Shown here in pieces: positions 1 through 64,000 of a stretch of 64,000 nt of DNA. Each line of letters opens with the position of its first letter. Positions within the stretch are counted from its first letter, which is position 1. Under the pieces are notes generated by a model. The model saw nothing but the letters and a program-made list of their open reading frames with translations. It did not search any database and had not been told where the DNA came from. Source of the stretch: Bacilli bacterium (GTDB taxonomy: Bacteria > Bacillota_I > Bacilli_A > ML615J-28 > CAG-313). The stretch covers positions 12,823 through 76,822 of the forward strand of contig DAOSEC010000008.1 in NCBI GenBank assembly GCA_035362935.1. Reading direction: 5' to 3'. A program made the translations under genes and the position numbers.

Positions 1-19
1 TGGGTTCTTTTTAGATATA

Positions 20-952
20 TTATTTTTTCATTACTTCTAACACAGCTTTAACAATGTGATCTGATGTCATTTCATAGTCAACGATTAAATCTTTTACTTT
101 CCCAACTTGACCGAAGCGATCCTTAATCCCAACTGGTTTTAAGTAGATTGGATGTTCTTCGCTTAACACCTCAGATACCGCTGAGAATAACCCACCAATG
201 ATGTTATGATTTTCACACACAACCGCACGTTTGGTCTTCTTAGCAGATGCTACGACGGTTTCACGATCTATTGGTTTAATCGTATGAACGTTAATCAGTT
301 CAACACTGATGTTTTGTTGTTTTAATACTTCAATTGCTTTGATCGCCTCGGCTACCATAATACCAGTTGCATAAATGGTAACATCGGTTCCTTCTTGGAT
401 AACATCTGCTTTGAATAAATCAAACTTATAATCTTCTTTAAACACATCAGGGAATACTTTTCTACCCATTCTTACCCAAACAGGACCATAGTGGTTTACA
501 ATTTGAGGAAGTGCTTGTTCTAATTGACGATTATCAACTGGTTCAAAGATAACAAACGATGGCATACTTCTTACAATTCCAATGTCTTCAAAACTCATAT
601 GAGTTCCACCATTGTATTCAGCTGTAATTCCTGGATCCGTTGCGATAATTTTTACGTTTTGTTTTGCATAGGCGATTGATATCATTAATTGGTCTGCTAT
701 ACGACGGCTTGCAAATGGTGTAAACGTTGTAATAAATGGAATTAATCCATACGTTGACATCCCAGCAGCAACGCTAGCCATATTTTGTTCGGCAACCCCA
801 ACATTGAATGCACGATCTGGAAACATATCTTTAAATTTTGCGGTACCATTTGCTTTTGAAAGATCAGCGTCTAATACACAAATGCGTTCATCTTTCCGCA
901 TCATTTCTTCTAATGTTTTTGCAAACACTTGTCTCATTTCCATGTGCATCAC
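20..952 (-). CDS. transketolase, C-terminal subunit (pyrimidine-binding + transketolase_C domains)
   Basis: 310-aa ORF. Similarity to the C-terminal half of transketolase/DXS-like enzymes (…GLIPFITTFTPFASRRIADQL…, …VELINVHTIKPIDRE…). Directly follows the N-terminal subunit gene. Confidence 0.85.
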   Translation of the reverse strand: MMHMEMRQVFAKTLEEMMRKDERICVLDADLSKANGTAKFKDMFPDRAFNVGVAEQNMASVAAGMSTYGLIPFITTFTPFASRRIADQLMISIAYAKQNVKIIATDPGITAEYNGGTHMSFEDIGIVRSMPSFVIFEPVDNRQLEQALPQIVNHYGPVWVRMGRKVFPDVFKEDYKFDLFKADVIQEGTDVTIYATGIMVAEAIKAIEVLKQQNISVELINVHTIKPIDRETVVASAKKTKRAVVCENHNIIGGLFSAVSEVLSEEHPIYLKPVGIKDRFGQVGKVKDLIVDYEMTSDHIVKAVLEVMKK

Positions 953-1762
953 CTACTTTAACCCTTCTATAACATCTTTGATCATGTCTTTGGTAACAGG
1001 CATATTGTGACAAGCAGATCCAGCATCTTCTGCGAATTTTGCTCCCTTACCTTTGATCGTGTCTAAAATAATCATATGTGGTTTTCCTGGATTGTTTTTA
1101 GCTTTGATAATTGCTTGGTCAATCGCATCCATATCGTGTCCATCAATGCGTTGTGTGTGCCACCCAAAACTAACCCATTTCCCAACGATATCTCCTGCTT
1201 CGTTGATGTCTTCTACGTTACCATCAATTTGCATTTTATTAAAATCGGTGAATGCGATTAGATTATCTAATTTTTTGTGAGCAGCTAACATCGCAGCTTC
1301 CCAAATTTGGCCTTCTTGTGATTCCCCATCTCCAATGATTGCATAGATATATGCTCCGTCTTTTTTGATTTTTGAACCAATTGCTACGCCAACGGATGCG
1401 GAAAACCCTTGTCCAAGCGACCCTGTTGTCATATCGATTCCTGGAGTTTTGTTCATATCACAATGACTTGGTAAGTTTGTTCCAAATTGATTTAGCGTAA
1501 ACAATAGTTCAACCGGGAAATATCCTTTGCTTGCAAGAGCTGCATATACTCCTGGTCCTGCATGACCTTTTGACACCACGAGCCGATCTCTTCCTTCTAA
1601 TTTCGGATTTTTTGGGTCTACTCTCATATGTTTATAATATAATACTGTAAGTACTTCTACAATCGAAAGTGATCCACCAATGTGGCCAACCCCTAAGTGT
1701 GCAATGCTTTCAAGTGTGTAGCGTCTTATTTCTTTGCTTTTTTCAATTAATAAAGAATTCAT
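953..1762 (-). CDS. transketolase, N-terminal (TPP-binding) subunit
   Basis: ORF 953..1780. The likely start is the second Met (MNSLLIEKSKEIR…), preceded by AAAGGA. TPP-binding motif GDGESQEG is present. The stop abuts the start of the C-terminal subunit gene. Confidence 0.85.
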   Translation of the reverse strand: MNSLLIEKSKEIRRYTLESIAHLGVGHIGGSLSIVEVLTVLYYKHMRVDPKNPKLEGRDRLVVSKGHAGPGVYAALASKGYFPVELLFTLNQFGTNLPSHCDMNKTPGIDMTTGSLGQGFSASVGVAIGSKIKKDGAYIYAIIGDGESQEGQIWEAAMLAAHKKLDNLIAFTDFNKMQIDGNVEDINEAGDIVGKWVSFGWHTQRIDGHDMDAIDQAIIKAKNNPGKPHMIILDTIKGKGAKFAEDAGSACHNMPVTKDMIKDVIEGLK

Positions 1763-1788
1763 TTTTGCCCATCCTTTCATACATCAGT

Positions 1789-1817
1789 ATTATACTTGAT
1801 TTTCGTATTTTTTTCAA
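1789..1817 (-). promoter_or_regulatory. sigma-A-type promoter for the split transketolase operon (TTGAAA-17 nt-TATAAT on the minus strand)
   Basis: Read off the sequence: revcomp 1812-1817 is TTGAAA and revcomp 1789-1794 is TATAAT, with a 17-nt spacer, about 30 nt upstream of the start codon. Confidence 0.4.
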
Positions 1818-1844
1818 TCTCTACGATTCATTTCTTTTTCAATG

Positions 1845-1876
1845 AAAAAGTAAGGCTTGTCTTAGCCTTACTTTAC
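1845..1876 (-). terminator. rho-independent terminator after the 242-aa membrane protein gene
   Basis: Hairpin aagtaaggct-tgtc-ttagccttactt followed by a U-tract on the minus strand. It abuts the stop codon at 1877. Confidence 0.6.
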
Positions 1877-2605
1877 TTACTCAAATGGATCTTCCATAAT
1901 ATTCTTAATCGTTTCCAAATCAACAATGTATTGCTTTGGTTTGTTTTGATTTACCCAAACCGTGATTTTGGATTCACCTGGGACAATTTTGCTATCATCA
2001 AATCCCCAAAGTCGTTGTGTTTTATAGATGGTTTCATTTCCGGTTGCAGAATCTTTGTGTCTACAACTTATGACAATAGGGTGATACGACTTTGACAATG
2101 TGTTTACACTCATCCATCGTTGGTGATCTACTTTTATGATGGTTGCTGATAACTTTTTCCCGTTTAATCTCATGTTTTGTAACAATCGCTCATTTCTCAT
2201 TTGATTTGGATAAATACTAAATCCAATAGCCAAAAAAATCAACGAGAAAAATCCTGGAATTGTTAGAAACACATAATGAGCTAGTTGATACAGTTCTGCA
2301 GGGCTATTCGTTTTTGGATATACCGAAATTCTATCACCAAAGAATATATTTGAATCTAATATATCTAAATCAGCAAAATACGTGATACCACCAACTTGAT
2401 AACTAACCGACACTGTGATCATATCATCATCAGGATCAAAACTTTCTATAATGTCAAACACAGTCCCTGTAACCGGTGTTACCATTGTTACTATCCATAT
2501 CAAACGAACTCCAAGAATCACTACAATGAAAAAAGGAATAATCCCAACAAATTTAAAGATGGTTGACATGTTTTTTAATGTTCTTGTTACTTCCATATTA
2601 CACAC
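1877..2605 (-). CDS. hypothetical membrane protein (two hydrophobic segments)
   Basis: 242-aa ORF with N-terminal and central transmembrane stretches. No family recognised. Confidence 0.5.
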   Translation of the reverse strand: MCNMEVTRTLKNMSTIFKFVGIIPFFIVVILGVRLIWIVTMVTPVTGTVFDIIESFDPDDDMITVSVSYQVGGITYFADLDILDSNIFFGDRISVYPKTNSPAELYQLAHYVFLTIPGFFSLIFLAIGFSIYPNQMRNERLLQNMRLNGKKLSATIIKVDHQRWMSVNTLSKSYHPIVISCRHKDSATGNETIYKTQRLWGFDDSKIVPGESKITVWVNQNKPKQYIVDLETIKNIMEDPFE

Positions 2606-2718
2606 TACCTTTTCTATATCAAATTATACCACTGAACTATTTATTTCAAAATGTTTTTTCATAAATAAAAGCAAGTTAAAAAAACTTGCTTTGATATTAT
2701 CAATTATACTCATTGAAA

Positions 2719-2745
2719 AATGCTAGTTTCCTAGCATCTTTTAGG
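2719..2745. terminator. hairpin terminator just downstream of spoVG
   Basis: atgctag-tttc-ctagcat stem with an A-tract 5' and a T-tract 3'. It lies immediately after the spoVG stop at 2747. Confidence 0.5.
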
Positions 2746-2746
2746 C

Positions 2747-3019
2747 TTACTTTTCTGCTTCTGAGAAATCTTCTTCGGCGTATTTGGCTAAAACGGCTTT
2801 TTCGACTTTTTCTCTAGCGTCTGCATTAATCGGGTGCGCAATATCTCTAAATACGTTTGCTTTAGTTTTGCGACTCGGCATGGCAACGAAAAGACCTTTG
2901 CTTCCTTCAATTACTCGCAATTCATGAATAGCGAATGCATTGTCAATTGTAATTGAAGCGATTGCCTTTAAGCGATTTTGGTCATCGACTTTTCGTAGTC
3001 TAACATCTGTAATTTCCAC
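2747..3019 (-). CDS. spoVG: septation protein SpoVG
   Basis: 90 aa. [11 protein letters not shown]…[15 protein letters not shown]…LFVAMPSRK matches the conserved SpoVG family. Confidence 0.9.
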
Positions 3020-3095
3020 TCAACTCACCCTTTCTGAGTATATGTCCCTTTCATTGTATCATTGATTGTTTATTATTGCAACCGGTTATTTTATT

Positions 3096-3635
3096 TTATT
3101 TTACGTTTTCTTGTGGTTTTTTGAACTTTATTTTTTCTTGAGGAAGTGCATTTGTCACGATTTGTTTGAACGTTTCTAGTTTTTCGTCATCCAAAACACT
3201 CTTATTTAAAATGATGGACTGATTTTTGCCATTGTAGATATAATAGTGAATATCCCCTTCTGTTACGTCATATATTTGACTCCAAGGAAAGAGGTGTTCA
3301 GATTCAAATTGCTCTACTAAGATTTTTACCCCTTCTTCGTTTAAGGTTAATTTTAATTGGTGAGGATCTTTCATGCTAGGGTTGTTCATAATGTTGTTTT
3401 TAACTTTTCGTTTGATGTTTTTTGGATAGATAAAGAAATTATAAACAGCGAACAATATAACAAAACCACCAAGTAAATAATCTTGTGTAGTAGCGAACAC
3501 AAAAGCTCCTAATGCTAAAATGACAGCTCCCGTAATATATGGGAAATACATCATTTTGCTTTTTTTGTTAATGTGATACATGTACTGTTCGTAATAATCT
3601 TCTTTCGTTAACGTTTCTAATACTTCTAATTCCAT
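3096..3635 (-). CDS. hypothetical membrane protein (YcxB-like)
   Basis: The ORF extends to 3770, but the start is taken at MELEVLE so that it does not overlap ispE. Two TM helices followed by a soluble C-terminal domain. Confidence 0.5.
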   Translation of the reverse strand: MELEVLETLTKEDYYEQYMYHINKKSKMMYFPYITGAVILALGAFVFATTQDYLLGGFVILFAVYNFFIYPKNIKRKVKNNIMNNPSMKDPHQLKLTLNEEGVKILVEQFESEHLFPWSQIYDVTEGDIHYYIYNGKNQSIILNKSVLDDEKLETFKQIVTNALPQEKIKFKKPQENVK

Positions 3636-3651
3636 GTTCTTTCCTTCTTTC

Positions 3652-4491
3652 TTATCTAAATTTTGTGATGATGGAATACTGGGTTGGGTGTTGTTTCTTA
3701 TATTCTTTCTCTGCATTTTTTGCTTCTTTTCTAGTTTTAAAAACCGCGAACACACTTGCTCCACTACCACTCATCAATGGTTTGTTAACGCCTAGTTTTA
3801 ATAATGTAACAACTACTTCTAACACTTCTGGATACAGTTCAAACACTTTTTCTTCTAATTCGTTGTAAAAAAACTTGCGCACATATATAATATCACAATT
3901 TTTAAAATCATTCACGTGAAATTGATGAATTGGTTCGCTTTTTACAACATAATTGGTAAAGACTTGTTTGGTCGATACGGATCTGTTTGGATTTACAATC
4001 AGTACATACCCCTTGTATTTGGTCTGTAATGAATATAACACTTCTCCTCTTGAGGTTGCTAATGAGGTTACGTGATGCAAGCAGTATGGGATATCGCTTC
4101 CAAATTGAAGCGCTATTTTTGACAACTCACTATCATTTAACCCTAACTTCCATCGTTTATTCAAGTGTGTTAAGATGGCTGCACCATTGCTTGATCCACC
4201 AGCTAATCCCCCACCAATTGGGATATGTTTTTCGATATGAATGGTAAGTCCCTTTTTAATATGGTATGTGTCTTGTAAATATGATGCAATCCGATAAACC
4301 AAATTGTGTTCATTGGTTGGAACATCTTTATGATTGGATGTGATCACAATATTAGAATCTTTGCGTGATGTAACATATATTTTATCATGAAGGTTCACCG
4401 ATGTCATAATCGATCTTAAGCTATGGTAACCATCTTCACGTTTTCCAACGACTTCTAAATACAAATTTAATTTTGCATAACTTTTTATCAT
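3652..4491 (-). CDS. ispE: 4-diphosphocytidyl-2-C-methyl-D-erythritol kinase (GHMP kinase, MEP pathway)
   Basis: 279 aa. GHMP-kinase motif IPIGGGLAGGSSNGAA. Sits upstream of rsmA, the position ispE occupies in many Firmicutes. Confidence 0.85.
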   Translation of the reverse strand: MIKSYAKLNLYLEVVGKREDGYHSLRSIMTSVNLHDKIYVTSRKDSNIVITSNHKDVPTNEHNLVYRIASYLQDTYHIKKGLTIHIEKHIPIGGGLAGGSSNGAAILTHLNKRWKLGLNDSELSKIALQFGSDIPYCLHHVTSLATSRGEVLYSLQTKYKGYVLIVNPNRSVSTKQVFTNYVVKSEPIHQFHVNDFKNCDIIYVRKFFYNELEEKVFELYPEVLEVVVTLLKLGVNKPLMSGSGASVFAVFKTRKEAKNAEKEYKKQHPTQYSIITKFR

Positions 4492-4502
4492 ATGATTATC
4501 CT

Positions 4503-5351
4503 TTAACTATGAATCAAAGATGATAAAGCAATCATCTGATCTATCGTCAATTCCTCTGCTCTTGTGTTTGTGAGTAACCCACATTTTTCGATTATCTGAA
4601 TCAACTCTTCCTTTGGTTTATTAGAATAGTTTAATAGATTATTTAAAATTGTTTTTCGTTTTTGGGCAAATATTCCTTGAATAAATTCTCGAAATTGGGA
4701 TTCGTCATTTATACTGTATTTTGGTGGTTGATATAATGATAATTGTAACACGACACTATCTACATTAGGACTTGGGTAAAAACAAGTACGATTAACATCT
4801 ATTATTTTAGATATATTCGCATACGTTTGTACCATTACGCTTAAAAATCCATAGTCTTTTGTTTTTGGTTTTGCTGCTAAACGTAACCCCACTTCTTTTT
4901 GCATCATAATGGTTATGTGCTTGATGGTTTCTTTTTCAGCTAGAAGTGCTGTAATAATTGGAGAGGTAATATAGTATGGCAAATTCGCGACCACTACAAT
5001 TTCATAACCTTCTAGAACCCATCTCTCCACATCATTTTTGATATTTGCTTTTAAGATGTCTTGATGTTTTAATGTAACATTTAAAAATGGAGTTAACTCT
5101 TCTTTTAGTATTGCTATCATATCGGAATCAATCTCATAAGCAATCACATGTTTGGCAACACTTGCGAGTCGTTTGGTTAAGTTTCCTAGTCCTGGTCCTA
5201 TTTCAATCACAACTGTATGTTTTGTTATGTTGGATTGAGTTACAATTGCGTGTAAGATGTCTTCTGAAACAAGAAAGTTTTGACCAAACTTTTTCTTCGC
5301 TCTTAATTCATATTTTTGTAACAATTGATACACGTTTTGTTGTTCAGTCAT
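4503..5351 (-). CDS. rsmA: 16S rRNA (adenine1518/1519-N6)-dimethyltransferase RsmA/KsgA
   Basis: 282 aa. FGQNFL and EIGPGLGNLT SAM-binding motifs. Confidence 0.9.
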   Translation of the reverse strand: MTEQQNVYQLLQKYELRAKKKFGQNFLVSEDILHAIVTQSNITKHTVVIEIGPGLGNLTKRLASVAKHVIAYEIDSDMIAILKEELTPFLNVTLKHQDILKANIKNDVERWVLEGYEIVVVANLPYYITSPIITALLAEKETIKHITIMMQKEVGLRLAAKPKTKDYGFLSVMVQTYANISKIIDVNRTCFYPSPNVDSVVLQLSLYQPPKYSINDESQFREFIQGIFAQKRKTILNNLLNYSNKPKEELIQIIEKCGLLTNTRAEELTIDQMIALSSLIHS

Positions 5352-5889
5352 CTTGTTTCACATCCAATACTTTTTTGATTTGTTCGTAGGTTATACCTAG
5401 CGCACTAAGCCTTCTCATTAATTCTTTTGTGTTCGCATAACCTATATGAAAGTGACTCCCTACTTTTATTCGATTTCTTAAACTGTTTGGCGAAGCAGAC
5501 AGTCCTAGTTCAATCATATCAGCCAAACTTAAGTTCGTTATTTCTTGATTGTAACTAATGTGGTTTTTTAATATGTTTGATAGTTCTGTTGGTGATATAT
5601 GTTCAATCCCAATCTTGCGTCTATTTTTCGAATAGGATTTGGTTTGATCCGCATACACATGGGTACAAGGACCCACCTCTTTTTCGACAATTTTACGAAT
5701 CTTTTCTCCTGCGAAATCAGGATCAAGCACGAGTACAATCTCTTTTGTTTTTTTATATTCTTTGATCAATGCAAGGGTGTCTTCTTCAATGTGTGTTCCG
5801 TTGGTCGCAACACAAATCGCATGAGGTATTACCTTGCGGACTTTATCAATATCATGTTTGCCTTCAACGACATATATATATTCTTTCAT
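5344..5889 (-). CDS. rnmV: ribonuclease M5 (Toprim domain)
   Basis: 181 aa. N-terminal Toprim domain (YVVEGKHD…VLDPDFAGE). Conserved rnmV-rsmA adjacency. Confidence 0.8.
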   Translation of the reverse strand: MKEYIYVVEGKHDIDKVRKVIPHAICVATNGTHIEEDTLALIKEYKKTKEIVLVLDPDFAGEKIRKIVEKEVGPCTHVYADQTKSYSKNRRKIGIEHISPTELSNILKNHISYNQEITNLSLADMIELGLSASPNSLRNRIKVGSHFHIGYANTKELMRRLSALGITYEQIKKVLDVKQDD

Positions 5890-5961
5890 AACTTCACCAT
5901 ATGCTATTATAACATAGTTGGTTAAAATTCAAAATAAAAAAGTAGAGTGTGCTTTGTCACT

Positions 5962-6198
5962 CTACTTGATTGATTTTCTCTTTTGATTTTCAATGACTGC
6001 AATGATTCCTAAAAAGACAAAGAAGACAAACATTGCTCCAACAAAACCAAGTAAATATCCAACTACCATACAAATTAGACCAAATATCGCAGTTAATACA
6101 TATTGTTTTTTATGAATCCCGTTTATCACAAGTGGAATGGTAAATATCAGTGCTGAGATGATGTATCCAATCGTTTGAAAAATTGGATTGTCATTCAT
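5962..6198 (-). CDS. small hydrophobic membrane protein
   Basis: 78 aa with two predicted TM helices. Overlaps the upstream gene by 8 nt, suggesting the two are co-transcribed and translationally coupled. Confidence 0.45.
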   Translation of the reverse strand: MNDNPIFQTIGYIISALIFTIPLVINGIHKKQYVLTAIFGLICMVVGYLLGFVGAMFVFFVFLGIIAVIENQKRKSIK

Positions 6199-6655
6199 TT
6201 AGAAAGTTCTTTTCGTAGACTTCTTTTACTCTGACATAAAAGAGATCTAACTCATTCATAAAATCAGTAAACTCAACATAATTTTTAGATATTTTTTCCA
6301 CAGGACACAAATCATCTTTTTGTTTGTTTAAAATATGATCTACCATTTTTTCATATTTTAGTTCAATGTTTCGACGGCTTAACAATTCGTAAGCTTCTTT
6401 GGTAATGACATTCGAATAAACAAAGTGAACATTTTCCATCGCAAGTATCAGTCTTGCTGCTCCAGTACCTGTTACTTTATCATAAATATCAATTGGATAG
6501 TATGGATTGTTCTTCTTATAGTAGTGATAAAGTGGCCATAACCCAAATCCATTGGATTGATAAATAACGTTTCCTTTTTGTTCAATCACAATCGAATGTT
6601 TGTTTGCTTGAATTAACTCTATTAGATTAGATTTCATCAGATAACTCTCGATCAT
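6191..6655 (-). CDS. hypothetical cytosolic protein
   Basis: 154 aa, no TM segment. Overlaps both neighbours. Family not confidently recognised. Confidence 0.5.
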   Translation of the reverse strand: MIESYLMKSNLIELIQANKHSIVIEQKGNVIYQSNGFGLWPLYHYYKKNNPYYPIDIYDKVTGTGAARLILAMENVHFVYSNVITKEAYELLSRRNIELKYEKMVDHILNKQKDDLCPVEKISKNYVEFTDFMNELDLFYVRVKEVYEKNFLNE

Positions 6656-7193
6656 GAATTGAACTTTTTATTTTAATTCGATCATATATAATTGGCGTTA
6701 CAATAAAAGATAAGCTCAATCCGCCAATTCCAACTAATGTGCTTGATGTTACATAAGCCAGAGCTGTTCCACCAAAGGTTACAATGGATAATTCTAATGC
6801 AAGCATAATACCAAGAATTAAAAATACTTTTGTAAAAATAATCGATAAAAACACTAATATATGATAGAAGAATTTTACATTTCCAAGGCGTTTGGCAAAA
6901 ATCGCTTGAAGAGAAGCTAAGATGATTGCTAAAAAGACGAGTTCAATTGTTAAAAATGCTGCAATGTGCGGTGGCATCAAACCAACCATTAAGTTAAATA
7001 ATGGTATCGTAAACCCAAGTATAACTCCAAAGTATCCTGTGGTTAGAACACCCAAGATAACAACAAAATGCATCGGTAATATATATGGACCTATTCCTAA
7101 TCCGGATAAATGGAGTGAAAAGGTAATGACTATTCCAATCGCAAGCAACACTCCACCAATCGTCATCTTTTTGATTAAAATACTATTTTTCAT
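6627..7193 (-). CDS. ECF-transporter S-component-like membrane protein
   Basis: 188 aa, about 5-6 TM helices, and the size and hydropathy expected of an ECF substrate-capture protein. The assignment is tentative. Confidence 0.45.
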   Translation of the reverse strand: MKNSILIKKMTIGGVLLAIGIVITFSLHLSGLGIGPYILPMHFVVILGVLTTGYFGVILGFTIPLFNLMVGLMPPHIAAFLTIELVFLAIILASLQAIFAKRLGNVKFFYHILVFLSIIFTKVFLILGIMLALELSIVTFGGTALAYVTSSTLVGIGGLSLSFIVTPIIYDRIKIKSSIHDRELSDEI

Positions 7194-8319
7194 ATTCTTT
7201 CACAAACTCCAGTTCTTCTCGCATGTTTTGTAACTCAAGTGGTATGTTAATGTGTTGTGGGCATTTTGGAATACATTCTCCACATTCCACACATACACTT
7301 GCATCGGCATTGCGTTTTACTAGCATCCCATAACTCCACTTACCTGCTCCAACATTTTTAAACATAGCATCTTGATTATATATATGAAAGTTTCCAGGAA
7401 TATCAACTCCAGCAGGACAAGGCATACAGTACAAGCAACTTGTACAACCCACTTTTGTTAACGTACTTAGTCTTGTCTCTACTTGTTCGATTAATTCATA
7501 CTCATCCTTATTTAATGGTTCGAATGTTTGAAAAGTGTGTAAGTTGTCTAACAGTTGTGGTAATTCTGTCATTCCACTTAAAATCACTTTTACTTGTTCC
7601 AAACTACCGACCCATCGCATAGCCCAAGAAGCAATTGATCGATTTTTATTATACTCTTTCAAAATGGCTTCTGCATCCGGATGAAAGCTAGCAAGTTTTC
7701 CACCTTTAACTGGTTCCATCACAATGACTGGAATGTTGCGTGCAACGCATTCATAATATCCTTTGATTCCTTGTTGAATCGACTTGTCAATATAGTTTAA
7801 TTGGATTTGACAAAAATCCCAATTGTAATAGTTTAATATATTGATAAATACTTCATAAGAATCGTGAAAAGAAAATCCGATGTATCTAATTTTTCCTTCT
7901 TTTTTCCATGTTTCTAAAATCTCTATAATTCCCCACTCTTTTAACTGATCGAGTCTTGCTTGATTCATCGCATGAACCAAATAAAAATCAATATAATCGG
8001 TTTGTAAATGTGCTAGTTGAATGTCAATTGCTTTTAACACTTCATCTCTTGATTGATAAACTCCTAATGTTAATTTTGTTGCTAAATAAAATGTGCTACG
8101 ATCCCATTTGGAAATAACACTACCCATAAACTCTTCACTTTTTCCGTTGTGATAGACAATCGCAGTATCGTAATAATTAATTCCATTTTGATACGCAACT
8201 TCTAATAATTCCGTTGCTTTTACGGTATCAATTTCACCATTCTTTAGTGGGAATCTCATCCCGCCAAATCCAAGCAAACTTGTCGTTACTCCTAATTTGT
8301 CAAATGTTCGTTTTTCCAT
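7183..8319 (-). CDS. aldo/keto reductase with C-terminal 4Fe-4S ferredoxin domain
   Basis: 378 aa. N-terminal AKR fold (GFGGMRFP…YIDFYLVH). C-terminal CxxCxxCxxxCP plus CVECGECIPKCP Fe-S motifs. Confidence 0.8.
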   Translation of the reverse strand: MEKRTFDKLGVTTSLLGFGGMRFPLKNGEIDTVKATELLEVAYQNGINYYDTAIVYHNGKSEEFMGSVISKWDRSTFYLATKLTLGVYQSRDEVLKAIDIQLAHLQTDYIDFYLVHAMNQARLDQLKEWGIIEILETWKKEGKIRYIGFSFHDSYEVFINILNYYNWDFCQIQLNYIDKSIQQGIKGYYECVARNIPVIVMEPVKGGKLASFHPDAEAILKEYNKNRSIASWAMRWVGSLEQVKVILSGMTELPQLLDNLHTFQTFEPLNKDEYELIEQVETRLSTLTKVGCTSCLYCMPCPAGVDIPGNFHIYNQDAMFKNVGAGKWSYGMLVKRNADASVCVECGECIPKCPQHINIPLELQNMREELEFVKEYEK

Positions 8320-8325
8320 TTGTTG

Positions 8326-9591
8326 TTACCCCAATAACTTTCTTAATTGTTCTTTCAAAACAGAATCTTCTACTGCTTCGATTAAATCTTTTGGATAGTA
8401 CACGCGAACCTCTTCTTTGCGAGCTGCATCGATCAAGGCATTGACAATTTTGGAATAGTCTTTTAGTTCCTTGATTGTACCATCTTCTAGTAAAATCTTA
8501 ATCCCACTTGCCTTTTCAATTGCGAAATTTGAGTTATAAACAATTTGTGCTAAGTTATCACTTTTTAAATAGTATGTTGTGCTAATCCCGGCCTTTTTCA
8601 TTAACTCTTTGATTTGTTGGTATTGTGTTTCTACATTACCAACTAGTAGCTTATCTTTAAATAGTTTTCTAGATAACAACCGATTAGATAAATCCTTTAG
8701 AATGAAATCATCACTAAAGCGAAACTCTGAAATCATTGTTGTAATTAAGTAATCATCTAGCATCAAATAATCATCCAGCACAACACTACCTTCTTGCATA
8801 ATTTTGACTAGATACTTTGCTACTCCATCAAATACATACCCTTGATGATAGAGTACTTTGATCCGTTTGTATATCTTGTCTAACACGATTTCAAAACTGC
8901 GCCCGACTGGATGAAAGTACACTTGCCAATACATGTTATATCTACTCATTAAATAGTCTTCAATCGCATGAACACTAGATGCTTTGTGTACAATTTCTTT
9001 GTTTTTTATTCTCATCGTTCGAATGATGCGATCAACATCAATCTCACCATAGGTTGCTCCTGTAAAATAAGCATCTCTTGCTAAATAATCAAGTCTATCA
9101 ATGTCCAATTGACTTGAAACAATTCCTTCAAGCAAAGGAAACTTACCATCTTTTTTTATGATAGAAACCAAATCAGCAGGTAGGTCCGGATTGGCTTCTT
9201 TTAGTACTTTAGAAACATCTGTTTTCTCTAAGATAACTCTAGTTGAAAACTCTTCATGATCAAATTCAAACGCATCTTCAAATGCATGAGAAAATGGACC
9301 ATGACCGATGTCGTGAAGCAAGCTTGCTGCGTAAAGCAACTTAACTTCATATTCGCTTAATGCTTCTTGTAATCCTTCTACCTCTCTTATAAGACGTACA
9401 GCATTTTGATAAACCCCCAAACTATGAGAAAATCTTGAATGTTCAGCGGTGTGAAATACTGCACTGACTCCACCAAGTTGATGAATTCGTTTTAATCGTT
9501 GAAATTCTTTTGTATTAATGATATTCCAAACAAGTTCATCACTTACGGTGATATACCCGTAAATTGGATCTCTAAATACCTTCTTTTCCAT
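8326..9591 (-). CDS. HD-domain phosphohydrolase (dNTP triphosphohydrolase-like)
   Basis: 421 aa. HD motif …HSRFSHSLGV…LLHDIGHGPFSH…. Confidence 0.8.
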   Translation of the reverse strand: MEKKVFRDPIYGYITVSDELVWNIINTKEFQRLKRIHQLGGVSAVFHTAEHSRFSHSLGVYQNAVRLIREVEGLQEALSEYEVKLLYAASLLHDIGHGPFSHAFEDAFEFDHEEFSTRVILEKTDVSKVLKEANPDLPADLVSIIKKDGKFPLLEGIVSSQLDIDRLDYLARDAYFTGATYGEIDVDRIIRTMRIKNKEIVHKASSVHAIEDYLMSRYNMYWQVYFHPVGRSFEIVLDKIYKRIKVLYHQGYVFDGVAKYLVKIMQEGSVVLDDYLMLDDYLITTMISEFRFSDDFILKDLSNRLLSRKLFKDKLLVGNVETQYQQIKELMKKAGISTTYYLKSDNLAQIVYNSNFAIEKASGIKILLEDGTIKELKDYSKIVNALIDAARKEEVRVYYPKDLIEAVEDSVLKEQLRKLLG

Positions 9592-10489
9592 ATTTGTTTT
9601 TCCCCTTTGATTCTTCTTGTTTCATTTGTGAAACAACAACCGCAACAATAATCAGTGATCCGCCAAGAAACACAAACGGTTTGAATGCAATTGATAACAT
9701 TATGATTTCTAATATGCTCGCAAATACGGCTTCTAAACTAACAATAATGCTTATCTTTGATGGTTCGACATATTTTAATGCAATGTTTTGCCCAAGGTAA
9801 CCAAATCCTGTATTGAATAATCCTAAGAATACAATAGGCCACCACGAGACTACTCCAACTTGTGGTATGGTATCAAATACAAATGCTAAGACAAGTGATA
9901 ATAACCCCACAGTTGCAAATTGAACAATGCTAAACGGAATTGGGTCAATCGGATGTTTGTCCATCACTCTGCTACTTTCAATCAAATACATACTCGAAAA
10001 CACCACAGAGATAAATGTTAACAAATCTCCAAAATTAAATTCGATTAATAGTTGATCATTCAGTGACAACATATAGACACCAAGAAGCGCAATCACTGAT
10101 GCAATATAGATATATTTTGATAGATGTTTCTTATAAACTACAAAACTAATCACCGGAACCACAACAACAATCAATTGAACAATGAATGCATTTTTCGAAG
10201 CTGTTGTATACACTAACCCAAAGGTTTGTAATCCAAAGGCAACAAGTAACAAGATTCCGATCCAAATTCCCTTTGAAAGCGTACGCCCTTTGATTTGTTT
10301 TAGATATCGAAAAAAGATTATACTTAATACAAACGATGCTAGTAAAAATCTACCAGCAAGAATCGTAAAGGTTTGAAAGCCTAAATCATTTGCGATCTTG
10401 TTAATTGGGAATCCACTTCCCCATATAATCGCAACGACTAGAAGTAATATTTCTGCGTTTTTAACTTTAGCAAAGCGGCTCAATTTCAT
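9572..10489 (-). CDS. EamA/DMT-family transporter
   Basis: 305 aa, about 10 TM helices, two EamA-like halves. Confidence 0.7.
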   Translation of the reverse strand: MKLSRFAKVKNAEILLLVVAIIWGSGFPINKIANDLGFQTFTILAGRFLLASFVLSIIFFRYLKQIKGRTLSKGIWIGILLLVAFGLQTFGLVYTTASKNAFIVQLIVVVVPVISFVVYKKHLSKYIYIASVIALLGVYMLSLNDQLLIEFNFGDLLTFISVVFSSMYLIESSRVMDKHPIDPIPFSIVQFATVGLLSLVLAFVFDTIPQVGVVSWWPIVFLGLFNTGFGYLGQNIALKYVEPSKISIIVSLEAVFASILEIIMLSIAFKPFVFLGGSLIIVAVVVSQMKQEESKGKNKYGKEGI

Positions 10490-10555
10490 CCCTCCATATT
10501 GGTAATTATATCATAGCAGAGCTGTTTTTCATAGAAAAAAAGAAAAAGTAGAACT

Positions 10556-12166
10556 CTACTTTTTCCCTTCAATCGCGTGTTTGATAAAATCTTTGAATAA
10601 TGGATGTGGCTTATTCGGTCTAGATAAGAATTCTGGATGAAATTGACATCCAACAAACCATGGGTGATTGCTTAATTCCATCATCTCAACAAGACTAGTT
10701 TGTGGGTTAATTCCACTAACCACCATACCAGCGTTTTCAAATTGTTCTTTAAACTGATTGTTAAACTCGTAACGATGTCTATGTCGTTCCTTGATCTCAT
10801 CGACTCCGTAAGCTTCATACGCTTTTGTTCCTGGTTTGATGATGCAATCATAGAGACCTAAACGCAGTGTCCCACCAATGTTAATTCCTTCGTATTGATC
10901 AGGTAAGTAATCGAAGATTGGATATGGAGTATTTGGATCAAATTCAGTCGAACTTGCGTGGTCTAAACCTAATACATTTCTTGCATATTCTATCATCGCT
11001 ATTTGCATCCCTAAACACAATCCTAAGTATGGAACGAGCTTGGTTCTTGCATATTCTGCTGCTAAGATTTTCCCCTCAATCGCACGCGGTCCAAATCCAC
11101 CAGGCACTAAGATACCACTTACATCATCTAGTTCTTCGGATATGTTATTTAATGTCAATGTTTCTGCATCTACAAACTTGATATGAACCTTATGATTGTG
11201 ATAAATTCCTGCGTGTTTGAGTGATTCCGAAACCGATAAATAAGCATCTGGTAATTCCACATATTTTCCAACAATCGCAACCTTAACTTGTTTTTTAATT
11301 GCTTTGATTCGTTTGATCAAATCATTCCATTCACTCATTTCAAGTGGAGCGGTTTCTAATTCAAAGTGGTTACATATATATTCGTCTAGTCCTTGTCGAG
11401 CAAATCCACTTGCAACTTCATAGATAACATCTACATCTCTTGCTTCAATGATCGCTTTTTCGTTGACATCACATAGAAGTGCAATCTTATCTTTTTGATC
11501 TTGAGGAACTTCAACTTCGGTTCTTAAAATAATCACATCTGGTTGAATTCCTAAACTTCTTAATTCTTTGACTGAGTGTTGTGTTGGTTTGGTTTTTATT
11601 TCTCCAGCAGCCTTTAAGAAGGGAACAAGTGTTGTATGAATATACATCGTATTGTGGAAACCATAATCACGTCTTGTTTGGCGAATTGCTTCTAAAAACG
11701 GTAAACTTTCGATGTCTCCTACGGTTCCACCAATTTCAGTAATGACAACATCAGCTTCACTTGAAATCGCAGCTTTTTGTAAATATCGTTTGATTTGATT
11801 TGTGACATGGGGAACAACTTGGACGGTAGACCCTAAATATTCACCACGACGTTCTTTTTCGATGATTTTTGAATATATTTTTCCAGTGGTTACGTTAGAA
11901 TATTTGCTTAAGTTTTCATCGATAAAACGTTCATAGTGACCTAAGTCGAGATCGGTTTCCGCACCATCGTTGGTCACAAATACTTCACCATGTTGATATG
12001 GTGACATTGTGCCTGGATCATAATTCAAATACGGATCAAATTTAAGCATAAATACTTTTAATCCTCTATTTTTTAATAACCTTCCAATGCTTGCTGCTGA
12101 AATTCCTTTTCCTAAACTCGATACAACTCCACCAGTAACGAATATAAATTTTGTCTGTTTCCCCAT
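10556..12166 (-). CDS. pyrG: CTP synthase
   Basis: Start taken at [22 protein letters not shown]. The glutamine amidotransferase C-terminal region has the GxCLG active-site motif (GLCLGMQ). Confidence 0.95.
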
Positions 12167-12180
12167 AATCTTCCTTCTTT

Positions 12181-12215
12181 CTAAAAAATAAAAAGCCCTC
12201 TTCAACGAAGAGAGC
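12181..12215 (-). terminator. intrinsic terminator in the pyrG leader (also terminates the upstream gene); putative pyrG attenuator
   Basis: Minus-strand hairpin GCUCUCUUC-GUUG-AAGAGGGC followed by UUUUUAUUUUUU. It lies between the promoter at 12243-12270 and the pyrG start. Confidence 0.5.
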
Positions 12216-12242
12216 TAACATTTCTTTTTTGGCTCTTTCTTA

Positions 12243-12270
12243 TTATATCAAAAGATTGTTGTTAAATCAA
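12243..12270 (-). promoter_or_regulatory. sigma-A-type promoter upstream of the pyrG leader (TTGATT-16 nt-TATAAT)
   Basis: Revcomp 12265-12270 is TTGATT and revcomp 12243-12248 is TATAAT. The -35 overlaps the stop codon of the upstream gene. Confidence 0.4.
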
Positions 12271-12953
12271 TCTTTTTTTGTATCTCGCAAAAATGGCATA
12301 ACCAAATATATTAACAAAATGTGTGTAATTACAAGTAAAACAATAAAATAGAAGGCAAAGATGTCAAGTGATGTTATCACATTTGTAATAAGATTAATTG
12401 GACGAAATACATCCCAAGAATTAAATCTTAAAAATCGTCCAATATAGATTCCAATACTCGATAACAAACTAATGTCTAGAATCATATGGTGCTTCCATTT
12501 TGGAAATGTTTCGCACAAAAATGTTAATGCATTATCAATGGATTTACACGCTAGAAACAATCCAATGAGTGCTCCTAGGAAGATATGTATCAAAGCAACA
12601 TATGCCTCAATTTGTCTTACATATTCCATTGGTGCATACGGATGTTCAAATGTGTAAAATGGATAGTTCGTTAAGTGAATAAAATCCGTAATAATATAAA
12701 ATGCATTTGGTAACATAACAAGCCAGATTACAACAATAATCCACTTCATCCACTTGTGTTTGATTGTTTTGTTTCTTAAGAGTAGCGTAACAAGAAGTGG
12801 AATCACTGCTAATATCATATTCCAAGCAAAAAATATATGTAAGAACTGTTTTGTTATGATAAAGACTGGAATCGATAGGAATCCATAAAGGATAGCAAAC
12901 AACAAGAGTCTTCGTTCAACTGGGGTAATAAACTTCCAAAGCTTTGACATCAT
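12267..12953 (-). CDS. DUF1361-like polytopic membrane protein
   Basis: 228 aa with about 6 TM helices. Confidence 0.5.
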   Translation of the reverse strand: MMSKLWKFITPVERRLLLFAILYGFLSIPVFIITKQFLHIFFAWNMILAVIPLLVTLLLRNKTIKHKWMKWIIVVIWLVMLPNAFYIITDFIHLTNYPFYTFEHPYAPMEYVRQIEAYVALIHIFLGALIGLFLACKSIDNALTFLCETFPKWKHHMILDISLLSSIGIYIGRFLRFNSWDVFRPINLITNVITSLDIFAFYFIVLLVITHILLIYLVMPFLRDTKKD

Positions 12954-13945
12954 GATTTTAATATCTCATCGATTCGATCTAATTCTTCTTGTGTAAATGA
13001 CAAGTTATCAATTGCTTTGATGTTTTCATAAAGTTGTTCTACTTTACTTACTCCAAGAACAGTCGATGTCATTTTTGGATTTCTCAATACCCAAGCAATT
13101 GCCATTTGTGAAATGGTTTGGTTTCTTTGTTTGGCAACACTGTTTAGTGCTAATAATTTTTGAATGAGCGGTTCTGTCACAGCCGATTTGTTGATGTGTT
13201 TGATGTGTTCTTTCATCAATCTTGAATCATCTGGAATTCCATCTATATATTTGTTTGATAATAGTCCTTGTGCAAGCGCAACAAAGCAAATGGTACCTCC
13301 ACCGACTTCATATTGGGTATCTAGTAAGTGATCGTCTTCAATCCAACGATTTAACATATTATAACTTGGTTGAGTAATCACATAAGGAACATGCATTGCT
13401 TTTAAGTAAGCCACTGCTTCTTTGATTTGATGTGATTTATAGTTGGACAAACCAACATAAAGGGCTTTTCCGCTTCTAACAATATCAGCAAGTGCGGTCA
13501 TAGTTTCTTCTAAAGAAGTTTCTGCGTCAAAGCGATGATGATAAAAGATATCAACATAAGGAATTCCAAGTCTTGCAAGTGATTGATCAATGCTTGCCAT
13601 TAAATATTTACGAGAACCATAATCTCCATATGGTCCTGGCCACATCAAATACCCAGCCTTGGTTGATATGATAATTTCATCACGATATGCCATTAATTCT
13701 TCTTTTAAAATGTTTCCAAATGTGATTTCAGCCGATCCTGGAGGTGGTCCATAATTATTCGCTAAATCAAAGTGGGTAATTCCGTTGTTAAATGCTTCTA
13801 GTACAATTTGTTTGCATGTTTGATAATCATCCACTGCACCAAAATTCCACCACATTCCAAGCGATATCACAGGAAGTTTTAATCCACTTTTACCGAGTCT
13901 TCTATATAACATTTTTTCGTAACGATTGGGATTTGCTTGATACAT
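12950..13945 (-). CDS. aldo/keto reductase (YajO / L-glyceraldehyde-3-phosphate reductase-like)
   Basis: ORF to 13969, start probably MYQANPNRY. AKR motifs GMWWNFG and HFDLANNYGPPPGSAE. Confidence 0.85.
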   Translation of the reverse strand: MYQANPNRYEKMLYRRLGKSGLKLPVISLGMWWNFGAVDDYQTCKQIVLEAFNNGITHFDLANNYGPPPGSAEITFGNILKEELMAYRDEIIISTKAGYLMWPGPYGDYGSRKYLMASIDQSLARLGIPYVDIFYHHRFDAETSLEETMTALADIVRSGKALYVGLSNYKSHQIKEAVAYLKAMHVPYVITQPSYNMLNRWIEDDHLLDTQYEVGGGTICFVALAQGLLSNKYIDGIPDDSRLMKEHIKHINKSAVTEPLIQKLLALNSVAKQRNQTISQMAIAWVLRNPKMTSTVLGVSKVEQLYENIKAIDNLSFTQEELDRIDEILKS

Positions 13946-13997
13946 ATCTAATTCCTCTCTTTCTGCCAATAATTATATCATATTAGACCATACATGA

Positions 13998-14026
13998 AAA
14001 GAAAAAGCCTATTTCTAGGCTTTTAT
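13998..14026. terminator. hairpin terminator at the rpoE 3' end
   Basis: aaaaagcct-atttct-aggctttt, flanked by an A-tract and a T-tract. Confidence 0.55.
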
Positions 14027-14559
14027 CGTTTTGATAATTCTTCTTCAATGTCGTCAGAGTCTTCTTCAACTTCATCTTCTTCTAAGTCTAGGACGACTTC
14101 TCGAATCTCATCGCTATCTTCATCTTCGTCGGTATCATCCGTTAATCCAAGTTCTAATGCGATGTCGTCGGTTTCTTCTTCTTCGGTATCATCTTCATCG
14201 ACATCATCTTCATCGACTGTTTCAAACGTTGGATAAGTAACACCATCGCGCAACTCATTCTTTAATACATCTTCGTCATCGGAATAAATGTCATCAAAGT
14301 CACCACCATCTTTATCAAGCATCGCTACTGGTTGTCTTTCTTTTAAGTCCCAAAGCGAATCTCCACAAAAAACAAAGTGTCCGCTCATCATAAAATCCAA
14401 ATAAAATTGAGAAACAATTTCTACGTATTCTGAATCCGTATATTTTTTGTTTTTCAAAAGTTCTTTCAAAATCGAGTCGATTGAAAGTGGTTCGTGTTTT
14501 CGTTGTTTTTTAAATAGTTCTACTGCTCGTTCTAGCAGTGATCCATCTTTTATAGCCAT
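14023..14559 (-). CDS. rpoE: DNA-directed RNA polymerase delta subunit
   Basis: 178 aa. N-terminal HARE-HTH-like domain followed by a long poly-acidic tail (DEDDVDEDDTEEEETDD…), the diagnostic architecture. pyrG lies nearby, as in Bacillus. Confidence 0.85.
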   Translation of the reverse strand: MAIKDGSLLERAVELFKKQRKHEPLSIDSILKELLKNKKYTDSEYVEIVSQFYLDFMMSGHFVFCGDSLWDLKERQPVAMLDKDGGDFDDIYSDDEDVLKNELRDGVTYPTFETVDEDDVDEDDTEEEETDDIALELGLTDDTDEDEDSDEIREVVLDLEEDEVEEDSDDIEEELSKR

Positions 14560-14632
14560 TGAATAAGCCTCCTAAAATAATATCCTACATTGTATATGAT
14601 TTTTGTTTTTTTTGCAAGTAAAATCGACAAGC

Positions 14633-15040
14633 TTATTGGTTTTGTACAAATGTATACTTTACTACAAGTTTGTGATATCGTTTGTTCGTTTCACCGACTT
14701 CGGTTTCATAGATAATCGTTAAGGTGTGGTCTTCGAATTGAATCAAATTTGTTGAAGTTGACATCGAGACTTCTAAACCAAAGTTTGTTGTCAAATGCAT
14801 GTTTGTGATTTGACCTTCGATAAACTCTTGTTCCATCGTTATATCACCACTGCGTTTTACAAACACACGGTTTGGATATATATATATGTTTGTTCGTACT
14901 TTTGCTTCAAGCTCTTCAGTAAATTCGAGTTCTTTGTGATCTTCATAAACGTGATAGTCACCTAAGGAATAGTATTCAATTTCCGTGCCATCGCTGATAT
15001 CCATTTTAAAGTGTACTTCAACTGCCTGTTTCATAGTCAC
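14633..15040 (-). CDS. hypothetical beta-rich protein (DUF1934/YwiB-like)
   Basis: 135 aa. Size and conservation pattern fit DUF1934. The assignment is tentative. Confidence 0.45.
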   Translation of the reverse strand: MTMKQAVEVHFKMDISDGTEIEYYSLGDYHVYEDHKELEFTEELEAKVRTNIYIYPNRVFVKRSGDITMEQEFIEGQITNMHLTTNFGLEVSMSTSTNLIQFEDHTLTIIYETEVGETNKRYHKLVVKYTFVQNQ

Positions 15041-15054
15041 CTCTTCAATATCGA

Positions 15055-15786
15055 TTATTTTCTTGTGGATAGTTCTTTTATCTTTTTATAATCTGTTCGG
15101 TCGTTTGTGAGTGGAGTAATGGAAATGTATCCATTCAAATAACTCATAACATCACCTTCTAGATCGTCTAATTTGGTTTTGCGATCTGGTTCACCAACCA
15201 TGTAATGTAATCCGTCCACGAGCTTGAAAATCGTTTGTGTTGCATTTTTCGTCTGATGTGTTATTTTGATACCGGTTGGATTTGAAGGTATGTTGATATT
15301 GTAAAACTGATTGGAATGCAACATGTGATTTTTTTGCATATAATCCATAATGGTTGTGAAGTTTTGTTTGAGCGCTTCTATGTTGCCTTTTGCAACTGAC
15401 AATGCAACTCCAACAGCTCCAAGCATCACACCTTCTGCAGCGCCGGCAACCGTTCCAGAATACATGACGTCATCTGCCATATTTAATCCATCGTTTGCTC
15501 CAGAGAATACCAAATCAAAGTCATATTTTAATGCAACTTTCGCCACCTTTACACAGTCAGCTGGTGTTCCATCTAAACTATAAGTTTTTACTCCTGGAAC
15601 AATATCTTCAAGTTGTTGTAATTTAAGACCATGACGAATTGTAATCGAATGTGATACGGCAGATTTTTCACTGCTTGGTGCGACAACCAATAAATCAACT
15701 TCATAGTCTGTTAAGCATTCAACGAGTGCTTTGATTCCTTTTGAGTGGACGGAATCATCATTTGTCACTAATACTTTTTTTCTCAT
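15055..15786 (-). CDS. surE: 5'/3'-nucleotidase SurE
   Basis: 243 aa. N-terminal VLVTNDDS…G motif and SGANDG…YSGTV motif. Confidence 0.85.
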   Translation of the reverse strand: MRKKVLVTNDDSVHSKGIKALVECLTDYEVDLLVVAPSSEKSAVSHSITIRHGLKLQQLEDIVPGVKTYSLDGTPADCVKVAKVALKYDFDLVFSGANDGLNMADDVMYSGTVAGAAEGVMLGAVGVALSVAKGNIEALKQNFTTIMDYMQKNHMLHSNQFYNINIPSNPTGIKITHQTKNATQTIFKLVDGLHYMVGEPDRKTKLDDLEGDVMSYLNGYISITPLTNDRTDYKKIKELSTRK

Positions 15787-16751
15787 AACAACTCCGGATT
15801 TTTTTGTTTGAATTCTTTTAATTTTTCATCTGCTAATTGTAACAATTCTTTGACTTCTTTGTTGTTATACATCGTAGCTCCTGCTGCTTGTAGGTGACCT
15901 CCACCTCTAAATTGTGAAGCAATGTCATTGATTGCTAAAAAGCGGGAACGAAGACGACCCCTAATCTCTCCATTTGGCTGATCAATAAACGCAATCCAAA
16001 TGAGTGATCCTTTGATGGAATCAATCGTATTTACCATATTTCCTGCTTCGTCTGGTGTTACACCAAATTTCTTTTGTGTTCTTTTTGTAAACCGAATATA
16101 GACAACTCCATTTGGAGTCATCTTGAAATTTTTATAAACAAACCCTTGTAATTTTAACGATTCTTTGTCTTTTAAATACAAAGATGAATATAGTTTTTCT
16201 AAGTCTATTTCTTTGTCTAATAATACACTCGCATTACGTAATACATCGCCACTTACTCCGCGGTAACGGAAACGCCCCGTGTCTGTTACAATTCCAAAAT
16301 ATAATGCATAAGCAGCTTCATATGGCAATTTTAAGTCTTCATCAAAATCATTGTAAAATCTTGCGAGTAACGCACTACAAGATGGACTCTTATTATCAAC
16401 AAAATTAATGTTTCCAAAATCCTCTGAATCATCGTGGTGATCAATCTTAATGACAAACTTTCCTTTTTGCCAATTATCGTTTTGAATGCGCTTTGCGTTT
16501 GATGTATCGACTACAATCACCAAAGCATCTTCATAAACCGATTCTTCCACCTCATCCATCGTTGCGAATCCTCTTAAGTATTCTGGAATTTCATCTCCAC
16601 CAACAGCGTAAATTTTCTTTTCTGGAAACGATGCTTGAAGCATATGTTTTAATCCCATTTGACTTCCAATGCAATCACCATCTGGTCTTACGTGTCTGTG
16701 GATAATAATGGTTTGAAATTCTTTTATTTTATTTAATATTTCTTGTGTCAT
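15783..16751 (-). CDS. nrnA: DHH-DHHA1 phosphoesterase, NrnA-type (nanoRNase/pAp phosphatase), copy 1
   Basis: 322 aa. HRHVRPDGD, DHHDD and C-terminal GGGHLQAAG motifs. Confidence 0.85.
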   Translation of the reverse strand: MTQEILNKIKEFQTIIIHRHVRPDGDCIGSQMGLKHMLQASFPEKKIYAVGGDEIPEYLRGFATMDEVEESVYEDALVIVVDTSNAKRIQNDNWQKGKFVIKIDHHDDSEDFGNINFVDNKSPSCSALLARFYNDFDEDLKLPYEAAYALYFGIVTDTGRFRYRGVSGDVLRNASVLLDKEIDLEKLYSSLYLKDKESLKLQGFVYKNFKMTPNGVVYIRFTKRTQKKFGVTPDEAGNMVNTIDSIKGSLIWIAFIDQPNGEIRGRLRSRFLAINDIASQFRGGGHLQAAGATMYNNKEVKELLQLADEKLKEFKQKNPELL

Positions 16752-16754
16752 TTG

Positions 16755-17693
16755 TTACACCCCTTTTGCTAATTGATTTAGATCTTCAATCATAGCGTCA
16801 ACAACTTCCCAACTTTCTACATTTGCTCCACTTGCTAACTTATGACCACCGCCACCATATTTGGTTGCAATTTCATTGATGTTTGCACCATTTGATCTTA
16901 GCTCTACCCATATCTTACCGGCTTCACTATCTTCTGTGAAATTTGCCCAAATATTGATTCCTTTAATCCCTGCCATAATATTCACCATGCCTCTTGAAAT
17001 AGTGAAGATATCAATGCCATAGGTTTTTACTTCTTCTTTGGTATTTTTTAATACTCCAACACCACTTGATGTGACAATAAATTTTTGCGTTAATGCGGCT
17101 CTTAGTTTAACAATTTCTAAGTCTTCTGAATATAAATTCATATATATACTTTCCAAATCAATTTTTTCTTTTAATAAATAACTTACCAAAGAAAATGTTC
17201 GGTCGGTTGTAGAAGCATATCGGAATCGCCCAGAATCCGTTACTATTCCTGTGAACAAAGACGAAGCTGCTTGTTGATTTAGTTTGAGCCCTGTTTGATA
17301 AAAGAAATCAGCAATGAGCCCCGCACACGATTCATACGATGTATCGACAAATTTTATATTTCCAAAACCTGTTTTTTCAATATGATGATCCATTTTAATC
17401 ACAAACTTAGCAAGCTTATATCGTTCATCACTAATCATAAATTCTTCCGCAACATCAAGGACAATTGCCAGTGCATTTGGATAAATGGAATCCTCTACAA
17501 TATCCATTTCTCCCATGAACTTTAATCGTTCATTCATATCACCAACAGCAACAATCAATTTATCTTTAAAATTTTCAATTAATCCATACTTTAATCCTAG
17601 TTGACAACCAAGCGCATCTCCATCAGGACGACTGTGTCTATGAATAATAATCGTATCAAATTCTTTAATTTTTTGTAATATTTCTTTAAACAT
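16755..17693 (-). CDS. DHH-DHHA1 phosphoesterase, NrnA-type, copy 2 (tandem paralog)
   Basis: 312 aa. HRHSRPDGD, DHH and GGGHKLASG motifs. Clearly homologous to the adjacent gene. Confidence 0.85.
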   Translation of the reverse strand: MFKEILQKIKEFDTIIIHRHSRPDGDALGCQLGLKYGLIENFKDKLIVAVGDMNERLKFMGEMDIVEDSIYPNALAIVLDVAEEFMISDERYKLAKFVIKMDHHIEKTGFGNIKFVDTSYESCAGLIADFFYQTGLKLNQQAASSLFTGIVTDSGRFRYASTTDRTFSLVSYLLKEKIDLESIYMNLYSEDLEIVKLRAALTQKFIVTSSGVGVLKNTKEEVKTYGIDIFTISRGMVNIMAGIKGINIWANFTEDSEAGKIWVELRSNGANINEIATKYGGGGHKLASGANVESWEVVDAMIEDLNQLAKGV

Positions 17694-17751
17694 GAGTTTC
17701 CTCCTACGATTATTTGATTATAGCATAATTATGAAAATTTCTCAAATCATT

Positions 17752-18252
17752 TTAATCATCCATTTGGCCCTTACATAACCGTTCTGCTTTGTATAAATCA
17801 TTGGTGTATAACATATTATCTGCGTAAATTGGTCCAACTCTAGCATAACCTAATCTTACTAAATTATAATTGAGTAGTTCACCATCAACCCATATCCAAG
17901 CAAGCAGACGTTTAAATCCAGAAAAGTCTCTTAACTTATCAAATGGATCGGTTTGCAAATATATATCTTTTGCGTTTGATAAAATCTTTTTTGTATATTC
18001 GGTTGCTTCTTTCCCACCAAATTGGACTGAAAATCTATTATGTTCCGGTGTATCAATATTAAAGAACCGAACGTGTTCGATAATTCCATCTACTAAAAAA
18101 GCAGCTGTGTCTCCATCAACAGGAAATTCAAAACTTACCTTTAGTGCACCACCTAATGGTTTCCCTTGTCGATCAGACCAAAACGGTCTACTCTTAAATT
18201 TATTTGCTAGTCTTGGTCCATCATATATATATGTTTTACGTAGTTCATTCAT
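17752..18252 (-). CDS. SNase-like (thermonuclease-family) protein without signal peptide
   Basis: 166 aa. DGDT…NIDTPE…RLLAWIWVDGELLNYNLVRLGYARV matches the staphylococcal-nuclease fold. No N-terminal hydrophobic segment. Confidence 0.7.
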   Translation of the reverse strand: MNELRKTYIYDGPRLANKFKSRPFWSDRQGKPLGGALKVSFEFPVDGDTAAFLVDGIIEHVRFFNIDTPEHNRFSVQFGGKEATEYTKKILSNAKDIYLQTDPFDKLRDFSGFKRLLAWIWVDGELLNYNLVRLGYARVGPIYADNMLYTNDLYKAERLCKGQMDD

Positions 18253-18299
18253 AATAGTTAATCACCTTTCGTTCATTATAACATATTATGTTTGACAAT

Positions 18300-18335
18300 C
18301 AAAAAAGAAAGAACATATATTTGTTCTTTCTTTCG
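18300..18335 (-). terminator. rho-independent terminator
   Basis: aaagaaagaaca-tatatt-tgttctttcttt hairpin with a U-tract on the minus strand, downstream of the 100-aa membrane protein gene. Confidence 0.55.
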
Positions 18336-18342
18336 TATGGCA

Positions 18343-18645
18343 TTATTTGTTCTTCTGCTTTTCTTTCGCCCAAATAAGAAGTGAGGAAACAAGTGTTCCA
18401 ATAAAAAACAACCCCGTCAATGAACCATACAAAAAATATCCAAGTGCACCCCAACCATCTGTTATAAAGGCCAACCCCCAAAAGATTGCGGATGCAACAC
18501 CAGAAACTATAGGAACAAAGAATGTTAACTTCTTGCTTATCTTTAACAATATTTTCGTAACACCAAATCCAATAAGACCACCCACAAAGATAAACACGAT
18601 AACTGTCAAAATTTCTGTAACAATGTTTGGATACATATCCAACAC
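18343..18645 (-). CDS. small membrane protein (3 TM)
   Basis: 100-aa hydrophobic ORF. Confidence 0.45.
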   Translation of the reverse strand: MLDMYPNIVTEILTVIVFIFVGGLIGFGVTKILLKISKKLTFFVPIVSGVASAIFWGLAFITDGWGALGYFLYGSLTGLFFIGTLVSSLLIWAKEKQKNK

Positions 18646-18711
18646 CTCCTACATCTATTTACACCTTGATTATATCTTTTTTTTAGAGATATTCCATAAA
18701 AACGATAATAT

Positions 18712-18754
18712 AAAAATGCACTTGATTGGATTGCTCCTTTCAAGTGCATTTTTA
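18712..18754 (-). terminator. rho-independent terminator after the 925-aa lipoprotein gene
   Basis: atgcacttga-(15 nt)-tcaagtgcat stem with flanking A- and T-tracts. Confidence 0.6.
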
Positions 18755-18779
18755 ATTAATTTTTTGTTATGCTAACTTG

Positions 18780-21557
18780 TTATTTCCAAGTATAAAGTCT
18801 AGCATCTGAGAAGTTTTGAGCATTCACAATCCATTGATCCCAATTGTTTGTTGCACTTGGTCCCATGAACTCTGGTTTTCTTATTAATGTTTTATCAAAT
18901 GTATATAATGATTCCCAAGCTGTTGAAGTACCTGATGCTGCGACATATGGTTCACCGAAGATACCAATAACATCAATCAAAGCACCATCTTTTAATAAAG
19001 TAACAACGTCTCCACCTTGACCATTGAATGCAATGGCTTCTTGTGTAGTTGAGTTATAAACGATAGAAATGACAGTGTGACCTGCTGCAGTAGCTTCTGC
19101 TAATCTTGCTAAAATTGCTGTGTCAGCTGCTTGTGAACTATGGAGAATTAATGACTTACCATGAGCTAATTCACCAGTTAATGCAACACCCCAGAATTTT
19201 GTTAAGTCAGTAACGCCTGTAATACCATTTGATTCTACAGCGGCATTATTAAATGATCCTAAACGATATCCTGTTAATGTAACAGTTGCACCTGTATTAT
19301 TGTAGATCGCGATTACTTTATTGTTAGATGAACCCTCAATATAGTAAGAAATAAACAAATCAGTTGCATATGTTGGAGCTTCTTCAGGAATAACAACGAT
19401 TGTTACAACTTGAGTTACAGCTTCTGCTGTTCCAACAGTGATTGTTGCTGTTAAAGTGATTGATTTGTTTTCTGTTACAGTTGCTAGAGTTCCTTCAGGT
19501 AATGTAATTAAACCTGCATTATCTCCACTTGCTGCCCAGCTAATTGTACCACCATAAACTGCGCTAGTTGTTGGTAATACAACTGTTGATCCCATATTGT
19601 ATTCTTTGTTATCAAATGCTGCTACTAACTCATCTTGAACTGCTTCTGCTTTTTCAGCATCAGTCATTTCAACTAAATTAATTTGATCTGGATGTCCAAG
19701 AGCGATTTGAGGTCCATTAAACCATCCAATGGTTGCTCCTTCAATTGTAACTTCATTACCAGCAGATAATGTTCCCATCTTAGTATTGATTTCGGTTAAG
19801 TTAGCTAATCTTGAATCTACTCTTAATGTAATGTCTGCAGTACCATTTGTTAATACTACGTTATACCCTGATGTAGAAACAGTAAATGCATCTTTAATAG
19901 TAAATCCGTAAAGATTAATTTTCTTAGCTTGTAGTGGAAGTAAAGTTGTTGCATCTACGGCTGTAATTGTTTCAGCAGCTACTACATTGTTTTGAGAAAT
20001 AACTGTTTTTGAAACAACAAATTCAATTTGATGTAATCCATTAAATGCGTTGTATTGTCCAACAACTTGAACTTTCGCACCAACTACATAATCAGCTACT
20101 GCATTTGCTAAGTCTGTTCCTGATAAACCATAATATACTACGATTCCACCAGTATTATCTTGGATATAAATATTACGTCCTACAACGTTTGTTACAACAC
20201 CTTCAACCATTACGAATGTTCCAACTGCTGTTGATTTTACCGCGTTGATTGTACTTAATTCAACTGGTTTAACCGTGATTGTTACTGTAACTTCTTCGCT
20301 TATTTCACCAACAGTAACGGTTGCTACTAAAGTAACATTTGTATCAGCAGATACGTTTCCTAATTTACCGTTTGTTAAGTTAATAACACTTGCGTTATCT
20401 CCTGTTGCTGCCCACGCGATTGTTGCGTTGAATGATGTGTTTTCTGTCGGAAGTGTTAATGTTGCACCAGATACACGGTTGATATTGTTAAATTGAGATG
20501 TTAACAATGTAGCAACTGCATCTGCTTTTTGTTGATCTGAAAGTTCTGGAGCATCAATTTCAACGATAGAACCTTCTGTTGGTGTATAATCTACTGACCA
20601 ACCAGGAATACGAGTATCATAGTAGTAAACTGAAATACGAATACGTACAAACTTATCGATAAATGCATTTAATCCTGATGCATTTGGATTTGCAGTTGTG
20701 TCTGGTTCATATGTTCTGTAATAAATTTGAATTTCTTTTGCTGTAAATGGATCTTGAATAAAGTAGTCTTTATTTGATCCTGATACTTTTTGGATTAGCT
20801 TACCTTCAACTACATTTAAGTCACCTTGAATAGCAGCACTTGTTGGTGCTTCACTTGCTATTGCATCGACTGTTTTTGGAGTTGGAGTCGGAAGTGTGTT
20901 TCCACTTGATACTTTAACAATACCAACTGTACCACCAATTTGAGGTGCTCCAAAATAAACAGCACGTTTACCAGTAACTCTTACTAAGTCACCTAGTGCA
21001 ACTGTAGTATGTGCTGCGAACACAAAGATTCCACCAGTTGAGTCAGAAATAAAGAATCCTGAGAATCCGCTGTTGAATTTTGCAAATACAACACCTTCAG
21101 TTTCCACATCCGCATTAAGAGCAGCTGCTTTCACTTCTGCAATTGTTTGTGTTGTTACATCTGGTAATGCTCTAACACGTACTGTAAATTCTTTCGTGTC
21201 AGTAATTGTCTTTGTTGTTTTTCCATCCATGTATTGAATGGTTAACGTTGCTGTAATTTTGACAGTTTTGTCTCCTTCAGCGAACACTGGTCTTGTAACA
21301 ACACCTGTATTAGAAATATATGCAGGGCTGTCAGTTTCCCAAGTAATGGTAACATCATGTCTTCCTTCTGCAAGGAATTCAATGTTGTTAACAATATTGC
21401 TCATATCAGCAATAATAAGTGATGTCTTTGCTTCTTCAAGTAATGCTCTTGCTTGTTCTTCTGCCGCTTTATCTGTACATGCAGTTAATGCGATTCCAAA
21501 GAAGAAAATAGCAACTAGACTAAACAATCTTTTCAGATTGAGTTTGGATAATACCAT
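18780..21557 (-). CDS. large surface lipoprotein: 3 Ig-like repeats, 2 OB-fold nucleic-acid-binding-like domains, C-terminal lamin-tail (LTD) domain
   Basis: 925 aa. Lipobox LTAC. Three repeats of T(I/S)WxxxGDNAxxIxL…xTATxTVG. Two segments of the form VxGVVTxVxxxxxYIQDxTGGIxVY (OB-fold, as in extracellular nuclease N-terminal domains). C-terminal YYIEGSSNNKVIAIYNNTGATVTLTGYRL is LTD-like. Strong GGAGG RBS. Confidence 0.7.
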   Translation of the reverse strand: MVLSKLNLKRLFSLVAIFFFGIALTACTDKAAEEQARALLEEAKTSLIIADMSNIVNNIEFLAEGRHDVTITWETDSPAYISNTGVVTRPVFAEGDKTVKITATLTIQYMDGKTTKTITDTKEFTVRVRALPDVTTQTIAEVKAAALNADVETEGVVFAKFNSGFSGFFISDSTGGIFVFAAHTTVALGDLVRVTGKRAVYFGAPQIGGTVGIVKVSSGNTLPTPTPKTVDAIASEAPTSAAIQGDLNVVEGKLIQKVSGSNKDYFIQDPFTAKEIQIYYRTYEPDTTANPNASGLNAFIDKFVRIRISVYYYDTRIPGWSVDYTPTEGSIVEIDAPELSDQQKADAVATLLTSQFNNINRVSGATLTLPTENTSFNATIAWAATGDNASVINLTNGKLGNVSADTNVTLVATVTVGEISEEVTVTITVKPVELSTINAVKSTAVGTFVMVEGVVTNVVGRNIYIQDNTGGIVVYYGLSGTDLANAVADYVVGAKVQVVGQYNAFNGLHQIEFVVSKTVISQNNVVAAETITAVDATTLLPLQAKKINLYGFTIKDAFTVSTSGYNVVLTNGTADITLRVDSRLANLTEINTKMGTLSAGNEVTIEGATIGWFNGPQIALGHPDQINLVEMTDAEKAEAVQDELVAAFDNKEYNMGSTVVLPTTSAVYGGTISWAASGDNAGLITLPEGTLATVTENKSITLTATITVGTAEAVTQVVTIVVIPEEAPTYATDLFISYYIEGSSNNKVIAIYNNTGATVTLTGYRLGSFNNAAVESNGITGVTDLTKFWGVALTGELAHGKSLILHSSQAADTAILARLAEATAAGHTVISIVYNSTTQEAIAFNGQGGDVVTLLKDGALIDVIGIFGEPYVAASGTSTAWESLYTFDKTLIRKPEFMGPSATNNWDQWIVNAQNFSDARLYTWK

Positions 21558-21599
21558 GTTTTTTTCCTCCTATATAACAATTCTAATTGTTATCAAAAA

Positions 21600-22844
21600 T
21601 TAGTTATGAAAAGTGATATCGTTAAACGATCCTAATAATAGTTGGTATTGACCACTATAAACCCCAATCGGAGCTACAATATCAATATTTTTCCCATTAA
21701 AGTATTCCCAAGTTCTTATTCTATTGTCTTGTGGTGCTGGTATGCTTAAATCGCGAATCGCAATATCAGAAGCAACACGCACTTCAATTGTATTGTTTTG
21801 TGAATCACGAATTCGGAACGTAAATGCATTGTTTGCAGAATCATATCCGCTATAAACAGTAACATTTTCTAATTTTACAAATCTTCCCGATATCGTTGGG
21901 TTTGTTGTGCGATTCAATTCACTAATTGTCATAACCGTTGGAACGACTTCATTTCCTGTTGATAAGACAGTAATTTTTGAATCACGAGTATCTGTAATTT
22001 GTGGTGCACCTGTTTCTTGATCTGGATGGTATACCATAGTTCCTTCGATACGAAGTTCAAACCCAACTACAAGTTTTTGTAATTGTGTAAATCCTGCGTA
22101 TACATAGATACCATAGCATCCGGTTTCTCCAGAACAATCTTCAACATATGCACTAAATCCTAAGACTCTAGTCACAATACCTACGACTGCAACTTTTTTA
22201 TTTGCATACTCGGCCTCGTTTGTTCTTAGTTCTTCAAGTGTGACTTGAGTCCCTTCAATTGAATAATTAAATCCAGGGTCTTGTTCTCCCCAAATGCGTT
22301 TTCCTTTGGTTTGAGTTCTCATATCCGCATTGAAGATAACTTCTGCGTATTTAGATCCACTCGCACCTTTTGAGGTTGTAAACGATTCTTCAATCAGTTC
22401 TAAATTTAACAACTTTCCATCAACCCATACCCATGCAAGGTATCTTGTTCCTGTAGAATCAAGAACTGGTTGATTTCCCTCTGCTTCTAATACGATTTTA
22501 GTCGCATTGTTTAATCGGTTAGCTGTATAATCTGAGGCTGCTTTTCCCCACGGGTCAATACGGTATGTTGATTCTGGGGTATCAATACCTAAGAATCTTA
22601 CACGGAATGGTTGACTGGTTGCTGTTTTGAACATTGCTGTATCACCATCTGCGACACTTACAAGTGTAACCTCACCAATACCATGTAAAAAGAAATCTTT
22701 CCCAGTATAATCTCTTTCAAGAGTTGTTCGATTGGTATAATAATGGATCTCCCATTCTTCTTCCCCTGGTTTATTATCACAAGCAGTTAAACTAAATGAG
22801 AATATACCTAGTAGAAGTAGAAGTATGAATTTTTTAAGTTTCAT
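21600..22844 (-). CDS. SNase-family (thermonuclease) surface lipoprotein with C-terminal extension
   Basis: 414 aa. Lipobox LTAC. SNase motifs VADGDTAMF…RFLGIDTPE…RYLAWVWVDGKLLNLELI. Confidence 0.8.
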   Translation of the reverse strand: MKLKKFILLLLLGIFSFSLTACDNKPGEEEWEIHYYTNRTTLERDYTGKDFFLHGIGEVTLVSVADGDTAMFKTATSQPFRVRFLGIDTPESTYRIDPWGKAASDYTANRLNNATKIVLEAEGNQPVLDSTGTRYLAWVWVDGKLLNLELIEESFTTSKGASGSKYAEVIFNADMRTQTKGKRIWGEQDPGFNYSIEGTQVTLEELRTNEAEYANKKVAVVGIVTRVLGFSAYVEDCSGETGCYGIYVYAGFTQLQKLVVGFELRIEGTMVYHPDQETGAPQITDTRDSKITVLSTGNEVVPTVMTISELNRTTNPTISGRFVKLENVTVYSGYDSANNAFTFRIRDSQNNTIEVRVASDIAIRDLSIPAPQDNRIRTWEYFNGKNIDIVAPIGVYSGQYQLLLGSFNDITFHN

Positions 22845-22847
22845 TGA

Positions 22848-24161
22848 TTACCAAACCAATTCGTTGATTGCATCAGCGTAAGCTTGATCGATAGTTTTTC
22901 CACCATATAGAACAGCTCTGATTAATGATTGTGATTCATCACGTGCAAGTGAAGATCCTGGGAATGCTGCTGATGTAAAGAACTTGTCTCTTTGTCCGTA
23001 ACCGATGGTAGCACTCTTAACAAAAATACTATCCGGATTTGCTAAGAATGTTGCATAAGTTGGATGAGTATATGCGCTTTCGCGTACTGGGAAGTATGCT
23101 GTTGATGCTGAGAAGTATGCTGTTTCTGCAGTTGAAGTTAAGAACTTAACAAACAACCAAGAAGCTAAGCGTTGATCATCTGTTGCATTAGAGAAAATAG
23201 TAACGTTTGTCCCTTGTTGAATAACAGCTGGAACTGCTCCTGCTCCATCATATTGAGGGATTGGTGCTACTCCTACTTCGAATGCAGTTGTATTATTGTG
23301 TTGTGCTCCTGCACTTGATCCAACAGTCATATAGATTGTTTCTGCTTTGAATACGTCAGATGCATAGTTTGCACCATCAAAATGAGTTGGTGTTGCAGCT
23401 AAGCGGTCTGTGTATAAATCTTTAAAATAAGTAACAGCTGCTTTTGATTGAGCGTTGTTAAATAAAATTTCTCCATTCACATTTGTGTATTGTCCGCCCC
23501 ATTGTTGTGTCAATGTAATGAAAAGGTTCGCTTCTGAATCGTATGCAAAACCTACTTTTCCGTTTAATGTTTTGATTTGTTGAGAAACGGTTCTAACCTC
23601 AGCCCAAGTTGTTGGAACTGTCAAAGAATTTTGATCAAAGAACGTTTTGTTATAAAACATTACTTCAGTTGATTTGTTAAATGGTAATGAATAATAGGTA
23701 CCCGCTTCATCATAGATGGTTCCTTCAGCTAAGAATGATGGAACAAAATCATCTAAATCCGCTTGTGTAAACCCATGAGTTGCATTTTCCATATATTTAT
23801 CTAAAGGTAATACTGCTCTACCTTGTAAATATACAGCCACATGGTCTGGATATGTTTGAGCAATGTTCGGCTCTGTTCCTGCAGAAATTGCTTTTGTAAT
23901 CTTGTCACGTAAGTCTGTGTATCCACCTTGTCCTGCTTGGATTACTGTAACATTTGGATAAATTACATTAAATCTGTCAATAATGTCTTGGATATATCCT
24001 TGGTTTGCTTGACCCATCGCATGCCAGAACGTGATGGTAATCGGGTCAGTTGTAAGTTGGTCTGGAATAACAATTTCGCGGTCTTTTAAATTTGTGTTTC
24101 CGCAACCTGCTACTACAAACATTGCAACTAGAACGACTAATAAACTTAACAGTTTTTTCAT
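22848..24161 (-). CDS. ABC transporter solute-binding lipoprotein, CUT1 (sugar-type, family 1)
   Basis: 437 aa. Lipobox VAGC. ITFWHAMG signature of family-1 solute-binding proteins. Confidence 0.85.
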   Translation of the reverse strand: MKKLLSLLVVLVAMFVVAGCGNTNLKDREIVIPDQLTTDPITITFWHAMGQANQGYIQDIIDRFNVIYPNVTVIQAGQGGYTDLRDKITKAISAGTEPNIAQTYPDHVAVYLQGRAVLPLDKYMENATHGFTQADLDDFVPSFLAEGTIYDEAGTYYSLPFNKSTEVMFYNKTFFDQNSLTVPTTWAEVRTVSQQIKTLNGKVGFAYDSEANLFITLTQQWGGQYTNVNGEILFNNAQSKAAVTYFKDLYTDRLAATPTHFDGANYASDVFKAETIYMTVGSSAGAQHNNTTAFEVGVAPIPQYDGAGAVPAVIQQGTNVTIFSNATDDQRLASWLFVKFLTSTAETAYFSASTAYFPVRESAYTHPTYATFLANPDSIFVKSATIGYGQRDKFFTSAAFPGSSLARDESQSLIRAVLYGGKTIDQAYADAINELVW

Positions 24162-24215
24162 ATACTTTTCAATCCTCCGTTTGTATATAAATCTATATTC
24201 ACTAAAAACTTAGTT

Positions 24216-25088
24216 TTAGCCTTTAATACCGCTTCTTGATACCCCTTGCATAATGTATTTACGCAAGAACAAGAATACGAGTAATAATGGAACTGTAACC
24301 ACTGTGGTTGCAGCCATTTGTAAATGAATTTGTGAACGACCTTGATCGTCAGTGAATGCTTTTCTCAATCCGTTTGTAATCAAACGCATCGAATCGCTAT
24401 CTGCTACTAGATTTGGCCAAATGTATGCATTCCATGAACCAATTAATTTTAGAATGGTAATTGATATAATGGTTGGCATTGCGATTGGAACCATAACACG
24501 TAGTAGATACTTGAAGTCTCCTGTGCCATCGACTTTCGCTGCTAAATATAATTCATTTGGTATTTGCTTGAAGTTTTGTCTTAATAAGTAGATATAAAAT
24601 ACACTGACAACGAATGGAATAATGAGGGCTTGATAGGTATCAATCCATCCCAATCTAGCAACTGTAATGTAGTTTGTAATAACCATCATTTCCCCTGGAA
24701 TCATCATCGTTGCTAAGAACAAAGTAAATAATATGTTTTTACCTTTGAACTCAAGTCGAGCAAACGCGAATGCTGCAAAAATTGTTGTAACAACGGTACC
24801 AACCGTAGAGACCACACCTACAAAAATTGTGTTGTAGATATATCGTGCAAAATCGGCTTGCATCATTGCATTTGGGAAATTTTGGAAATTTAATAATTGT
24901 GGGAATAGTGTAGGTGGAATCATTTCTGTTTCTGCTTGAGTTTTTAAAGCAGAGATAATCATCCAATAAAACGGAACGACAACGATAATTGCCATAATAC
25001 CTAAGAAACCATATACTAGAATATTTTTTAAAATTAATTCTACTTTATATGATTTTTCTAAATTTTTAACATTCATTTTTTCTGTCAT
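24216..25088 (-). CDS. ABC transporter permease (MalG-like)
   Basis: 290 aa, 6 TM. EAA-loop-like LAAKVDGTGDFKYLLRVMVP. Confidence 0.85.
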   Translation of the reverse strand: MTEKMNVKNLEKSYKVELILKNILVYGFLGIMAIIVVVPFYWMIISALKTQAETEMIPPTLFPQLLNFQNFPNAMMQADFARYIYNTIFVGVVSTVGTVVTTIFAAFAFARLEFKGKNILFTLFLATMMIPGEMMVITNYITVARLGWIDTYQALIIPFVVSVFYIYLLRQNFKQIPNELYLAAKVDGTGDFKYLLRVMVPIAMPTIISITILKLIGSWNAYIWPNLVADSDSMRLITNGLRKAFTDDQGRSQIHLQMAATTVVTVPLLLVFLFLRKYIMQGVSRSGIKG

Positions 25089-25098
25089 AGCGCACCTC

Positions 25099-26007
25099 CT
25101 AGTAATGTACCCGTTTTTTACTGATGTACAAGTTGATGAAGGTGAAGATCAAGATGATCACGAAGAGGAATAACGCAGCTGCGGCTGCCCATCCTGCCGA
25201 CCCTTCTCCAACACGGGGGTCACTCAAACTTCGATATAGGAACCATACTATGGTACCAATTCCTTTGTCGCGAATGCTAGTATCTAGTCCGAATAACGCA
25301 ACAACTGATGTATACTCTTTAAACGCTCCGATAAATGATGTTACAGCAACATAGGCAATCATTGGAGAAAGAAGAGGAACTGTAATTCTTGTGAATACTC
25401 GAACTCTTGGTGTTGAGTCGATTTGAGCTGCTTGATAATATTGTTTATCAATCCCTTGCAAACCACTTAAGAAAATTAGAATCTTAAACGGAAGTGCTTC
25501 CCACACGGAATAAATTAACAACACTGTCATTGCTCTACCCCAACCTGCTCCGTATCCTACCCAGTTAATTGCATTGTCAAGTCCTAACCAACCAATAATG
25601 GTATTGATAAGTCCATAACTTTGATTAAACATAACCGCAAATACCATCCCAATCGCGATTGTATTTGTAACGTATGGTAAGAAGAAAATAGTTTGGAATA
25701 CTTTTTGTAATGGCTTAATGGAGTTTAGTCCAACAGCGATTAACAACGATAACATTATAGATATTGGAACAGATACAAACACGATAAAGAATGTGTTGGA
25801 TACTGTTCTCCAGAATATTTGATTTCGGAATATGAAGGCAAAGTTACCAAATCCGAATTGAGTGAACTCACCTGTCATATAATTGTATTTTTCTTTAAAC
25901 GCGATTAGAATCGTATTAAAGAGGGGATAGAAGATAAATATTGCCATTAATATTAGAGCGGGTGCTAAATATAACCAGGCCTTGAGGTTGTTTTTACTCT
26001 CAACCAT
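25099..26007 (-). CDS. ABC transporter permease (MalF-like)
   Basis: 302 aa, 6 TM. EAA loop YQAAQIDSTPRVRVFTRITVP. Confidence 0.85.
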   Translation of the reverse strand: MVESKNNLKAWLYLAPALILMAIFIFYPLFNTILIAFKEKYNYMTGEFTQFGFGNFAFIFRNQIFWRTVSNTFFIVFVSVPISIMLSLLIAVGLNSIKPLQKVFQTIFFLPYVTNTIAIGMVFAVMFNQSYGLINTIIGWLGLDNAINWVGYGAGWGRAMTVLLIYSVWEALPFKILIFLSGLQGIDKQYYQAAQIDSTPRVRVFTRITVPLLSPMIAYVAVTSFIGAFKEYTSVVALFGLDTSIRDKGIGTIVWFLYRSLSDPRVGEGSAGWAAAAALFLFVIILIFTFINLYISKKRVHY

Positions 26008-27068
26008 TACTTCATTCGCTCCTCGGTTTCTTTGTTAAATACGAAGCATTTATTTGGACGAATGTTTACTTTGATTACCCCGCTATTTGGAACTTCTGTA
26101 TCGGCATCAACAATACCTCTTAATGTGTGACCATCAAAATTAGGATGTTTTGCGATAATCGAAATGTCACGTCCTAAATGTTCAATAGATGCAACTTCGA
26201 TTGAAAGTTTTCCGTCTTTTTTAACGTCAAATCCTTCAGGTCGAATTCCAATTGTTACATCTTGATCTTTTGCTTTAAACGGTAATATTGCTTCATCACC
26301 AATGTATAGTTGATTGTCTTTGATTGAACCATTGAATAGGTTGATCGGTGGCGTTCCTAAGAACTTTGCAACGAATAAATTATCAGGATCGTCATATACA
26401 TGTTGTGGTTGACCTGTTTGTTGCATTAATCCGAGTTTCATAACTACGATATTGTCAGAAATACTCATTGCTTCTTCTTGGTCATGTGTAACGAAGATGG
26501 TTGTGATTCCCGTTTCTTTTTGGATACGACGAATTTCTTCACGTGTTTGTAAACGAAGTCTCGCATCTAGGTTAGATAAGGGCTCATCAAGTAACAACAC
26601 TCTTGGTTCTTTTACGAGTGCTCTTGCGATTGCAACACGTTGTTGTTGACCACCGGATAACTGTTTTGGTTTTCTTCCCATTAGATTTCCAATACCAACT
26701 AAATCAGCGTAATATTGCGCCTTTTTTAATGCTTCATCTTTTGGCATTTTCATGTTTTCAAGTGGAAACAAAATGTTTTGCTTTACTGTCATATGAGGGT
26801 ATAACGCATAGTTTTGAAACACAAGACCAATTCCTCGTTTTTCTGGTGGTGTTTTTGTAACATCCTCATCCCCAAAGAAGATTTCTCCTTCTGTGGGTTG
26901 TAGTAAGCCAGCAATCATATAGAGTGTTGTTGATTTACCACAGCCAGAAGGACCGAGTAGACCAATTAGTTTTCCTGATGGAATGGTGATGTCTAAATTA
27001 TCTACAGCACGAACCTCTGCATCTTTTTCCGAAAAAATCTTGGTCAATTTTTTCAATGTAATTTCCAT
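26007..27068 (-). CDS. ABC transporter ATP-binding protein (MalK/UgpC-type with C-terminal TOBE domain)
   Basis: 353 aa. Walker A GPSGCGKST, signature LSGGQQQRVAIARAL, Walker B LLLDEPLSNLD. Confidence 0.9.
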   Translation of the reverse strand: MEITLKKLTKIFSEKDAEVRAVDNLDITIPSGKLIGLLGPSGCGKSTTLYMIAGLLQPTEGEIFFGDEDVTKTPPEKRGIGLVFQNYALYPHMTVKQNILFPLENMKMPKDEALKKAQYYADLVGIGNLMGRKPKQLSGGQQQRVAIARALVKEPRVLLLDEPLSNLDARLRLQTREEIRRIQKETGITTIFVTHDQEEAMSISDNIVVMKLGLMQQTGQPQHVYDDPDNLFVAKFLGTPPINLFNGSIKDNQLYIGDEAILPFKAKDQDVTIGIRPEGFDVKKDGKLSIEVASIEHLGRDISIIAKHPNFDGHTLRGIVDADTEVPNSGVIKVNIRPNKCFVFNKETEERMK

Positions 27069-27119
27069 ATAAATCCTCCAATACGTATTTTCTCAATACA
27101 TACATAAATTATGTAGCAT

Positions 27120-27132
27120 TGAAATCGTTTGC
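27120..27132. promoter_or_regulatory. cre-like (CcpA-box-like) element just downstream of the -10
   Basis: TGAAATCGTTTGC resembles the cre consensus TGWAANCGNTNWCA with 2-3 mismatches. Its position, overlapping the transcription start, is typical for repression. Confidence 0.25.
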
Positions 27133-27138
27133 TTAATA

Positions 27139-27167
27139 ATTATACCATATTTGACAATAACATGCAA
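27139..27167 (-). promoter_or_regulatory. promoter of the ABC/nuclease operon (TTGCAT-17 nt-TGgTATAAT, extended -10)
   Basis: Revcomp 27162-27167 is TTGCAT and revcomp 27139-27147 is TGGTATAAT. Confidence 0.45.
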
Positions 27168-27299
27168 AGGTAAAAACGATACATTTTCGAAATTTTACAT
27201 GAATTTTACCCACATATAAAACAAAAAAAACCACCTAAAAAGATGGTTTTTCACATTTTAATTTTAATTGCACGTTTGATACTTAAAAATTATTTCCTA

Positions 27300-27572
27300 C
27301 TATGGTTTAATGACAAAGAAGTATATTGCAGCCCCGATTCCACCAATAATAGCTAGCGTAACAAAAAACTTAATGAACTTTTTAATAATGACAAAGATTC
27401 CTAATACACTTAACAACCCTGCAGCAATCACGATTGCGGCTTGGAGATACGGTGCTAAGTTATTGAAAAAAGGCATAATTAAATTCATTAATTGGGTTCC
27501 CCATTGGTTCAGAGTACTTTGAACGGTACCCCATAGTTCAGAAAATGAAAATAAAAATTGCATTGATTTCAC
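27300..27572 (-). CDS. small membrane protein (2 TM)
   Basis: 90 aa. It occupies the slot downstream of recR where yaaL/bofA sit in Bacillus. Identity not established. Confidence 0.45.
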   Translation of the reverse strand: MKSMQFLFSFSELWGTVQSTLNQWGTQLMNLIMPFFNNLAPYLQAAIVIAAGLLSVLGIFVIIKKFIKFFVTLAIIGGIGAAIYFFVIKP

Positions 27573-27578
27573 CTCAAT

Positions 27579-28178
27579 TTAAAATTCTTTGCGTCCTTCA
27601 ATTGCTTTTTTCAAAGTAATCTCATCCGCATAATCTATATCGCCACCTGCTGGTAGCCCGTAACCAATCCGCGTTATTAATAGGTGATCTTTCTTTAGGA
27701 TTTTAGCCAAATAGGAAGCAGTTGTGTCTCCTAATGCTGTTAAGCTGGTTGCTAAAATGATTTCTTCAATCGGGTCTTTTGTAATACGTTCTTCTAGTGT
27801 TTTGATATTAATATCATCTGGACCTATTCCATCTAGCGGAGAAATGACACCATACAACACATGATATACGCCATTATATTGTTTGGTTTCCTCTAATATT
27901 ATAACATTCTTTGCTGATTCTACAACCATTATTTTATTTTTATTACGAGTGATGTCTCTACATATCGAGCAAATTTCTTGTTCTGTTAGCATACCACATA
28001 TCTTACACTTACGAATTTTAGTGGTTGACTCTGCTAAAGCTACTTGAAAATCAACAACATCTTGACTGCTGAATTTATCTATTGTGAAAAACGCCATCCT
28101 GCTTGCCGTTTTTGGACCAACTCCTGGATACTTTTGAAATGCCTCTATTAATTTTTGAAGCGATTTTAAATCATTCAA
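27579..28178 (-). CDS. recR: recombination protein RecR
   Basis: 199 aa. HhH plus C4 zinc finger (CKICGMLTEQEICSIC) plus Toprim. Confidence 0.9.
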   Translation of the reverse strand: MNDLKSLQKLIEAFQKYPGVGPKTASRMAFFTIDKFSSQDVVDFQVALAESTTKIRKCKICGMLTEQEICSICRDITRNKNKIMVVESAKNVIILEETKQYNGVYHVLYGVISPLDGIGPDDINIKTLEERITKDPIEEIILATSLTALGDTTASYLAKILKKDHLLITRIGYGLPAGGDIDYADEITLKKAIEGRKEF

Positions 28179-28187
28179 CGTCTGCTC

Positions 28188-28502
28188 CTAAAATAGATTT
28201 CCCATTCCGCCCAAGAATGATTGGAACTTCGCCATCTTAGTTTTGGTAAATTTATCGATCTCTGTATATGCTTGGCTGCATGCAGCGACAACCATTTCCC
28301 CCAACATTTCAAGATCTTCTGCTCCATCTACAGTAAAATCATCACTGACTTTAACGTTTTGTAATTGTTTGTTTCCAAGCATTTCAATTGTAACCACACC
28401 ACCAGCACTTGATGTGAATACCGTTTCTTCGATTTCTTTTTGTGTGCGCTCCATATCTTCTTGCATTTTTTTAAGTTGTCTTAACATAGCTTGTTGATTC
28501 AT
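28188..28502 (-). CDS. ybaB: nucleoid-associated protein YbaB/EbfC
   Basis: 104 aa. Conserved dnaX-ybaB-recR order. Confidence 0.9.
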   Translation of the reverse strand: MNQQAMLRQLKKMQEDMERTQKEIEETVFTSSAGGVVTIEMLGNKQLQNVKVSDDFTVDGAEDLEMLGEMVVAACSQAYTEIDKFTKTKMAKFQSFLGGMGNLF

Positions 28503-28515
28503 GTATCGGTACCTC

Positions 28516-31398
28516 TTATTCTTCGATTTTAATTAGACCTTCTCCAAATAAGGATCTAGCCTTTTCTACTGTCTTATTTTTCTCAGTTGTTAGTGGAGAT
28601 TCTATCTCATCTGCTACTCTTAAATCTGGATTGTCAATTGGTTTTAATTTTGGGAATTTAACTCCCATATTGTATTGACCAACGTATTCGCTTCGTTTTT
28701 CTACCCATATATCATTTGGTAAGGCAATGTACGATAATGGTTTCCCTAGTTTTGTTTTAAAAATTAGGTTTGCCTCATCTTTCATTTTCTTACTCATAAC
28801 ATGATTGCACATACTAATGGATGGATAGGTTATAATAATGGAGTTAATCCCAATTGCTGAAACAGTTGCATTCATTAACAGTCGTGCAATGTTTTCAAGA
28901 GAAACGCTTATTCCTTTGTCAAGATTTCTCCACTCAGAAATAATACGACTACGTTCACTTTTTGCCTCATCCGATCTTGAGTCATGTAAAATTTGTTCTA
29001 TGTATGATACATCATACGGATCCTTGATTTCTTTTTCAACAACAGGTGGTTCAGCTTTGATCACTTCTTTTTCTTTGTGTGGTTCTGATGCACCAGATTT
29101 CCCAATGATAATCGGCTTTTCTTCACGAACTTGCTTTTCTGTCTTTGGTGATATCACTGTTGTTGGCACTTCTTTTATTGGTGCTGTTTTTTCGGGTTGT
29201 ATCTCTATAGGGATTTTCTGGGCTTCTTGCTTGTCTTGTTTTGAAATGTTTTCAAACATTGAAAGTGTGGATAGGTTTTCGTGTTCTACAATTTGTAGTT
29301 TTCCTTCTACTTCACTTAATTTACTTCCAAGTTTTTTTACAAATTCGCTCAATTGTGCAAGTTTTATATCAATCTTGTCTACAAACACTTGTTTTTCATC
29401 TACTTGGTCAAACTTAGCATTTATACTTACCAACATCTCTTTGATTGTTTGTTTTAATTCTTCAATTAAATTTAGCAAATCATTGTTTTCGGTCGTCCAT
29501 TTAAGATTGAGTTCGGCAATCATTTTTTCATTTTCGTCGATTGATAGATTCACTTTTTCGATTGACAACTTTAAGTTTTCGTCGCTTTGTGTCATTGACT
29601 CACTTAGTTCAGTCATCAGATTAAGCATTTTGGTGTGATCGTTTTCAATATGTTCGATTTTATCATATACCAAATCGAGATTGACTTCTTTTTCTAAGGA
29701 GAACAAATCGGGAGCATCTATACTTGTTTGATCTATCTTACTTGTCTTATCTGCTACTTGTGTCAAATCTATCGAATCAATCACTTGTTTTAATTCTTTG
29801 ATTTCCTTTTGAACTTTTTCATGTTGGTGCTTCAACTGCTTTTCAAGTGTGATTTTATCTTCTTCTAGTTGATTCACTTTTAGATATAAATCATCAAACT
29901 TGATTGTTGAGTTTTCCAAATCAAACACTGGTTTTTCTTCTTCGTCTAATGTGAATAATTCTTGACCGCTGTTTTTCAGTTGGTTTAGTTCCGTTCTTAT
30001 GTTTTCTATTTCTATTGAATAATCAATTACTGGTTCGTTATACTTTAAGTTGGCTAGTTGTTTTTTAATTTCATCTAGTTCAACTGAATAATCATGACCA
30101 CCTTGTTGTGAAATCATTTCGTTCGCATCTATTTTTTGCTTTAATTTTGGAAGTTCTAATTTTGTAATTTCACTGATGAGTTTATTTACTTTTGCATCAA
30201 TCATCTCAATTTTAGAATTATCCACAGTCCCATTTTCAACGTGATGAGATACTCCCTTCATATTGAGAAGACGTTCTTCGATTTGATGTATTTTATGTTG
30301 AATGTCTAGATCGTCATCGGTCATATTAATAATCTTCATAACACCAACTTCTAAATAGATTCTTGGGTTATTTGAGTATTTTAATTTGTTTTGAATATCC
30401 ATAATAACATCGATGTAAAAATATACTCGCTTTTTGTCAATCTTTGATGCTAACTTTTTAAATTCTGGATTATCAAATATATATTTAAAGACGGTTTGTC
30501 CTGTTGTATTTTGATATAGTAAGATATCTCTACAGAATTGAAGCAACCCTGAAACAAGACGGTTCACTTCTTTTCCAAGTTCTAAAATTTCATCCACAAT
30601 TTTTATTGCTTCTGCTACATTGGTTCCCTCAAAACTATTTACCAAATCAATTAACTTATAATTTGAGATGCGACCAGTCACGCTATTGACATCATCAATT
30701 GAAATGACATCATCACTATACGAAATCGATTGGTCTAAAATACTTAACGCATCGCGCATACCGCCTTCAGCTGTTTCAGCGATAGCATCAAGTGCATCTT
30801 CTTTCACTTTAATGGCTTCTCGTTTTGTCACTTCTTGTAATTTTATTTTAATTTCTTGACTAGATAGTGCCTTGAAATCAAATCGTTGGCATCTTGATAT
30901 GATTGTCATAGGTATCTTATGGGCTTCGGTGGTTGCTAAAATAAATATGACGTGTGCAGGCGGTTCCTCTAATGTTTTAAGCAACGCATTAAATGCAGAA
31001 GTTGATAACATATGTACTTCATCAATAATATATACTTTAAACTTAGAATTGGATGGTAGATAATTCACCTTTTCTAAGATTTGACGAATCTCTTCTACCC
31101 CATTGTTGCTTGCGGCATCGAGCTCAATGATATCTGTGGATTGGTTGTACATAATAGACAAACAACTAGCACATTGATTGCATGGTTCTTTGGTTGGAGC
31201 AGACGCACAATTGACCGCTTTCGCTAGAAGTCTGGCAATCGTTGTTTTTCCGATACCTCTTGGACCACTAAACAAATACGCATGGCTAATCTTATTTGCC
31301 TTGAGTGCGTTTTGTAATGTTTTTTTAATGTGGTTTTGTCCTGCTACTTCGGAAAACGTGGATGGTCTATATGTTCTATATAATGCTTTATATGCCAT
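28516..31398 (-). CDS. dnaX: DNA polymerase III subunit tau (DnaX), unusually long with internal coiled-coil insertion
   Basis: 960 aa. N-terminal AAA+ clamp-loader module (GPRGIGKTT, zinc-binding CNQCASC, SRC). About 350 aa of heptad-rich, K/E/L/N-rich sequence follows domain III. The C-terminal tau-specific domain is retained. Confidence 0.85.
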   Translation of the reverse strand: MAYKALYRTYRPSTFSEVAGQNHIKKTLQNALKANKISHAYLFSGPRGIGKTTIARLLAKAVNCASAPTKEPCNQCASCLSIMYNQSTDIIELDAASNNGVEEIRQILEKVNYLPSNSKFKVYIIDEVHMLSTSAFNALLKTLEEPPAHVIFILATTEAHKIPMTIISRCQRFDFKALSSQEIKIKLQEVTKREAIKVKEDALDAIAETAEGGMRDALSILDQSISYSDDVISIDDVNSVTGRISNYKLIDLVNSFEGTNVAEAIKIVDEILELGKEVNRLVSGLLQFCRDILLYQNTTGQTVFKYIFDNPEFKKLASKIDKKRVYFYIDVIMDIQNKLKYSNNPRIYLEVGVMKIINMTDDDLDIQHKIHQIEERLLNMKGVSHHVENGTVDNSKIEMIDAKVNKLISEITKLELPKLKQKIDANEMISQQGGHDYSVELDEIKKQLANLKYNEPVIDYSIEIENIRTELNQLKNSGQELFTLDEEEKPVFDLENSTIKFDDLYLKVNQLEEDKITLEKQLKHQHEKVQKEIKELKQVIDSIDLTQVADKTSKIDQTSIDAPDLFSLEKEVNLDLVYDKIEHIENDHTKMLNLMTELSESMTQSDENLKLSIEKVNLSIDENEKMIAELNLKWTTENNDLLNLIEELKQTIKEMLVSINAKFDQVDEKQVFVDKIDIKLAQLSEFVKKLGSKLSEVEGKLQIVEHENLSTLSMFENISKQDKQEAQKIPIEIQPEKTAPIKEVPTTVISPKTEKQVREEKPIIIGKSGASEPHKEKEVIKAEPPVVEKEIKDPYDVSYIEQILHDSRSDEAKSERSRIISEWRNLDKGISVSLENIARLLMNATVSAIGINSIIITYPSISMCNHVMSKKMKDEANLIFKTKLGKPLSYIALPNDIWVEKRSEYVGQYNMGVKFPKLKPIDNPDLRVADEIESPLTTEKNKTVEKARSLFGEGLIKIEE

Positions 31399-31453
31399 AA
31401 TCGTGCCTACCCTTCATAAATTTCAAATAATTGGTCCAGTTATATTAATTATA

Positions 31454-33301
31454 TCATAGCTTTCTTTGCTTTTGTATAGGTTTTTTCGAAAAGTTAGTGT
31501 GTTGTTGATGCGAACTCGGTGTAATTGGTCGAATTAAACAGTTTGGGCCATACCCAATTAAATCTTTACGATTTGCTTTCACAAGTGCATCATAAACAAG
31601 TTGATAATTTTTTGGATTTTTAAATTGCATCAAAGCTCGTTGCATTGCTTTTTCTTCCTTTGTGTCTGCAACATACACAGGTTCTAGGGTTCTTGGATCC
31701 ACTTTAGTGTAATACATACATGTTGCAAGTGTAGATGGAGTCGGATAGAAATCTTGTACCTGTTCGATGTATAGATTGTGTTTCTTGATGTATTCTGCAA
31801 GCATGATCGCATCCTTTAAAGTAGACCCCGGATGAGAACTCATCAAATATGGAACTAAGAATTGATTTTTATTGTGTTCTTTGTTGATTTTCTCATACTT
31901 TTGGACAAACGATTCATACAATTCAAAATTTGGTTTTTGCATATACTTCAAAACCTGATTGCTTACATGTTCTGGTGCGACTTTTAGTTGCCCCGAAATG
32001 TGGTGTTCCACAAGTTCGTGAAAAAACGTATCGTTTTTATCATACATCAAATAATCATATCGAATTCCGCTACGAATAAATACCTTTTTCACTTTATCTA
32101 ATTTACGAACTGCTCTTAATATATCTAAATAATTGTCATGACTCACTTTTAAGTTCTTACAACGAACCGGATGCAAACATTCTTTACCAATGCATGCTCC
32201 TTTTTGTAGTTGTTTATCACATGCTGGATCGTAAAAGTTTGCCGTTGGACCACCAATGTCGTGGATGTACCCTTTGAACTCTTTGTCATTGATGATTTTT
32301 TGTGCTTCTTCAACAACAGAATCTTTGCTTCTAGATTGCATGATTCTTCCTTGATGTTGTGTAATCGCACAAAAACTACAACTTCCATAGCATCCACGAT
32401 TCACCACTATGCTATGTCTAACTTCATCGATTGCAGGAATATGTTCTTTATAACTATAGTGATAATTTCGTTCATACGGAAGGCTATAAACCCAATCTAA
32501 GTATTCTTGATTGAGTGGTTCACTTGGTTTATTTTGAATAACATATATATCTTTGTATGGTTCTACTAATATTTTGCTTGTAAAGAAGTCATTATTTTGG
32601 TGTTGAATATAGAAACTTTTCGCATAATTTAACTTATCTGCTAATAATTCATCATAACTGGGTAGCATCACTTTGGAATTAGGCAAGAATGTTTCATTCT
32701 TTGATTTCCATACCGTACCTTTGATGAAATTCAAATCTTTGATGCTCATGCCAGTGTTTAAGTAGTCAGCAATCTCAACAATTGTCTTTTCGGCCATTCC
32801 ATAAACCAACAAATCAGCACTTGCATCAAGTAGAATCGATCTTCTTAAACTGTTTTGAATATAGTCATAATGAGCAAGCCTACGCAAACTCGATTCAATA
32901 CCACCAATAATAATCGCAGAATCAGAAAACAAGTTACGAACAATCTTACTATATGTAATGGTAGTTTTATCAGGGCGCTTCCCCATAACCCCACCTGGAG
33001 TATAATAATCTTTTTCACGTCTTCTTTTACTAGCTGTATAATGATTCACCATCGAATCTATGTTACCGGCTGTAATTAAAAATCCTAGCCTTGGTTTTCC
33101 AAATTGTTTAAATACGTTTGGATTATTGATGTCTGGTTGTGCAAGTATGGCTACTTTATAACCAAATGCTTCTAGTACTCGTGATATAATGGCTGCACCG
33201 AATGAGGGATGATCGATATAAGCATCCCCACTGATTAATATAAAATCAACAAAATCCCAGTTTCGGTTGATAAGATCTTGCTTACAAATTGGTAAAAACA
33301 T
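31454..33301 (-). CDS. ygiQ: YgiQ-family radical SAM protein (UPF0313)
   Basis: The ORF extends to 33478, but the start is taken at MFLPICKQD (33301). CxxxCxxC-type radical SAM cluster motif CYGSCSFC plus a YgiQ-type C-terminal region. Confidence 0.75.
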   Translation of the reverse strand: MFLPICKQDLINRNWDFVDFILISGDAYIDHPSFGAAIISRVLEAFGYKVAILAQPDINNPNVFKQFGKPRLGFLITAGNIDSMVNHYTASKRRREKDYYTPGGVMGKRPDKTTITYSKIVRNLFSDSAIIIGGIESSLRRLAHYDYIQNSLRRSILLDASADLLVYGMAEKTIVEIADYLNTGMSIKDLNFIKGTVWKSKNETFLPNSKVMLPSYDELLADKLNYAKSFYIQHQNNDFFTSKILVEPYKDIYVIQNKPSEPLNQEYLDWVYSLPYERNYHYSYKEHIPAIDEVRHSIVVNRGCYGSCSFCAITQHQGRIMQSRSKDSVVEEAQKIINDKEFKGYIHDIGGPTANFYDPACDKQLQKGACIGKECLHPVRCKNLKVSHDNYLDILRAVRKLDKVKKVFIRSGIRYDYLMYDKNDTFFHELVEHHISGQLKVAPEHVSNQVLKYMQKPNFELYESFVQKYEKINKEHNKNQFLVPYLMSSHPGSTLKDAIMLAEYIKKHNLYIEQVQDFYPTPSTLATCMYYTKVDPRTLEPVYVADTKEEKAMQRALMQFKNPKNYQLVYDALVKANRKDLIGYGPNCLIRPITPSSHQQHTNFSKKPIQKQRKL

Positions 33302-33476
33302 ATGACACCTCAATACAATGAATATAGTATCATAATCATTGGGTTTTTTCAATCTATTCATAGAAGTTTGATAGAGGCAAAACAAGTAAACGTTTTTAAT
33401 TGTGAATCTATCATTTACTTGATTCTTAATATCGTGTATAATTACGTTGGAATTTATGAACCTGTAGGAGGTATCC

Positions 33477-35141
33477 ATGGGGATCTTACTAACGACGATT
33501 GATGTACAAAAAATGATCTTTTATATTTTAGGTGGGTTGGGTATTTTCTTATACGGCCTTCATCTAATGGGAGAATCACTAAAAAATCTCGCTGGTGCTA
33601 AATTAAAAATACTTATTGAAAAAACAACTAACACCCCTTTAAAAGGAATTTTAATGGGGATTGCTATCACCGTATTAATTCAATCTTCCTCTGGAACAAC
33701 CGCATTAACCGTTGGATTAATTGGTGCAGGATTAATGACACTACCTCAAGCAATCGCTGTCATCATCGGTGCTAACATTGGTACAACTGTAACCTCATTC
33801 TTAATCGGCCTAAAAATCGCAAATTATGCACTCCCGATGATCGGGGTTGGAGCGTTTGCAATCTTCTTCTCAAAACGAAAAAAAATATCCTTAATGGGAA
33901 GCGCTTTGATGGGATTTGGAATGTTATTTTTTGGATTAGAAATGATGGGTCAACAGCTAAAGGTGTTGACAACAATGGATTTCTTTCAATCAACAATGAT
34001 TACATTATCAACCCACCCTATATTAGGAGTATTAGTGGGTACCACCTTAACTGCACTTGTTCAATCATCAAGCGCATCTATTGGTATTTTACAAGAACTA
34101 TACTCCACCGAAACGATTCCTCTGATTGCTGCAGTACCAATTCTTCTTGGATCAAACATCGGTACAACCATAACTGCAATTCTTGCATCCATGGGTTCTT
34201 CCAAAGATGCAAAACGATCCGCTCTTGCCCATGTGTATTTTAATACCATAGGTACTTTAGCCTTCTTATTGTTCTTAAAACCATATACACAACTGTTCAT
34301 TTGGATTGAACGTAACTATTTAGAGGCGGGAGACAAATTAACCATTGCCTTTGCACATATGGGGTTTAACATTATAACAACCATTATTATGTTTTTCTTG
34401 ATTAAATACCTTGTTTTAATAGTAGAAAAATCAATACCAAAATCACCGTCTGAAACATTTGTTGTATCGGTCGATCAGTTGAATCATAATTTAATTCAAT
34501 CTGCTCCAATCCTTGCATTAGAAAATGTCAAAAAAGTGATTTCTGATATGGGATGCTCGGTGCTTAAGATGTTTAAGATTACCAAAGATTATATCAATGC
34601 AGATGTTCATAAGTATTTCGAAGATATTACTATTCTTGAAAACATTACAGATACCTACGATAATAAGTGTCACGATTATCTTGTAAAATTAAGTGGTCAA
34701 TCTTTATCAAAGGAAGAACAACATTTGCAATCCATTTGTTTTGATACTATTCGTGATTTTGAACGTATCGCAGACCATTGTTTAAACATTGCACAATTCA
34801 TGAATGACCGCTATGAAAATAAGGTCGTCGTTAATAAAGATGTGTTAGAAGATTTAAACACCATGGTTGATTCATTATCCGATATGCTTGTTGATGCAAT
34901 CACAGCTTTCCAAGAATTTGACAAACGAAAAGCAGAGTTTGTTTTAGAAAAAGAACCACTCATTGATATGATGGAGAAGAAGTATCGAAAAGCACATTTA
35001 AAACTCGTTAGTGATGGTGTCATTAGCACAGTAGATTTACACTTTGTTGATATCTTAGCGAATCTCGAACGAATCGGAGATCACGCAGAAAACATCGCAG
35101 AGAATGTATTAAACGAAAGCATTCACGACATAGAAGACTAA
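33477..35141 (+). CDS. Na+/phosphate cotransporter (NptA family) with C-terminal PhoU-like domains
   Basis: 554 aa. Duplicated QSSS(G/A)T motifs in the transmembrane part. The C-terminal soluble region is PhoU-like. Confidence 0.8.
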   Translation: MGILLTTIDVQKMIFYILGGLGIFLYGLHLMGESLKNLAGAKLKILIEKTTNTPLKGILMGIAITVLIQSSSGTTALTVGLIGAGLMTLPQAIAVIIGANIGTTVTSFLIGLKIANYALPMIGVGAFAIFFSKRKKISLMGSALMGFGMLFFGLEMMGQQLKVLTTMDFFQSTMITLSTHPILGVLVGTTLTALVQSSSASIGILQELYSTETIPLIAAVPILLGSNIGTTITAILASMGSSKDAKRSALAHVYFNTIGTLAFLLFLKPYTQLFIWIERNYLEAGDKLTIAFAHMGFNIITTIIMFFLIKYLVLIVEKSIPKSPSETFVVSVDQLNHNLIQSAPILALENVKKVISDMGCSVLKMFKITKDYINADVHKYFEDITILENITDTYDNKCHDYLVKLSGQSLSKEEQHLQSICFDTIRDFERIADHCLNIAQFMNDRYENKVVVNKDVLEDLNTMVDSLSDMLVDAITAFQEFDKRKAEFVLEKEPLIDMMEKKYRKAHLKLVSDGVISTVDLHFVDILANLERIGDHAENIAENVLNESIHDIED

Positions 35142-35151
35142 AATATATATA

Positions 35152-35188
35152 TAAAACCGACTCTTATTAATAAAGAGTCGGTTTTTTT
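35152..35188. terminator. bidirectional terminator between convergent genes
   Basis: aaccgactctt-attaataa-agagtcggtt with an A-tract and a T-tract. Confidence 0.65.
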
Positions 35189-35189
35189 A

Positions 35190-37457
35190 TTATCTTCTTA
35201 AGGCATCAATTGGTGGTTTTTTAGCAGCTTTAGAAGCTGGAATTAATCCACCTAGTATCGCAATCACAATACTACCAATAATTGCATTGATTACTGATGA
35301 TACTTTTAAATATAAGAATGTTCCATCGTTGTATGGGAACGAACTTGAGATAACGTCTCCAAAATGCTTATAAATCAGTGTGTCACCAAATGCCATTAAG
35401 ACAAGAGTGAATATTACACTCATGATTCCAGCAAGAAGGCCAATCATTGCAGTTTCAGAAACAAAGATATTTTTGATATCTGTTTTAGTTGCACCAAGGC
35501 TTCTTAACAATCCGATTTCTCGCTTTCGTTCCAAAATCGAAATATAAAGTACCATGATTAACATGATAATTGCTGTTATTAAAGCAACTCCGACAATTAA
35601 ACTAATACCAAACTGAATAATGTGTGTAATAATTTTAATTAGTAGTTGCCACTCTCCATTCACATTTCCTTGTTCTCTAACTGCGATGCCAGCATTTTCA
35701 AGTTTTGTAATAATGGATGTTTTTTGATTAATTTTGTTTTGAAATAAATATGCTACATATGAATTTGAACTATAGTCAAAAGTTTTATTGTTAAAATAAA
35801 CTACGCCTTCTTCTGTGAAATATAGTTCTGCATTTTGTGGAGAACTTATAACCCCTACAATCGTGTATGCTTTCATCGAAACAATTTTGTCTGCTTCATA
35901 CCAACCATACCGATCTATGTTTGCTTTCACATGGTATGTTTCGTTTTGATAAACCTCCAATGTACAAACAACAATTTCATAATTTTTTGTCATTAAAATC
36001 GGTGTGCCAAAGATTTCTAGTGCCCATTGCATATTTTGTTCTTTGGTTCCATACTTTACTTCATCGATGTTATCAATATCATAAACAATACTACAACTAT
36101 TATAATGAATTGGATCATTACTTCTATAATCAAAGTCTGGTTTCAACTCATCTACAAAATATATTGGTTGATCTTTCACAATTTGCCACAACTGTTCAAC
36201 TGGTAATGTATATTGCTTGGTTAGTTGTCTTGCCATATTTGGACTTATCACAACCTCAGTATCTGATATTGGCATACGACCATCTTCAATGAGTTCCTTG
36301 CTTCGCCCTAGATAGTCAATATTACTCGGCACAACTTTATAATTATTGGCCATTGCAATATCCGTCATTGTAGACTGTTCTAGAGGTTTGCTTGAATAAA
36401 TAAATGATGTTCGTTTGTATTGATAGATTTCATCGATTTCAGGAATCAGTTGTTTTATCTTTTGATAGGATGAACTCATATCTTGTTGTGGAGTTGGATT
36501 GTAATAATTTGTGGATGTCTCCTCTACTTCTAAAAATAGTTCTGGAGAACGCAAAATTTGATTTTGTTCAGCATCAATTTCTCTACGAATTCCACTTCCA
36601 ACAGTATCAATTGCTAATAATCCGGTTAGTCCGATTGATAACCCTAGGGCAATCAGTAGTGTTCTCCATTTTCGATTCATTATGTTTCGAAAAGCTAGTC
36701 GGAAACTATCCATAAATCCGAATTTTGTTTTTTCTATTTTTGATTTTAATTCTACTTTTACTTTTTGATTTGAAGATGATTCCCCTTTGGAATCAGATGT
36801 AATCACACCATCATCTAATCGTATTACTCTATCCGCATAACTGTTAGCAATTTTTTTGTTATGCGTTACGATGATTACAAGCTTATCTTTGCTTATCTCT
36901 TTGATTAGATTCATCACTTCATCACTTGTCTTTGAATCAAGTGCACCAGTTGGTTCGTCTGCCATAATAATGTCAGGGTTATTGATTAAAGCTCGTGCAA
37001 TCGCAACTCTTTGGCGTTGCCCACCTGATAGTTTTTTAGGTGTTTTGTGTAAATGATCTTTTAATCCAAATTGAACTAGTAAGTCCGTTGCTTTTTGCAT
37101 ACATTCGTGTTGCGTGATTCCTTGAAGTTTGGATGCAAGTGCGACGTTTTCCACAATATTTAAATTATCAAGTAGATTATATTGTTGAAATACAAATCCG
37201 ATTTTATGATTGCGAAAATAATCCCACTCATCGTCTTTGAATTTTGTTGTGATTTTGCCATCTATAACCATATCACCGCTTGATGGTTCATCTAATCCAC
37301 CAATGATATTTAGAAGTGTTGTTTTCCCGCATCCTGATGGTCCAAGAATCGCAACAAACTCGCCACGATCTAGTTCTAAATTAATTCCTTTTAACGCATG
37401 AAATCCAATGTTGTTGGTACGATATATTTTGTGAATATCTACAAGTTTAATTAACAT
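35190..37457 (-). CDS. fused ABC ATPase + FtsX-type permease (MacB-like), copy A
   Basis: 755 aa. N-terminal Walker A/B and LSGGQRQRVAIARAL. C-terminal large extracytoplasmic domain plus 4 TM FtsX fold. Confidence 0.8.
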   Translation of the reverse strand: MLIKLVDIHKIYRTNNIGFHALKGINLELDRGEFVAILGPSGCGKTTLLNIIGGLDEPSSGDMVIDGKITTKFKDDEWDYFRNHKIGFVFQQYNLLDNLNIVENVALASKLQGITQHECMQKATDLLVQFGLKDHLHKTPKKLSGGQRQRVAIARALINNPDIIMADEPTGALDSKTSDEVMNLIKEISKDKLVIIVTHNKKIANSYADRVIRLDDGVITSDSKGESSSNQKVKVELKSKIEKTKFGFMDSFRLAFRNIMNRKWRTLLIALGLSIGLTGLLAIDTVGSGIRREIDAEQNQILRSPELFLEVEETSTNYYNPTPQQDMSSSYQKIKQLIPEIDEIYQYKRTSFIYSSKPLEQSTMTDIAMANNYKVVPSNIDYLGRSKELIEDGRMPISDTEVVISPNMARQLTKQYTLPVEQLWQIVKDQPIYFVDELKPDFDYRSNDPIHYNSCSIVYDIDNIDEVKYGTKEQNMQWALEIFGTPILMTKNYEIVVCTLEVYQNETYHVKANIDRYGWYEADKIVSMKAYTIVGVISSPQNAELYFTEEGVVYFNNKTFDYSSNSYVAYLFQNKINQKTSIITKLENAGIAVREQGNVNGEWQLLIKIITHIIQFGISLIVGVALITAIIMLIMVLYISILERKREIGLLRSLGATKTDIKNIFVSETAMIGLLAGIMSVIFTLVLMAFGDTLIYKHFGDVISSSFPYNDGTFLYLKVSSVINAIIGSIVIAILGGLIPASKAAKKPPIDALRR

Positions 37458-37465
37458 ATCATCAC

Positions 37466-39457
37466 CTACTCATTTCTCAATGCATCAATCGCTTTTAAGT
37501 TTGATGCTTGAATTGCTGGAATTAATCCACATAGAATACTATATAGGGTTGCTACTACAAAAATGATAGCTACTACAACAACATTCACTTGAATGATTTG
37601 CATATTTGAACCAAGTCCTACCATATCAGATACCATACCGCCTAATCCGTTAGAAAAAGAACGGTTGACAAATTGCCCGATGATAAACGATACTGCGAAT
37701 GCAAATACTGTGCTAACAAATCCGATTAATCCAGATTCAAATATGAACAAACTTTGAATGTTGCTTTTTCTTGCTCCTAGGGCATTTAAAATACCAATTT
37801 CTTTCGTGCGCTCAATGACCGATATATACATGATTAGTCCAATTAAGATACCTGATACAATTAGTGATAGGCTTGAAATAATAGTTAATACCGTTTGTGC
37901 AATGGATAAAAATTGTTTGATTTCTCGAACAGTGTTTTCGAACATGTTATATATTACAATACCATGATCATCTAGCAGGGTTGTTTGAATTCTAGATTTT
38001 AATTCATCCGTATCGTTATCCAAATAAATTACAATAGTTCCACTAACTATTTGTTGATAATCATCTTGTATGTTAATGTGATTTAACACATCTTGTTCTG
38101 TTGATAAAACACTTACACTTTGCATATCCAAAACACCAACAACTTTATATGTAATGGTTTCGGATAATCCCCATGTGGGTTCGCCTGTAATTGGGTTGAC
38201 AGAGGTTACGTTTCGAAGTGTAATTGATATGTTTGGATTTTCACTAATGCGATTATAAAGCTCTCTCGTTGGGATGGTTCCAGTTGTTGCATAAAACTTA
38301 TTTGCAAGCCCAGCTGAAACAATGATTTCGTTTGGTTGAGCTGGATATGCTCCAATTAAAAACGCATTTAAAGAAAAATTACTGCGTTTTGTTGGAATGG
38401 TTGTAATCGATGTTTCCACCTCTTCTCCAACGCTACGTTTTACAACAACATTTTGAACCACAAATTGATTTAGTGTTTCATCAATTCCATCAATTTGTTT
38501 TATTGTATTTCTTTTTTCTTCCGTCATTTCTTGCATATTAACGACTTGATATTCATTCGGTGGAACAACTTGAGAAATTGATCCTATAATATTATTTTCC
38601 AAGCCAAACAACATAAAGGACAATAAGAAAAATGTAATCATACCAATTGACATAGTTATGCTTGTAAATAGGGTTCTCATAGCCCTAGTTCTTAAATTGT
38701 TAGCGGCAAATTTTGCTGCCATGCTTAAGTTCATCTTTGGTCTTTTTTGATCTAAATGTCTTGAACCTTGCTTTTCAACTAGAACAACTTGATTTGAATC
38801 ACTCACAATTTCTCCATCATGTAATCGAATGATTCGGTTCGCATACGTGTTTGCAATTTCCTCTTCATGAGTAACCATAATGACAATCTTGTCTTTTGCT
38901 AATGTTTTCAAGATTCGCATTATGATTTCGCTCGTTTCGGAATCAAGAGCACCCGTTGGTTCATCAGCCATTATAATTAACGGATCAGTGACTAAACTTC
39001 TTGCGATGGACACGCGTTGTTGTTGCCCACCACTAATCTCACCAGGTCGTTTATAAAGATGTTTTTTCAGCCCAACAATTTCTAATTGTTCGATTGCTTT
39101 TTTGCGAGCTATTGATTTTTTCATTCCTTGAAGAAGAAGTGGTAACTCAACGTTCTCTACTAAGTTAAGATGATTGATCAAGTTAAATTCTTGAAAGACA
39201 AATCCAATGTAATAGTTACGATAAATAGCATAGTCTTTGCTGGTAAAATGTTTTGTTGAAGTTTCTTCGATAATAATCTCACCACTATCGATTTTGTCTA
39301 ATCCACTAATGACATTAAGTAGTGTACTTTTCCCACTACCCGATTCACCAAGAACTGCTACAAATTCTCCTGGTTTGATTGTCATGTTTATGTTTTTTAG
39401 TGCGTGAAAATCAACTGGTCCATAATATGTTTTATTTACGTTTTTTAGTGTCAGCAT
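37466..39457 (-). CDS. fused ABC ATPase + FtsX-type permease (MacB-like), copy B
   Basis: 663 aa. Same architecture as the adjacent paralog (GESGSGKST, ISGGQQQRVSIARSL). Confidence 0.8.
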   Translation of the reverse strand: MLTLKNVNKTYYGPVDFHALKNINMTIKPGEFVAVLGESGSGKSTLLNVISGLDKIDSGEIIIEETSTKHFTSKDYAIYRNYYIGFVFQEFNLINHLNLVENVELPLLLQGMKKSIARKKAIEQLEIVGLKKHLYKRPGEISGGQQQRVSIARSLVTDPLIIMADEPTGALDSETSEIIMRILKTLAKDKIVIMVTHEEEIANTYANRIIRLHDGEIVSDSNQVVLVEKQGSRHLDQKRPKMNLSMAAKFAANNLRTRAMRTLFTSITMSIGMITFFLLSFMLFGLENNIIGSISQVVPPNEYQVVNMQEMTEEKRNTIKQIDGIDETLNQFVVQNVVVKRSVGEEVETSITTIPTKRSNFSLNAFLIGAYPAQPNEIIVSAGLANKFYATTGTIPTRELYNRISENPNISITLRNVTSVNPITGEPTWGLSETITYKVVGVLDMQSVSVLSTEQDVLNHINIQDDYQQIVSGTIVIYLDNDTDELKSRIQTTLLDDHGIVIYNMFENTVREIKQFLSIAQTVLTIISSLSLIVSGILIGLIMYISVIERTKEIGILNALGARKSNIQSLFIFESGLIGFVSTVFAFAVSFIIGQFVNRSFSNGLGGMVSDMVGLGSNMQIIQVNVVVVAIIFVVATLYSILCGLIPAIQASNLKAIDALRNE

Positions 39458-39510
39458 AGAAGCCTCCTTAGTTTCTTAGATTATACACGTTATGCTTCCT
39501 TTTTACAACC

Positions 39511-39546
39511 TTAAATAAAAATGAGGGGTGTTATTTCACCCCTCAC
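39511..39546 (-). terminator. rho-independent terminator after SPFH gene
   Basis: tgaggggtg-ttattt-cacccctca with a U-tract on the minus strand. Confidence 0.6.
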
Positions 39547-39555
39547 AATTCGTTA

Positions 39556-40491
39556 TTATTTTTTTGTCACTTCTGTTGGATCTGCTATCATTTCTTTCGC
39601 GGAAACGATTAATCCAGCAAGAGATTGAATTTCAGATGGGATAATAATTTTTGTTGCTTGTCCTTTAGAAACTTCTGCTAAAGCATCTAGTGCTTTGATT
39701 TGAAGAGCTGCTTTACTTGGTACTGATTTATTAATCATTTGAATACCATCAGCAGTTGCTTGTTGAACTTTTAGAATTGCTTCAGCTTCCCCTTCGGCAA
39801 CCAATACTTGTACAGCTTTCTTCGCTTCTGCCTCTAAAATTTGAGCTGCTTTAAACCCTTCAGCTTTTAAAATTTGAGATTGTTTTTCCCCTTCAGCAAT
39901 TAAGATCGCTTGACGTTTTTCACGTTCTGCACGCATTTGTTTTTCCATTGCGTCGCGAATATCTTTTGGCGGAATAATGTTTTTAACTTCAACACGAATA
40001 ACTCTTAATCCCCATGGATCTGTTGCTTCATCTAGAATGATTCGCATTTTTCCATTGATAAGTTCGCGGCTTGTTAATGCTTGGTCCAAATCAATTTCCC
40101 CTATAATGTTACGTAATGTGGTTGCAGTTAAGTTTTCCAAAGCTCTGTTTGGATTTTCAACACCATATAAATATAATTTTGGATCACTGATTTGATAATA
40201 AACAACGGTGTCAATTTGCATTGTTACGTTATCTTTTGTGATAACTGGTTGTGGGTCAAAGTCATGTACTTGTTCCTTTAAAGATACTCGTTTGACTTCT
40301 CTGTCAATAAATGGAATTAACCAATGAATTCCTGTACCCCATGTTTGGTGGTATCTACCCAATCGTTCAATAATGTACGCTTGAGCTTGTCTAACAATAC
40401 GAATACTTGATAGAGCGATGATTACTGCTAATATTAATAGAATAATAAATATTACAGCAATAATTTCTCCTGCAGCTAAAAATAAATTCAT
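39556..40491 (-). CDS. SPFH/band-7 (stomatin/QmcA-like) protein
   Basis: 311 aa. N-terminal TM, SPFH core, and an A/E/K-rich coiled-coil tail. Confidence 0.85.
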   Translation of the reverse strand: MNLFLAAGEIIAVIFIILLILAVIIALSSIRIVRQAQAYIIERLGRYHQTWGTGIHWLIPFIDREVKRVSLKEQVHDFDPQPVITKDNVTMQIDTVVYYQISDPKLYLYGVENPNRALENLTATTLRNIIGEIDLDQALTSRELINGKMRIILDEATDPWGLRVIRVEVKNIIPPKDIRDAMEKQMRAEREKRQAILIAEGEKQSQILKAEGFKAAQILEAEAKKAVQVLVAEGEAEAILKVQQATADGIQMINKSVPSKAALQIKALDALAEVSKGQATKIIIPSEIQSLAGLIVSAKEMIADPTEVTKK

Positions 40492-40513
40492 AAATTTCTC
40501 TCCTCCTATTTAT

Positions 40514-40987
40514 TTATTCTTTTTTTAACCAAATTTTTTCGTCTTGATCCACTTTTGAAACCAATAACTTGATTCCAACAATGTCTTGAACCACGACTTT
40601 TGTTCCAACAGGAATGATTTCTTCTGATGAAGAAAATGCAATCCATTTTGAATTGTCAACCAAAACTTCACCTCTTCCACCTACAGGAACATCAACGGTA
40701 ATAGTACCTATCATTCCTACGAAGCGGTCGGCATTAGTTTTAATAACTGTTTTATCCATAAAGCGTTTGGTCATTGGGCGAGTTAATACAATTAATACCA
40801 ATGATACCGCAATAAAGATTCCTATCTGCATAACTACATTCTGATCTAGTGCTGCTGCAATCAAAGCTCCGATTGCACCGACAGAAAACCATATAGTTAC
40901 CATATCTGCTGTTTCAAATTCAATTACAATTGTTGCAATTAATACAAGTGACCATATTACGATCATTAATATTTGCATTGTTGACAT
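40514..40987 (-). CDS. NfeD-family membrane protein (partner of SPFH)
   Basis: 157 aa. 3 TM plus a C-terminal OB-fold beta domain. Canonical nfeD-SPFH operon order. Confidence 0.7.
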   Translation of the reverse strand: MSTMQILMIVIWSLVLIATIVIEFETADMVTIWFSVGAIGALIAAALDQNVVMQIGIFIAVSLVLIVLTRPMTKRFMDKTVIKTNADRFVGMIGTITVDVPVGGRGEVLVDNSKWIAFSSSEEIIPVGTKVVVQDIVGIKLLVSKVDQDEKIWLKKE

Positions 40988-41367
40988 TATGCATCGTCTC
41001 CCTTCAAATCGACTATAAGCATCTTTTCAGCTGGATGCCATGTTGCTTTAAACTTATAGTTTGGTTCCTTTGTAAAATCAAACTTCGTAAATTGCGAAAT
41101 TTCATTTACAACCTTCTTCCCATTTATTCTACCATAACTTGGTTTAATTGCAACATCATGTATACTATTTTTATCAATATCACCACGAAGTGCTTCTTCT
41201 TTGTTAATGTTCTTGATGATAAGTCGTTTGTTTGACCTATCTAATCCCACTAAAACAGCATAAGCATCTACGAAATATGTCGAAGCGACTTTGTTCAATG
41301 TGATGTTTGTGTCATAGAAGGTAACCATACCACCTTCATCTTTTCGATAAATCCAATCTATTTTCAT
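40987..41367 (-). CDS. hypothetical protein translationally coupled to nfeD
   Basis: 126 aa. Its stop codon TGA overlaps the nfeD start codon (ATGA). No family recognised. Confidence 0.5.
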   Translation of the reverse strand: MKIDWIYRKDEGGMVTFYDTNITLNKVASTYFVDAYAVLVGLDRSNKRLIIKNINKEEALRGDIDKNSIHDVAIKPSYGRINGKKVVNEISQFTKFDFTKEPNYKFKATWHPAEKMLIVDLKGDDA

Positions 41368-41581
41368 TTTCCATTACCCCTTTCGATTCTATTATATCAC
41401 TAATTTTTGAATATGCAAGAGTTTTGTAAAATATTTTTGAATTATTTTGAATTTTTGTATTGATTAAATTTTTGCTGCTTCTTCTCAATTCTACTTTGTT
41501 TTCTTTCTACAAAATAAAAAATAGTTGAAATAAATACTTGGAGGTGTTATAATACCTTAGAAAACTTTGGAGGTCATCATT

Positions 41582-42388
41582 ATGAAAATAGCAAAAATAA
41601 TAGGTTTAATCATTTTAATCCTAATACCACTAACCATTACAACGTTCGTAGGGTTCTACTCGTATGATCGTTATCGCAATACTTGGTTACCAAATTATAT
41701 CGACCAAGCAACGACTACTGAAGATAAAATAGAACGTGTTGTTCGCTTTGATTCCATTGCGTATACACTTGATCCTGTGTTTGAATACACCGATCCAAAT
41801 CATATGTTTAAACTTGTAGTCTATGGCCGTTTGTTACAAAGCCAAGCAGTCACTCGTTATGTTGATTACGTAATATATATGTATGCAATTGATTATGCTC
41901 AACTCCCAGAAACCCCAAAACCTAAGATTAAATTAGAATATGGAGATGATGAGGTATCTATATTAACATTTGGGTATGAGGCGCGTTTCGAAGACAAAGA
42001 AGCAATCCCCGCAGTTAATGCTCCTGCGAATGCACAATATATGTCATATAAGATTACTTTCGCAGCTAGTGTTGATATGGGTGGACAAGTTGATTTCACT
42101 ATCTTTACTGGTGATACGGTAACAGAGAACCTAAACGAATTTGCTCAAGGAACAATAACTGGAATTATTCATCATCCTGTAACCTTTGAAAATAGTGCAC
42201 TTGTCGTTGAAGGATACAGCCAAGATATCATAGTTGGTGGTTATACACAATATGTCATTTCAAAATACATTTGGTGGCAAGCATTGATCAGTATTGTGTT
42301 GAGTGGAGCATTAAGTTATTTATTTTATTTAGTTTGGAATGTCGATACCGTTACTCCAACAACAAAAAAATATACAACGAAACGATAA
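41582..42388 (+). CDS. hypothetical membrane-anchored protein (N- and C-terminal TM helices)
   Basis: The ORF begins at 41567, but MKIAKIIG is the likely start. Followed by the hairpin ggaatcg-(13 nt)-cgattcc plus a T-tract at 42403-42440. Confidence 0.5.
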   Translation: MKIAKIIGLIILILIPLTITTFVGFYSYDRYRNTWLPNYIDQATTTEDKIERVVRFDSIAYTLDPVFEYTDPNHMFKLVVYGRLLQSQAVTRYVDYVIYMYAIDYAQLPETPKPKIKLEYGDDEVSILTFGYEARFEDKEAIPAVNAPANAQYMSYKITFAASVDMGGQVDFTIFTGDTVTENLNEFAQGTITGIIHHPVTFENSALVVEGYSQDIIVGGYTQYVISKYIWWQALISIVLSGALSYLFYLVWNVDTVTPTTKKYTTKR

Positions 42389-42444
42389 AGTAAGAGGGAA
42401 TCGCATACAATGTATCCGATTCCTTTGTTTTTGAAAGGATATAT

Positions 42445-43278
42445 ATGAATATACAAGATATAGAACGTTCTATTATTAAAAAATACCGTCGCGAACTGTG
42501 GAGTCCATTTGTAAAAGCGATCAAAGAATACGAATTAATCAACGAAGGCGATCACATAGCAGTTTGTGTGTCTGGTGGGAAGGATAGTTTGCTTTTAGCA
42601 AAACTTGTACAAGAACTCCATAGACACTCGGATGTCAAATTTGATGTTTCTTTTATTTCGATGAATCCAGGTTTTAGTGATTATAATCTAACCGAATTAA
42701 CGAAAAACTGTGAGTTGATGGGAATTCCTATTCAAGTGTTTAACTCGAACGTGTTTGAAGTTGCTGAAAAATTAGGCAAAGATTATCCCTGTTATCTATG
42801 TGCTAGAATGAGAAGAGGATTTTTATACAACGCAGCACAGCAATTAGGATGTAACAAAATTGCTCTTGGACACCATATGGATGATGTAATTGAAACAACG
42901 CTTCTAAATGTGTTTTATGCATCAAACTATAAAACAATGCTACCAAAACTCAAATCAACCAATTTCAAAGGAATGGAACTCATACGCCCAATGGTATATA
43001 TCAAAGAAGAGCATATATTCCGTTTTATTGAGAATGCTGAAATTGTTCCAATGAACTGTGGGTGTACCATTGCTTGTAAAGTTACACCTTCCAAACGTAG
43101 AGAAATTAAAAACTTAATTACAAACCTTAGGAGTGTGTTTCCTGATGTTGATAAATCAATTTTCAATTCTGCGAAAAACGTTAACTTAAATTGTGTACTT
43201 GGTTGGAAACACAAAGACACAAAATATAATTATTTAGATTTTTACAAAGAGATCGAATTAGATGAAGAAAACGAGTAA
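42445..43278 (+). CDS. ttcA: PP-loop ATPase, TtcA-like tRNA 2-thiocytidine synthetase family
   Basis: 277 aa. SGGKDS PP-loop plus CxxC pairs (CYLC and CGC). Confidence 0.75.
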   Translation: MNIQDIERSIIKKYRRELWSPFVKAIKEYELINEGDHIAVCVSGGKDSLLLAKLVQELHRHSDVKFDVSFISMNPGFSDYNLTELTKNCELMGIPIQVFNSNVFEVAEKLGKDYPCYLCARMRRGFLYNAAQQLGCNKIALGHHMDDVIETTLLNVFYASNYKTMLPKLKSTNFKGMELIRPMVYIKEEHIFRFIENAEIVPMNCGCTIACKVTPSKRREIKNLITNLRSVFPDVDKSIFNSAKNVNLNCVLGWKHKDTKYNYLDFYKEIELDEENE

Positions 43279-43301
43279 CATTTTTGTTACCCGTTTTTTT
43301 G

Positions 43302-44684
43302 TTAAAATTCACAATTTTTTGGAGTTCTTGCATAAGGGATGACATCGCGAATGTTTTCAACTCCGGTGACATACATAATGAGGCGTTCAAATCCTAAACC
43401 AAACCCTGCATGTTTACATCCACCATATCTTCTTAGATCTAAATACCAATACATATCTTCTGGTGAGATGTGGAATTCTTTCATACGGTCAATCAACACA
43501 TCAAGACGTTCTTCTCTTTGGGATCCACCGACCAACTCTCCTGCTCCAGGAACAAGTAAGTCCATCGCTGCTACTGTTTTTTGGTCGTCGTTTAATCTCA
43601 TATAAAATGCCTTGATTTCTTTTGGCCAATTGATCACAAACACAGGGGATTTAAAATGAACGTCCGTTAAATACTTTTCGTGCTCTGTTGCTAAGTCCTC
43701 ACCCATTTTCGGTTCATTCTCAAACTTCACTTTTGATTGTTGTAAGATTTTAATCGCATCAGCATATTCACATTTTGTAACCTTTGATTGAATCAAGTCT
43801 TCTAATTGTTTGAGTTTTCCAGGACTTACAAACTTATCAAAAAACTCCATCTCTTCTTTGGCGTTATTTAATATATATGTAACGACATATTTGACCATGT
43901 CTTCGGCAAGTTGCATGTCATCGTTTAAATCCGCAAAACTTATTTCTGGTTCGATCATCCAAAACTCAGACGCATGTCTTGTTGTGTTTGAGTTTTCTGC
44001 ACGAAATGTTGGGCCAAACGTATACACATTTTTAAATGCTAGCGCAAATGTTTCTGCTTCTAGTTGACCAGATACCGTGAGGTTTGTCATTTTTCCAAAG
44101 AAATCTTTTGAATAATCCACTTCACCACTTTTCGCAATTCGCTCTAAATCAAGTGTGGTAACTTGGAACATTTGTCCTGCCCCTTCAGCATCGCTTGCTG
44201 TAATGATTGGTGCGTGAACATATATGAACTCTCTTTTATTAAAAAATTCATGAATCGCAAATGCCAATAAACTACGAACACGGAACACTGCACTAAATAA
44301 ATTTGTTCTTGGTCTTAAATGAGCCTTTTCTCTTAAAAACTCTCGCGAATGTTTTTTTGGTTGAATCGGATAATCTTCCGGACTATCTCCTTCTAAAACG
44401 ATTTTTGTTGCGTGAAGTTCTACTGGTTGTTTCATGTGTGGAGTTGCTTTGACAACTCCTTGCACTGTGATGCTTGCACCTACTCTAAACTTTCTAATTT
44501 CTTCAAAGTTTTCTACCTTTGTATCGTAGACAATCTGAAGATTTTCAAAGAATGATCCATCGTTTAAATTGATGAAACCGAATTCTTTTTGATCGCGATT
44601 GGTTCGAATCCACCCTTGTACTGTGACATGTTGCCCATCAAGACCACTTGGTGTTCTGAATAATTGTTTTACATTTACTAACAT
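43302..44684 (-). CDS. asnS: asparagine--tRNA ligase
   Basis: 460 aa. Class II aaRS with an N-terminal OB anticodon-binding domain and a catalytic core (…[12 protein letters not shown]…). Confidence 0.85.
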
Positions 44685-44697
44685 ATGCTTCTCCTCC

Positions 44698-44946
44698 TAA
44701 AGAAAAAGTCCTTAGAGTTCACTCTAAGGACGAAAATTCGCGGTACCACCTTAGTTCACAAATGTCTTTGTGCACTTTCATCTTTGTTAACGCTAAAGTA
44801 GCGGTTAGTTCTACTAATTCATTTGGAAATGAAGGTTCTTCTAACGACTCCAGACTGTTCTTCAATAAACCATATATCCCAAGTTCTCACTATCCTTAGG
44901 TCACTTTACCATAGCGGATTTATTTACTCATGTCCTTCAAAGTCTT
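44698..44946 (-). ncRNA. T-box riboswitch leader of asnS
   Basis: On the minus strand the T-box motif is AACUAAGGUGGUACCGCGAA (revcomp of 44737-44756). Immediately after it comes the terminator GUCCUUAGAG-UGAAC-CUCUAAGGAC plus UUUUUCUUU. AAC triplets are present in the putative specifier region. Confidence 0.75.
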
Positions 44947-44953
44947 TGGTAAG

Positions 44954-44981
44954 ATTATACCATAACAATTTATTTTGTCAA
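44954..44981 (-). promoter_or_regulatory. promoter of the asnS T-box leader (TTGACA-16 nt-TGgTATAAT)
   Basis: Revcomp 44976-44981 is TTGACA and revcomp 44954-44962 is TGGTATAAT. Confidence 0.5.
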
Positions 44982-44988
44982 AGTAATT

Positions 44989-47900
44989 TTAAAATGGTTT
45001 GCGTTTGAATAATTTAAACAACCCAAATCCAATTCCACCAAGCAATATTGGAGAACCCACACTTGCAGCGATAATGATTCCTGTGTTGTTTGGTTCCTTC
45101 AGTGTTGTTACTTCTAAAAGTGTTGCATCTGATGCCTCAAACATGGAGCTTTGTGCGATTCGAACATATATCCTGTATACGGTATTTGGTTCTAGTTTTG
45201 TATAGTAAGTTACTCTTGACCAATTAACTTGATCAAAACTATACTCATAACCCGGAACACCAATAATGCGAATCGTTGTTTGCGTCACTTCAACATTTGG
45301 AGCAGCTGGAGCGTCTTGGAAATTTCGCTCTACTCTAACTTGTTGAACTAGAGGATTTGATGGAGCAAACTCTACTGTTTCTTTGGTTCGAACATAAACA
45401 GTATATCGAACCATCGTTTCTAATCCAACAAACACATTTGATGATTGATACGTTACTCCGTTTAAACTATATTCATACGAAACGTTTGCTTCAACCGTGA
45501 TGGTATTACCATACACGATAATAGATGCGCTTGTCGGCGTTACATTCTTTGTCTTTAATGTAACAATCGTTACAACGAGTGGAGTAGATGGATTTGCTTG
45601 TTCGGTTTCCATTGTGCGGATATAGAATGTATATGATGTGTTTGGAGACAGCGACAAGAAGCTAGATCCTTCTTGATAATTGATTCCATCCATACTATAT
45701 TCATATTCGGCAAACTTCACGAAAACTACTCGATCCTCATCTACTTGATAATTGATGTTTATAGGGCTGCTAGAGGTCATCTTTTGCGTTGTAATCGATT
45801 TTTGGTATACCGGCGATGAATAAGTTACCCCCGTTTCTTTCAAGCGAACAGAAACGATATATTCTGTCATCGGTAATAACTGATCAAAATAAATAGTATC
45901 ACTAAAATTAATCCCATCGATCGAATATTCTCCATTTTCGATTGGAGTAATTGTGATTGTATTATCGATTACTAAAACATCAAGTGAGGTTGGCGCAACC
46001 TGACTCATTTTTTTCGTTTTTGCGAACACAACAAAATCATCGGATGCAAGACTTAATCCTGTTTCTTTGTATCTTACATAAACTGTATATTCTGTAAAGA
46101 TTTCTAACCCAGTAAATACATTACTTGATTGATAATCAACTCCATCTAAACTATATTCAAATGCCGCATTCGCTTCAAGAATAATGCTATTGTGTGTTGT
46201 ATCAAATGTTACGTTTTCTGGCGCGTCCGTAGGCCATTTTTGTGTTTGAACAACGCGACTAAAATGAGGAGATGCTTGAAGGTTACTTGTTTCTCTAAAG
46301 CGTATATAAACAGTATAGTTTGCTAAAACATCCAGGTTGTTATAAAACGTTGTTTGATTAAAGGTAACACCATTCAAACTATACTCTGCATTTGGCTGTG
46401 GAGTAATGGTGATTTGATTTCCATATACCAATACATCTACATGTGTTGGAGCAGCCTGTGGATTTTTTAGTGTTGTGAAATTTCTTACAAAATAATCGCT
46501 TGCTAAAACCCCTTCGGTTGCTTTCTTTCGAACATAAAATGCATAGGTTGTTCCTGGCTGTAAATTATAGAATGTTGGACTATCTTGATAGTTCACACCA
46601 TTCATTGAATACTCTGCATTTTCTTGTGTTTCTAGTGTTATTTGTGTATTGGTAATCGATGCTGCATTCAAGTATGTTGGCATCGGCCATATGATGTTTT
46701 CTGGCTGAGACGCAGTTGATAAGTTGTTTGCTTGTGACACTGATTTTATATAGTATTTGTAATTCGCAACTTGTGCGCCACTGTCCACAAACTGTGTTGT
46801 ATTTGTAACATATTGTAACAAATGAGTTTGATTTGAAAAGTTAATGGTTTCTGCCATAGGTACACGATAAATCATATACCCTCTTGCATCATTAACGGCA
46901 TTCCAGGTTAGTTTTACTCCCCCGTTTTCGTTAACTGCGTGGAAGTTTGTAACCGCATCGGTTACCAAATCTGGATAACGTTGTAGTGGCGCAGCAGGAA
47001 CTTTCTTTGCCCAATAAGTTTGTAGTGTTGAAACTCCATTTTGAACGACTTGATTCGTTGTATTTCTAAATGTTCCAAAGGTATAGAAACTACTACCTTT
47101 GACGGTATTATATTTACTTAAAAATAATAGTTCATTTTGAACTTCATCCCATTTGTTTTCCCAGTCAGACGCCGCAGTAGGCAGTGCTCTATAGATTCCA
47201 TGAGCTGCGATTAAGTTAACGTTAATCCCGGGACGATTCACAACCTTTACCCACCAATCAACTACATCAGCATAACCCGCCACAGTATGTTCAAATCCCC
47301 AATATGTTTGAGGCATAATATAATCAATCCAATTGCTTTCAACCCAACGTTTTGAGTCGGCATATAGATAGGATTGGTAGTGTTCTTGCCCTGCTGTATT
47401 AGATCCTGATTCTACAGTACCATTTCCATTTCGGTAAATCCCTGTTGGACTAATACCAAACTGAACTGCTTTGTTGTTAGAGGCATTGTAATTTGCGATA
47501 ACTTGGCTAATTCCTTGAACCAATAAACTTGTTTGTTCTCTTCGCCAATTCGCAATTCCTGCACTCGTATTTGGAAACGATCCTTGATACGCTAAAAACG
47601 TACTATAATCCGCATCGTCCATTCGGTTGTCACTTGATCCGCCACTTGCGGCGTCAAATTTATAATAGAAATAATCATCCATATGAACTGCATCTAAATT
47701 ATAATTGGTTACTAATTCTTCAACAACATTATAAATAAATTGTCTTACTTGTGGAAGTCCTGGATTTAAAGCAAATCCACTTGTTGTTGCGGATGCATAA
47801 TATTTGTAAAACATATTAGGATCGCTTGCTATATTGTAGCTTGGCATCGTAGCAGCAAACTGTTCTCTAGTTTGACCGTGCGCTGTTGTGGTTGCTCCAG

Positions 47901-48405
47901 TTAAACGATAAGGATTAATCCAAGCATGTAATTCAATTCCACGTTTATGTGCTTCTTCAATAATCCACTCAAGTGGGTCCCATCCAGGATTTGATCTTGT
48001 TTGAATTAAGTGACTTGACCATTGTGAGTATTCCGAAGGATACGTCGCATCGTTCATTGGTCTTACTTGGTAAATCATTGTATTCATTCCTAGTTGTTCC
48101 ATCTTATCAAAAATAAACAACATACGATTTTTGTATGCGTTGATTTCTGTGATGCTTGCATCTTTTTGAGCTGCGATATCACCGGTTACGGTCGGTACCC
48201 AAACAGCTCTCATTTCTTGTGTGCGATAATTGTAGTCTGAAGCTTTTGTAACAACCGTTGATGTATTACGATATGTAACAGGAGTTGTGGTTCCTGTGCG
48301 ATAAATTGTTTGTTCTGTCGAAGCATTAATATGTGTTGTCCCCAGCATTAATCCTCCTACTAAAATTCCTATTACAAGTAATAGTGTTTTAATAGTTATT
48401 CTCAT
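44989..48405 (-). CDS. C-terminally anchored surface protein: N-terminal GHL10/DUF187-like TIM-barrel hydrolase domain + seven tandem FN3-like repeats
   Basis: 1138 aa. Signal peptide. N-terminal ~450 aa resemble the glycoside-hydrolase-like family 10 (YngK/YddW-type). Seven ~85-aa repeats of the form (E/Y)YSxxG(V/I)x(Y/F)…Y(T/A)(V/F)Y(V/I)R. C-terminal TM plus KRKPF. Confidence 0.7.
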   Translation of the reverse strand: MRITIKTLLLVIGILVGGLMLGTTHINASTEQTIYRTGTTTPVTYRNTSTVVTKASDYNYRTQEMRAVWVPTVTGDIAAQKDASITEINAYKNRMLFIFDKMEQLGMNTMIYQVRPMNDATYPSEYSQWSSHLIQTRSNPGWDPLEWIIEEAHKRGIELHAWINPYRLTGATTTAHGQTREQFAATMPSYNIASDPNMFYKYYASATTSGFALNPGLPQVRQFIYNVVEELVTNYNLDAVHMDDYFYYKFDAASGGSSDNRMDDADYSTFLAYQGSFPNTSAGIANWRREQTSLLVQGISQVIANYNASNNKAVQFGISPTGIYRNGNGTVESGSNTAGQEHYQSYLYADSKRWVESNWIDYIMPQTYWGFEHTVAGYADVVDWWVKVVNRPGINVNLIAAHGIYRALPTAASDWENKWDEVQNELLFLSKYNTVKGSSFYTFGTFRNTTNQVVQNGVSTLQTYWAKKVPAAPLQRYPDLVTDAVTNFHAVNENGGVKLTWNAVNDARGYMIYRVPMAETINFSNQTHLLQYVTNTTQFVDSGAQVANYKYYIKSVSQANNLSTASQPENIIWPMPTYLNAASITNTQITLETQENAEYSMNGVNYQDSPTFYNLQPGTTYAFYVRKKATEGVLASDYFVRNFTTLKNPQAAPTHVDVLVYGNQITITPQPNAEYSLNGVTFNQTTFYNNLDVLANYTVYIRFRETSNLQASPHFSRVVQTQKWPTDAPENVTFDTTHNSIILEANAAFEYSLDGVDYQSSNVFTGLEIFTEYTVYVRYKETGLSLASDDFVVFAKTKKMSQVAPTSLDVLVIDNTITITPIENGEYSIDGINFSDTIYFDQLLPMTEYIVSVRLKETGVTYSSPVYQKSITTQKMTSSSPININYQVDEDRVVFVKFAEYEYSMDGINYQEGSSFLSLSPNTSYTFYIRTMETEQANPSTPLVVTIVTLKTKNVTPTSASIIVYGNTITVEANVSYEYSLNGVTYQSSNVFVGLETMVRYTVYVRTKETVEFAPSNPLVQQVRVERNFQDAPAAPNVEVTQTTIRIIGVPGYEYSFDQVNWSRVTYYTKLEPNTVYRIYVRIAQSSMFEASDATLLEVTTLKEPNNTGIIIAASVGSPILLGGIGFGLFKLFKRKPF

Positions 48406-48417
48406 TTTGTGCTATAC

Positions 48418-49776
48418 CTACTTTCCTAAGCAAAATTTTGTAAATAGTTCGTCAAGCAACGAATCGCTTTTTGTATCGCCAATGATTTCTCCTAAGGATA
48501 ACCAAGCGGCATACAAATCGATGTTGATAATATCAACAGGCATTTCTTGATCAATCGATGCGAGTGCATCTTGAAGCGATTTTCTCGCTTCTTTTAATTT
48601 TGTGATATGACGAACATTACTGATGTAAGTTGCGTCAGATGCATTAAACTCATTGATTTTTGTGTATTGCTTTATTTTGTTTTCTAATTGATAAATATCT
48701 TCAATTTTATTTGCTGATATCAAAATATATTCAGGCAAATTCGATAAATCAATTTTTGATTTTAAATCCACTTTGTTCACAATGACAATTCGTTTTTTGT
48801 GTTTGGATAATTCTAACAATTCATAATCCATATCTGTTAACGGACTAGAATTATCAAGAACCAAGAAAATAATTTCTGCTTCTTCAATTGCTTTTTTACT
48901 GCGTGAAACACCAATCGATTCAACGACATCTTCTGTCTTGCGAATCCCAGCAGTATCAATTAAGTTGAGTACAACTCCACCTATGTTGATACTTCCTTCA
49001 ATTGTATCTCTTGTAGTTCCTTCTATGTCAGTAACAATGGCTCGGTTCTCTCTTAACATAGCATTTAATAAACTACTCTTCCCAACATTTGGTCTTCCGA
49101 TAATTGCTGTTTTGATTCCTTCTCTAATAATTCTTGATGTATTTGCTTTCTCAAGAATGACATTCATTTTATTGATTTGTGTTACAACAATTGGACGAAT
49201 TAATTCGTTTGTCATAACAACTGCGTCATCATATTCTGGATAATCAATGTTTACTTCAATGCTTGCTATTGATGTTAATATATCTTGTCGAAACGACTCA
49301 ATTAATTGCTTGACATCACCTAGCAAACCTTGATTTGCGAGTGACAAAGCATTCTCGTTTTGAGCCTCAATCACATCCATGACAGCCTCTGCTTGAGTCA
49401 AATCAATTCTTCCATTTAAATATGCACGCTTTGTAAATTCACCAGGTTCTGCCATGCGTGCTCCATGTATCAATGAAAGTTCCAAAATCTTATTTGTTAC
49501 ATAGATTCCACCGTGACAATTGATTTCAACAATATCTTCTTTTGTGAATGTTTTTGGAGACCGAAAGATTGAAACCAAGACCTCATCGACAATTTGCCCA
49601 TTTTCTGAATTTACGATATGGCCATAACTTATTGTGTGACTTTTTGCTTTTGCCAAATCTTTTCCTTTAAACATTTTTTTCACAATGGAAATTGCATCGT
49701 TTCCACTTAATCTAACAATGGAAATTGCGCCTTTTCCAAGTGCGGTTGAGATCGAAACTATTGTATCATCGAACAT
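48418..49776 (-). CDS. mnmE: tRNA modification GTPase MnmE
   Basis: 452 aa. G1-G4 GTPase motifs (GRPNVGKSS, DTAG, NKVD) and a C-terminal CxGK. Confidence 0.9.
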   Translation of the reverse strand: MFDDTIVSISTALGKGAISIVRLSGNDAISIVKKMFKGKDLAKAKSHTISYGHIVNSENGQIVDEVLVSIFRSPKTFTKEDIVEINCHGGIYVTNKILELSLIHGARMAEPGEFTKRAYLNGRIDLTQAEAVMDVIEAQNENALSLANQGLLGDVKQLIESFRQDILTSIASIEVNIDYPEYDDAVVMTNELIRPIVVTQINKMNVILEKANTSRIIREGIKTAIIGRPNVGKSSLLNAMLRENRAIVTDIEGTTRDTIEGSINIGGVVLNLIDTAGIRKTEDVVESIGVSRSKKAIEEAEIIFLVLDNSSPLTDMDYELLELSKHKKRIVIVNKVDLKSKIDLSNLPEYILISANKIEDIYQLENKIKQYTKINEFNASDATYISNVRHITKLKEARKSLQDALASIDQEMPVDIINIDLYAAWLSLGEIIGDTKSDSLLDELFTKFCLGK

Positions 49777-50489
49777 TATGATCTCCTAACCCATGGGTCA
49801 TCCTCATCATCTTCTTCGGCTTGTTTTGTTTTATTTTTTGATGGTTGATCTTTCCATGGATCTGATTCTTTTTCTACATCAACAACTTCTACCCATGATT
49901 TCATACTTTCAATTTCTGCGAGTTTGTGTTGGATCATATCAAACGAGGATGGCACGACTCTTGTGCTCGCAATCTTATCGTGAAATCCCATTCCTTCTTT
50001 TGAAACAAGCGTAGTGATTAACACAACAATTTGTATGATGGATGTAATAAATCCGATGATATAACTTGAAGCAATAAATGCAATCATACCTTCACTATTG
50101 TTAACGTCTTTTGGCAAATAAAACAATATGAATCCGCTAATCAAAGCCATCCATAATGTAAAATTTCTTATCACGTGTTGATAAAATTTCACTGGTTCAT
50201 ACTCTTTGTTTAATACTTTTAGATGAAATACTTTTTTGAATATTGTTTGACCTTTCATCAATTGTGGAATCACACTAAAGTAAAGAAATGCGAATACAAT
50301 ATTCGAAATTAAGATTGGAAGTGTTACTACCCCAAGAATGGTGTTCTCATCCACATTTGAAAGATCTCCATTTTGAAATATTTGCAGAAGTGAAAAAGCT
50401 CCACCCACAATTGTCGCAATTAAACTATAAACAAGATTGTCAATGATTGCAGCTACTAGCCGTTCTCCTCTAATATCCTTCAGGTTCAT
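49776..50489 (-). CDS. RDD-family membrane protein with acidic C-terminal tail
   Basis: 237 aa. RLVAAIID…-type RDD signature and 3 TM helices. Confidence 0.55.
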   Translation of the reverse strand: MNLKDIRGERLVAAIIDNLVYSLIATIVGGAFSLLQIFQNGDLSNVDENTILGVVTLPILISNIVFAFLYFSVIPQLMKGQTIFKKVFHLKVLNKEYEPVKFYQHVIRNFTLWMALISGFILFYLPKDVNNSEGMIAFIASSYIIGFITSIIQIVVLITTLVSKEGMGFHDKIASTRVVPSSFDMIQHKLAEIESMKSWVEVVDVEKESDPWKDQPSKNKTKQAEEDDEDDPWVRRS

Positions 50490-51720
50490 CTACTTCACCT
50501 TCTTCTAGCTCATCCACAAACGAAACTGTTTTTATTCTTTCAAATTGTGATGATATTTTTTTACTTGAAACATTAATATCTTTGGTATCTTTAACCACTT
50601 TTTCAATTGATTTTTCCAGTGAGTTCCAACGTTCTGCGTACAGTTTAAAGTCTTTACCTAGTTTATCTAACTCTTCAAAAATTAGTTTTGCATATTTTGT
50701 TTTTTGTGCATCTCTGATTAATACTTGCAACACTCTTAATAATGCCATTAGAGTCGTTGGTGATGTGAGAATAACTTTCTTCTTTTGAGCATGATCGATG
50801 ATGTCTGTGTGATAAGCATTGATCTCAGAGAAGACTGCTTCAGCAGGTAGAAATAGTATTGCTTGAAACGATGTTTCTTCTTCAATAATATATTTTTTTG
50901 CAATATCATCTATGTGTTTTTTTACATCACTCTTGAATAGTTTTTTGCTGTCTTCGCGTTCTTTGTCTGATAGTTCTTTGTCCATCATTCTACGATAATT
51001 TTCTAGTGGAAACTTTGAATCAATCGGAACACTACCATTGGTGTCAGGCAAGTGAATGATTGCATCAACAATGCTACCATTACTTAATTTCTTTTGTGTT
51101 TCGAACAACTTTCCTTCCGCTTCTCCAAACACTGCGTGTAGTATTTGTTTTAACTGAACCTCACCAAAATTTCCTCGCGTTTTTTTGTCTGTTAGTACAT
51201 CTTGTAACGACACAATGTCGGTTGATAAACTTTCAATTTTTCGTTGAGCTTCTTTGATTTCCGCGAGTCTTTCGGTTACGGATTGAAATGTATCTGTTGT
51301 TGTTTTAAAACCATCTTTTAGTCGTTGTTCAACACTTGCGTTAATCTTTTCTAATTGCTCGTTTACGTTTTGAACAATACCAATTCTACTCTCAGTAAAC
51401 TCTTTTTGAATGATTGCAAGTTTATCCAATACTTGAGTTAACTCTTCGACATTTTCTTTTGTGGATTTATCAAGACGTTCTTCGAGATTGGTTCTAATAC
51501 GATCAATTTGTTCGTTTAAATTTTTGTTGATTAAGTTGGTTGAACTTACATTCATTTCTGATTGATTTTTCACAACTTCAAAACTAATTTTGTTTTTCAT
51601 TTCTTCTATGTTTAATGGTTGTTCTTTTTTTCGGATTAACACAATAAACATAGTAATTGTTCCTGCGATTAAAACAACAACTAATCCTAAAATAATATTA
51701 ACAATTAATTCTATATCCAT
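50470..51720 (-). CDS. rmuC: DNA recombination protein RmuC
   Basis: 416 aa. N-terminal TM, long coiled coil, C-terminal RmuC nuclease-like domain. Confidence 0.75.
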   Translation of the reverse strand: MDIELIVNIILGLVVVLIAGTITMFIVLIRKKEQPLNIEEMKNKISFEVVKNQSEMNVSSTNLINKNLNEQIDRIRTNLEERLDKSTKENVEELTQVLDKLAIIQKEFTESRIGIVQNVNEQLEKINASVEQRLKDGFKTTTDTFQSVTERLAEIKEAQRKIESLSTDIVSLQDVLTDKKTRGNFGEVQLKQILHAVFGEAEGKLFETQKKLSNGSIVDAIIHLPDTNGSVPIDSKFPLENYRRMMDKELSDKEREDSKKLFKSDVKKHIDDIAKKYIIEEETSFQAILFLPAEAVFSEINAYHTDIIDHAQKKKVILTSPTTLMALLRVLQVLIRDAQKTKYAKLIFEELDKLGKDFKLYAERWNSLEKSIEKVVKDTKDINVSSKKISSQFERIKTVSFVDELEEGEVDEPEGY

Positions 51721-51729
51721 CTTATCCTC

Positions 51730-52536
51730 CTATGTGTGATAGATGTGACGGTTACCGGTTGCATCAGTATACGCATACAAATAAATATACGTGTTAGGAC
51801 TAACAATTAAGTCTAGTCCAGATACAGGACCTCTATCATAATCCAAATGAAATCCGGCTTGCTTGTATGCTTGAAACACCAAGTCAGTACAACCTTTTTT
51901 GTTTTGGCGATCGATGATAAGAGTGTAGTTGAAATCTTGTCCTAAAAAAGTTTTGGCTTGTTCTACGGCTTCATTGTAATCTTCCATAGTTGCATCTTTA
52001 ACTCTAACTCCAATGATATCGCCTCTTAAGTTGTGCCATCTATTTACATCTGTACGTACCGCCTTAACGAGTTGCTCATTCCCAAGTCCTATTTGGCTTC
52101 CAACAGCGTGAATGATGGAAGAACCGTCATCTTCAGAGACAAGCACAACATGACCTCCCCAAACAGCACTTAAGAAACTACCTAACATAAATGGAGGGTC
52201 CACATCATATTGTCCGTCGTGATTTCTATCATAAGCAAATGGGTTTTCGTTTGTAATTAGGATATCACCTTTTTTACCAAAAAACGGGTCTGCCGGACTT
52301 GTGAAAAGTGGTTTCGATAACTCTCCATCTTTCAAAGCGACTTGGTAATATGTTATCGTTCTAACTGCACTTCCTACTGAATAAGAGACTTCTCTTGTTG
52401 CGATAACTTCTCTACTCATAAACTCTTGTAGTTGTTGATCAACTATCATATTTTGAGCTGTGATATAAACACTAGTCGCAACTAAAAATAAAAATATACT
52501 AACAACGATTCCACTTATAATCTTAATCGCTTTCAT
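51730..52536 (-). CDS. hypothetical membrane-anchored protein, possibly a permuted papain-like (YiiX/C92-type) hydrolase
   Basis: 268 aa. N-terminal TM. A conserved-looking His (SIIHAVG) precedes a Cys (KKGCTDLVFQAY). The assignment is weak. Confidence 0.4.
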   Translation of the reverse strand: MKAIKIISGIVVSIFLFLVATSVYITAQNMIVDQQLQEFMSREVIATREVSYSVGSAVRTITYYQVALKDGELSKPLFTSPADPFFGKKGDILITNENPFAYDRNHDGQYDVDPPFMLGSFLSAVWGGHVVLVSEDDGSSIIHAVGSQIGLGNEQLVKAVRTDVNRWHNLRGDIIGVRVKDATMEDYNEAVEQAKTFLGQDFNYTLIIDRQNKKGCTDLVFQAYKQAGFHLDYDRGPVSGLDLIVSPNTYIYLYAYTDATGNRHIYHT

Positions 52537-52683
52537 AATCGTCCTCCAAACACATCCTCAATATCTCTTTTTTTAAATCTATTGTGATTATATCAAATTA
52601 TTCTCCTTTTTAAAATAAAAATCATAACTAAATTCTGCTGCTAAAAAACAAAAACACGATTGTGCATCGTGTTTCTTGGTTTG

Positions 52684-53301
52684 TTATTTTGGTTCCACAA
52701 TCAAATATCGATTTGGTTCTTCGCCTTCTGATCTTGTTTTGACAACCTTTGATTCAGATAACTTATTATGAATGATTCTGCGTTCGTATGCATTCATAGA
52801 GTCGATTTTAACTGGCACTTTTGTTGAGTTCACTTCACGAGCAATACGATCTGCCATCGCTTCTAATTGCATTTCGCGTTTTTTCTTATATCCACCTACA
52901 TCAATTTTAACAATTTTTTGATCTTCTTTGTCATAGTATAAATTTACAAGAATGCTAACTAGTGTTTGTAGTGATACTAGGTATCTTGAATTTTTACCAA
53001 TCAAAAATCCGTTTTCAGAATCAGCATGAATATCAAATTCTACGACATTACCGCGAACTCTTTTTTCAATTTGACCTTTGATTTTATTTTGTTTTAAAAT
53101 CATTTCAAGATAGTCTTTTCCAATCTTTATTCCATCACCAACAACGGTTGCTTTGATTTCTAATTTTGAACCAATACCTAAAAATCCTTTTTTATCGGTT
53201 ACTGTTTCAAATTCGATGTGTTCTAATGCAACACCAAACTCTTTCACAGCAACTTGTTTTACGTCTTCTAATGTAATTCCATTATATAATTTTTCTTTCA
53301 T
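52684..53301 (-). CDS. jag: Jag/KhpB (KH + R3H RNA-binding protein)
   Basis: 205 aa. Conserved position downstream of yidC. R3H-like C-terminus. Confidence 0.8.
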   Translation of the reverse strand: MKEKLYNGITLEDVKQVAVKEFGVALEHIEFETVTDKKGFLGIGSKLEIKATVVGDGIKIGKDYLEMILKQNKIKGQIEKRVRGNVVEFDIHADSENGFLIGKNSRYLVSLQTLVSILVNLYYDKEDQKIVKIDVGGYKKKREMQLEAMADRIAREVNSTKVPVKIDSMNAYERRIIHNKLSESKVVKTRSEGEEPNRYLIVEPK

Positions 53302-53311
53302 AAAACCATCC

Positions 53312-54712
53312 TTATTTATGTTTCGCCATTAATTTTAACATTCTTTGATCGCTAAACTTTTGACCAATGTATGTTTGTGCAGCAGAATAAATATTACCTA
53401 TTAACCAGTAGAACCCCAAACCTGCTGGACTTTGTAATACAAACACAGCCATCATGAGTGTCATAAAGTACATCATCATTTGTGTTTGTTTTTGAATGTT
53501 TTGTGTTTGTTCTGTTTGTTTTTTTCTATAGTCAGGAACATCACTTTGTGCTTCGTTTCTTAGTTTCTTCTGACGTTTCATCATTAACCATTGCATTAAT
53601 AATTGAGTCGCAACAACTAATAGTGCTAAAATCCAAATACCAATTTTTTGTGCAGTATCTGTTTGGCCTAAGAATAAATCCACTCCTAAAACTTTTGTTA
53701 AAAAGTTTCCATTTGAACTCCAAGTGTCTGGTGCTCTTCGAATGACATTATAAATACTTAAGAAGATTGGCATTTGTAAAAACGGTAATAAACATCCACC
53801 AATTCCAACTTTATACTTTTTGTATAGTTGTAAGGTTTCCATTTGCATCATGCGTTGTGATTCTGGATCTTGTCTTCCGGCATATTTTTCTTGTAACTTC
53901 GCTTGTTCTGGCTGCATGATTTGCATCTTTAATGTCATGTCGTTTGTTTTGGCATAAATCGGCCATGCCAATGTACGAATAATGATTGTGGTAAAAATAA
54001 TACCTATTGCGTATAATCCACCAAACAAATCTGAAATAAATTTAAGCATCATCCCAACCGGATAAACAAAGAATTTATCGAAGAATCCCCCGTCAAAAAC
54101 AATTGGTGTTAAGTTTGGTAACACTTCTTCTGTAAAGCGAAAATCGTCAAGATAGAACGTTCCTGTTTCTGATGCATCCGTTGTTTCGTATCCAATTGCA
54201 AAACCAGTTAAGTCACTTGCCTTTTTTCCTGCTTCAACATCTGTAATTTTAACGTGTACGTATCCACCATATGATTTGACTTCAGAAACATCGACTTCTT
54301 TTACTGCTTCCCCATCGCTCCACACTAATTTAACTAATAGGTTTTCAATGGTTCCTTTGTACCAAAACGAAAAATAAATATGTTGATTTGTAATATCTTC
54401 AATATTAATTGTGCTTGAAACAAATTCAGTACCAACTCCATTTGATCCATAAGTAAAAGCAAGACCTTTTCCTTGTCTAACTCCACCTTCTTGTGTGAAT
54501 GAAATGGAAGTACCATCTTGTGTAACATTGTCAAACAAATGTTGAAAGTCGCTTCGAATTTCTTCGGATGAGTTGTACTCGTACAACGAGTTAATTTCGA
54601 GTGGTTTTGTTTTAGGGACTGCTTGTGTACTACATCCAGAAAGAATGGTAGTCAGCCCTAAGAATAACACAAGGATCAAGAAATATTTGATTCGTGTTTT
54701 ATGTGTTTTCAT
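53312..54712 (-). CDS. yidC: membrane protein insertase YidC (lipoprotein form) with ~200-aa N-terminal extracytoplasmic extension
   Basis: 466 aa. Lipobox LSGC. The C-terminal ~260 aa are the YidC/Oxa1 core. The N-terminal extension is beta-rich (…FYLDDFRF…). Confidence 0.8.
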   Translation of the reverse strand: MKTHKTRIKYFLILVLFLGLTTILSGCSTQAVPKTKPLEINSLYEYNSSEEIRSDFQHLFDNVTQDGTSISFTQEGGVRQGKGLAFTYGSNGVGTEFVSSTINIEDITNQHIYFSFWYKGTIENLLVKLVWSDGEAVKEVDVSEVKSYGGYVHVKITDVEAGKKASDLTGFAIGYETTDASETGTFYLDDFRFTEEVLPNLTPIVFDGGFFDKFFVYPVGMMLKFISDLFGGLYAIGIIFTTIIIRTLAWPIYAKTNDMTLKMQIMQPEQAKLQEKYAGRQDPESQRMMQMETLQLYKKYKVGIGGCLLPFLQMPIFLSIYNVIRRAPDTWSSNGNFLTKVLGVDLFLGQTDTAQKIGIWILALLVVATQLLMQWLMMKRQKKLRNEAQSDVPDYRKKQTEQTQNIQKQTQMMMYFMTLMMAVFVLQSPAGLGFYWLIGNIYSAAQTYIGQKFSDQRMLKLMAKHK

Positions 54713-55087
54713 TTATTGTGTTTCCTCCGATGAATTTTTATTTGTTGTTTTTCGTAATACGGGTGATTTTGCATTTCGTAGTAGTTTTTCTAACTGTTCT
54801 TTTTTTTGTAAATATGGCAACTCTTCTGATGCTTTTTTTACAACAATTACCAAAGAAACATCTTCTAGGGAGTTGAGCATTGGTCGCACAATTTCTCGTA
54901 CAACTCTCTTTGCATAATTACGCTCTACTGCGGTTCCATACTTCTTTGAAACCGAGATCGCAATTTTCGCAGTTTGTCCACCGACTAACTTTCGATAAAC
55001 AACATAATACTTATTCCCTAAACTTTGTCTTAAATCTACAATATTTTTGATATCATGGTTTTTTGTTAATCTAAATCTTTTTTTCAT
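54713..55087 (-). CDS. rnpA: ribonuclease P protein component
   Basis: The ORF extends to 55135, but the start is taken at MKKRFRLTKNHD. Conserved rpmH-rnpA-yidC order. Confidence 0.8.
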   Translation of the reverse strand: MKKRFRLTKNHDIKNIVDLRQSLGNKYYVVYRKLVGGQTAKIAISVSKKYGTAVERNYAKRVVREIVRPMLNSLEDVSLVIVVKKASEELPYLQKKEQLEKLLRNAKSPVLRKTTNKNSSEETQ

Positions 55088-55189
55088 GTGTATCACCCAA
55101 AATAAAAACCTCTTGCTTGCAACTAAATTTGACAAACAAGAGGTCCAAGAAAATGTTTATTAAGTTTTTCTTTTTTTGCTTTAATAAAA

Positions 55190-55324
55190 TTAAGCTGATA
55201 ATACTTCTCTACCTTTTCGACGTCTACGCGATAAAACCGCTCTTCCGCCTGGCGTTGCCATTCTCGCGCGAAAACCGTGTGTTTTACTATGTTTACGTTT
55301 ATTAGGTTGGTATGTTCTTTTCAT
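55190..55324 (-). CDS. rpmH: 50S ribosomal protein L34
   Basis: A 44-aa ORF absent from the ORF track because it is under 60 aa. Hand translation gives [44 protein letters not shown]. Confidence 0.85.
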
Positions 55325-55358
55325 ATGAGCACCTCCCAATCAAAAACCATGCTGCTAC

Positions 55359-55387
55359 ATTGTATAATAACTTAACCCAAATGTCAA
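55359..55387 (-). promoter_or_regulatory. rpmH promoter (TTGACA-17 nt-TACAAT)
   Basis: Revcomp 55382-55387 is TTGACA and revcomp 55359-55364 is TACAAT. Confidence 0.45.
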
Positions 55388-55413
55388 CTGTTTTTGTTTT
55401 TAATTATAATGCA

Positions 55414-56346
55414 TTAATATGTTGGTAAAGTAGTGACAGGAAACTTATAGAAAAATGTCTCACTTTGTCCATTGGTGAATGTTATCTTTAATTCAAAATA
55501 TAAGTCAGTAGGATTATAGTCGATGCGAAGATCCCCGTTAAAGGTTGCAAGTGCTTTTAGTAAGGATCCTCTATACTCTACATATTTCAATGTGTTAGTA
55601 ATGTTTTCATTTGTGTCACTTTCGTGATTTTCAATCATCATAAATCCAACAAGAGAGATGGAATTTACTTCTTGATTTGTTTTCGGGCTTATGATTAACT
55701 GAACTCTTCTGGTTGTGGATGAAGTTAATCTTGTTCGTAGTGTCATTGAGATATAGTCATTGCTAATAACTCCACTTGTTGTTTGACTTGGGGTGGTATA
55801 TTGTGAAGTTGTTTGAGTTAACTCCTGCTTTAAATTGACTTTAATTTTTAATTCTTTTTCTGTTTTCTCAGAGTTGTTTTCTATGACTTCGTATATTACC
55901 TTTATATACACTGTTTTTGGTGTTTCATTTGGAGTGTTGTTGATTGTTTTTCTGAGCACGTTTGGTTTCCAGTTCGTAACTGTATTTGTGTTTTGTGGTA
56001 CATCTTCTTTAAAAAGATGTTTTCCCTCTGTGGTAACAATGGTATAGTACACAATAGTGCGATTTATTTCGATTTGGTCTTTTGCGTTAATTACAGTATA
56101 AAAACTATAGTAAGCAATCTCGTTTGCTCCCGACAATGATCTTGTTTCATTCACTCGAAAATTCACATGAATATCGTTGTTTTCATAAATTTCTTTGAAC
56201 TCTTTGTAAGGGTTGTTTGCGTTCTCAACTAAACTAACTATCCCGAATGTGATAAGACCAAGAATGATTGTGATAAATAAAAATAAAAATGTTTTTGTAG
56301 TTTTGTTCAGTTTGTTGATTGTCTCGATAATTGTCATTTCATTCAC
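55414..56346 (-). CDS. hypothetical N-terminally anchored T/N-rich protein inserted between rpmH and dnaA
   Basis: 310 aa. One N-terminal TM. Thr/Asn/Gln-rich extracellular part. No family recognised. Confidence 0.5.
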   Translation of the reverse strand: MNEMTIIETINKLNKTTKTFLFLFITIILGLITFGIVSLVENANNPYKEFKEIYENNDIHVNFRVNETRSLSGANEIAYYSFYTVINAKDQIEINRTIVYYTIVTTEGKHLFKEDVPQNTNTVTNWKPNVLRKTINNTPNETPKTVYIKVIYEVIENNSEKTEKELKIKVNLKQELTQTTSQYTTPSQTTSGVISNDYISMTLRTRLTSSTTRRVQLIISPKTNQEVNSISLVGFMMIENHESDTNENITNTLKYVEYRGSLLKALATFNGDLRIDYNPTDLYFELKITFTNGQSETFFYKFPVTTLPTY

Positions 56347-56573
56347 TCCTTTTGGTTCGTGTTCATTTTACTTTAAGGGCTTGTTTTTTGCAAGTAGTTT
56401 TTCCACTTTTCCAAATGTGCAAAAGTTTTGACAAATTATGGAAAAGTGAATAAGGTGATATTTTTTGTAAAACTCTGTGGAAAACTTAAAATTGCAGGTT
56501 TTTTATTTTATTGTTTATTATTTTTTTTCTTTGTGGTATTATTAAAATGATGAAATTTTAATGAGGTGGTAGT
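56347..56573. promoter_or_regulatory. oriC part 1: DnaA-box cluster upstream of dnaA
   Basis: DnaA-box variants TTTTCCACT (56399-56407), TGTGGAAAA (revcomp TTTTCCACA, 56476-56484), TATGGAAAA (56437-56445) and TGTGGTATT (56532-56540), embedded in AT-rich DNA. Gene strand bias switches here. Confidence 0.6.
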
Positions 56574-57980
56574 ATGAGGTCAGGAAAAGAGTTGTGGGAT
56601 TTAGTAAAAAATCAGTTAAAGTTAGAGATGGCTTCGACAGATTTTTCTGAAATTTTCGATCCAATAACTGAAATACATAAAATACACAACAAATATATTT
56701 TTTTAATTGTTCCAGATATTTTAACAAAATTTCGTATTGAAAAATTCTATTTGGATACAATGAATAAGTTATTAGTGCAAATTGAAGAAGATAAACACAA
56801 CTTTAAATTAATAACAAGAGAAGTCGCTGACAAAGAAAACTCAGACAACCAAAAGCTTGGTTTAACAAGTGTGGACTCAGTAGACAGACAAGTCAGTAAA
56901 CGAAACCTAAGGAGTGAGTATACATTCGACAATTTTGTTACCGGTGAGTCGAACCGTTTTGCATGGATGAATGCAATCAAGGTTGCAGAGAGCCCTCATG
57001 TAACAGTCAATCCTCTTTACATCTTTGGGGATGTTGGTCTAGGGAAAACACATTTGATGATGGCAATTGGACACTACATATTAGATAACAACATCCACGC
57101 TAACGTTGTTTATACTACCGCTCAACAATTTGCTGAAGATTACTTTTTAGCAACCAACAAAAAAAACATTAACGATATTGAGAAGTTTTACAATTATCAT
57201 CGAGCAGCTGATATTTTACTAGTTGATGATATTCAATTTTTAAGTGGCAAGAACTCTACACAAGAAGAATTCTTTAAAGTGTTTGAACATTTATTTGAAA
57301 CAAACAAGCAAATTGTTATTACATCAGATAGAGCAGCAAGTGATTTAGAGAATATGATGGCAAGACTTAAGTCAAGGTTTGCATGGGGAATGCTCGTAGA
57401 TATTAAAAGCCCCGATCTAAACCTAAGAATATCTATCTTGAAAAGAAAATTAGCATTCTTGATTCCAAATCCAATAGATGTTCCTAATAATGTATTGGAG
57501 TTTATTGCAACAACATTTGATCAAAATGTAAGAGATTTAGAAGGTGCTTTAAGAAGATTTGTGTCTTTTTGTGTTTCGTTTAATTTGCCTTTTACATTAG
57601 AAAGTGCAAAGCAATCATTAGAAGGAATCACACCTAAAAACAAATTGGATTCATTTGTAACAAACGATACCAATATTGATAAAATAAAACAAACAGTTGC
57701 ATCTTATTATAAAATAACTGTTTCTGACTTAGAATCAACAAGTAGAAAACAACACATAACATATCCAAGACAAGTTGCGATATATTTGATTCGGTCACGC
57801 TATGACATTCCTCTAAAAAAGATTGGTGAGTTTTTTGGAAACAGAGATCATGCTACAATATCACACTCTTATGATAAAATTATTAACGATATTAATTCGA
57901 ATTTACAAATCAAAAATGACATTAACATTATAGAGTCTAAAATCGAGGAAAGTTTAAAGAAAAAAGAAAAAAATAATTAA
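56574..57980 (+). CDS. dnaA: chromosomal replication initiator DnaA
   Basis: 468 aa. AAA+ (GDVGLGKTHL) and a C-terminal DnaA-box binding domain. Confidence 0.95.
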   Translation: MRSGKELWDLVKNQLKLEMASTDFSEIFDPITEIHKIHNKYIFLIVPDILTKFRIEKFYLDTMNKLLVQIEEDKHNFKLITREVADKENSDNQKLGLTSVDSVDRQVSKRNLRSEYTFDNFVTGESNRFAWMNAIKVAESPHVTVNPLYIFGDVGLGKTHLMMAIGHYILDNNIHANVVYTTAQQFAEDYFLATNKKNINDIEKFYNYHRAADILLVDDIQFLSGKNSTQEEFFKVFEHLFETNKQIVITSDRAASDLENMMARLKSRFAWGMLVDIKSPDLNLRISILKRKLAFLIPNPIDVPNNVLEFIATTFDQNVRDLEGALRRFVSFCVSFNLPFTLESAKQSLEGITPKNKLDSFVTNDTNIDKIKQTVASYYKITVSDLESTSRKQHITYPRQVAIYLIRSRYDIPLKKIGEFFGNRDHATISHSYDKIINDINSNLQIKNDINIIESKIEESLKKKEKNN

Positions 57981-58117
57981 AATCATGTTTCATTATTTAT
58001 TTATTTATGGTATAATATAGCTATGAAAAATGTGGTGTTTTACATGTTTTCCACATTTCCACACACCCTAATAATAAAAACTAATTTAAAAGAATGAAAT
58101 AGGAGGTAGTTTCTGGT
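57981..58117. promoter_or_regulatory. oriC part 2: dnaA-dnaN intergenic region with DnaA boxes and an AT-rich unwinding-like stretch
   Basis: The AT-rich run ttatttatttatttatgg (58002-58019) overlaps the -10 TATAAT at 58011-58016. DnaA boxes: TGTGGTGTT (58031-58039), TTTTCCACA (58047-58055) and ATTTCCACA (58055-58063). Confidence 0.6.
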
Positions 58118-59242
58118 ATGAAATTTACTATTAATCGAGATTTATTACTTTCAGAATTAAATCATGTGTCGAAAGGGTTGTCTACAAAAACTCCTATGCC
58201 AATACTAACTGGTATAAAAATTGCTGTAGAAATGGATGGATTAACGCTAACAACCTCAAACACTGAAATATCCATTCAAGTTAAGATTCCAAAGTCACAA
58301 TACCTAACTATAGAAGAAGTTGGTGAGTGTGTTGTTCCTGGTAAATACTTTTTAGAGATTATTCGTAAGATTGATGCTAGAGACGTTGACTTCGCAATTT
58401 TCGAAGAAAATATGATTAAGATTCTTGCAGACAGGTCAAACTTTACATTGATTGGATTAGATAAGGATGATTATCCATTGATTAATTTTAACGATTCTTC
58501 TGAAAATGTTGTTCTTGATGGAAACACTTTAAAACAAATAATCAAACAAACTTCATTTGCTACAGGTGTTAGTGAAACTAGAATTATACTAACAGGGATT
58601 TCGTTTGTAATAAATGAAAATCGCCTGACCGCAACTGCAACAGATAGTTTTAGATTGGCGAAAAAAACAATTAAGTTACCTAAAAATTATGAGAAAATTA
58701 GCGTTGTTGTTCCTTCAAAAGCATTAGATGATTTGAATAAAATCATCGATGATGCAGACGAAAAAGTTTATGTTCACCTTATGAATAATAAAGTTTTATT
58801 TAAATATAAAAACATTTCATTCCTAACTCGACTTATTGAAGGTACTTACCCAGACACATCAAGTTTAATTCCAAAAGAATTCTTTACAGATTTGAAATTT
58901 AATAAGCAAGAGCTTATTTCAGCGATTGATCGTGCAGCTTTATTCACTGTGTTGGATGCTGCAAACATAGTTAAATTGACTTTAAAGAGCGATAAAGTGG
59001 TCGAAATTGCTTCTAATTCTAACGAAATCGGAAAAGTCGTAGAAGAAGTTTATCCAACAGAGTGTAGTGTGTTAAAACCGTTCCAAATCGCGTTTAGTTC
59101 AAAATACTTCTTAGATGCTATAAAATCGTTCGATTCAAATGAAATTACAATCCATTTTACAGGAGAAATTAAACCTTTTGTTGTAAGTGGAGAATATGAT
59201 CCAAATTTAACCCAATTAATCCTTCCAGTAAGGGTTTCATAG
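58118..59242 (+). CDS. dnaN: DNA polymerase III beta sliding clamp
   Basis: 374 aa with the three-domain beta-clamp pattern. Follows dnaA. Confidence 0.9.
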   Translation: MKFTINRDLLLSELNHVSKGLSTKTPMPILTGIKIAVEMDGLTLTTSNTEISIQVKIPKSQYLTIEEVGECVVPGKYFLEIIRKIDARDVDFAIFEENMIKILADRSNFTLIGLDKDDYPLINFNDSSENVVLDGNTLKQIIKQTSFATGVSETRIILTGISFVINENRLTATATDSFRLAKKTIKLPKNYEKISVVVPSKALDDLNKIIDDADEKVYVHLMNNKVLFKYKNISFLTRLIEGTYPDTSSLIPKEFFTDLKFNKQELISAIDRAALFTVLDAANIVKLTLKSDKVVEIASNSNEIGKVVEEVYPTECSVLKPFQIAFSSKYFLDAIKSFDSNEITIHFTGEIKPFVVSGEYDPNLTQLILPVRVS

Positions 59243-59254
59243 CAAAAAAGACAT

Positions 59255-59284
59255 CAAAAAACCACCTTTCGGTGGTTTTTTTCT
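59255..59284. terminator. bidirectional terminator between dnaN and parA-like gene
   Basis: aaaaaccacc-tttc-ggtggttttttt. Confidence 0.65.
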
Positions 59285-59299
59285 GCTTTTAAGGTATAA

Positions 59300-60085
59300 T
59301 TATAACGAAAACTCGCTGAAAATCTCTCTCATCTCTTCTTCCATTTGATCTCTGTTCTTTTGGTGAAAATTTGACGACATTTGGTAGTTATCAAAGATAC
59401 TAATACCTTCACTTTGTAAATTCTGAATTACAGACTTTTCACTGATTGGAGTAATCACTTTTGCACTTGGGGTATACTTCTTAGCAGACTCCACCAAATT
59501 GTTTAAATATTTGTTCGGAGCAATCTTAACTTTGTGGTATCCAGTGGGTACAATATAGTTGATTTTTGTCACATCGATATCAGAATCAACAAAATATTGA
59601 ATTGTACTTAAATATCCATCCATTCCTAAACTATCTAAGCCTACCACAATAATAATATCATCACTTATGTCCAACAAAACTTCTGTCAAACGACTACTTG
59701 AAGGTGGAAAATCGATAAAAATATAGTCAAAGAAACGCTTAAAACTATTCATTATGTCCTTTAAACGCTTTTCTTGTGATCTTTCTAAGGTCAATCTCAT
59801 CGAAAGTTTGTCTGTATTTAAGGTTTTAATTAAATACATATTTATTCTTGCCTCAAAAACCACATCTTTGGGCTCTATTAACCCCGCCAACAAGTGTTCT
59901 AAGTAATTAGAGTCGTTATTGTAGATTTGATCCTCTACTCCAAAGATTTTGAACACACTATTTTGATCATCTGCACTGATTACCAACACTGTTTTCCCTT
60001 GGAGTGCATAGTAGTGAGCTAAGTAACCAATGAAGGTTGTTTTACCAACACCACCCTTTTTGCAAAAGGTTGATACAATTGCCAT
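59300..60085 (-). CDS. small ParA-family partition ATPase (type Ib-like, no N-terminal HTH)
   Basis: 261 aa. Deviant Walker A KGGVGKTT at residues 9-16. Opposite strand to all neighbouring origin genes. Confidence 0.8.
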   Translation of the reverse strand: MAIVSTFCKKGGVGKTTFIGYLAHYYALQGKTVLVISADDQNSVFKIFGVEDQIYNNDSNYLEHLLAGLIEPKDVVFEARINMYLIKTLNTDKLSMRLTLERSQEKRLKDIMNSFKRFFDYIFIDFPPSSSRLTEVLLDISDDIIIVVGLDSLGMDGYLSTIQYFVDSDIDVTKINYIVPTGYHKVKIAPNKYLNNLVESAKKYTPSAKVITPISEKSVIQNLQSEGISIFDNYQMSSNFHQKNRDQMEEEMREIFSEFSL

Positions 60086-60086
60086 A

Positions 60087-60344
60087 CTACTTTACTCCTT
60101 CCCTTGTTAATTTCTCTTTACATGCTTCCTCAATGAACTCTGAAAACATCATTCCACTCATTGCGCAAGCTATTTTGATTCTTTTTCTCAGTGTTGGATC
60201 CATAGTAGCAGTATATTTGTCTCTTTCGGGGGTTTTAACCTGCTCGATTGGTGCTGGTTTTGCCACAGGTGCTACAAATTCTTGCTTTTCTGGAGATACA
60301 CCCGCTCTTTCAAACGGATTTGTACGTTTTTTAATTTGATTCAT
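60087..60344 (-). CDS. ribbon-helix-helix protein (ParG/omega-like putative centromere-binding partner/regulator)
   Basis: 85 aa. Unstructured N-terminal tail. The C-terminus KYTATMDPTLRKRIKIACAMSGMMFSEFIEEACKEKL follows a beta-alpha-alpha RHH pattern. Strong RBS AGAGGAGG. Lies 1 nt upstream of parA. Confidence 0.6.
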   Translation of the reverse strand: MNQIKKRTNPFERAGVSPEKQEFVAPVAKPAPIEQVKTPERDKYTATMDPTLRKRIKIACAMSGMMFSEFIEEACKEKLTREGVK

Positions 60345-60371
60345 ATCATAACCTCCTCTTTTTCACCCGAA

Positions 60372-60380
60372 ATTATAGCA
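60372..60380 (-). promoter_or_regulatory. extended -10 promoter (TGcTATAAT) driving the RHH-parA operon
   Basis: Revcomp is gtTGcTATAATt, about 25 nt upstream of the RBS. An identical 12-mer recurs at 60636-60647. Confidence 0.5.
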
Positions 60381-60637
60381 CAACAACCTAAAAAGCACAA
60401 GTACTTATTTTAGTATTTACCAATATACATACATATGTAAATAAGTATATAAGGTAAAAAAGCAATTTTCGAAGTTTGACACCACAAACACATTGTCTTT
60501 CAGATCAAAACCATGCTTTTGCATCAAAACACAAAATCGCACAGGAATACAACAAAGTCAACACCTGAAGACCTGAGGGAATCCAAAAATCAGCTTCAAA
60601 TTTTAGTTTAAATCGATTTTCCAAAGTTGAATGAAAA

Positions 60638-60646
60638 ATTATAGCA
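60638..60646 (-). promoter_or_regulatory. second copy of the same extended -10 element (TGcTATAAT), 266 bp further upstream
   Basis: The 12-mer aaattatagcac occurs at both 60370-60381 and 60636-60647. Confidence 0.35.
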
Positions 60647-60888
60647 CCCCCACCCTCGTAAATCGTCAAAAACGAAATTATGGTGATGACACAACACTCA
60701 CAGTGGAGAAGCTAAACCGAGCCAGCAACACCTCAAGACCGATCGATAGAATTTAAAAACCACAACTTAAAAACCACCCACAAATACGTAAAAACATAAA
60801 TAAATAAAAAAGTAAATACCAAAAAACACGGAACACTTAATGCAAACAGATGCCTTAACCTGGTCAAAAAAACGAAAAAATCTAAAAA

Positions 60889-61074
60889 TTAATTTGAACA
60901 ACAAACAAAAACGCACAAAAACCAAGCCAATAAATTTGAAGTTCAAACAAAAAGAGCCAAATCAATTTTGAAATTCAAATAAAAAAACCATAAAAAAGCA
61001 GATTTTACTTTTAAGTTCAAATAAAAAAGCTAGGTTTTCGGATGAGTTGCCTGATTAAAGGTTTTAACTTCAAA
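60889..61074. repeat. array of about four ~24-bp direct repeats, each carrying a TTTGAA-N-TTCAAA palindrome (iteron/centromere-like)
   Basis: tttgaaGttcaaa (60935-60947) and tttgaaAttcaaa (60967-60979) are perfect palindromes. Degenerate copies lie at 61010-61021 and 61063-61074. Each is followed by (a/c)AAAAAG. Further TTTGA-tat-TCAAA at 61427-61439. Confidence 0.55.
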
Positions 61075-61462
61075 CTAAAGAGACAGCATAAAGTGCGTTG
61101 AGTCGTTGAATCGAATCATAATGGAACGTTGTTGTTTGGTTCTGGGTATGTGCTTCAATCAATAACAGGACTCGCTGTCTAATAACGATCTGCACTGAAA
61201 TCAACATCATTCGACTTTGAATATCTCTTAGAGACCCAACGTAAGGTTTGAAACAGTAAAAAACACACCACTTTACACATAAACACAAAAAAGTAAATAC
61301 ATAAAAACGTATATAAGTAAAAATAATCGCAATATTTAATAAAATTAAGTATAAACGTAAAAGAGTAAATAAGTAAATACATAAAAACACAAAAAAAGTC
61401 AACCAGATCTTGTTTTTGGTGCATAGTTTGATATTCAAACAACACAAAAAACATCAATTATG

Positions 61463-61497
61463 ACGTGGTTTTCGCATAAAAAACCACTCTTTTTATA
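61463..61497 (+). terminator. plus-strand rho-independent terminator at the end of the A+C-rich block
   Basis: gtggtttt-cgcata-aaaaccac followed by tcttttta. It is not needed by dnaN, which has its own terminator, so it would terminate a plus-strand transcript of the non-coding block. Confidence 0.5.
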
Positions 61498-61696
61498 AAA
61501 ATTCTTTATAAACACTCTTTTATGTATAATATATAATAAGGACAATCGTTTTAAATAGAAAAATTATGATTAAAAAGGGATTGCTTGTTAATATCAAGCA
61601 AGTTTTAATAATTTGATAGGAAATAATCAAAAAACAAATTAAAAAACATAAACTTTCAAAAAACTTAAAAAATCACTGGTGTTTTTTGATTTTTTA

Positions 61697-61705
61697 TGTT
61701 ATAAT
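61697..61705 (+). promoter_or_regulatory. extended -10 promoter (TGtTATAAT) for yaaA-recF
   Basis: 27 nt upstream of the yaaA ATG. The RBS AAAGAGG lies 8 nt before the ATG. Confidence 0.5.
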
Positions 61706-61732
61706 AAATTAACGAATAAAGAGGTCCAAAAT

Positions 61733-61963
61733 ATGAAAAAAATTAACATAAAAACAGAGTTTATAACACTTGGACAACTACTTAAAATACTTGATATAGT
61801 TTCAAGCGGTGGAGAAGCGAAATTTTACATAAAAGAGCATAAAATATTTGTAAATGGCACTCTAGAAGATAGAAGAGGGCGAAAACTCAGAAAGGGAGAT
61901 TTAGTGGTTTTATCTGACCTAAAAATCTTAATTGATGATCAAAATGATGATTCAAAACATTAA
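61733..61963 (+). CDS. yaaA: S4-domain RNA-binding protein YaaA
   Basis: 76 aa. S4-like (…GEAKFYIKEHKIFVNGTLEDRRGRKLRKGDLV…). Canonical position between dnaN and recF. Confidence 0.8.
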   Translation: MKKINIKTEFITLGQLLKILDIVSSGGEAKFYIKEHKIFVNGTLEDRRGRKLRKGDLVVLSDLKILIDDQNDDSKH

Positions 61964-63029
61964 ATCTTGGAATTTTCGTAATTTCACGCGGTCTACCCAT
62001 GTATTCTCTGAAGGAATAAACATCATTTGTGGCGATAATGCAACAGGGAAAACATCTTTATTAGAGCAAATCTATGTTCTTTGCTTGACTAAGTCGCATC
62101 GAGCTAAAAAGGATATTGAAATGATAAAATTGGGATCTGACTTCTTGGTTTTGAAAGGTAGTTTTGTGTCTCCTGTCAAATCTATAGACTTGCAGCTTTC
62201 TTTATCAGACAAAGGTAAAATCGCCAAGATTGGAACAAAAGAAGTAAAAAACCTAAGCTCTTATATTGGAGTCGTCAATGTTGTGTTGTTCTGTCCTGAG
62301 GATTTGTTGATTGTTAAAGGATCTCCCGGAGACAGAAGAAAATTTTTGGATGTGGAAATGGGACAAATATCTCCAAACTACCTTCGAGACTTAATTGAAT
62401 ACAAAGATTTAATCAAACAAAGAAACGCTTTGTTAAAGGACTTCTCCTCAACAACCCCAAAAAACAAAACATTACTTGATGTTTTGGATGAAAAAATAGT
62501 TCTTGTAGGCATAAAGATAATACAAGCTCGAACAAAGTTTCTTAACATGTTAAACCAAATCGCTGTTGATAAGATGACAGCGATTAGTCGCAACAACGAA
62601 ACCCTTAGAATAGTTTATAAACAAAATGTTGCTGTTGAACAATTTTCTGAAACATTGAAACAAAGTCTTGAAAGCGACTTAGCAAAAGGATCGACGTCTG
62701 TGGGTCCGCACAGAGATGATTTTGTTATTGAAATAAATGATCAGGATGTTTCTTTGTTTGGTTCACAAGGACAGCAAAGATCGTCTGTGTTAGCTCTCAA
62801 GTTTTCATTGCTGCAATTAATTTCAAACGTCAAAAAAGAGATGCCAATATTATTGCTAGATGATGTGTTTAGTGAACTTGACGAATACAGACAAAACGAA
62901 ATACTAAAGTTAATTAATAAAGGTGTGCAAACATTTATTACCACAACAACTATAAACGAAATTGATAAAGAGATATTAAATAAATCTAACTTGATTTATT
63001 TGACAAAGGAGAATGGCAATGAAAGATAA
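61947..63029 (+). CDS. recF: DNA replication and repair protein RecF
   Basis: The ORF begins at 61932, but the start is taken at MIQNIKSWNFRNF. Walker A GDNATGKTS and signature/Walker B at the C-terminus (LLLDDVFSELD). Confidence 0.9.
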   Translation: MIQNIKSWNFRNFTRSTHVFSEGINIICGDNATGKTSLLEQIYVLCLTKSHRAKKDIEMIKLGSDFLVLKGSFVSPVKSIDLQLSLSDKGKIAKIGTKEVKNLSSYIGVVNVVLFCPEDLLIVKGSPGDRRKFLDVEMGQISPNYLRDLIEYKDLIKQRNALLKDFSSTTPKNKTLLDVLDEKIVLVGIKIIQARTKFLNMLNQIAVDKMTAISRNNETLRIVYKQNVAVEQFSETLKQSLESDLAKGSTSVGPHRDDFVIEINDQDVSLFGSQGQQRSSVLALKFSLLQLISNVKKEMPILLLDDVFSELDEYRQNEILKLINKGVQTFITTTTINEIDKEILNKSNLIYLTKENGNER

Positions 63030-64000
63030 CAAATCAGTTGATAGTAAACACTATGATTCCAGTAGTATACAAGTACTCGAAGGATTAGAGGGAGTTAGAA
63101 AACGCCCAGCTATGTATATTGGATCTACTTCCGCAAGAGGACTTCATCATTTGGTTTGGGAAATTGTGGATAATGCGATTGATGAAGCATTGGCCGGATA
63201 CGCAACCGAAATCAATGTAGAGATCATGGATGACAACGTTATTAAAGTTGTTGACAACGGTCGCGGAATCCCTACAGATATTCACCCAAAAACAAAGATA
63301 TCGACAGTGGAAACGATATTTACGGTTTTACATGCTGGTGGGAAATTTGACGGGAAAAGCTATAAGGTGTCTGGAGGGCTTCATGGTGTCGGGGCATCGG
63401 TAGTTAACGCCCTAAGTGAATGGTTAAGAGTTGAGATTAAAAAAGACGGACACACTTACGAACAACTATTCCGTAGAGGGAAAAGAGAGTATGAGTTAAA
63501 GCAAGTTGGGGATAGCGAAGAAACCGGTACGACAGTAATGTTTAAAGCGGATGCTGAAATCTTTAAAGAAACTGTGGAATATGATTATGAAACTTTACGC
63601 CAACGGATTCAACAACTTGCGTTTTTGAACAAAGGATTAAGAGTCATTGTTAAAGATTCTAGATTTGACAAACCAAATAAAGAACACAATTACTACTATG
63701 AAGGTGGAATTAAAGAGTACGTTGCATTTTTAAACAAAAGCAAATCAGTTCTACATAATCAAATTATTTATTTTGAAGATGAAGTAGATAACGTTCAATT
63801 AGAAATTGCAATGCAATATACAGATGACTATAACAGTAATATTTACTCGTTTACAAATAACATCCACACACACGAAGGTGGAACCCATGAAGAAGGATTT
63901 AGAAACAGCTTAACTAGAATTCTAAACAACTATGCAAAAAATCATCCAACTTTCAAAAAAGAAGAAGCTTTAAGTGGTGATGACGTTCGTGAAGGATTAA
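63019..64000 (+). CDS. gyrB: DNA gyrase subunit B (5' part; continues beyond the window)
   Basis: Hand translation from the ATG at 63019 (GGAG 7 nt upstream) gives MKDNKSVDSKHYDSSSIQVLEGLEGVRKRPAMYIGST…HHLVWEIVDNAIDEA…, the GHKL ATPase N-terminus of GyrB. Absent from the ORF track because there is no stop in the window. Confidence 0.9.
   Translation, partial: MKDNKSVDSKHYDSSSIQVLEGLEGVRKRPAMYIGSTSARGLHHLVWEIVDNAIDEALAGYATEINVEIMDDNVIKVVDNGRGIPTDIHPKTKISTVETIFTVLHAGGKFDGKSYKVSGGLHGVGASVVNALSEWLRVEIKKDGHTYEQLFRRGKREYELKQVGDSEETGTTVMFKADAEIFKETVEYDYETLRQRIQQLAFLNKGLRVIVKDSRFDKPNKEHNYYYEGGIKEYVAFLNKSKSVLHNQIIYFEDEVDNVQLEIAMQYTDDYNSNIYSFTNNIHTHEGGTHEEGFRNSLTRILNNYAKNHPTFKKEEALSGDDVREGL

Follow-up and report, generated by a model that had tools for sequence, protein, structure and literature searches.

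What is a ParA gene, paired with that of a predicted ribbon-helix-helix (RHH) protein, doing in the middle of the origin region of a bacterial chromosome? In the window, the 64-kb stretch of DNA that we analysed, dnaN and yaaA flank a minus-strand RHH-ParA operon together with 1.39 kb of AT-rich non-coding DNA, at a distance of 3-5 kb from dnaA and oriC. An earlier note on this DNA had reported an opposite-strand ParA and RHH module at this position, and listing of the open reading frames (the source of all gene coordinates below) confirms it:

56574-57980, plus strand: dnaA
58118-59242, plus strand: dnaN
59256-59281: bidirectional intrinsic terminator AAAAAACCACCTTTCGGTGGTTTTTT, between the convergent dnaN and ParA genes (terminator scan and sequence check)
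59300-60085, minus strand: ParA-family ATPase of 261 aa without an N-terminal HTH (Pfam, alignment, AF2, Foldseek)
60087-60344, minus strand: putative centromere-binding RHH protein of 85 aa (open reading frame listing, profiles, AF2, Foldseek)
61733-61963, plus strand: yaaA (also Pfam S4_2, E=3.5e-26)
61932-63029, plus strand: recF
from 63031: gyrB

On the minus strand the RHH gene comes first and the ParA gene second, an order found in all 80 related loci that we retrieved. The two genes are translationally coupled: a single base separates the TAG stop of the RHH gene from the ATG of ParA, whose Shine-Dalgarno sequence, AAGGAG, lies within the final codons of the RHH gene.

By Pfam the 261-aa protein belongs to the ParA/MinD-type ATPases (AAA_31, E=7e-24; CbiA, E=7e-9); it has a deviant Walker A motif CKKGGVGKTT (residues 8-17), the switch DDQNS and the Walker B motif IDFPPSSSR, all invariant in an alignment of 24 sequences. 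Since the Walker A motif already begins at residue 8, there is no N-terminal HTH domain. The AF2 model (pLDDT 90) is a confident ParA fold, with Soj, McdA, delta and ParF among its Foldseek neighbours at TM 0.6-0.76; MinD, FlhG and MipZ are also found, with TM-scores similar to those of Soj and delta. Sequence profile and Foldseek comparison place the protein roughly equidistant from Soj, McdA, delta and ParF. The best plasmid ParA matches are 25-37% identical (37% being the maximum), and a search of viral contigs and phage records for relatives of the cassette returned nothing.

The 85-aa protein has a conserved MNQIKKRxNPF motif at the N-terminus and an RHH domain at the C-terminus (a KYTATMD strand and two helices), joined by a variable linker. 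On its own it has RHH_10 as its best Pfam match (E=2.6e-4; 21.7 bits, below the 27-bit cut-off), and neither Omega_Repress (PF07764) nor ParG is matched in Pfam. A profile built from 23 homologues, however, matches the solved RHH repressor 2KEL (E=3.6e-6), and among these homologues nine match RHH_10, eight 56B_RHH and five Omega_Repress (best E=5.7e-6). AlphaFold2 models the N-terminus as disordered (pLDDT 56-65) and the C-terminus as helices at residues 50-63 and 67-82 (pLDDT about 90); the Foldseek neighbours of the model are RHH domains without exception, at non-significant E-values. The 23 homologues and the 80 loci keep both the N-terminal [KR][KR]xNP[FL] and the beta-strand KYT[AS]TM almost unchanged. 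The family is a small separate group, with 75 representatives among 1.84 billion proteins, and our searches found no plasmid, phage or viral match. We therefore predict, from profiles and model, an RHH protein with a flexible N-terminal tail. The earlier description of the pair, a small HTH-less ParA with a tailed RHH partner and hence type Ib logic, is supported by both proteins.

The spacer between the RHH gene and yaaA (60345-61732) contains no convincing open reading frame, and is occupied instead by repeats, promoters and conserved blocks:

60351-60357: ribosome-binding site AGGAGGT of the RHH gene
60372-60400, minus strand: P2, proximal operon promoter (-35 TTGTGC, 17-nt spacer, extended -10 TGCTATAAT)
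60401-60459, minus strand: iteron cluster C, forward units TTATATAC TTATTTAC ATATGTAT..., then inverted units GTAAATAC TAAAATAA GTAC
60587-60669, minus strand: P1, distal promoter-like module (-35 ACGATT, G-rich block GAGGGTGGGGG, extended -10 TGCTATAAT)
60778-60828, minus strand: iteron cluster B, 5-6 contiguous in-phase units GTATTTAC TTTTTTAT TTATTTAT GTTTTTAC GTATTTGT
60893-61074: five 13-bp palindromes (TTTGAAnTTCAAA type), with a T-run ahead of each on the minus strand
61277-61395, minus strand: iteron cluster A, in-phase chains of 6 and 5 units with a degenerate stretch between them, about 14 unit positions
61427-61439: isolated palindrome copy TTTGATATTCAAA, counterpart of the conserved 23-bp palindrome AATACTTTTAATTTAAAAGTATT of the long-RHH subclade
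61503-61543, minus strand: conserved block GTCCTTATTATATATTATACATAAAAG, iteron-like sequence beside a TATAAT-rich element, invariant in close relatives
61612-61628, minus strand: conserved block GATTATTTCCTATCAAA, clade consensus GCGATTnTTTCCTATCAAAAAATTGAC (close relatives and 27-species alignment)
61697-61705, plus strand: extended -10 TGTTATAAT of the yaaA promoter, at the right-hand end of the non-coding region (sequence)

The three iteron clusters are head-to-tail arrays of the 8-bp unit TWTTTAYN, contiguous and for the most part in one orientation, and one of them adjoins the operon promoter: the inverted units of cluster C directly touch the -35 element of P2, making this cluster a putative operator and part of a putative centromere. 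Its clade-wide counterpart in a 27-species alignment is TATTTATGgTTgTATgTA...TAAATAAATATTGC. The triple 8-bp pattern has 18 matches in the window, against 1.7 expected, with 14 of them in the spacer, all on the ParA strand; chains of at least three in-phase units number five in the spacer and one in the other 62.6 kb. Across 50 spacers we counted 295 period-8 arrays against about 17 expected (6 for period 7 and 8 for period 9), with a strand bias of 295 to 52 and a density of 11.3 per kb, compared with 0.17 per kb outside the spacers. Both subclades show enrichment of the iteron core, TTATGTAT / TATTTATG. Other intergenic spacers of the origin region (dnaA-dnaN, ParA-dnaN) have weaker iteron-like matches too, and the motif itself is AT-rich, so part of the enrichment comes from the AT-rich composition between genes; the 8-bp phasing control speaks against composition as the whole cause. 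For the omega protein of pSM19035 to activate its ParA, at least 4 repeats must be contiguous (PMC9499535), a number exceeded by the chains of 5-6 contiguous units in the window.

The extent of these arrays bears on what the ParA protein might be moving. With McdA, MinD, FlhG and MipZ resembling it as closely in structure as Soj and delta do, and with its sequence pointing to no single ParA subfamily, it could be imagined to place a cargo other than DNA, or a component of division or of the envelope, as such proteins do, the RHH protein being only the autorepressor of the operon. We consider this quite improbable. The three clusters together hold at least 25 iteron units, far beyond what the operator of an autorepressor needs, and the conserved basic N-terminal peptide of the RHH protein, set apart from the DNA-binding domain, is adaptor-like. 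Moreover, a cargo role would not explain why the module is strictly linked to the origin region in every species, and no candidate cargo gene is linked.

The palindromes between clusters B and A are spaced 42, 32, 42 and 53 bp from start to start, and form a helically phased array. They are invariant in close relatives, and the long-RHH subclade has homologous arrays of TTTTAA(A/T)TTAAAA with spacing modes of 32-33, 42-44, 53-55 and 64 bp. The sequence TTTGAnnnTCAAA occurs 15 times in the window, six of these sites lying within about 550 bp of the spacer. The earlier note had taken the palindromes at 60.9-61.1 kb as likely RHH sites; however, their sequence differs between subclades and one subclade lacks them. 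The iterons are better candidates, because they adjoin the operon promoter and are conserved clade-wide alongside a nearly invariant RHH beta-strand. The note had also placed the repeat block after the cassette; the block is indeed adjacent, but lies upstream (5') of the RHH-ParA operon.

Both P2 and the promoter-like P1 are conserved. P2 is kept as TTGcTTGaa...TGnTATAAT...AGGAGG in the 27-species alignment, and also in close relatives. P1, with its TATAAT at 60638-60643, is followed by conserved sequence that includes the palindrome AAATCGATTT (60610-60619); it is invariant in close relatives, and an iterative nhmmer search recovered it from 49 of 55 spacers, on the same strand throughout and at a distance of 259-400 nt upstream of the RHH start. 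A terminator-like hairpin was also detected by the terminator scan on the plus strand at 61465-61487. These elements, a promoter-like module with conserved downstream sequence and a possible terminator, are what a region primarily encoding non-coding RNA, such as P1 transcripts, with the repeats incidental, might be expected to contain. Several results speak against such RNAs, which we regard as very improbable. Rfam gave no match at E of 1 or less anywhere in the window, and nothing reached the gathering score when the spacers of seven other loci were compared with it; RNAalifold consensus pairs are absent among 49 aligned P1 modules, and a proposed 5' hairpin did not exceed shuffle and slide controls. 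The GC-richer 'islands' are not conserved in sequence even among close relatives, and a spacer GC content of 11-30% is poor material for structured RNA.

On the yaaA side, the block at 61503-61543 has the clade consensus TAtgTAttTAtGTATATTCCTTATTnTATATATA with column scores of 0.9 in the 27-species alignment, and, judging by its sequence, the TATAAT-rich element in it may be a promoter reading towards yaaA; the reverse complement of the yaaA extended -10 is conserved as TATTATACCA in the same alignment. The presence of iterons beside at least two promoter-like elements, and of iteron-like sequence in this block, raises the question of whether the pair mainly regulates the origin region rather than driving segregation. 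The RHH protein would then be an omega-like global repressor acting on P2, P1 and a promoter that faces yaaA-recF-gyrB; the part of ParA would be to modulate DnaA or the initiation of replication, like that of Soj in B. subtilis; and the AT-rich region would extend oriC or help to organise the nucleoid. Regulation of several promoters by omega and of DnaA by Soj provide precedents (PMC7614844), the locus lies 3-5 kb from dnaA and oriC, and a plain centromere would be smaller and simpler than this region. Nevertheless, we find a mainly regulatory role unlikely. The spacer contains no DnaA box with one or fewer mismatches, such boxes instead lying on either side of dnaA (at 56476 and 58047), and the switch in GC skew and gene orientation is upstream of dnaA. 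Simple repression needs no long iteron arrays distant from promoters, such as the roughly 14 units of cluster A, and the conserved N-terminal tail, of a ParA-activating type, suggests a motor-adaptor pair. The two roles are not exclusive, because omega performs both.

We matched the module in 119 species and fetched loci for 80 of them, the hosts being uncultured, Acholeplasma-like Bacilli: Acholeplasmatales and metagenome-assembled genomes labelled 'Bacilli bacterium'. All 80 carry the cassette at the identical dnaN-yaaA junction, with DnaN proteins only 46-63% identical to that of the window, and synteny is the same in closer metagenomic relatives. The identity of ParA tracks that of DnaN, DnaA and GyrB (Spearman 0.73-0.83), and ParA is more conserved (mean identity 0.63) than DnaN (0.52) or DnaA (0.53). 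By these sequence comparisons the module is anciently and vertically inherited, and fixed at dnaN-yaaA across a deep clade.

This history bears on whether the module could be the scar of an integrated plasmid, prophage or other replicon, a leftover cassette without host function, which was one of the two origins that the earlier note had offered. ParA and RHH pairs with upstream iterons are indeed typical of plasmids such as TP228, pSM19035 and pCXC100 (PMC3074162, PMC9499535), and the two genes here stand on the opposite strand to their neighbours. However, a scar would hardly keep one junction in 80 of 80 species loci or co-diverge with housekeeping genes while being better conserved than DnaN or DnaA. 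The segment contains no rep, integrase, transposase or other mobile gene, the GC content of its coding part is not anomalous, and the protein comparisons above brought up only distant plasmid ParAs, no plasmid match for the RHH protein, and no phage or viral relatives. We regard a scar as extremely improbable. The other origin offered, a domesticated plasmid partition cassette, holds in part: origin-proximal segregation fits the evidence, but a ParA about as far from Soj and McdA as from delta and ParF gives no support to a plasmid source. Nor is the arrangement unusual within this clade, as the note had supposed for the locus; there the cassette is the rule.

Is there a ParB-parS system beside it? 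In the window mnmE (48418-49776) is followed by a GHL10-like gene and, as noted earlier, not by mnmG, rsmG, soj or spo0J; the whole 64 kb has no soj, spo0J, ParB motif or second ParA. The ParB box GERR[WFYLRK]RA is absent from six-frame translations of the window and of the 80 loci. The 16-bp palindrome parS (TGTTNCACGTGAAACA) has no site with two or fewer mismatches in the window, where three-mismatch matches are at chance level; exact parS does not occur in 87 loci, and 1.3 Mb of origin-proximal DNA from the 80 loci contains only two sites with two or fewer mismatches. On this sequence evidence, the module is probably a chromosome-origin centromere that works without ParB, and probably does the job of ParB-parS in other Firmicutes.

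Taken together, we put at roughly 60% the probability that the locus serves chromosomal partition near the origin by type Ib logic and has been inherited vertically. RHH dimers would bind the iteron arrays cooperatively, one dimer per 8-bp unit, as omega binds its 7-bp heptads, building a partition complex 4-5 kb from oriC and, through repression of P2, autoregulating the operon. The basic N-terminal tail (KKRxNPF) would touch nucleoid-bound ParA-ATP dimers and stimulate ATP hydrolysis, and the ParA gradient that results would act as a diffusion ratchet, pulling the sister origin regions apart or positioning them; P1 and the phased palindromes would be additional conserved parts. Two observations sit less easily with partition. 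In the classical operons parA-parB, parF-parG and segA-segB the ParA gene comes first, the reverse of the order here, and known type Ib centromeres are far smaller and simpler than one of 1.4 kb with palindromes and P1. Because of this size and complexity the region may do more or something else, such as origin regulation or control of yaaA-recF-gyrB transcription.

More tentatively, and with rather less than even confidence, we propose that in a whole clade of wall-less or reduced Bacilli, made up of Acholeplasmatales and related lineages from gut and digesters, ParB-parS gave way to an RHH-based system with a composite 'megacentromere' of 1-3 kb fixed at dnaN-yaaA. If so, the centromere would unite long arrays of 8-bp iterons, bound by the RHH adaptor, with helically phased palindromes and a promoter module that contains a GC block, the extra parts recruiting further factors, for example an SMC loader or an origin-organising protein, and the system would be the first bacterial chromosomal counterpart of archaeal SegAB.

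How does the module compare with known systems? Among the hallmarks of type Ib it has the small HTH-less ParA with a deviant Walker A KGGxxGK[ST], a predicted RHH partner with a flexible N-tail and a putative short-repeat centromere beside the operon at its promoter, to which RHH binding is predicted; it lacks the parA-first gene order and carriage on a low-copy plasmid. With ParABS (Soj/Spo0J/parS) it has in common a position near the origin, a ParA-family ATPase without HTH and, presumably, the task of segregating sister origins. In contrast to ParABS, an RHH protein takes the place of the HTH/CTPase ParB, a GERRxRA box is absent from the window and the 80 loci, as is the 16-bp parS (from the window, and as an exact match from the related loci), the locus lies between dnaN and yaaA rather than beside rsmG/mnmG, and a CTP-dependent clamp or spreading mechanism is not expected.

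TP228 ParF/ParG, a type Ib system, likewise pairs an HTH-less ParA-family ATPase with an RHH protein and has repeats upstream of the operon that allow autoregulation; the flexible N-terminal tail of ParG stimulates the ATPase, according to work cited in PMC8682754. The RHH protein of the window, however, has no sequence match to ParG, ParF is shorter (about 206 aa) with a Foldseek TMq of only 0.56-0.61, and the window differs in its reversed gene order, chromosomal site and far larger repeat region. Archaeal SegAB of Sulfolobus is chromosomal, as here, and joins a ParA-type ATPase to a DNA-binding partner of the RHH class that recognises specific sites; in SegB it is the unstructured N-terminus that stimulates the ATPase, the sites it binds are found directly upstream of the operon, and several dimers assemble into a higher-order complex (PMC8682754). 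SegAB nevertheless belongs to another domain of life, has the order segA then segB, uses a few palindromes rather than long 8-bp arrays, and has no fixed place in a dnaA-dnaN origin block; an RHH profile search of the PDB did not bring up SegB, and SegA (7DUT) matches the window ParA only over the N-terminal P-loop (E=2.4e-4). The resemblance is one of architecture and presumed function only.

Delta/omega of pSM19035 differs in being plasmid-borne, whereas the window module is chromosomal, origin-linked and vertically inherited. The repeat here is 8 bp rather than 7 bp and of another sequence, the RHH gene is directly upstream of parA and translationally coupled to it, the ParA is only about 19% identical to delta, and there is no epsilon/zeta toxin module, with a palindrome array and P1 as extra parts. 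Yet both systems combine a small HTH-less ParA with an RHH protein of roughly 70-85 aa that has a disordered N-terminal tail, both have separate clusters of contiguous short repeats, direct and inverted, at promoters, the link to Omega_Repress shows in 5 of 23 homologues of the window RHH, and in both one protein would serve as repressor and adaptor. The best reading of the sequence is that the module is a bacterial analogue of archaeal SegAB and plasmid delta/omega.

The gene layout at the origin, taken from the ORF list and domain scans, agrees with the anatomy described in the earlier note, with an opposite-strand ParA gene and a small gene lying between dnaN and yaaA:

56574-57980, plus strand, dnaA
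58118-59242, plus strand, dnaN
59256-59281, bidirectional terminator where the dnaN and ParA genes converge
59300-60085, minus strand, ParA-family ATPase of 261 aa (AAA_31, E=7e-24)
60087-60344, minus strand, small protein of 85 aa
60345-61732, non-coding spacer of 1388 bp, without credible ORFs
61733-61963, plus strand, yaaA (S4_2, E=3.5e-26)
61932-63029, plus strand, recF
from 63031, gyrB, after recF

The TAG stop codon of the 85-aa gene is separated by one base from the ATG of ParA, whose Shine-Dalgarno sequence falls within the final codons of the 85-aa gene, which at the sequence level establishes that the two are coupled in translation and form a single operon, led by the small gene. Across the origin the order is jag, a C92-like gene, rmuC, an RDD-family gene, mnmE and a GHL10-like gene. 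As had been noticed before, none of mnmG, rsmG, soj and spo0J follows mnmE on the far side of the origin in the window, the GHL10-like gene being there instead, and the window encodes a single KGGxGK[ST] ATPase.

The assignment of the 85-aa product as a ribbon-helix-helix (RHH) protein held up. The protein begins with MNQIKKRxNPF (clade-wide [KR][KR]xNP[FL]), continues with a linker that varies from ~10 to ~90 residues, and ends in a conserved domain, RDKYT(A/S)TMDxxLRRxIKIACAxxGxMFSxFIEEACxEKLxREG. The profile of this domain matches 2KEL, a solved RHH repressor (E=3.6e-6), and homologues match Pfam RHH_10, 56B_RHH and Omega_Repress. The AlphaFold2 (AF2) monomer has a disordered N-terminus, the strand-forming KYTATMD and then two helices (50-63 and 67-82, pLDDT ~90); its meaningful Foldseek neighbours are all RHH domains, none of them statistically significant, the domain being so small. 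The protein belongs to a small family that stands apart, counting 75 representatives at 50% identity in a set of 1.84 billion proteins.

In the ATPase, the deviant Walker A motif CKKGGVGKT, the DDQNS switch and the IDFPPSSSR Walker B region are invariant among 24 homologues, and AlphaFold2 predicts a confident ParA/MinD fold (pLDDT 90). The protein is about equidistant from Soj, McdA, delta, ParF and MinD (18-23% identity, TM 0.6-0.76) and passes none of the NCBIfam equivalog thresholds. Since PDB profile searches, NCBIfam and Foldseek gave similarly weak likeness to all five, we dropped any assignment to a ParA subfamily.

A search with the ParA alignment, covering a single genome for each GTDB species, revealed relatives in 119 species. 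We retained 80 loci, all from metagenome-assembled genomes (MAGs) of guts and digesters that carry the labels Acholeplasmatales, Acholeplasmataceae, Mollicutes, Tenericutes or 'Bacilli bacterium'; their DnaN is only 46-63% identical to that of the window. In every sufficiently long locus, tblastn with the window proteins gave the same order: gyrB-recF-yaaA, a spacer of 0.7-3.0 kb, RHH, ParA, convergent dnaN and dnaA, and rpmH-rnpA-yidC-jag; in these relatives the dnaN-yaaA junction is likewise interrupted. The arrangement is identical in closer metagenomic relatives (RHH identity 72-81%). Pairwise identity of ParA correlates with that of DnaN, DnaA, GyrB and RecF (Spearman 0.72-0.83), and the housekeeping genes correlate no better among themselves (0.80-0.81); mean pairwise identity is higher for ParA (0.63) than for DnaA (0.53), DnaN (0.52) or RecF (0.39). 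Among plasmid proteins, identity to the ParA reaches 25-37% for the best matches and nothing matches the RHH protein; viral contigs and phage records contained nothing relevant. The suggestion that the module is the scar of an integrated replicon has to be rejected, given the fixed synteny, the co-divergence of ParA with housekeeping genes and the lack of close plasmid or viral relatives. These comparisons show the locus to be ancient and host-inherited, with a fixed origin-proximal position and vertical descent; in the remote past it may or may not have come from a plasmid.

Several other features of the origin neighbourhood were observed. As a rule, rpmH and dnaA are neighbours. Between them the window has a 310-aa ORF (55414-56346, minus strand, GTG start), Thr/Asn/Glu-rich and matching no Pfam family, whose N-terminus holds a transmembrane segment. 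The dnaA-rpmH gap is ~1.3-1.4 kb in all related loci, similar to the window, and tblastn similarity to the ORF is weak (22-26%) and found in only six of them, so the ORF is either fast-evolving or not real. YidC (53312-54712, minus strand, 466 aa) carries an N-terminal extension of ~200 aa with a lipoprotein-like signal (LSGCS) at its start; in relatives, what tblastn matches is mostly the C-terminal insertase part. T-box leaders (Rfam RF00230, 98-131 bits) flank the origin region in related loci L001 (2002-2219 and 20412-20652), L037, L058 and L075, and none was found by Rfam in window positions 55000-64000. In six loci (L016, L024, L029, L030, L034 and L044) there is no tblastn match to the window RecF between yaaA and gyrB, and the distance between these genes is too small for recF, which is apparently absent from the origin block of that sublineage.

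The spacer was compared across 55 complete examples, which have a GC content of 11-39%, are mostly T-rich on the ParA strand and, in one subclade, are around 1350 bp long. Global alignment of shuffled AT-rich sequences gives 0.70-0.77 identity, versus 0.76-0.81 for real spacer pairs, so whole-spacer nucleotide identity is uninformative on constraint; we judged constraint only from blocks conserved locally, from motif statistics and from where the motifs and blocks lie. By these measures the spacer is a conserved, structured DNA element, with the following features in the window:

60372-60400, P2, the proximal operon promoter (TTGTGC, 17 nt, TGCTATAAT), followed by a ribosome-binding site
60401-60459, iteron cluster C
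60587-60669, minus strand, P1, a distal promoter-like module
60778-60828, iteron cluster B
60893-61074, palindrome array, five copies of the 13-bp TTTGAAnTTCAAA at spacings of 42, 32, 42 and 53 bp
61277-61395, iteron cluster A
61427-61439, lone extra copy of the 13-bp palindrome
61503-61543, conserved block GTCCTTATTATATATTATACATAAAAG on the yaaA side
61612-61628, conserved block GATTATTTCCTATCAAA (clade consensus GCGATTnTTTCCTATCAAAAAATTGAC) on the yaaA side

Words of the TATGTAT or GTATTTATG type are enriched 12- to 67-fold over Markov expectation by k-mer analysis and occur at least twice in 52 of the 55 spacers. They form head-to-tail 8-bp units, TWTTTAYN (GTATTTAC-type), with peaks of the TTTAC-to-TTTAC distance at 8, 24, 32 and 40 bp. 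Counting arrays of three units (up to two mismatches, expectation from second-order Markov sequences), we found 295 at period 8 on the ParA strand versus ~17 expected, 52 on the opposite strand, and only 6 and 8 at periods 7 and 9, which demonstrates both 8-bp phasing and strand bias in the spacer sequences. Array density is 11.3 per kb in spacers versus 0.17 per kb in the flanking ~950 kb. The terminal units of cluster C are inverted and directly adjoin the -35 element of P2, and an alignment of 27 species has the same layout (TATTTATGgTTgTATgTA...TAAATAAATATTGC, -35, TGnTATAAT, AGGAGG). The relatives fall into two subclades, long-RHH and short-RHH, to which both the iteron core and the near-invariant RHH beta-strand KYT(A/S)TM(D/E) are common, as would be expected of a conserved pair of protein and cognate site. 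The iterons themselves are AT-rich. Weaker matches to the motif (TTATTTATTTATTTAT) also occur nearby, in the intergenic regions dnaA-dnaN (57986-58016 in the window) and ParA-dnaN, both in the window and in relatives (~+1000 and ~+2250 from the RHH start). These may be extra RHH sites or mere AT-rich low-complexity DNA.

P1 was found by iterative nhmmer in 49 of the 55 spacers, on the operon strand and 259-400 nt upstream of the RHH start. Its consensus comprises TTGATTTTA, a G/C block of 10-13 nt, (C)GAATAA or TAATAA (TGCTATAAT as the -10-like element in the window), and a conserved downstream sequence with a AAAATCGATTT core. Set between -35 and -10 in DNA of 11-30% GC, the G/C block often takes the form of the palindrome CCCCCnGGGGG; in the window it reads GAGGGTGGGGG. 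P1 looks like a second promoter directed at the operon.

At a position equivalent to that of the palindrome array, long-linker relatives have 5-10 copies of TTTTAA(A/T)TTAAAA (TTTTAAATTAAAA), for example at 620-964 in the spacer of L018 and 616-866 in that of L005; the spacing modes (32-33, 42-44, 53-55 and 64 bp) are whole helical turns. From one lineage to another the two half-sites change in step (G..C versus T..A), which points to a dyad-symmetric binding site. The array is confined to the long-RHH subclade, and because the short-RHH subclade lacks it we judge it unlikely to be the RHH target, for which the earlier note had suggested testing these repeats at 60.9-61.1 kb. Of the two strongly conserved blocks on the yaaA side, the one at 61503-61543 combines iteron-like sequence with an adjacent TATAAT-rich element, and might act as a promoter towards yaaA-recF-gyrB under RHH control. 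The clusters are separated by GC-richer 'islands' that show no conservation, even in close relatives. Two terminator-like hairpins, at 61465-61487 (plus strand, GTGGTTTTCGCATAAAAAACCAC then a T-run) and 61581-61601 (TTGCTTGTTAATATCAAGCAA), are kept in neither of the close relatives L081 and L083.

Other readings of the spacer were rejected. A structured RNA is contradicted by the absence of Rfam matches at E<=1 in 55000-64000; at gathering score in seven other loci only T-box leaders appeared, outside the spacers. RNAalifold predicted 0 pairs in 49 aligned P1 modules, and a hairpin proposed downstream of P1 was 64% paired versus 61% in shuffles, with slid registers as good. Protein coding was dismissed because most of the 55 spacers lack an ORF of at least 60 aa, and those in the window (for example 61070-61447) are low-complexity artefacts. 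A DnaA-box cluster was excluded by the lack of any box (up to one mismatch) in 59243-61732.

The gene pair, the conserved tail and RHH domain, and the promoter-adjoining iterons, all evident in the sequences, suggest by analogy with omega, ParG and SegB that RHH dimers would coat contiguous 8-bp units, repressing P2 and assembling a partition complex. The basic N-terminal tail would activate nucleoid-bound ParA-ATP, and ParA turnover could then segregate or position sister origin regions. We put the probability that such partition of origin regions is the main function at roughly 0.6. That the locus is mainly regulatory or origin-organising seems to us rather improbable, and would be compatible with a role in partition; other rival readings are more improbable still. 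If partition by RHH, iterons and ParA is correct, the origin-linked locus would be a natural CTP-independent chromosomal centromere, deeply conserved among many uncultured Bacilli of guts and digesters, and a way into origin segregation in ParB-less reduced Firmicutes and Mollicute-like bacteria. Compact and made of three parts that are defined by sequence (261-aa ATPase, 85-aa adaptor, 8-bp repeats), the system would be readily reconstituted. The locus also offers a practical origin-region marker for MAGs of the clade.

RHH adaptors are known from plasmids and archaeal chromosomes. We found no account of a dnaN-yaaA ParA-RHH locus in the literature, our coverage of which is incomplete, so that an earlier description is possible. 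In reviews, ParA-based segregation of bacterial chromosomes always comes with an HTH/CTPase ParB and parS (PMC7022226, PMC7333895), and RHH adaptors are listed for plasmids (PMC7022226). The window has neither a ParB GERRxRA box nor parS (up to two mismatches), the absence of ParB-parS covering 64 kb of the window genome and ~20 kb around the origin of the 80 relatives; lacking both, the locus is not ParABS. It departs from classical type Ib systems in two features, gene order and plasmid carriage. By inference it is similar in its working to type Ib partition and archaeal SegAB, while belonging by sequence to none of these. The unstructured N-terminus of SegB activates SegA (PMC8682754), and omega needs at least four contiguous repeats for ParA activation (PMC9499535), a number exceeded by the chains of 5-6 contiguous units in the window.

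Follow-up and report, generated by a model that had tools for sequence, protein, structure and literature searches.

The locus raises a simple question: why should a Bacilli bacterium keep more than a kilobase of seemingly empty, repeat-rich DNA between two genes close to its replication origin? Within the window, i.e., the whole stretch of 64,000 nucleotides that was analyzed, the gap between the start of the gene for a small ribbon-helix-helix (RHH) protein and the start of yaaA spans positions 60345 to 61732 (1388 bp). An earlier note, made from the sequence of the window, described most of this gap as a non-coding block with several kinds of repeat, and each feature described there was located at the reported position or one to two bases from it. 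The described repeats exceed chance. Our analysis of the block, its neighboring genes, and its counterparts in related genomes suggests that it is most likely a very large docking site for the adjacent RHH protein and ParA ATPase. The features of the locus are as follows.

59300 to 60085, minus strand: ParA-family ATPase of 261 aa with the deviant Walker A motif KKGGVGKT and without an N-terminal DNA-binding domain.
60087 to 60344, minus strand: putative RHH protein of 85 aa, with an N-terminal MNQIKKRxNPF tail, a variable linker, a KYTATM beta strand, and two helices.
60352 to 60381, minus strand: ribosome binding site (GAGGAGG) and extended -10 element (GTGCTATAATTT) of the RHH-parA operon, read from sequence; a 30-species consensus keeps CCTCCT, ATTATAnCA, and CAAG.
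60398 to 60451, unstranded: box array A, seven units in an 8-bp register adjoining the promoter; proposed operator and proximal centromere.
60636 to 60660, minus strand: second copy of AAATTATAGCAC followed by a C-run, kept in the near relatives L097 and L099.
60781 to 60822, unstranded: box array B, five units including the first AAGTAAATAC copy, kept in L097 and L099.
60893 to 61074, unstranded: five TTTKAnnnTMAAA palindromes, each followed by an A-tract, at 60893 (degenerate), 60935, 60967, 61009, and 61062.
61075 to 61285, unstranded: spacer without motifs and of more balanced composition, poorly kept even in near relatives.
61290 to 61323, unstranded: box array C, four to five units, kept in L097 and L099.
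61346 to 61388, unstranded: box array D, about six degenerate units (TAAGTA, AACGTA, GAGTAA, TAAGTA, TACATA), kept in L097 and L099.
61427 to 61439, unstranded: isolated distal palindrome TTTGATATTCAAA; most members of the subclade have a palindrome at the corresponding position.
61465 to 61497, plus strand: terminator-like hairpin (61465 to 61487) and T run, lineage specific.
61524 to 61636, unstranded: conserved elements upstream of the yaaA promoter, E1 (beginning TATATAATAAGGA, 61524 to 61549) and E2 (beginning GTTTTAATAATTTGATAGGAAATAATC, 61602 to 61636).

The claim that the block is non-coding was borne out. No coding signal was detected anywhere in the gap, and the two minus-strand open reading frames dismissed earlier as artefacts (61070 to 61447 and 61179 to 61457) are present and yielded no family match when the open reading frames of the block were searched against Pfam and PHROG. 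The block is best read as a DNA element rather than a gene. Its A+C content is 66.3% across positions 60345 to 61044, the highest value for any 700-nt stretch in the window (mean, 48.6%; standard deviation, 3.8%), and is lower (57.7%) from 61045 to 61500. The reported extreme skew is thus real, but the description of the strand as almost devoid of G and T was overstated, since T accounts for 22 to 28%. The excess of A over T is common to the relatives, and the excess of C over G is lineage specific.

The proteins encoded beside the block resemble those of a partition system. Residues 7 to 17 of the ATPase read FCKKGGVGKTT, and the protein has the KGGxxK[ST] motif and the lack of an N-terminal helix-turn-helix that define small Walker ParA proteins of type Ib. 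Pfam matches to AAA_31 (E=7e-24) and CbiA span the protein, and the PHROG search returned a ParA-like partition protein (E=2e-28); it fell under the cut-off of all curated NCBIfam models, and PADLOC, run on the ParA and RHH proteins, gave a match at the P-loop level only. Identity to any plasmid ParA in PLSDB is at most ∼30%. The 85-aa partner has a layout like that of omega and ParG and, within its family, a KYT(S/A)TM strand that is nearly invariant in alignment and an N-terminal tail that is conserved and basic. It matches Pfam RHH_10 at E=3e-4, below the cut-off, and the RHH protein SvtR (2kel) in a profile search at E=4e-6; 7 of 30 family members match Omega_Repress in Pfam. AlphaFold2 predicts a C-terminal domain with two helices (pLDDT ∼90), for which the best eight Foldseek matches, ParG (1p94) among them, are all of RHH type, none being significant (E>1). 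The RHH assignment, made on weak sequence and fold scores, is putative. The family is small, with 74 representative clusters among 1.84 billion proteins. The 85-aa protein has no ParB domain and is therefore not the partner expected of a ParABS system.

The ParA-RHH kit adjoins the chromosomal replication origin in at least 80 species-level genomes, nearly all of them metagenome-assembled genomes (MAGs) of uncultured Bacilli or Acholeplasma-like organisms. Gene order is dnaA-dnaN, then parA and the RHH gene in reverse orientation, the gap, and yaaA-recF in every related locus with readable flanks, and the position between dnaN and yaaA is likewise fixed on the chromosome. A plasmid or mobile-replicon setting is not indicated. 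The block was compared by blastn with plasmid and phage sequences and the RHH protein by tblastn with plasmids, and IMG/VR was scanned; none of these searches turned up a similar plasmid, phage, or viral contig, and PLSDB, phage records, and IMG/VR yielded no relatives. The 62 distinct gaps measured are free of open reading frames, about 80% A+T, and 0.7 to 2.9 kb long (mostly 1.25 to 1.45 kb). Their sequence does not align between species, distant species aligning globally at the promoter ends only, and a common architecture emerged only when 30 subclade gaps were aligned with E-INS-i; that architecture and the gap length are conserved across the clade. The 16-bp parS site (TGTTNCACGTGAAACA) has no match with up to two mismatches in the 64-kb origin window, and no soj-spo0J cluster occupies its usual place to the left of jag and mnmE. 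No description of the locus was found in the literature.

The first component of this architecture is a 6-bp box, TACRTA/TAYGTA, which recurs in the gaps in a strict 8-bp register beginning at the RHH-parA promoter. Core boxes occur at 10.6 per kb in the 62 gaps compared with 0.82 per kb in the flanks, and their density in relatives peaks in the 10% of the gap closest to the RHH gene and its promoter. Successive boxes are most often 8 bp apart (297 times), followed by 16, 24, 32, and 40 bp. Inverted pairs such as TACATAAATATGTA are common, and triplets in the order forward, forward, reverse occur about 15 times in one locus (L081). In the distal half of the clade, the TACRTA-type box is the only enriched motif (20- to 36-fold) and is present in 25 to 30 of the 31 species. 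The window's own core boxes are few and degenerate (seven, or 5.0 per kb, compared with 0.93 per kb in the flanks), and the case for an operator and centromere leans mainly on the relatives. Arrays of at least four boxes in the 8-bp register are found within the window in the block only, where five were observed and 0.003 were expected from shuffles of the block; array D was read from the sequence in the 8-bp register and lies under the strict threshold of the array scan. The three copies of AAGTAAATAC followed by AAAAAC in the earlier note were recovered as families D1/D2 at 60806, 61287, and 61367, and the AAGTAAATAC repeats proved to be parts of TACRTA box arrays. Arrays of direct and inverted repeats thus extend upstream from the promoter outward, as in type Ib systems at the level of sequence pattern. 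The near-invariant KYT(S/A)TM strand fits a box motif common to the whole clade. When Ser or Ala in this strand was compared with box variants, Ser-type loci had fewer TACATA and relatively more TAAGTA boxes, a difference confounded by phylogeny.

The second component, the TTTKAnnnTMAAA palindrome, is confined to the window's subclade and missing from half of the clade. The palindrome-bearing repeats described earlier were found again: TTTGAANTTCAAA with at most one mismatch occurs in the window at 60935, 60967, 61009, 61062, and 61427 only, compared with ∼1.85 matches expected for the window as a whole. Within 60893 to 61074, palindromes are 42, 32, 42, and 53 bp apart, with the same positions in L097 and L099. 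Across 26 species, spacings peak at 21, 32, 43, 53, 64, 74, and 85 bp, i.e., multiples of ∼10.7 bp, with a period of 10.7 to 10.8 bp (Rayleigh p ∼3e-20, a value that overstates independence, since the species are related). A-tracts are likewise periodic (∼10 to 10.8 bp). The short CGTTGA direct repeat is visible at 61097 to 61111. The duplicated promoter 12-mer AAATTATAGCAC reported earlier occurs at 60370 and 60636, 266 bp apart, and the second copy with its C-run is possibly a second minus-strand promoter or an insulator. This second copy is not clade-wide, because an island of -10 element plus C-run is found in only 4 of the 62 gaps; the wider subclade has a CCCC.GGGGG island in its place.

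Taken together, the block probably serves as both operator and centromere for a type-Ib-like partition cassette (RHH plus ParA) situated ∼2.3 kb away from the dnaA-dnaN portion of oriC. This reading is favored because the locus and its long gap are conserved, the boxes run from the promoter in a register typical of RHH proteins, and the palindromes are phased. What we observed is the conserved gene order, the motifs together with their register and phasing, and the family features of the proteins; binding, repression, ATPase stimulation, and segregation are what we infer from them. RHH dimers would occupy the directly and inversely oriented TACRTA-type boxes, each 8-bp unit taking one dimer, much as ParG is placed on parH and omega on its heptads. 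Occupation of the promoter-adjacent cluster would repress the RHH-parA operon, and the clusters over the remaining kilobase would build a large partition complex, in which the basic N-terminal tail of the RHH protein might stimulate nucleoid-bound ParA-ATP, so that new origins are pulled apart. The phased palindromes and A-tracts at the center of the gap in the subclade probably bend the DNA or bind a second factor. RHH centromere-binding proteins act without extensive spreading (PMC8682754). If they cannot spread, a chromosome-sized complex would need many specific sites, which could account for the kilobase length. Of the earlier proposal, a centromere or iteron, or a former plasmid origin, possibly combined with a transcript, the comparative evidence thus favors the centromere for the ParA/RHH pair and leaves the iteron or origin and the non-coding RNA unsupported.

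The block could instead be purely regulatory, with the RHH protein serving as a transcription factor for the divergent RHH-parA and yaaA-recF-gyrBA operons and ParA acting outside segregation, e.g., in DnaA control like Soj or in the positioning of other cargo. The boxes do overlap the RHH-parA promoter, and conserved element E1, which lies upstream of the yaaA promoter, contains a pair of boxes; in addition, the solved structures nearest to ParA by sequence are McdA and Soj. We nevertheless consider a solely regulatory role unlikely, as 20 to 60 boxes over 1 to 3 kb go beyond the need of an operator, and an RHH partner of ParA that bears a conserved basic N-terminal tail is the hallmark of partition cassettes (PMC3130281, PMC8682754).

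It is very unlikely that the block encodes a long non-coding RNA, either A/C-rich (plus strand, ending at the terminator at 61465 to 61497) or G/U-rich (minus strand). A transcript of ∼1 kb with its own terminator had been suggested for the plus strand, which does carry a clean terminator-like hairpin followed by a T run, and the strong strand asymmetry, shared with relatives as A over T, and the conserved gap length are compatible with it. The terminator is not conserved, however: our terminator scan found none at the matching position in nearly all of the 62 orthologous gaps, including those of the closest relatives, L097 and L099. Primary sequence does not align, Rfam returned nothing for the block at gathering score and only noise at E values up to 10, and folding was no better than that of shuffles, with unremarkable z-scores of +1.15 (plus) and +0.44 (minus) for 61075 to 61275 and -1.34 for the plus strand of 60640 to 61500. 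The 10.7-bp spacing of the palindromes corresponds to the pitch of the DNA helix, so the constraint fits double-stranded DNA rather than RNA.

A replication element, be it an additional portion of oriC or, as also suggested earlier, a set of iterons from an integrated plasmid origin, would explain AT-rich, repeat-bearing DNA with phased A-tracts beside dnaA-dnaN and a par-like operon. This too is highly improbable. DnaA boxes are depleted in the window's block and in all gaps (0.59 per kb in the gaps compared with 9.6 per kb upstream of dnaA and 10.4 per kb in the dnaA-dnaN spacer), there is no rep gene or rep-like open reading frame, and the lack of similarity to plasmids, phages, and viral contigs argues in the same direction. 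The shared gene order has the look of vertical inheritance, and ParA is conserved to the same degree as DnaA, with mean identities to the window copy over 81 loci of 61% and 54%, respectively. Finally, a decayed pseudogene or neutral spacer with low-complexity noise for repeats would fit the very AT-rich, fast-evolving primary sequence and the degenerate boxes of the window, but it is scarcely credible and is already largely refuted by the comparative data, as gap length and architecture are conserved clade-wide, motifs are enriched 13- to 36-fold in strict register, and no open reading frame of the block matches a protein family.

Extending the partition-cassette reading from the block to its carriers, we tentatively suggest, as a possibility rather than a probability, that an entire clade of uncultured Bacilli with reduced genomes (Acholeplasma-like MAGs) segregates its origin by a plasmid-type ParA and RHH pair instead of ParB/parS, with a kilobase centromere of two interleaved motif classes because the RHH protein cannot spread, and with phased palindromes that recruit a second architectural factor. 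If this is true, archaeal SegAB would have its first counterpart in bacteria. Reviews describe all known bacterial chromosomal centromere binders as helix-turn-helix ParB proteins (PMC5002424), and an origin-adjacent ParA-RHH cassette with a kilobase site array would be a natural exception to this rule. The cassette would also show how a non-spreading binder builds a chromosome-scale partition complex and would connect plasmid type Ib systems with SegAB. Annotators would gain a name for an "empty" region of 1 to 3 kb in many gut, rumen, and digester MAGs, and the idea is open to direct testing with an 85-aa protein, defined sites, and dozens of natural array variants.

Among known systems, ParF-ParG-parH of TP228 combines, as the present pair would, a small Walker ParA with an RHH protein that has a flexible N-terminal tail. 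Its short direct and inverted boxes also have an 8-bp period, in parH as 4-bp boxes with 4-bp AT-rich spacers, and are grouped into an operator array (OF) beside the promoter and, more distally, a centromere array (PMC3130281). In contrast, the cassette described here is chromosomal and origin adjacent, its box is the 6-mer TACRTA, and its many clusters are distributed over 1 to 3 kb, whereas the ∼20 boxes of TP228 fit into a far shorter stretch (∼100 bp for parH alone). Gene order is parF-parG in TP228 and reversed here (RHH gene, then parA), and ParF and ParG have no detectable sequence similarity to the present proteins beyond fold class.

In the delta/omega/parS system of pSM19035, omega is an RHH repressor and centromere binder that recognizes contiguous short repeats, namely, heptads arranged forward, forward, reverse, and ATPase activation needs at least four contiguous repeats (PMC9499535). 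The Omega_Repress matches within the RHH family are a further likeness. Unlike the single, very long chromosomal region in 8-bp register described here, the omega system is plasmid borne; its 7-bp heptads are distributed among three distinct promoter regions, and delta and omega belong to separate operons.

In archaeal SegAB, a chromosome-encoded ParA-like ATPase works with an RHH site-specific DNA binder, SegB, whose unstructured N terminus activates the ATPase and whose sites lie upstream of the operon (PMC8682754). It differs in being archaeal, SegB being described as archaea specific, and in having two palindromic sites instead of a kilobase array; searches of the PDB showed no sequence match to SegB. 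The ParABS system (Soj/Spo0J/parS) resembles the cassette in its location near the origin, in having an ATPase of the ParA family, and in presumably segregating origins, but its partner is a helix-turn-helix, CTP-dependent ParB and not an RHH protein.

The iterated centromeres sopC of F and parC of R1 share with the block multiple repeats with palindromes or helical phasing; theirs nucleate a higher-order complex, as those of the block would, and are uniform tandem repeats on plasmids. Here, by comparison, two motif classes are interleaved, and the spacing of the palindromes varies by whole helical turns.

The end part of the window is a classical Firmicute origin region, with the turning point of the cumulative GC skew at ∼55 to 56 kb and DnaA boxes clustered at 56.0 to 56.5 kb. 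Its features are as follows.

56574-57980, plus strand: dnaA
58118-59242, plus strand: dnaN
59300-60085, minus strand: ParA-family ATPase (261 aa)
60087-60344, minus strand: probable ribbon-helix-helix (RHH) protein (85 aa)
60345-61732: gap of 1,388 bp without credible genes (the block)
61733-61963, plus strand: yaaA, followed by recF and gyrB, both on the plus strand

There is no parS match in the 64-kb window, and the soj-spo0J cluster, normally left of jag/mnmE, is missing there. Between 36000 and 56500, the canonical Firmicute origin-side gidA-gidB-noc-soj-spo0J cluster is absent, and rpmH-rnpA-yidC-jag is followed by a hypothetical gene and genes for RmuC, an RDD protein, MnmE, a GHL10 protein, and an asparaginyl/aspartyl-type tRNA synthetase. 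An ordinary T-box leader (44723-44949, minus strand; 113.9 bits) precedes a class II aminoacyl-tRNA synthetase gene (43302-44684). Between rpmH and dnaA, whose junction is normally tight, an unusual insertion (55414-56346, minus strand) encodes a protein of ∼310 aa that has a transmembrane helix at its N terminus and matches no Pfam family; four related loci (L001, L009, L011, and L013) have a no-Pfam gene of 307 to 359 aa at the corresponding position.

ParA has hundreds of relatives at 55 to 70% identity. Retrieval gave 8 loci that do not differ from the window, another 8 from divergent homologues, and 80 genomes at species level, under record titles including Acholeplasmataceae, Acholeplasmatales, “Bacilli bacterium,” “uncultured Mollicutes,” Staphylococcus sp. 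CAG:324, and Coprobacillus sp. CAG:698. Six Bacilli-type dnaA-dnaN-parA-RHH contigs (loci L026, L043, L065, L067, L070, and L082) are filed under Prevotella, Acutalibacteraceae, or Bacteroidales MAGs, names that probably reflect faulty binning or labelling in public records.

Three lines of evidence establish parA-RHH-gap as a long-standing chromosomal feature rather than a recent insertion. First, all loci with readable flanks share one gene order: dnaA, dnaN, parA and RHH (opposite strand), gap, yaaA, and recF. Second, relatives' gaps are ORF free, ∼80% A+T, and richer in A than in T on the strand matching the window's plus strand, with lengths of mostly 1.25 to 1.45 kb (range, 0.7 to 2.9 kb). 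Third, mean identity to the window copy is 61% for ParA, compared to 54% for DnaA and 55% for DnaN.

Gap sequences of distant species do not align, yet they have motifs in common. Across 62 gaps, ATACATA/TATGTAT is enriched 15-fold and its flanking positions recur with a period of 8. The core box, TACRTA/TAYGTA, has a density of 10.6/kb in gaps versus 0.82/kb in the flanking 8 to 10 kb, with a peak in the 10% of the gap nearest the RHH gene. Successive boxes are 8 bp apart in 297 cases, the next distances being 16, 24, 32, and 40 bp. Inverted pairs (e.g., TACATAAATATGTA) are common, the longest gaps (2.6 to 2.9 kb) hold 54 to 61 core boxes, and one related locus, L081, carries the triplet ATACATAAATACATAAATATGTATA (->-><-) ∼15 times across 1.9 kb. 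The box is common to the whole clade and, in its distal half, is the sole enriched motif (20- to 36-fold). In the window itself, the boxes form degenerate yet specific arrays, with four or more phased units at three places.

60398-60451: array of at least four phased units
60781-60818: array of at least four phased units
61290-61323: array of at least four phased units

No such array lies outside the block in the 64-kb window, and shuffles of the block give an expected number of 0.003. The three AAGTAAATAC repeats described in the earlier note are present and prove to be pieces of 8-bp-register box arrays. The A+C skew described there is also real: with 66.3% A+C, 60345-61044 exceeds all other 700-nt stretches of the window (mean, 48.6%; SD, 3.8%), and comparison of the 62 gaps shows that the C>G component is lineage specific. 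The ORFs of the block, which the earlier note saw as likely artefacts, matched no protein family.

The palindromes reported earlier were likewise recovered: TTTGAANTTCAAA, allowing ≤1 mismatch, has five matches in 64 kb, all within 60935-61439. Near relatives carry TTTGAnnnTCAAA and then yAAAAA at positions matching those in the window, and the wider subclade carries TTTTAAnTTAAAA. The central 300 bp hold 5 to 10 copies, and a further copy lies about 250 to 400 bp beyond. Neighbour spacings peak at 21, 32, 42 to 43, 53, 64, 74, and 85 bp, and a period of 10.8 bp fits best (vector strength, 0.52; Rayleigh P of ∼3e-20, in which independence is overstated since the species are related). A-tracts are periodic at 10.6 to 10.8 bp in the gap centre and at ∼10 bp in the promoter-proximal part. 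Such phasing, in step with the helical repeat of DNA, suggests a double-stranded DNA function, as one-face sites, curvature, or both. Palindromes are found only in the window's subclade, with none in the distal half of the clade; they are an added layer and do not form the system's core.

Both copies of the 12-mer AAATTATAGCAC were confirmed. The second copy of this −10-like 12-mer, followed by the C-run CCCCCACCC (60636-60660), is more conserved than the first among near relatives and is replaced in the wider subclade by a CCCC.GGGGG hairpin island. The stretch from the block to the yaaA promoter contains two short, strongly conserved elements, both found in ∼27 subclade species: E1 (61524-61549; TATATAATAAGGA), with a box pair after it in most species, and E2 (61602-61636; GTCAATTTTTTnATAGGAAAAAATCG), an A/T inverted repeat. 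They may serve the yaaA-recF-gyrBA operon as a second promoter under RHH control or as a site for another protein.

The two proteins are compatible with a type-Ib-like partition pair. The small ParA has a deviant Walker A motif and no N-terminal DNA-binding domain, is at most ∼30% identical to plasmid ParAs in PLSDB, and falls below the cutoff of every curated NCBIfam model. The RHH family (74 representative clusters among 1.84 billion proteins; not found in IMG/VR or PLSDB) has a conserved N terminus, MNQIKKRxNPF(D/E), which a linker of variable, low-complexity sequence joins to (R/K)(D/E)KYT(S/A)TM..LR..IKI.CA..G.MFSEFIEEACREKL. Pfam Omega_Repress is matched by 7 of 30 members, and the family profile matches the RHH protein SvtR (E = 4e-6). 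AlphaFold2 models two helices with confidence at the C-terminal end, and all eight best Foldseek matches, ParG included, are RHH type, none statistically significant. The near-invariant, putative DNA-reading strand fits with a box that the clade has in common. Among the 62 loci, a KYTSTM version of the RHH beta strand goes with fewer TACATA boxes, and with relatively more of the TAAGTA boxes, than the KYTATM version (TAAGTA-type share, 31% versus 14%), which may be protein-site covariation but is confounded by phylogeny.

We propose that RHH dimers would coat the boxes, one per 8-bp unit. The array nearest the promoter would autoregulate the operon, and the remaining arrays would form a partition complex, activating nucleoid-bound ParA via the basic N-terminal tail of the RHH protein. 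This putative centromere lies ∼2.3 kb from the dnaA-dnaN DnaA-box cluster, the expected place for an origin centromere.

A purely regulatory role for the box arrays is improbable. As a replication element, or the former plasmid origin suggested earlier, the block would be anomalous: there is no rep gene, neither plasmids nor phages gave a match, and gaps have only 0.59 DnaA boxes/kb, compared to 9.6/kb in the region upstream of dnaA and 10.4/kb between dnaA and dnaN. The plus-strand hairpin with a T run is genuine, but the plus-strand transcript with its own terminator that the earlier note considered possible fares poorly: the terminator is missing from nearly all other gaps, closest relatives included, RNA folding is on par with shuffles, and no Rfam family matches the block. 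A neutral spacer or pseudogene is contradicted by the conserved gap architecture.

The proposed centromere has counterparts among plasmid systems. ParG coats 4+4-bp units of its operator OF and centromere parH (PMC3130281), a mode of coating like that proposed here, where a dimer would occupy each 8-bp unit. Omega coats ->-><- heptads, with ATPase activation taking at least four contiguous repeats (PMC9499535), and the L081 triplets have the same arrangement. Spreading along DNA is not known for RHH binders (PMC8682754), so a large complex would need many specific sites, which would explain a centromere of 1 to 3 kb here versus ∼0.1 to 0.2 kb in plasmids. Reviews describe every known centromere-binding protein of bacterial chromosomes as a helix-turn-helix ParB (PMC5002424; see also PMC7022226), and no description of the dnaN-yaaA parA-RHH-gap locus was found in the literature searched. 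The parts are of known kinds; what is new is their chromosomal, origin-adjacent setting, their clade-wide conservation, and the proposed kilobase two-motif centromere.
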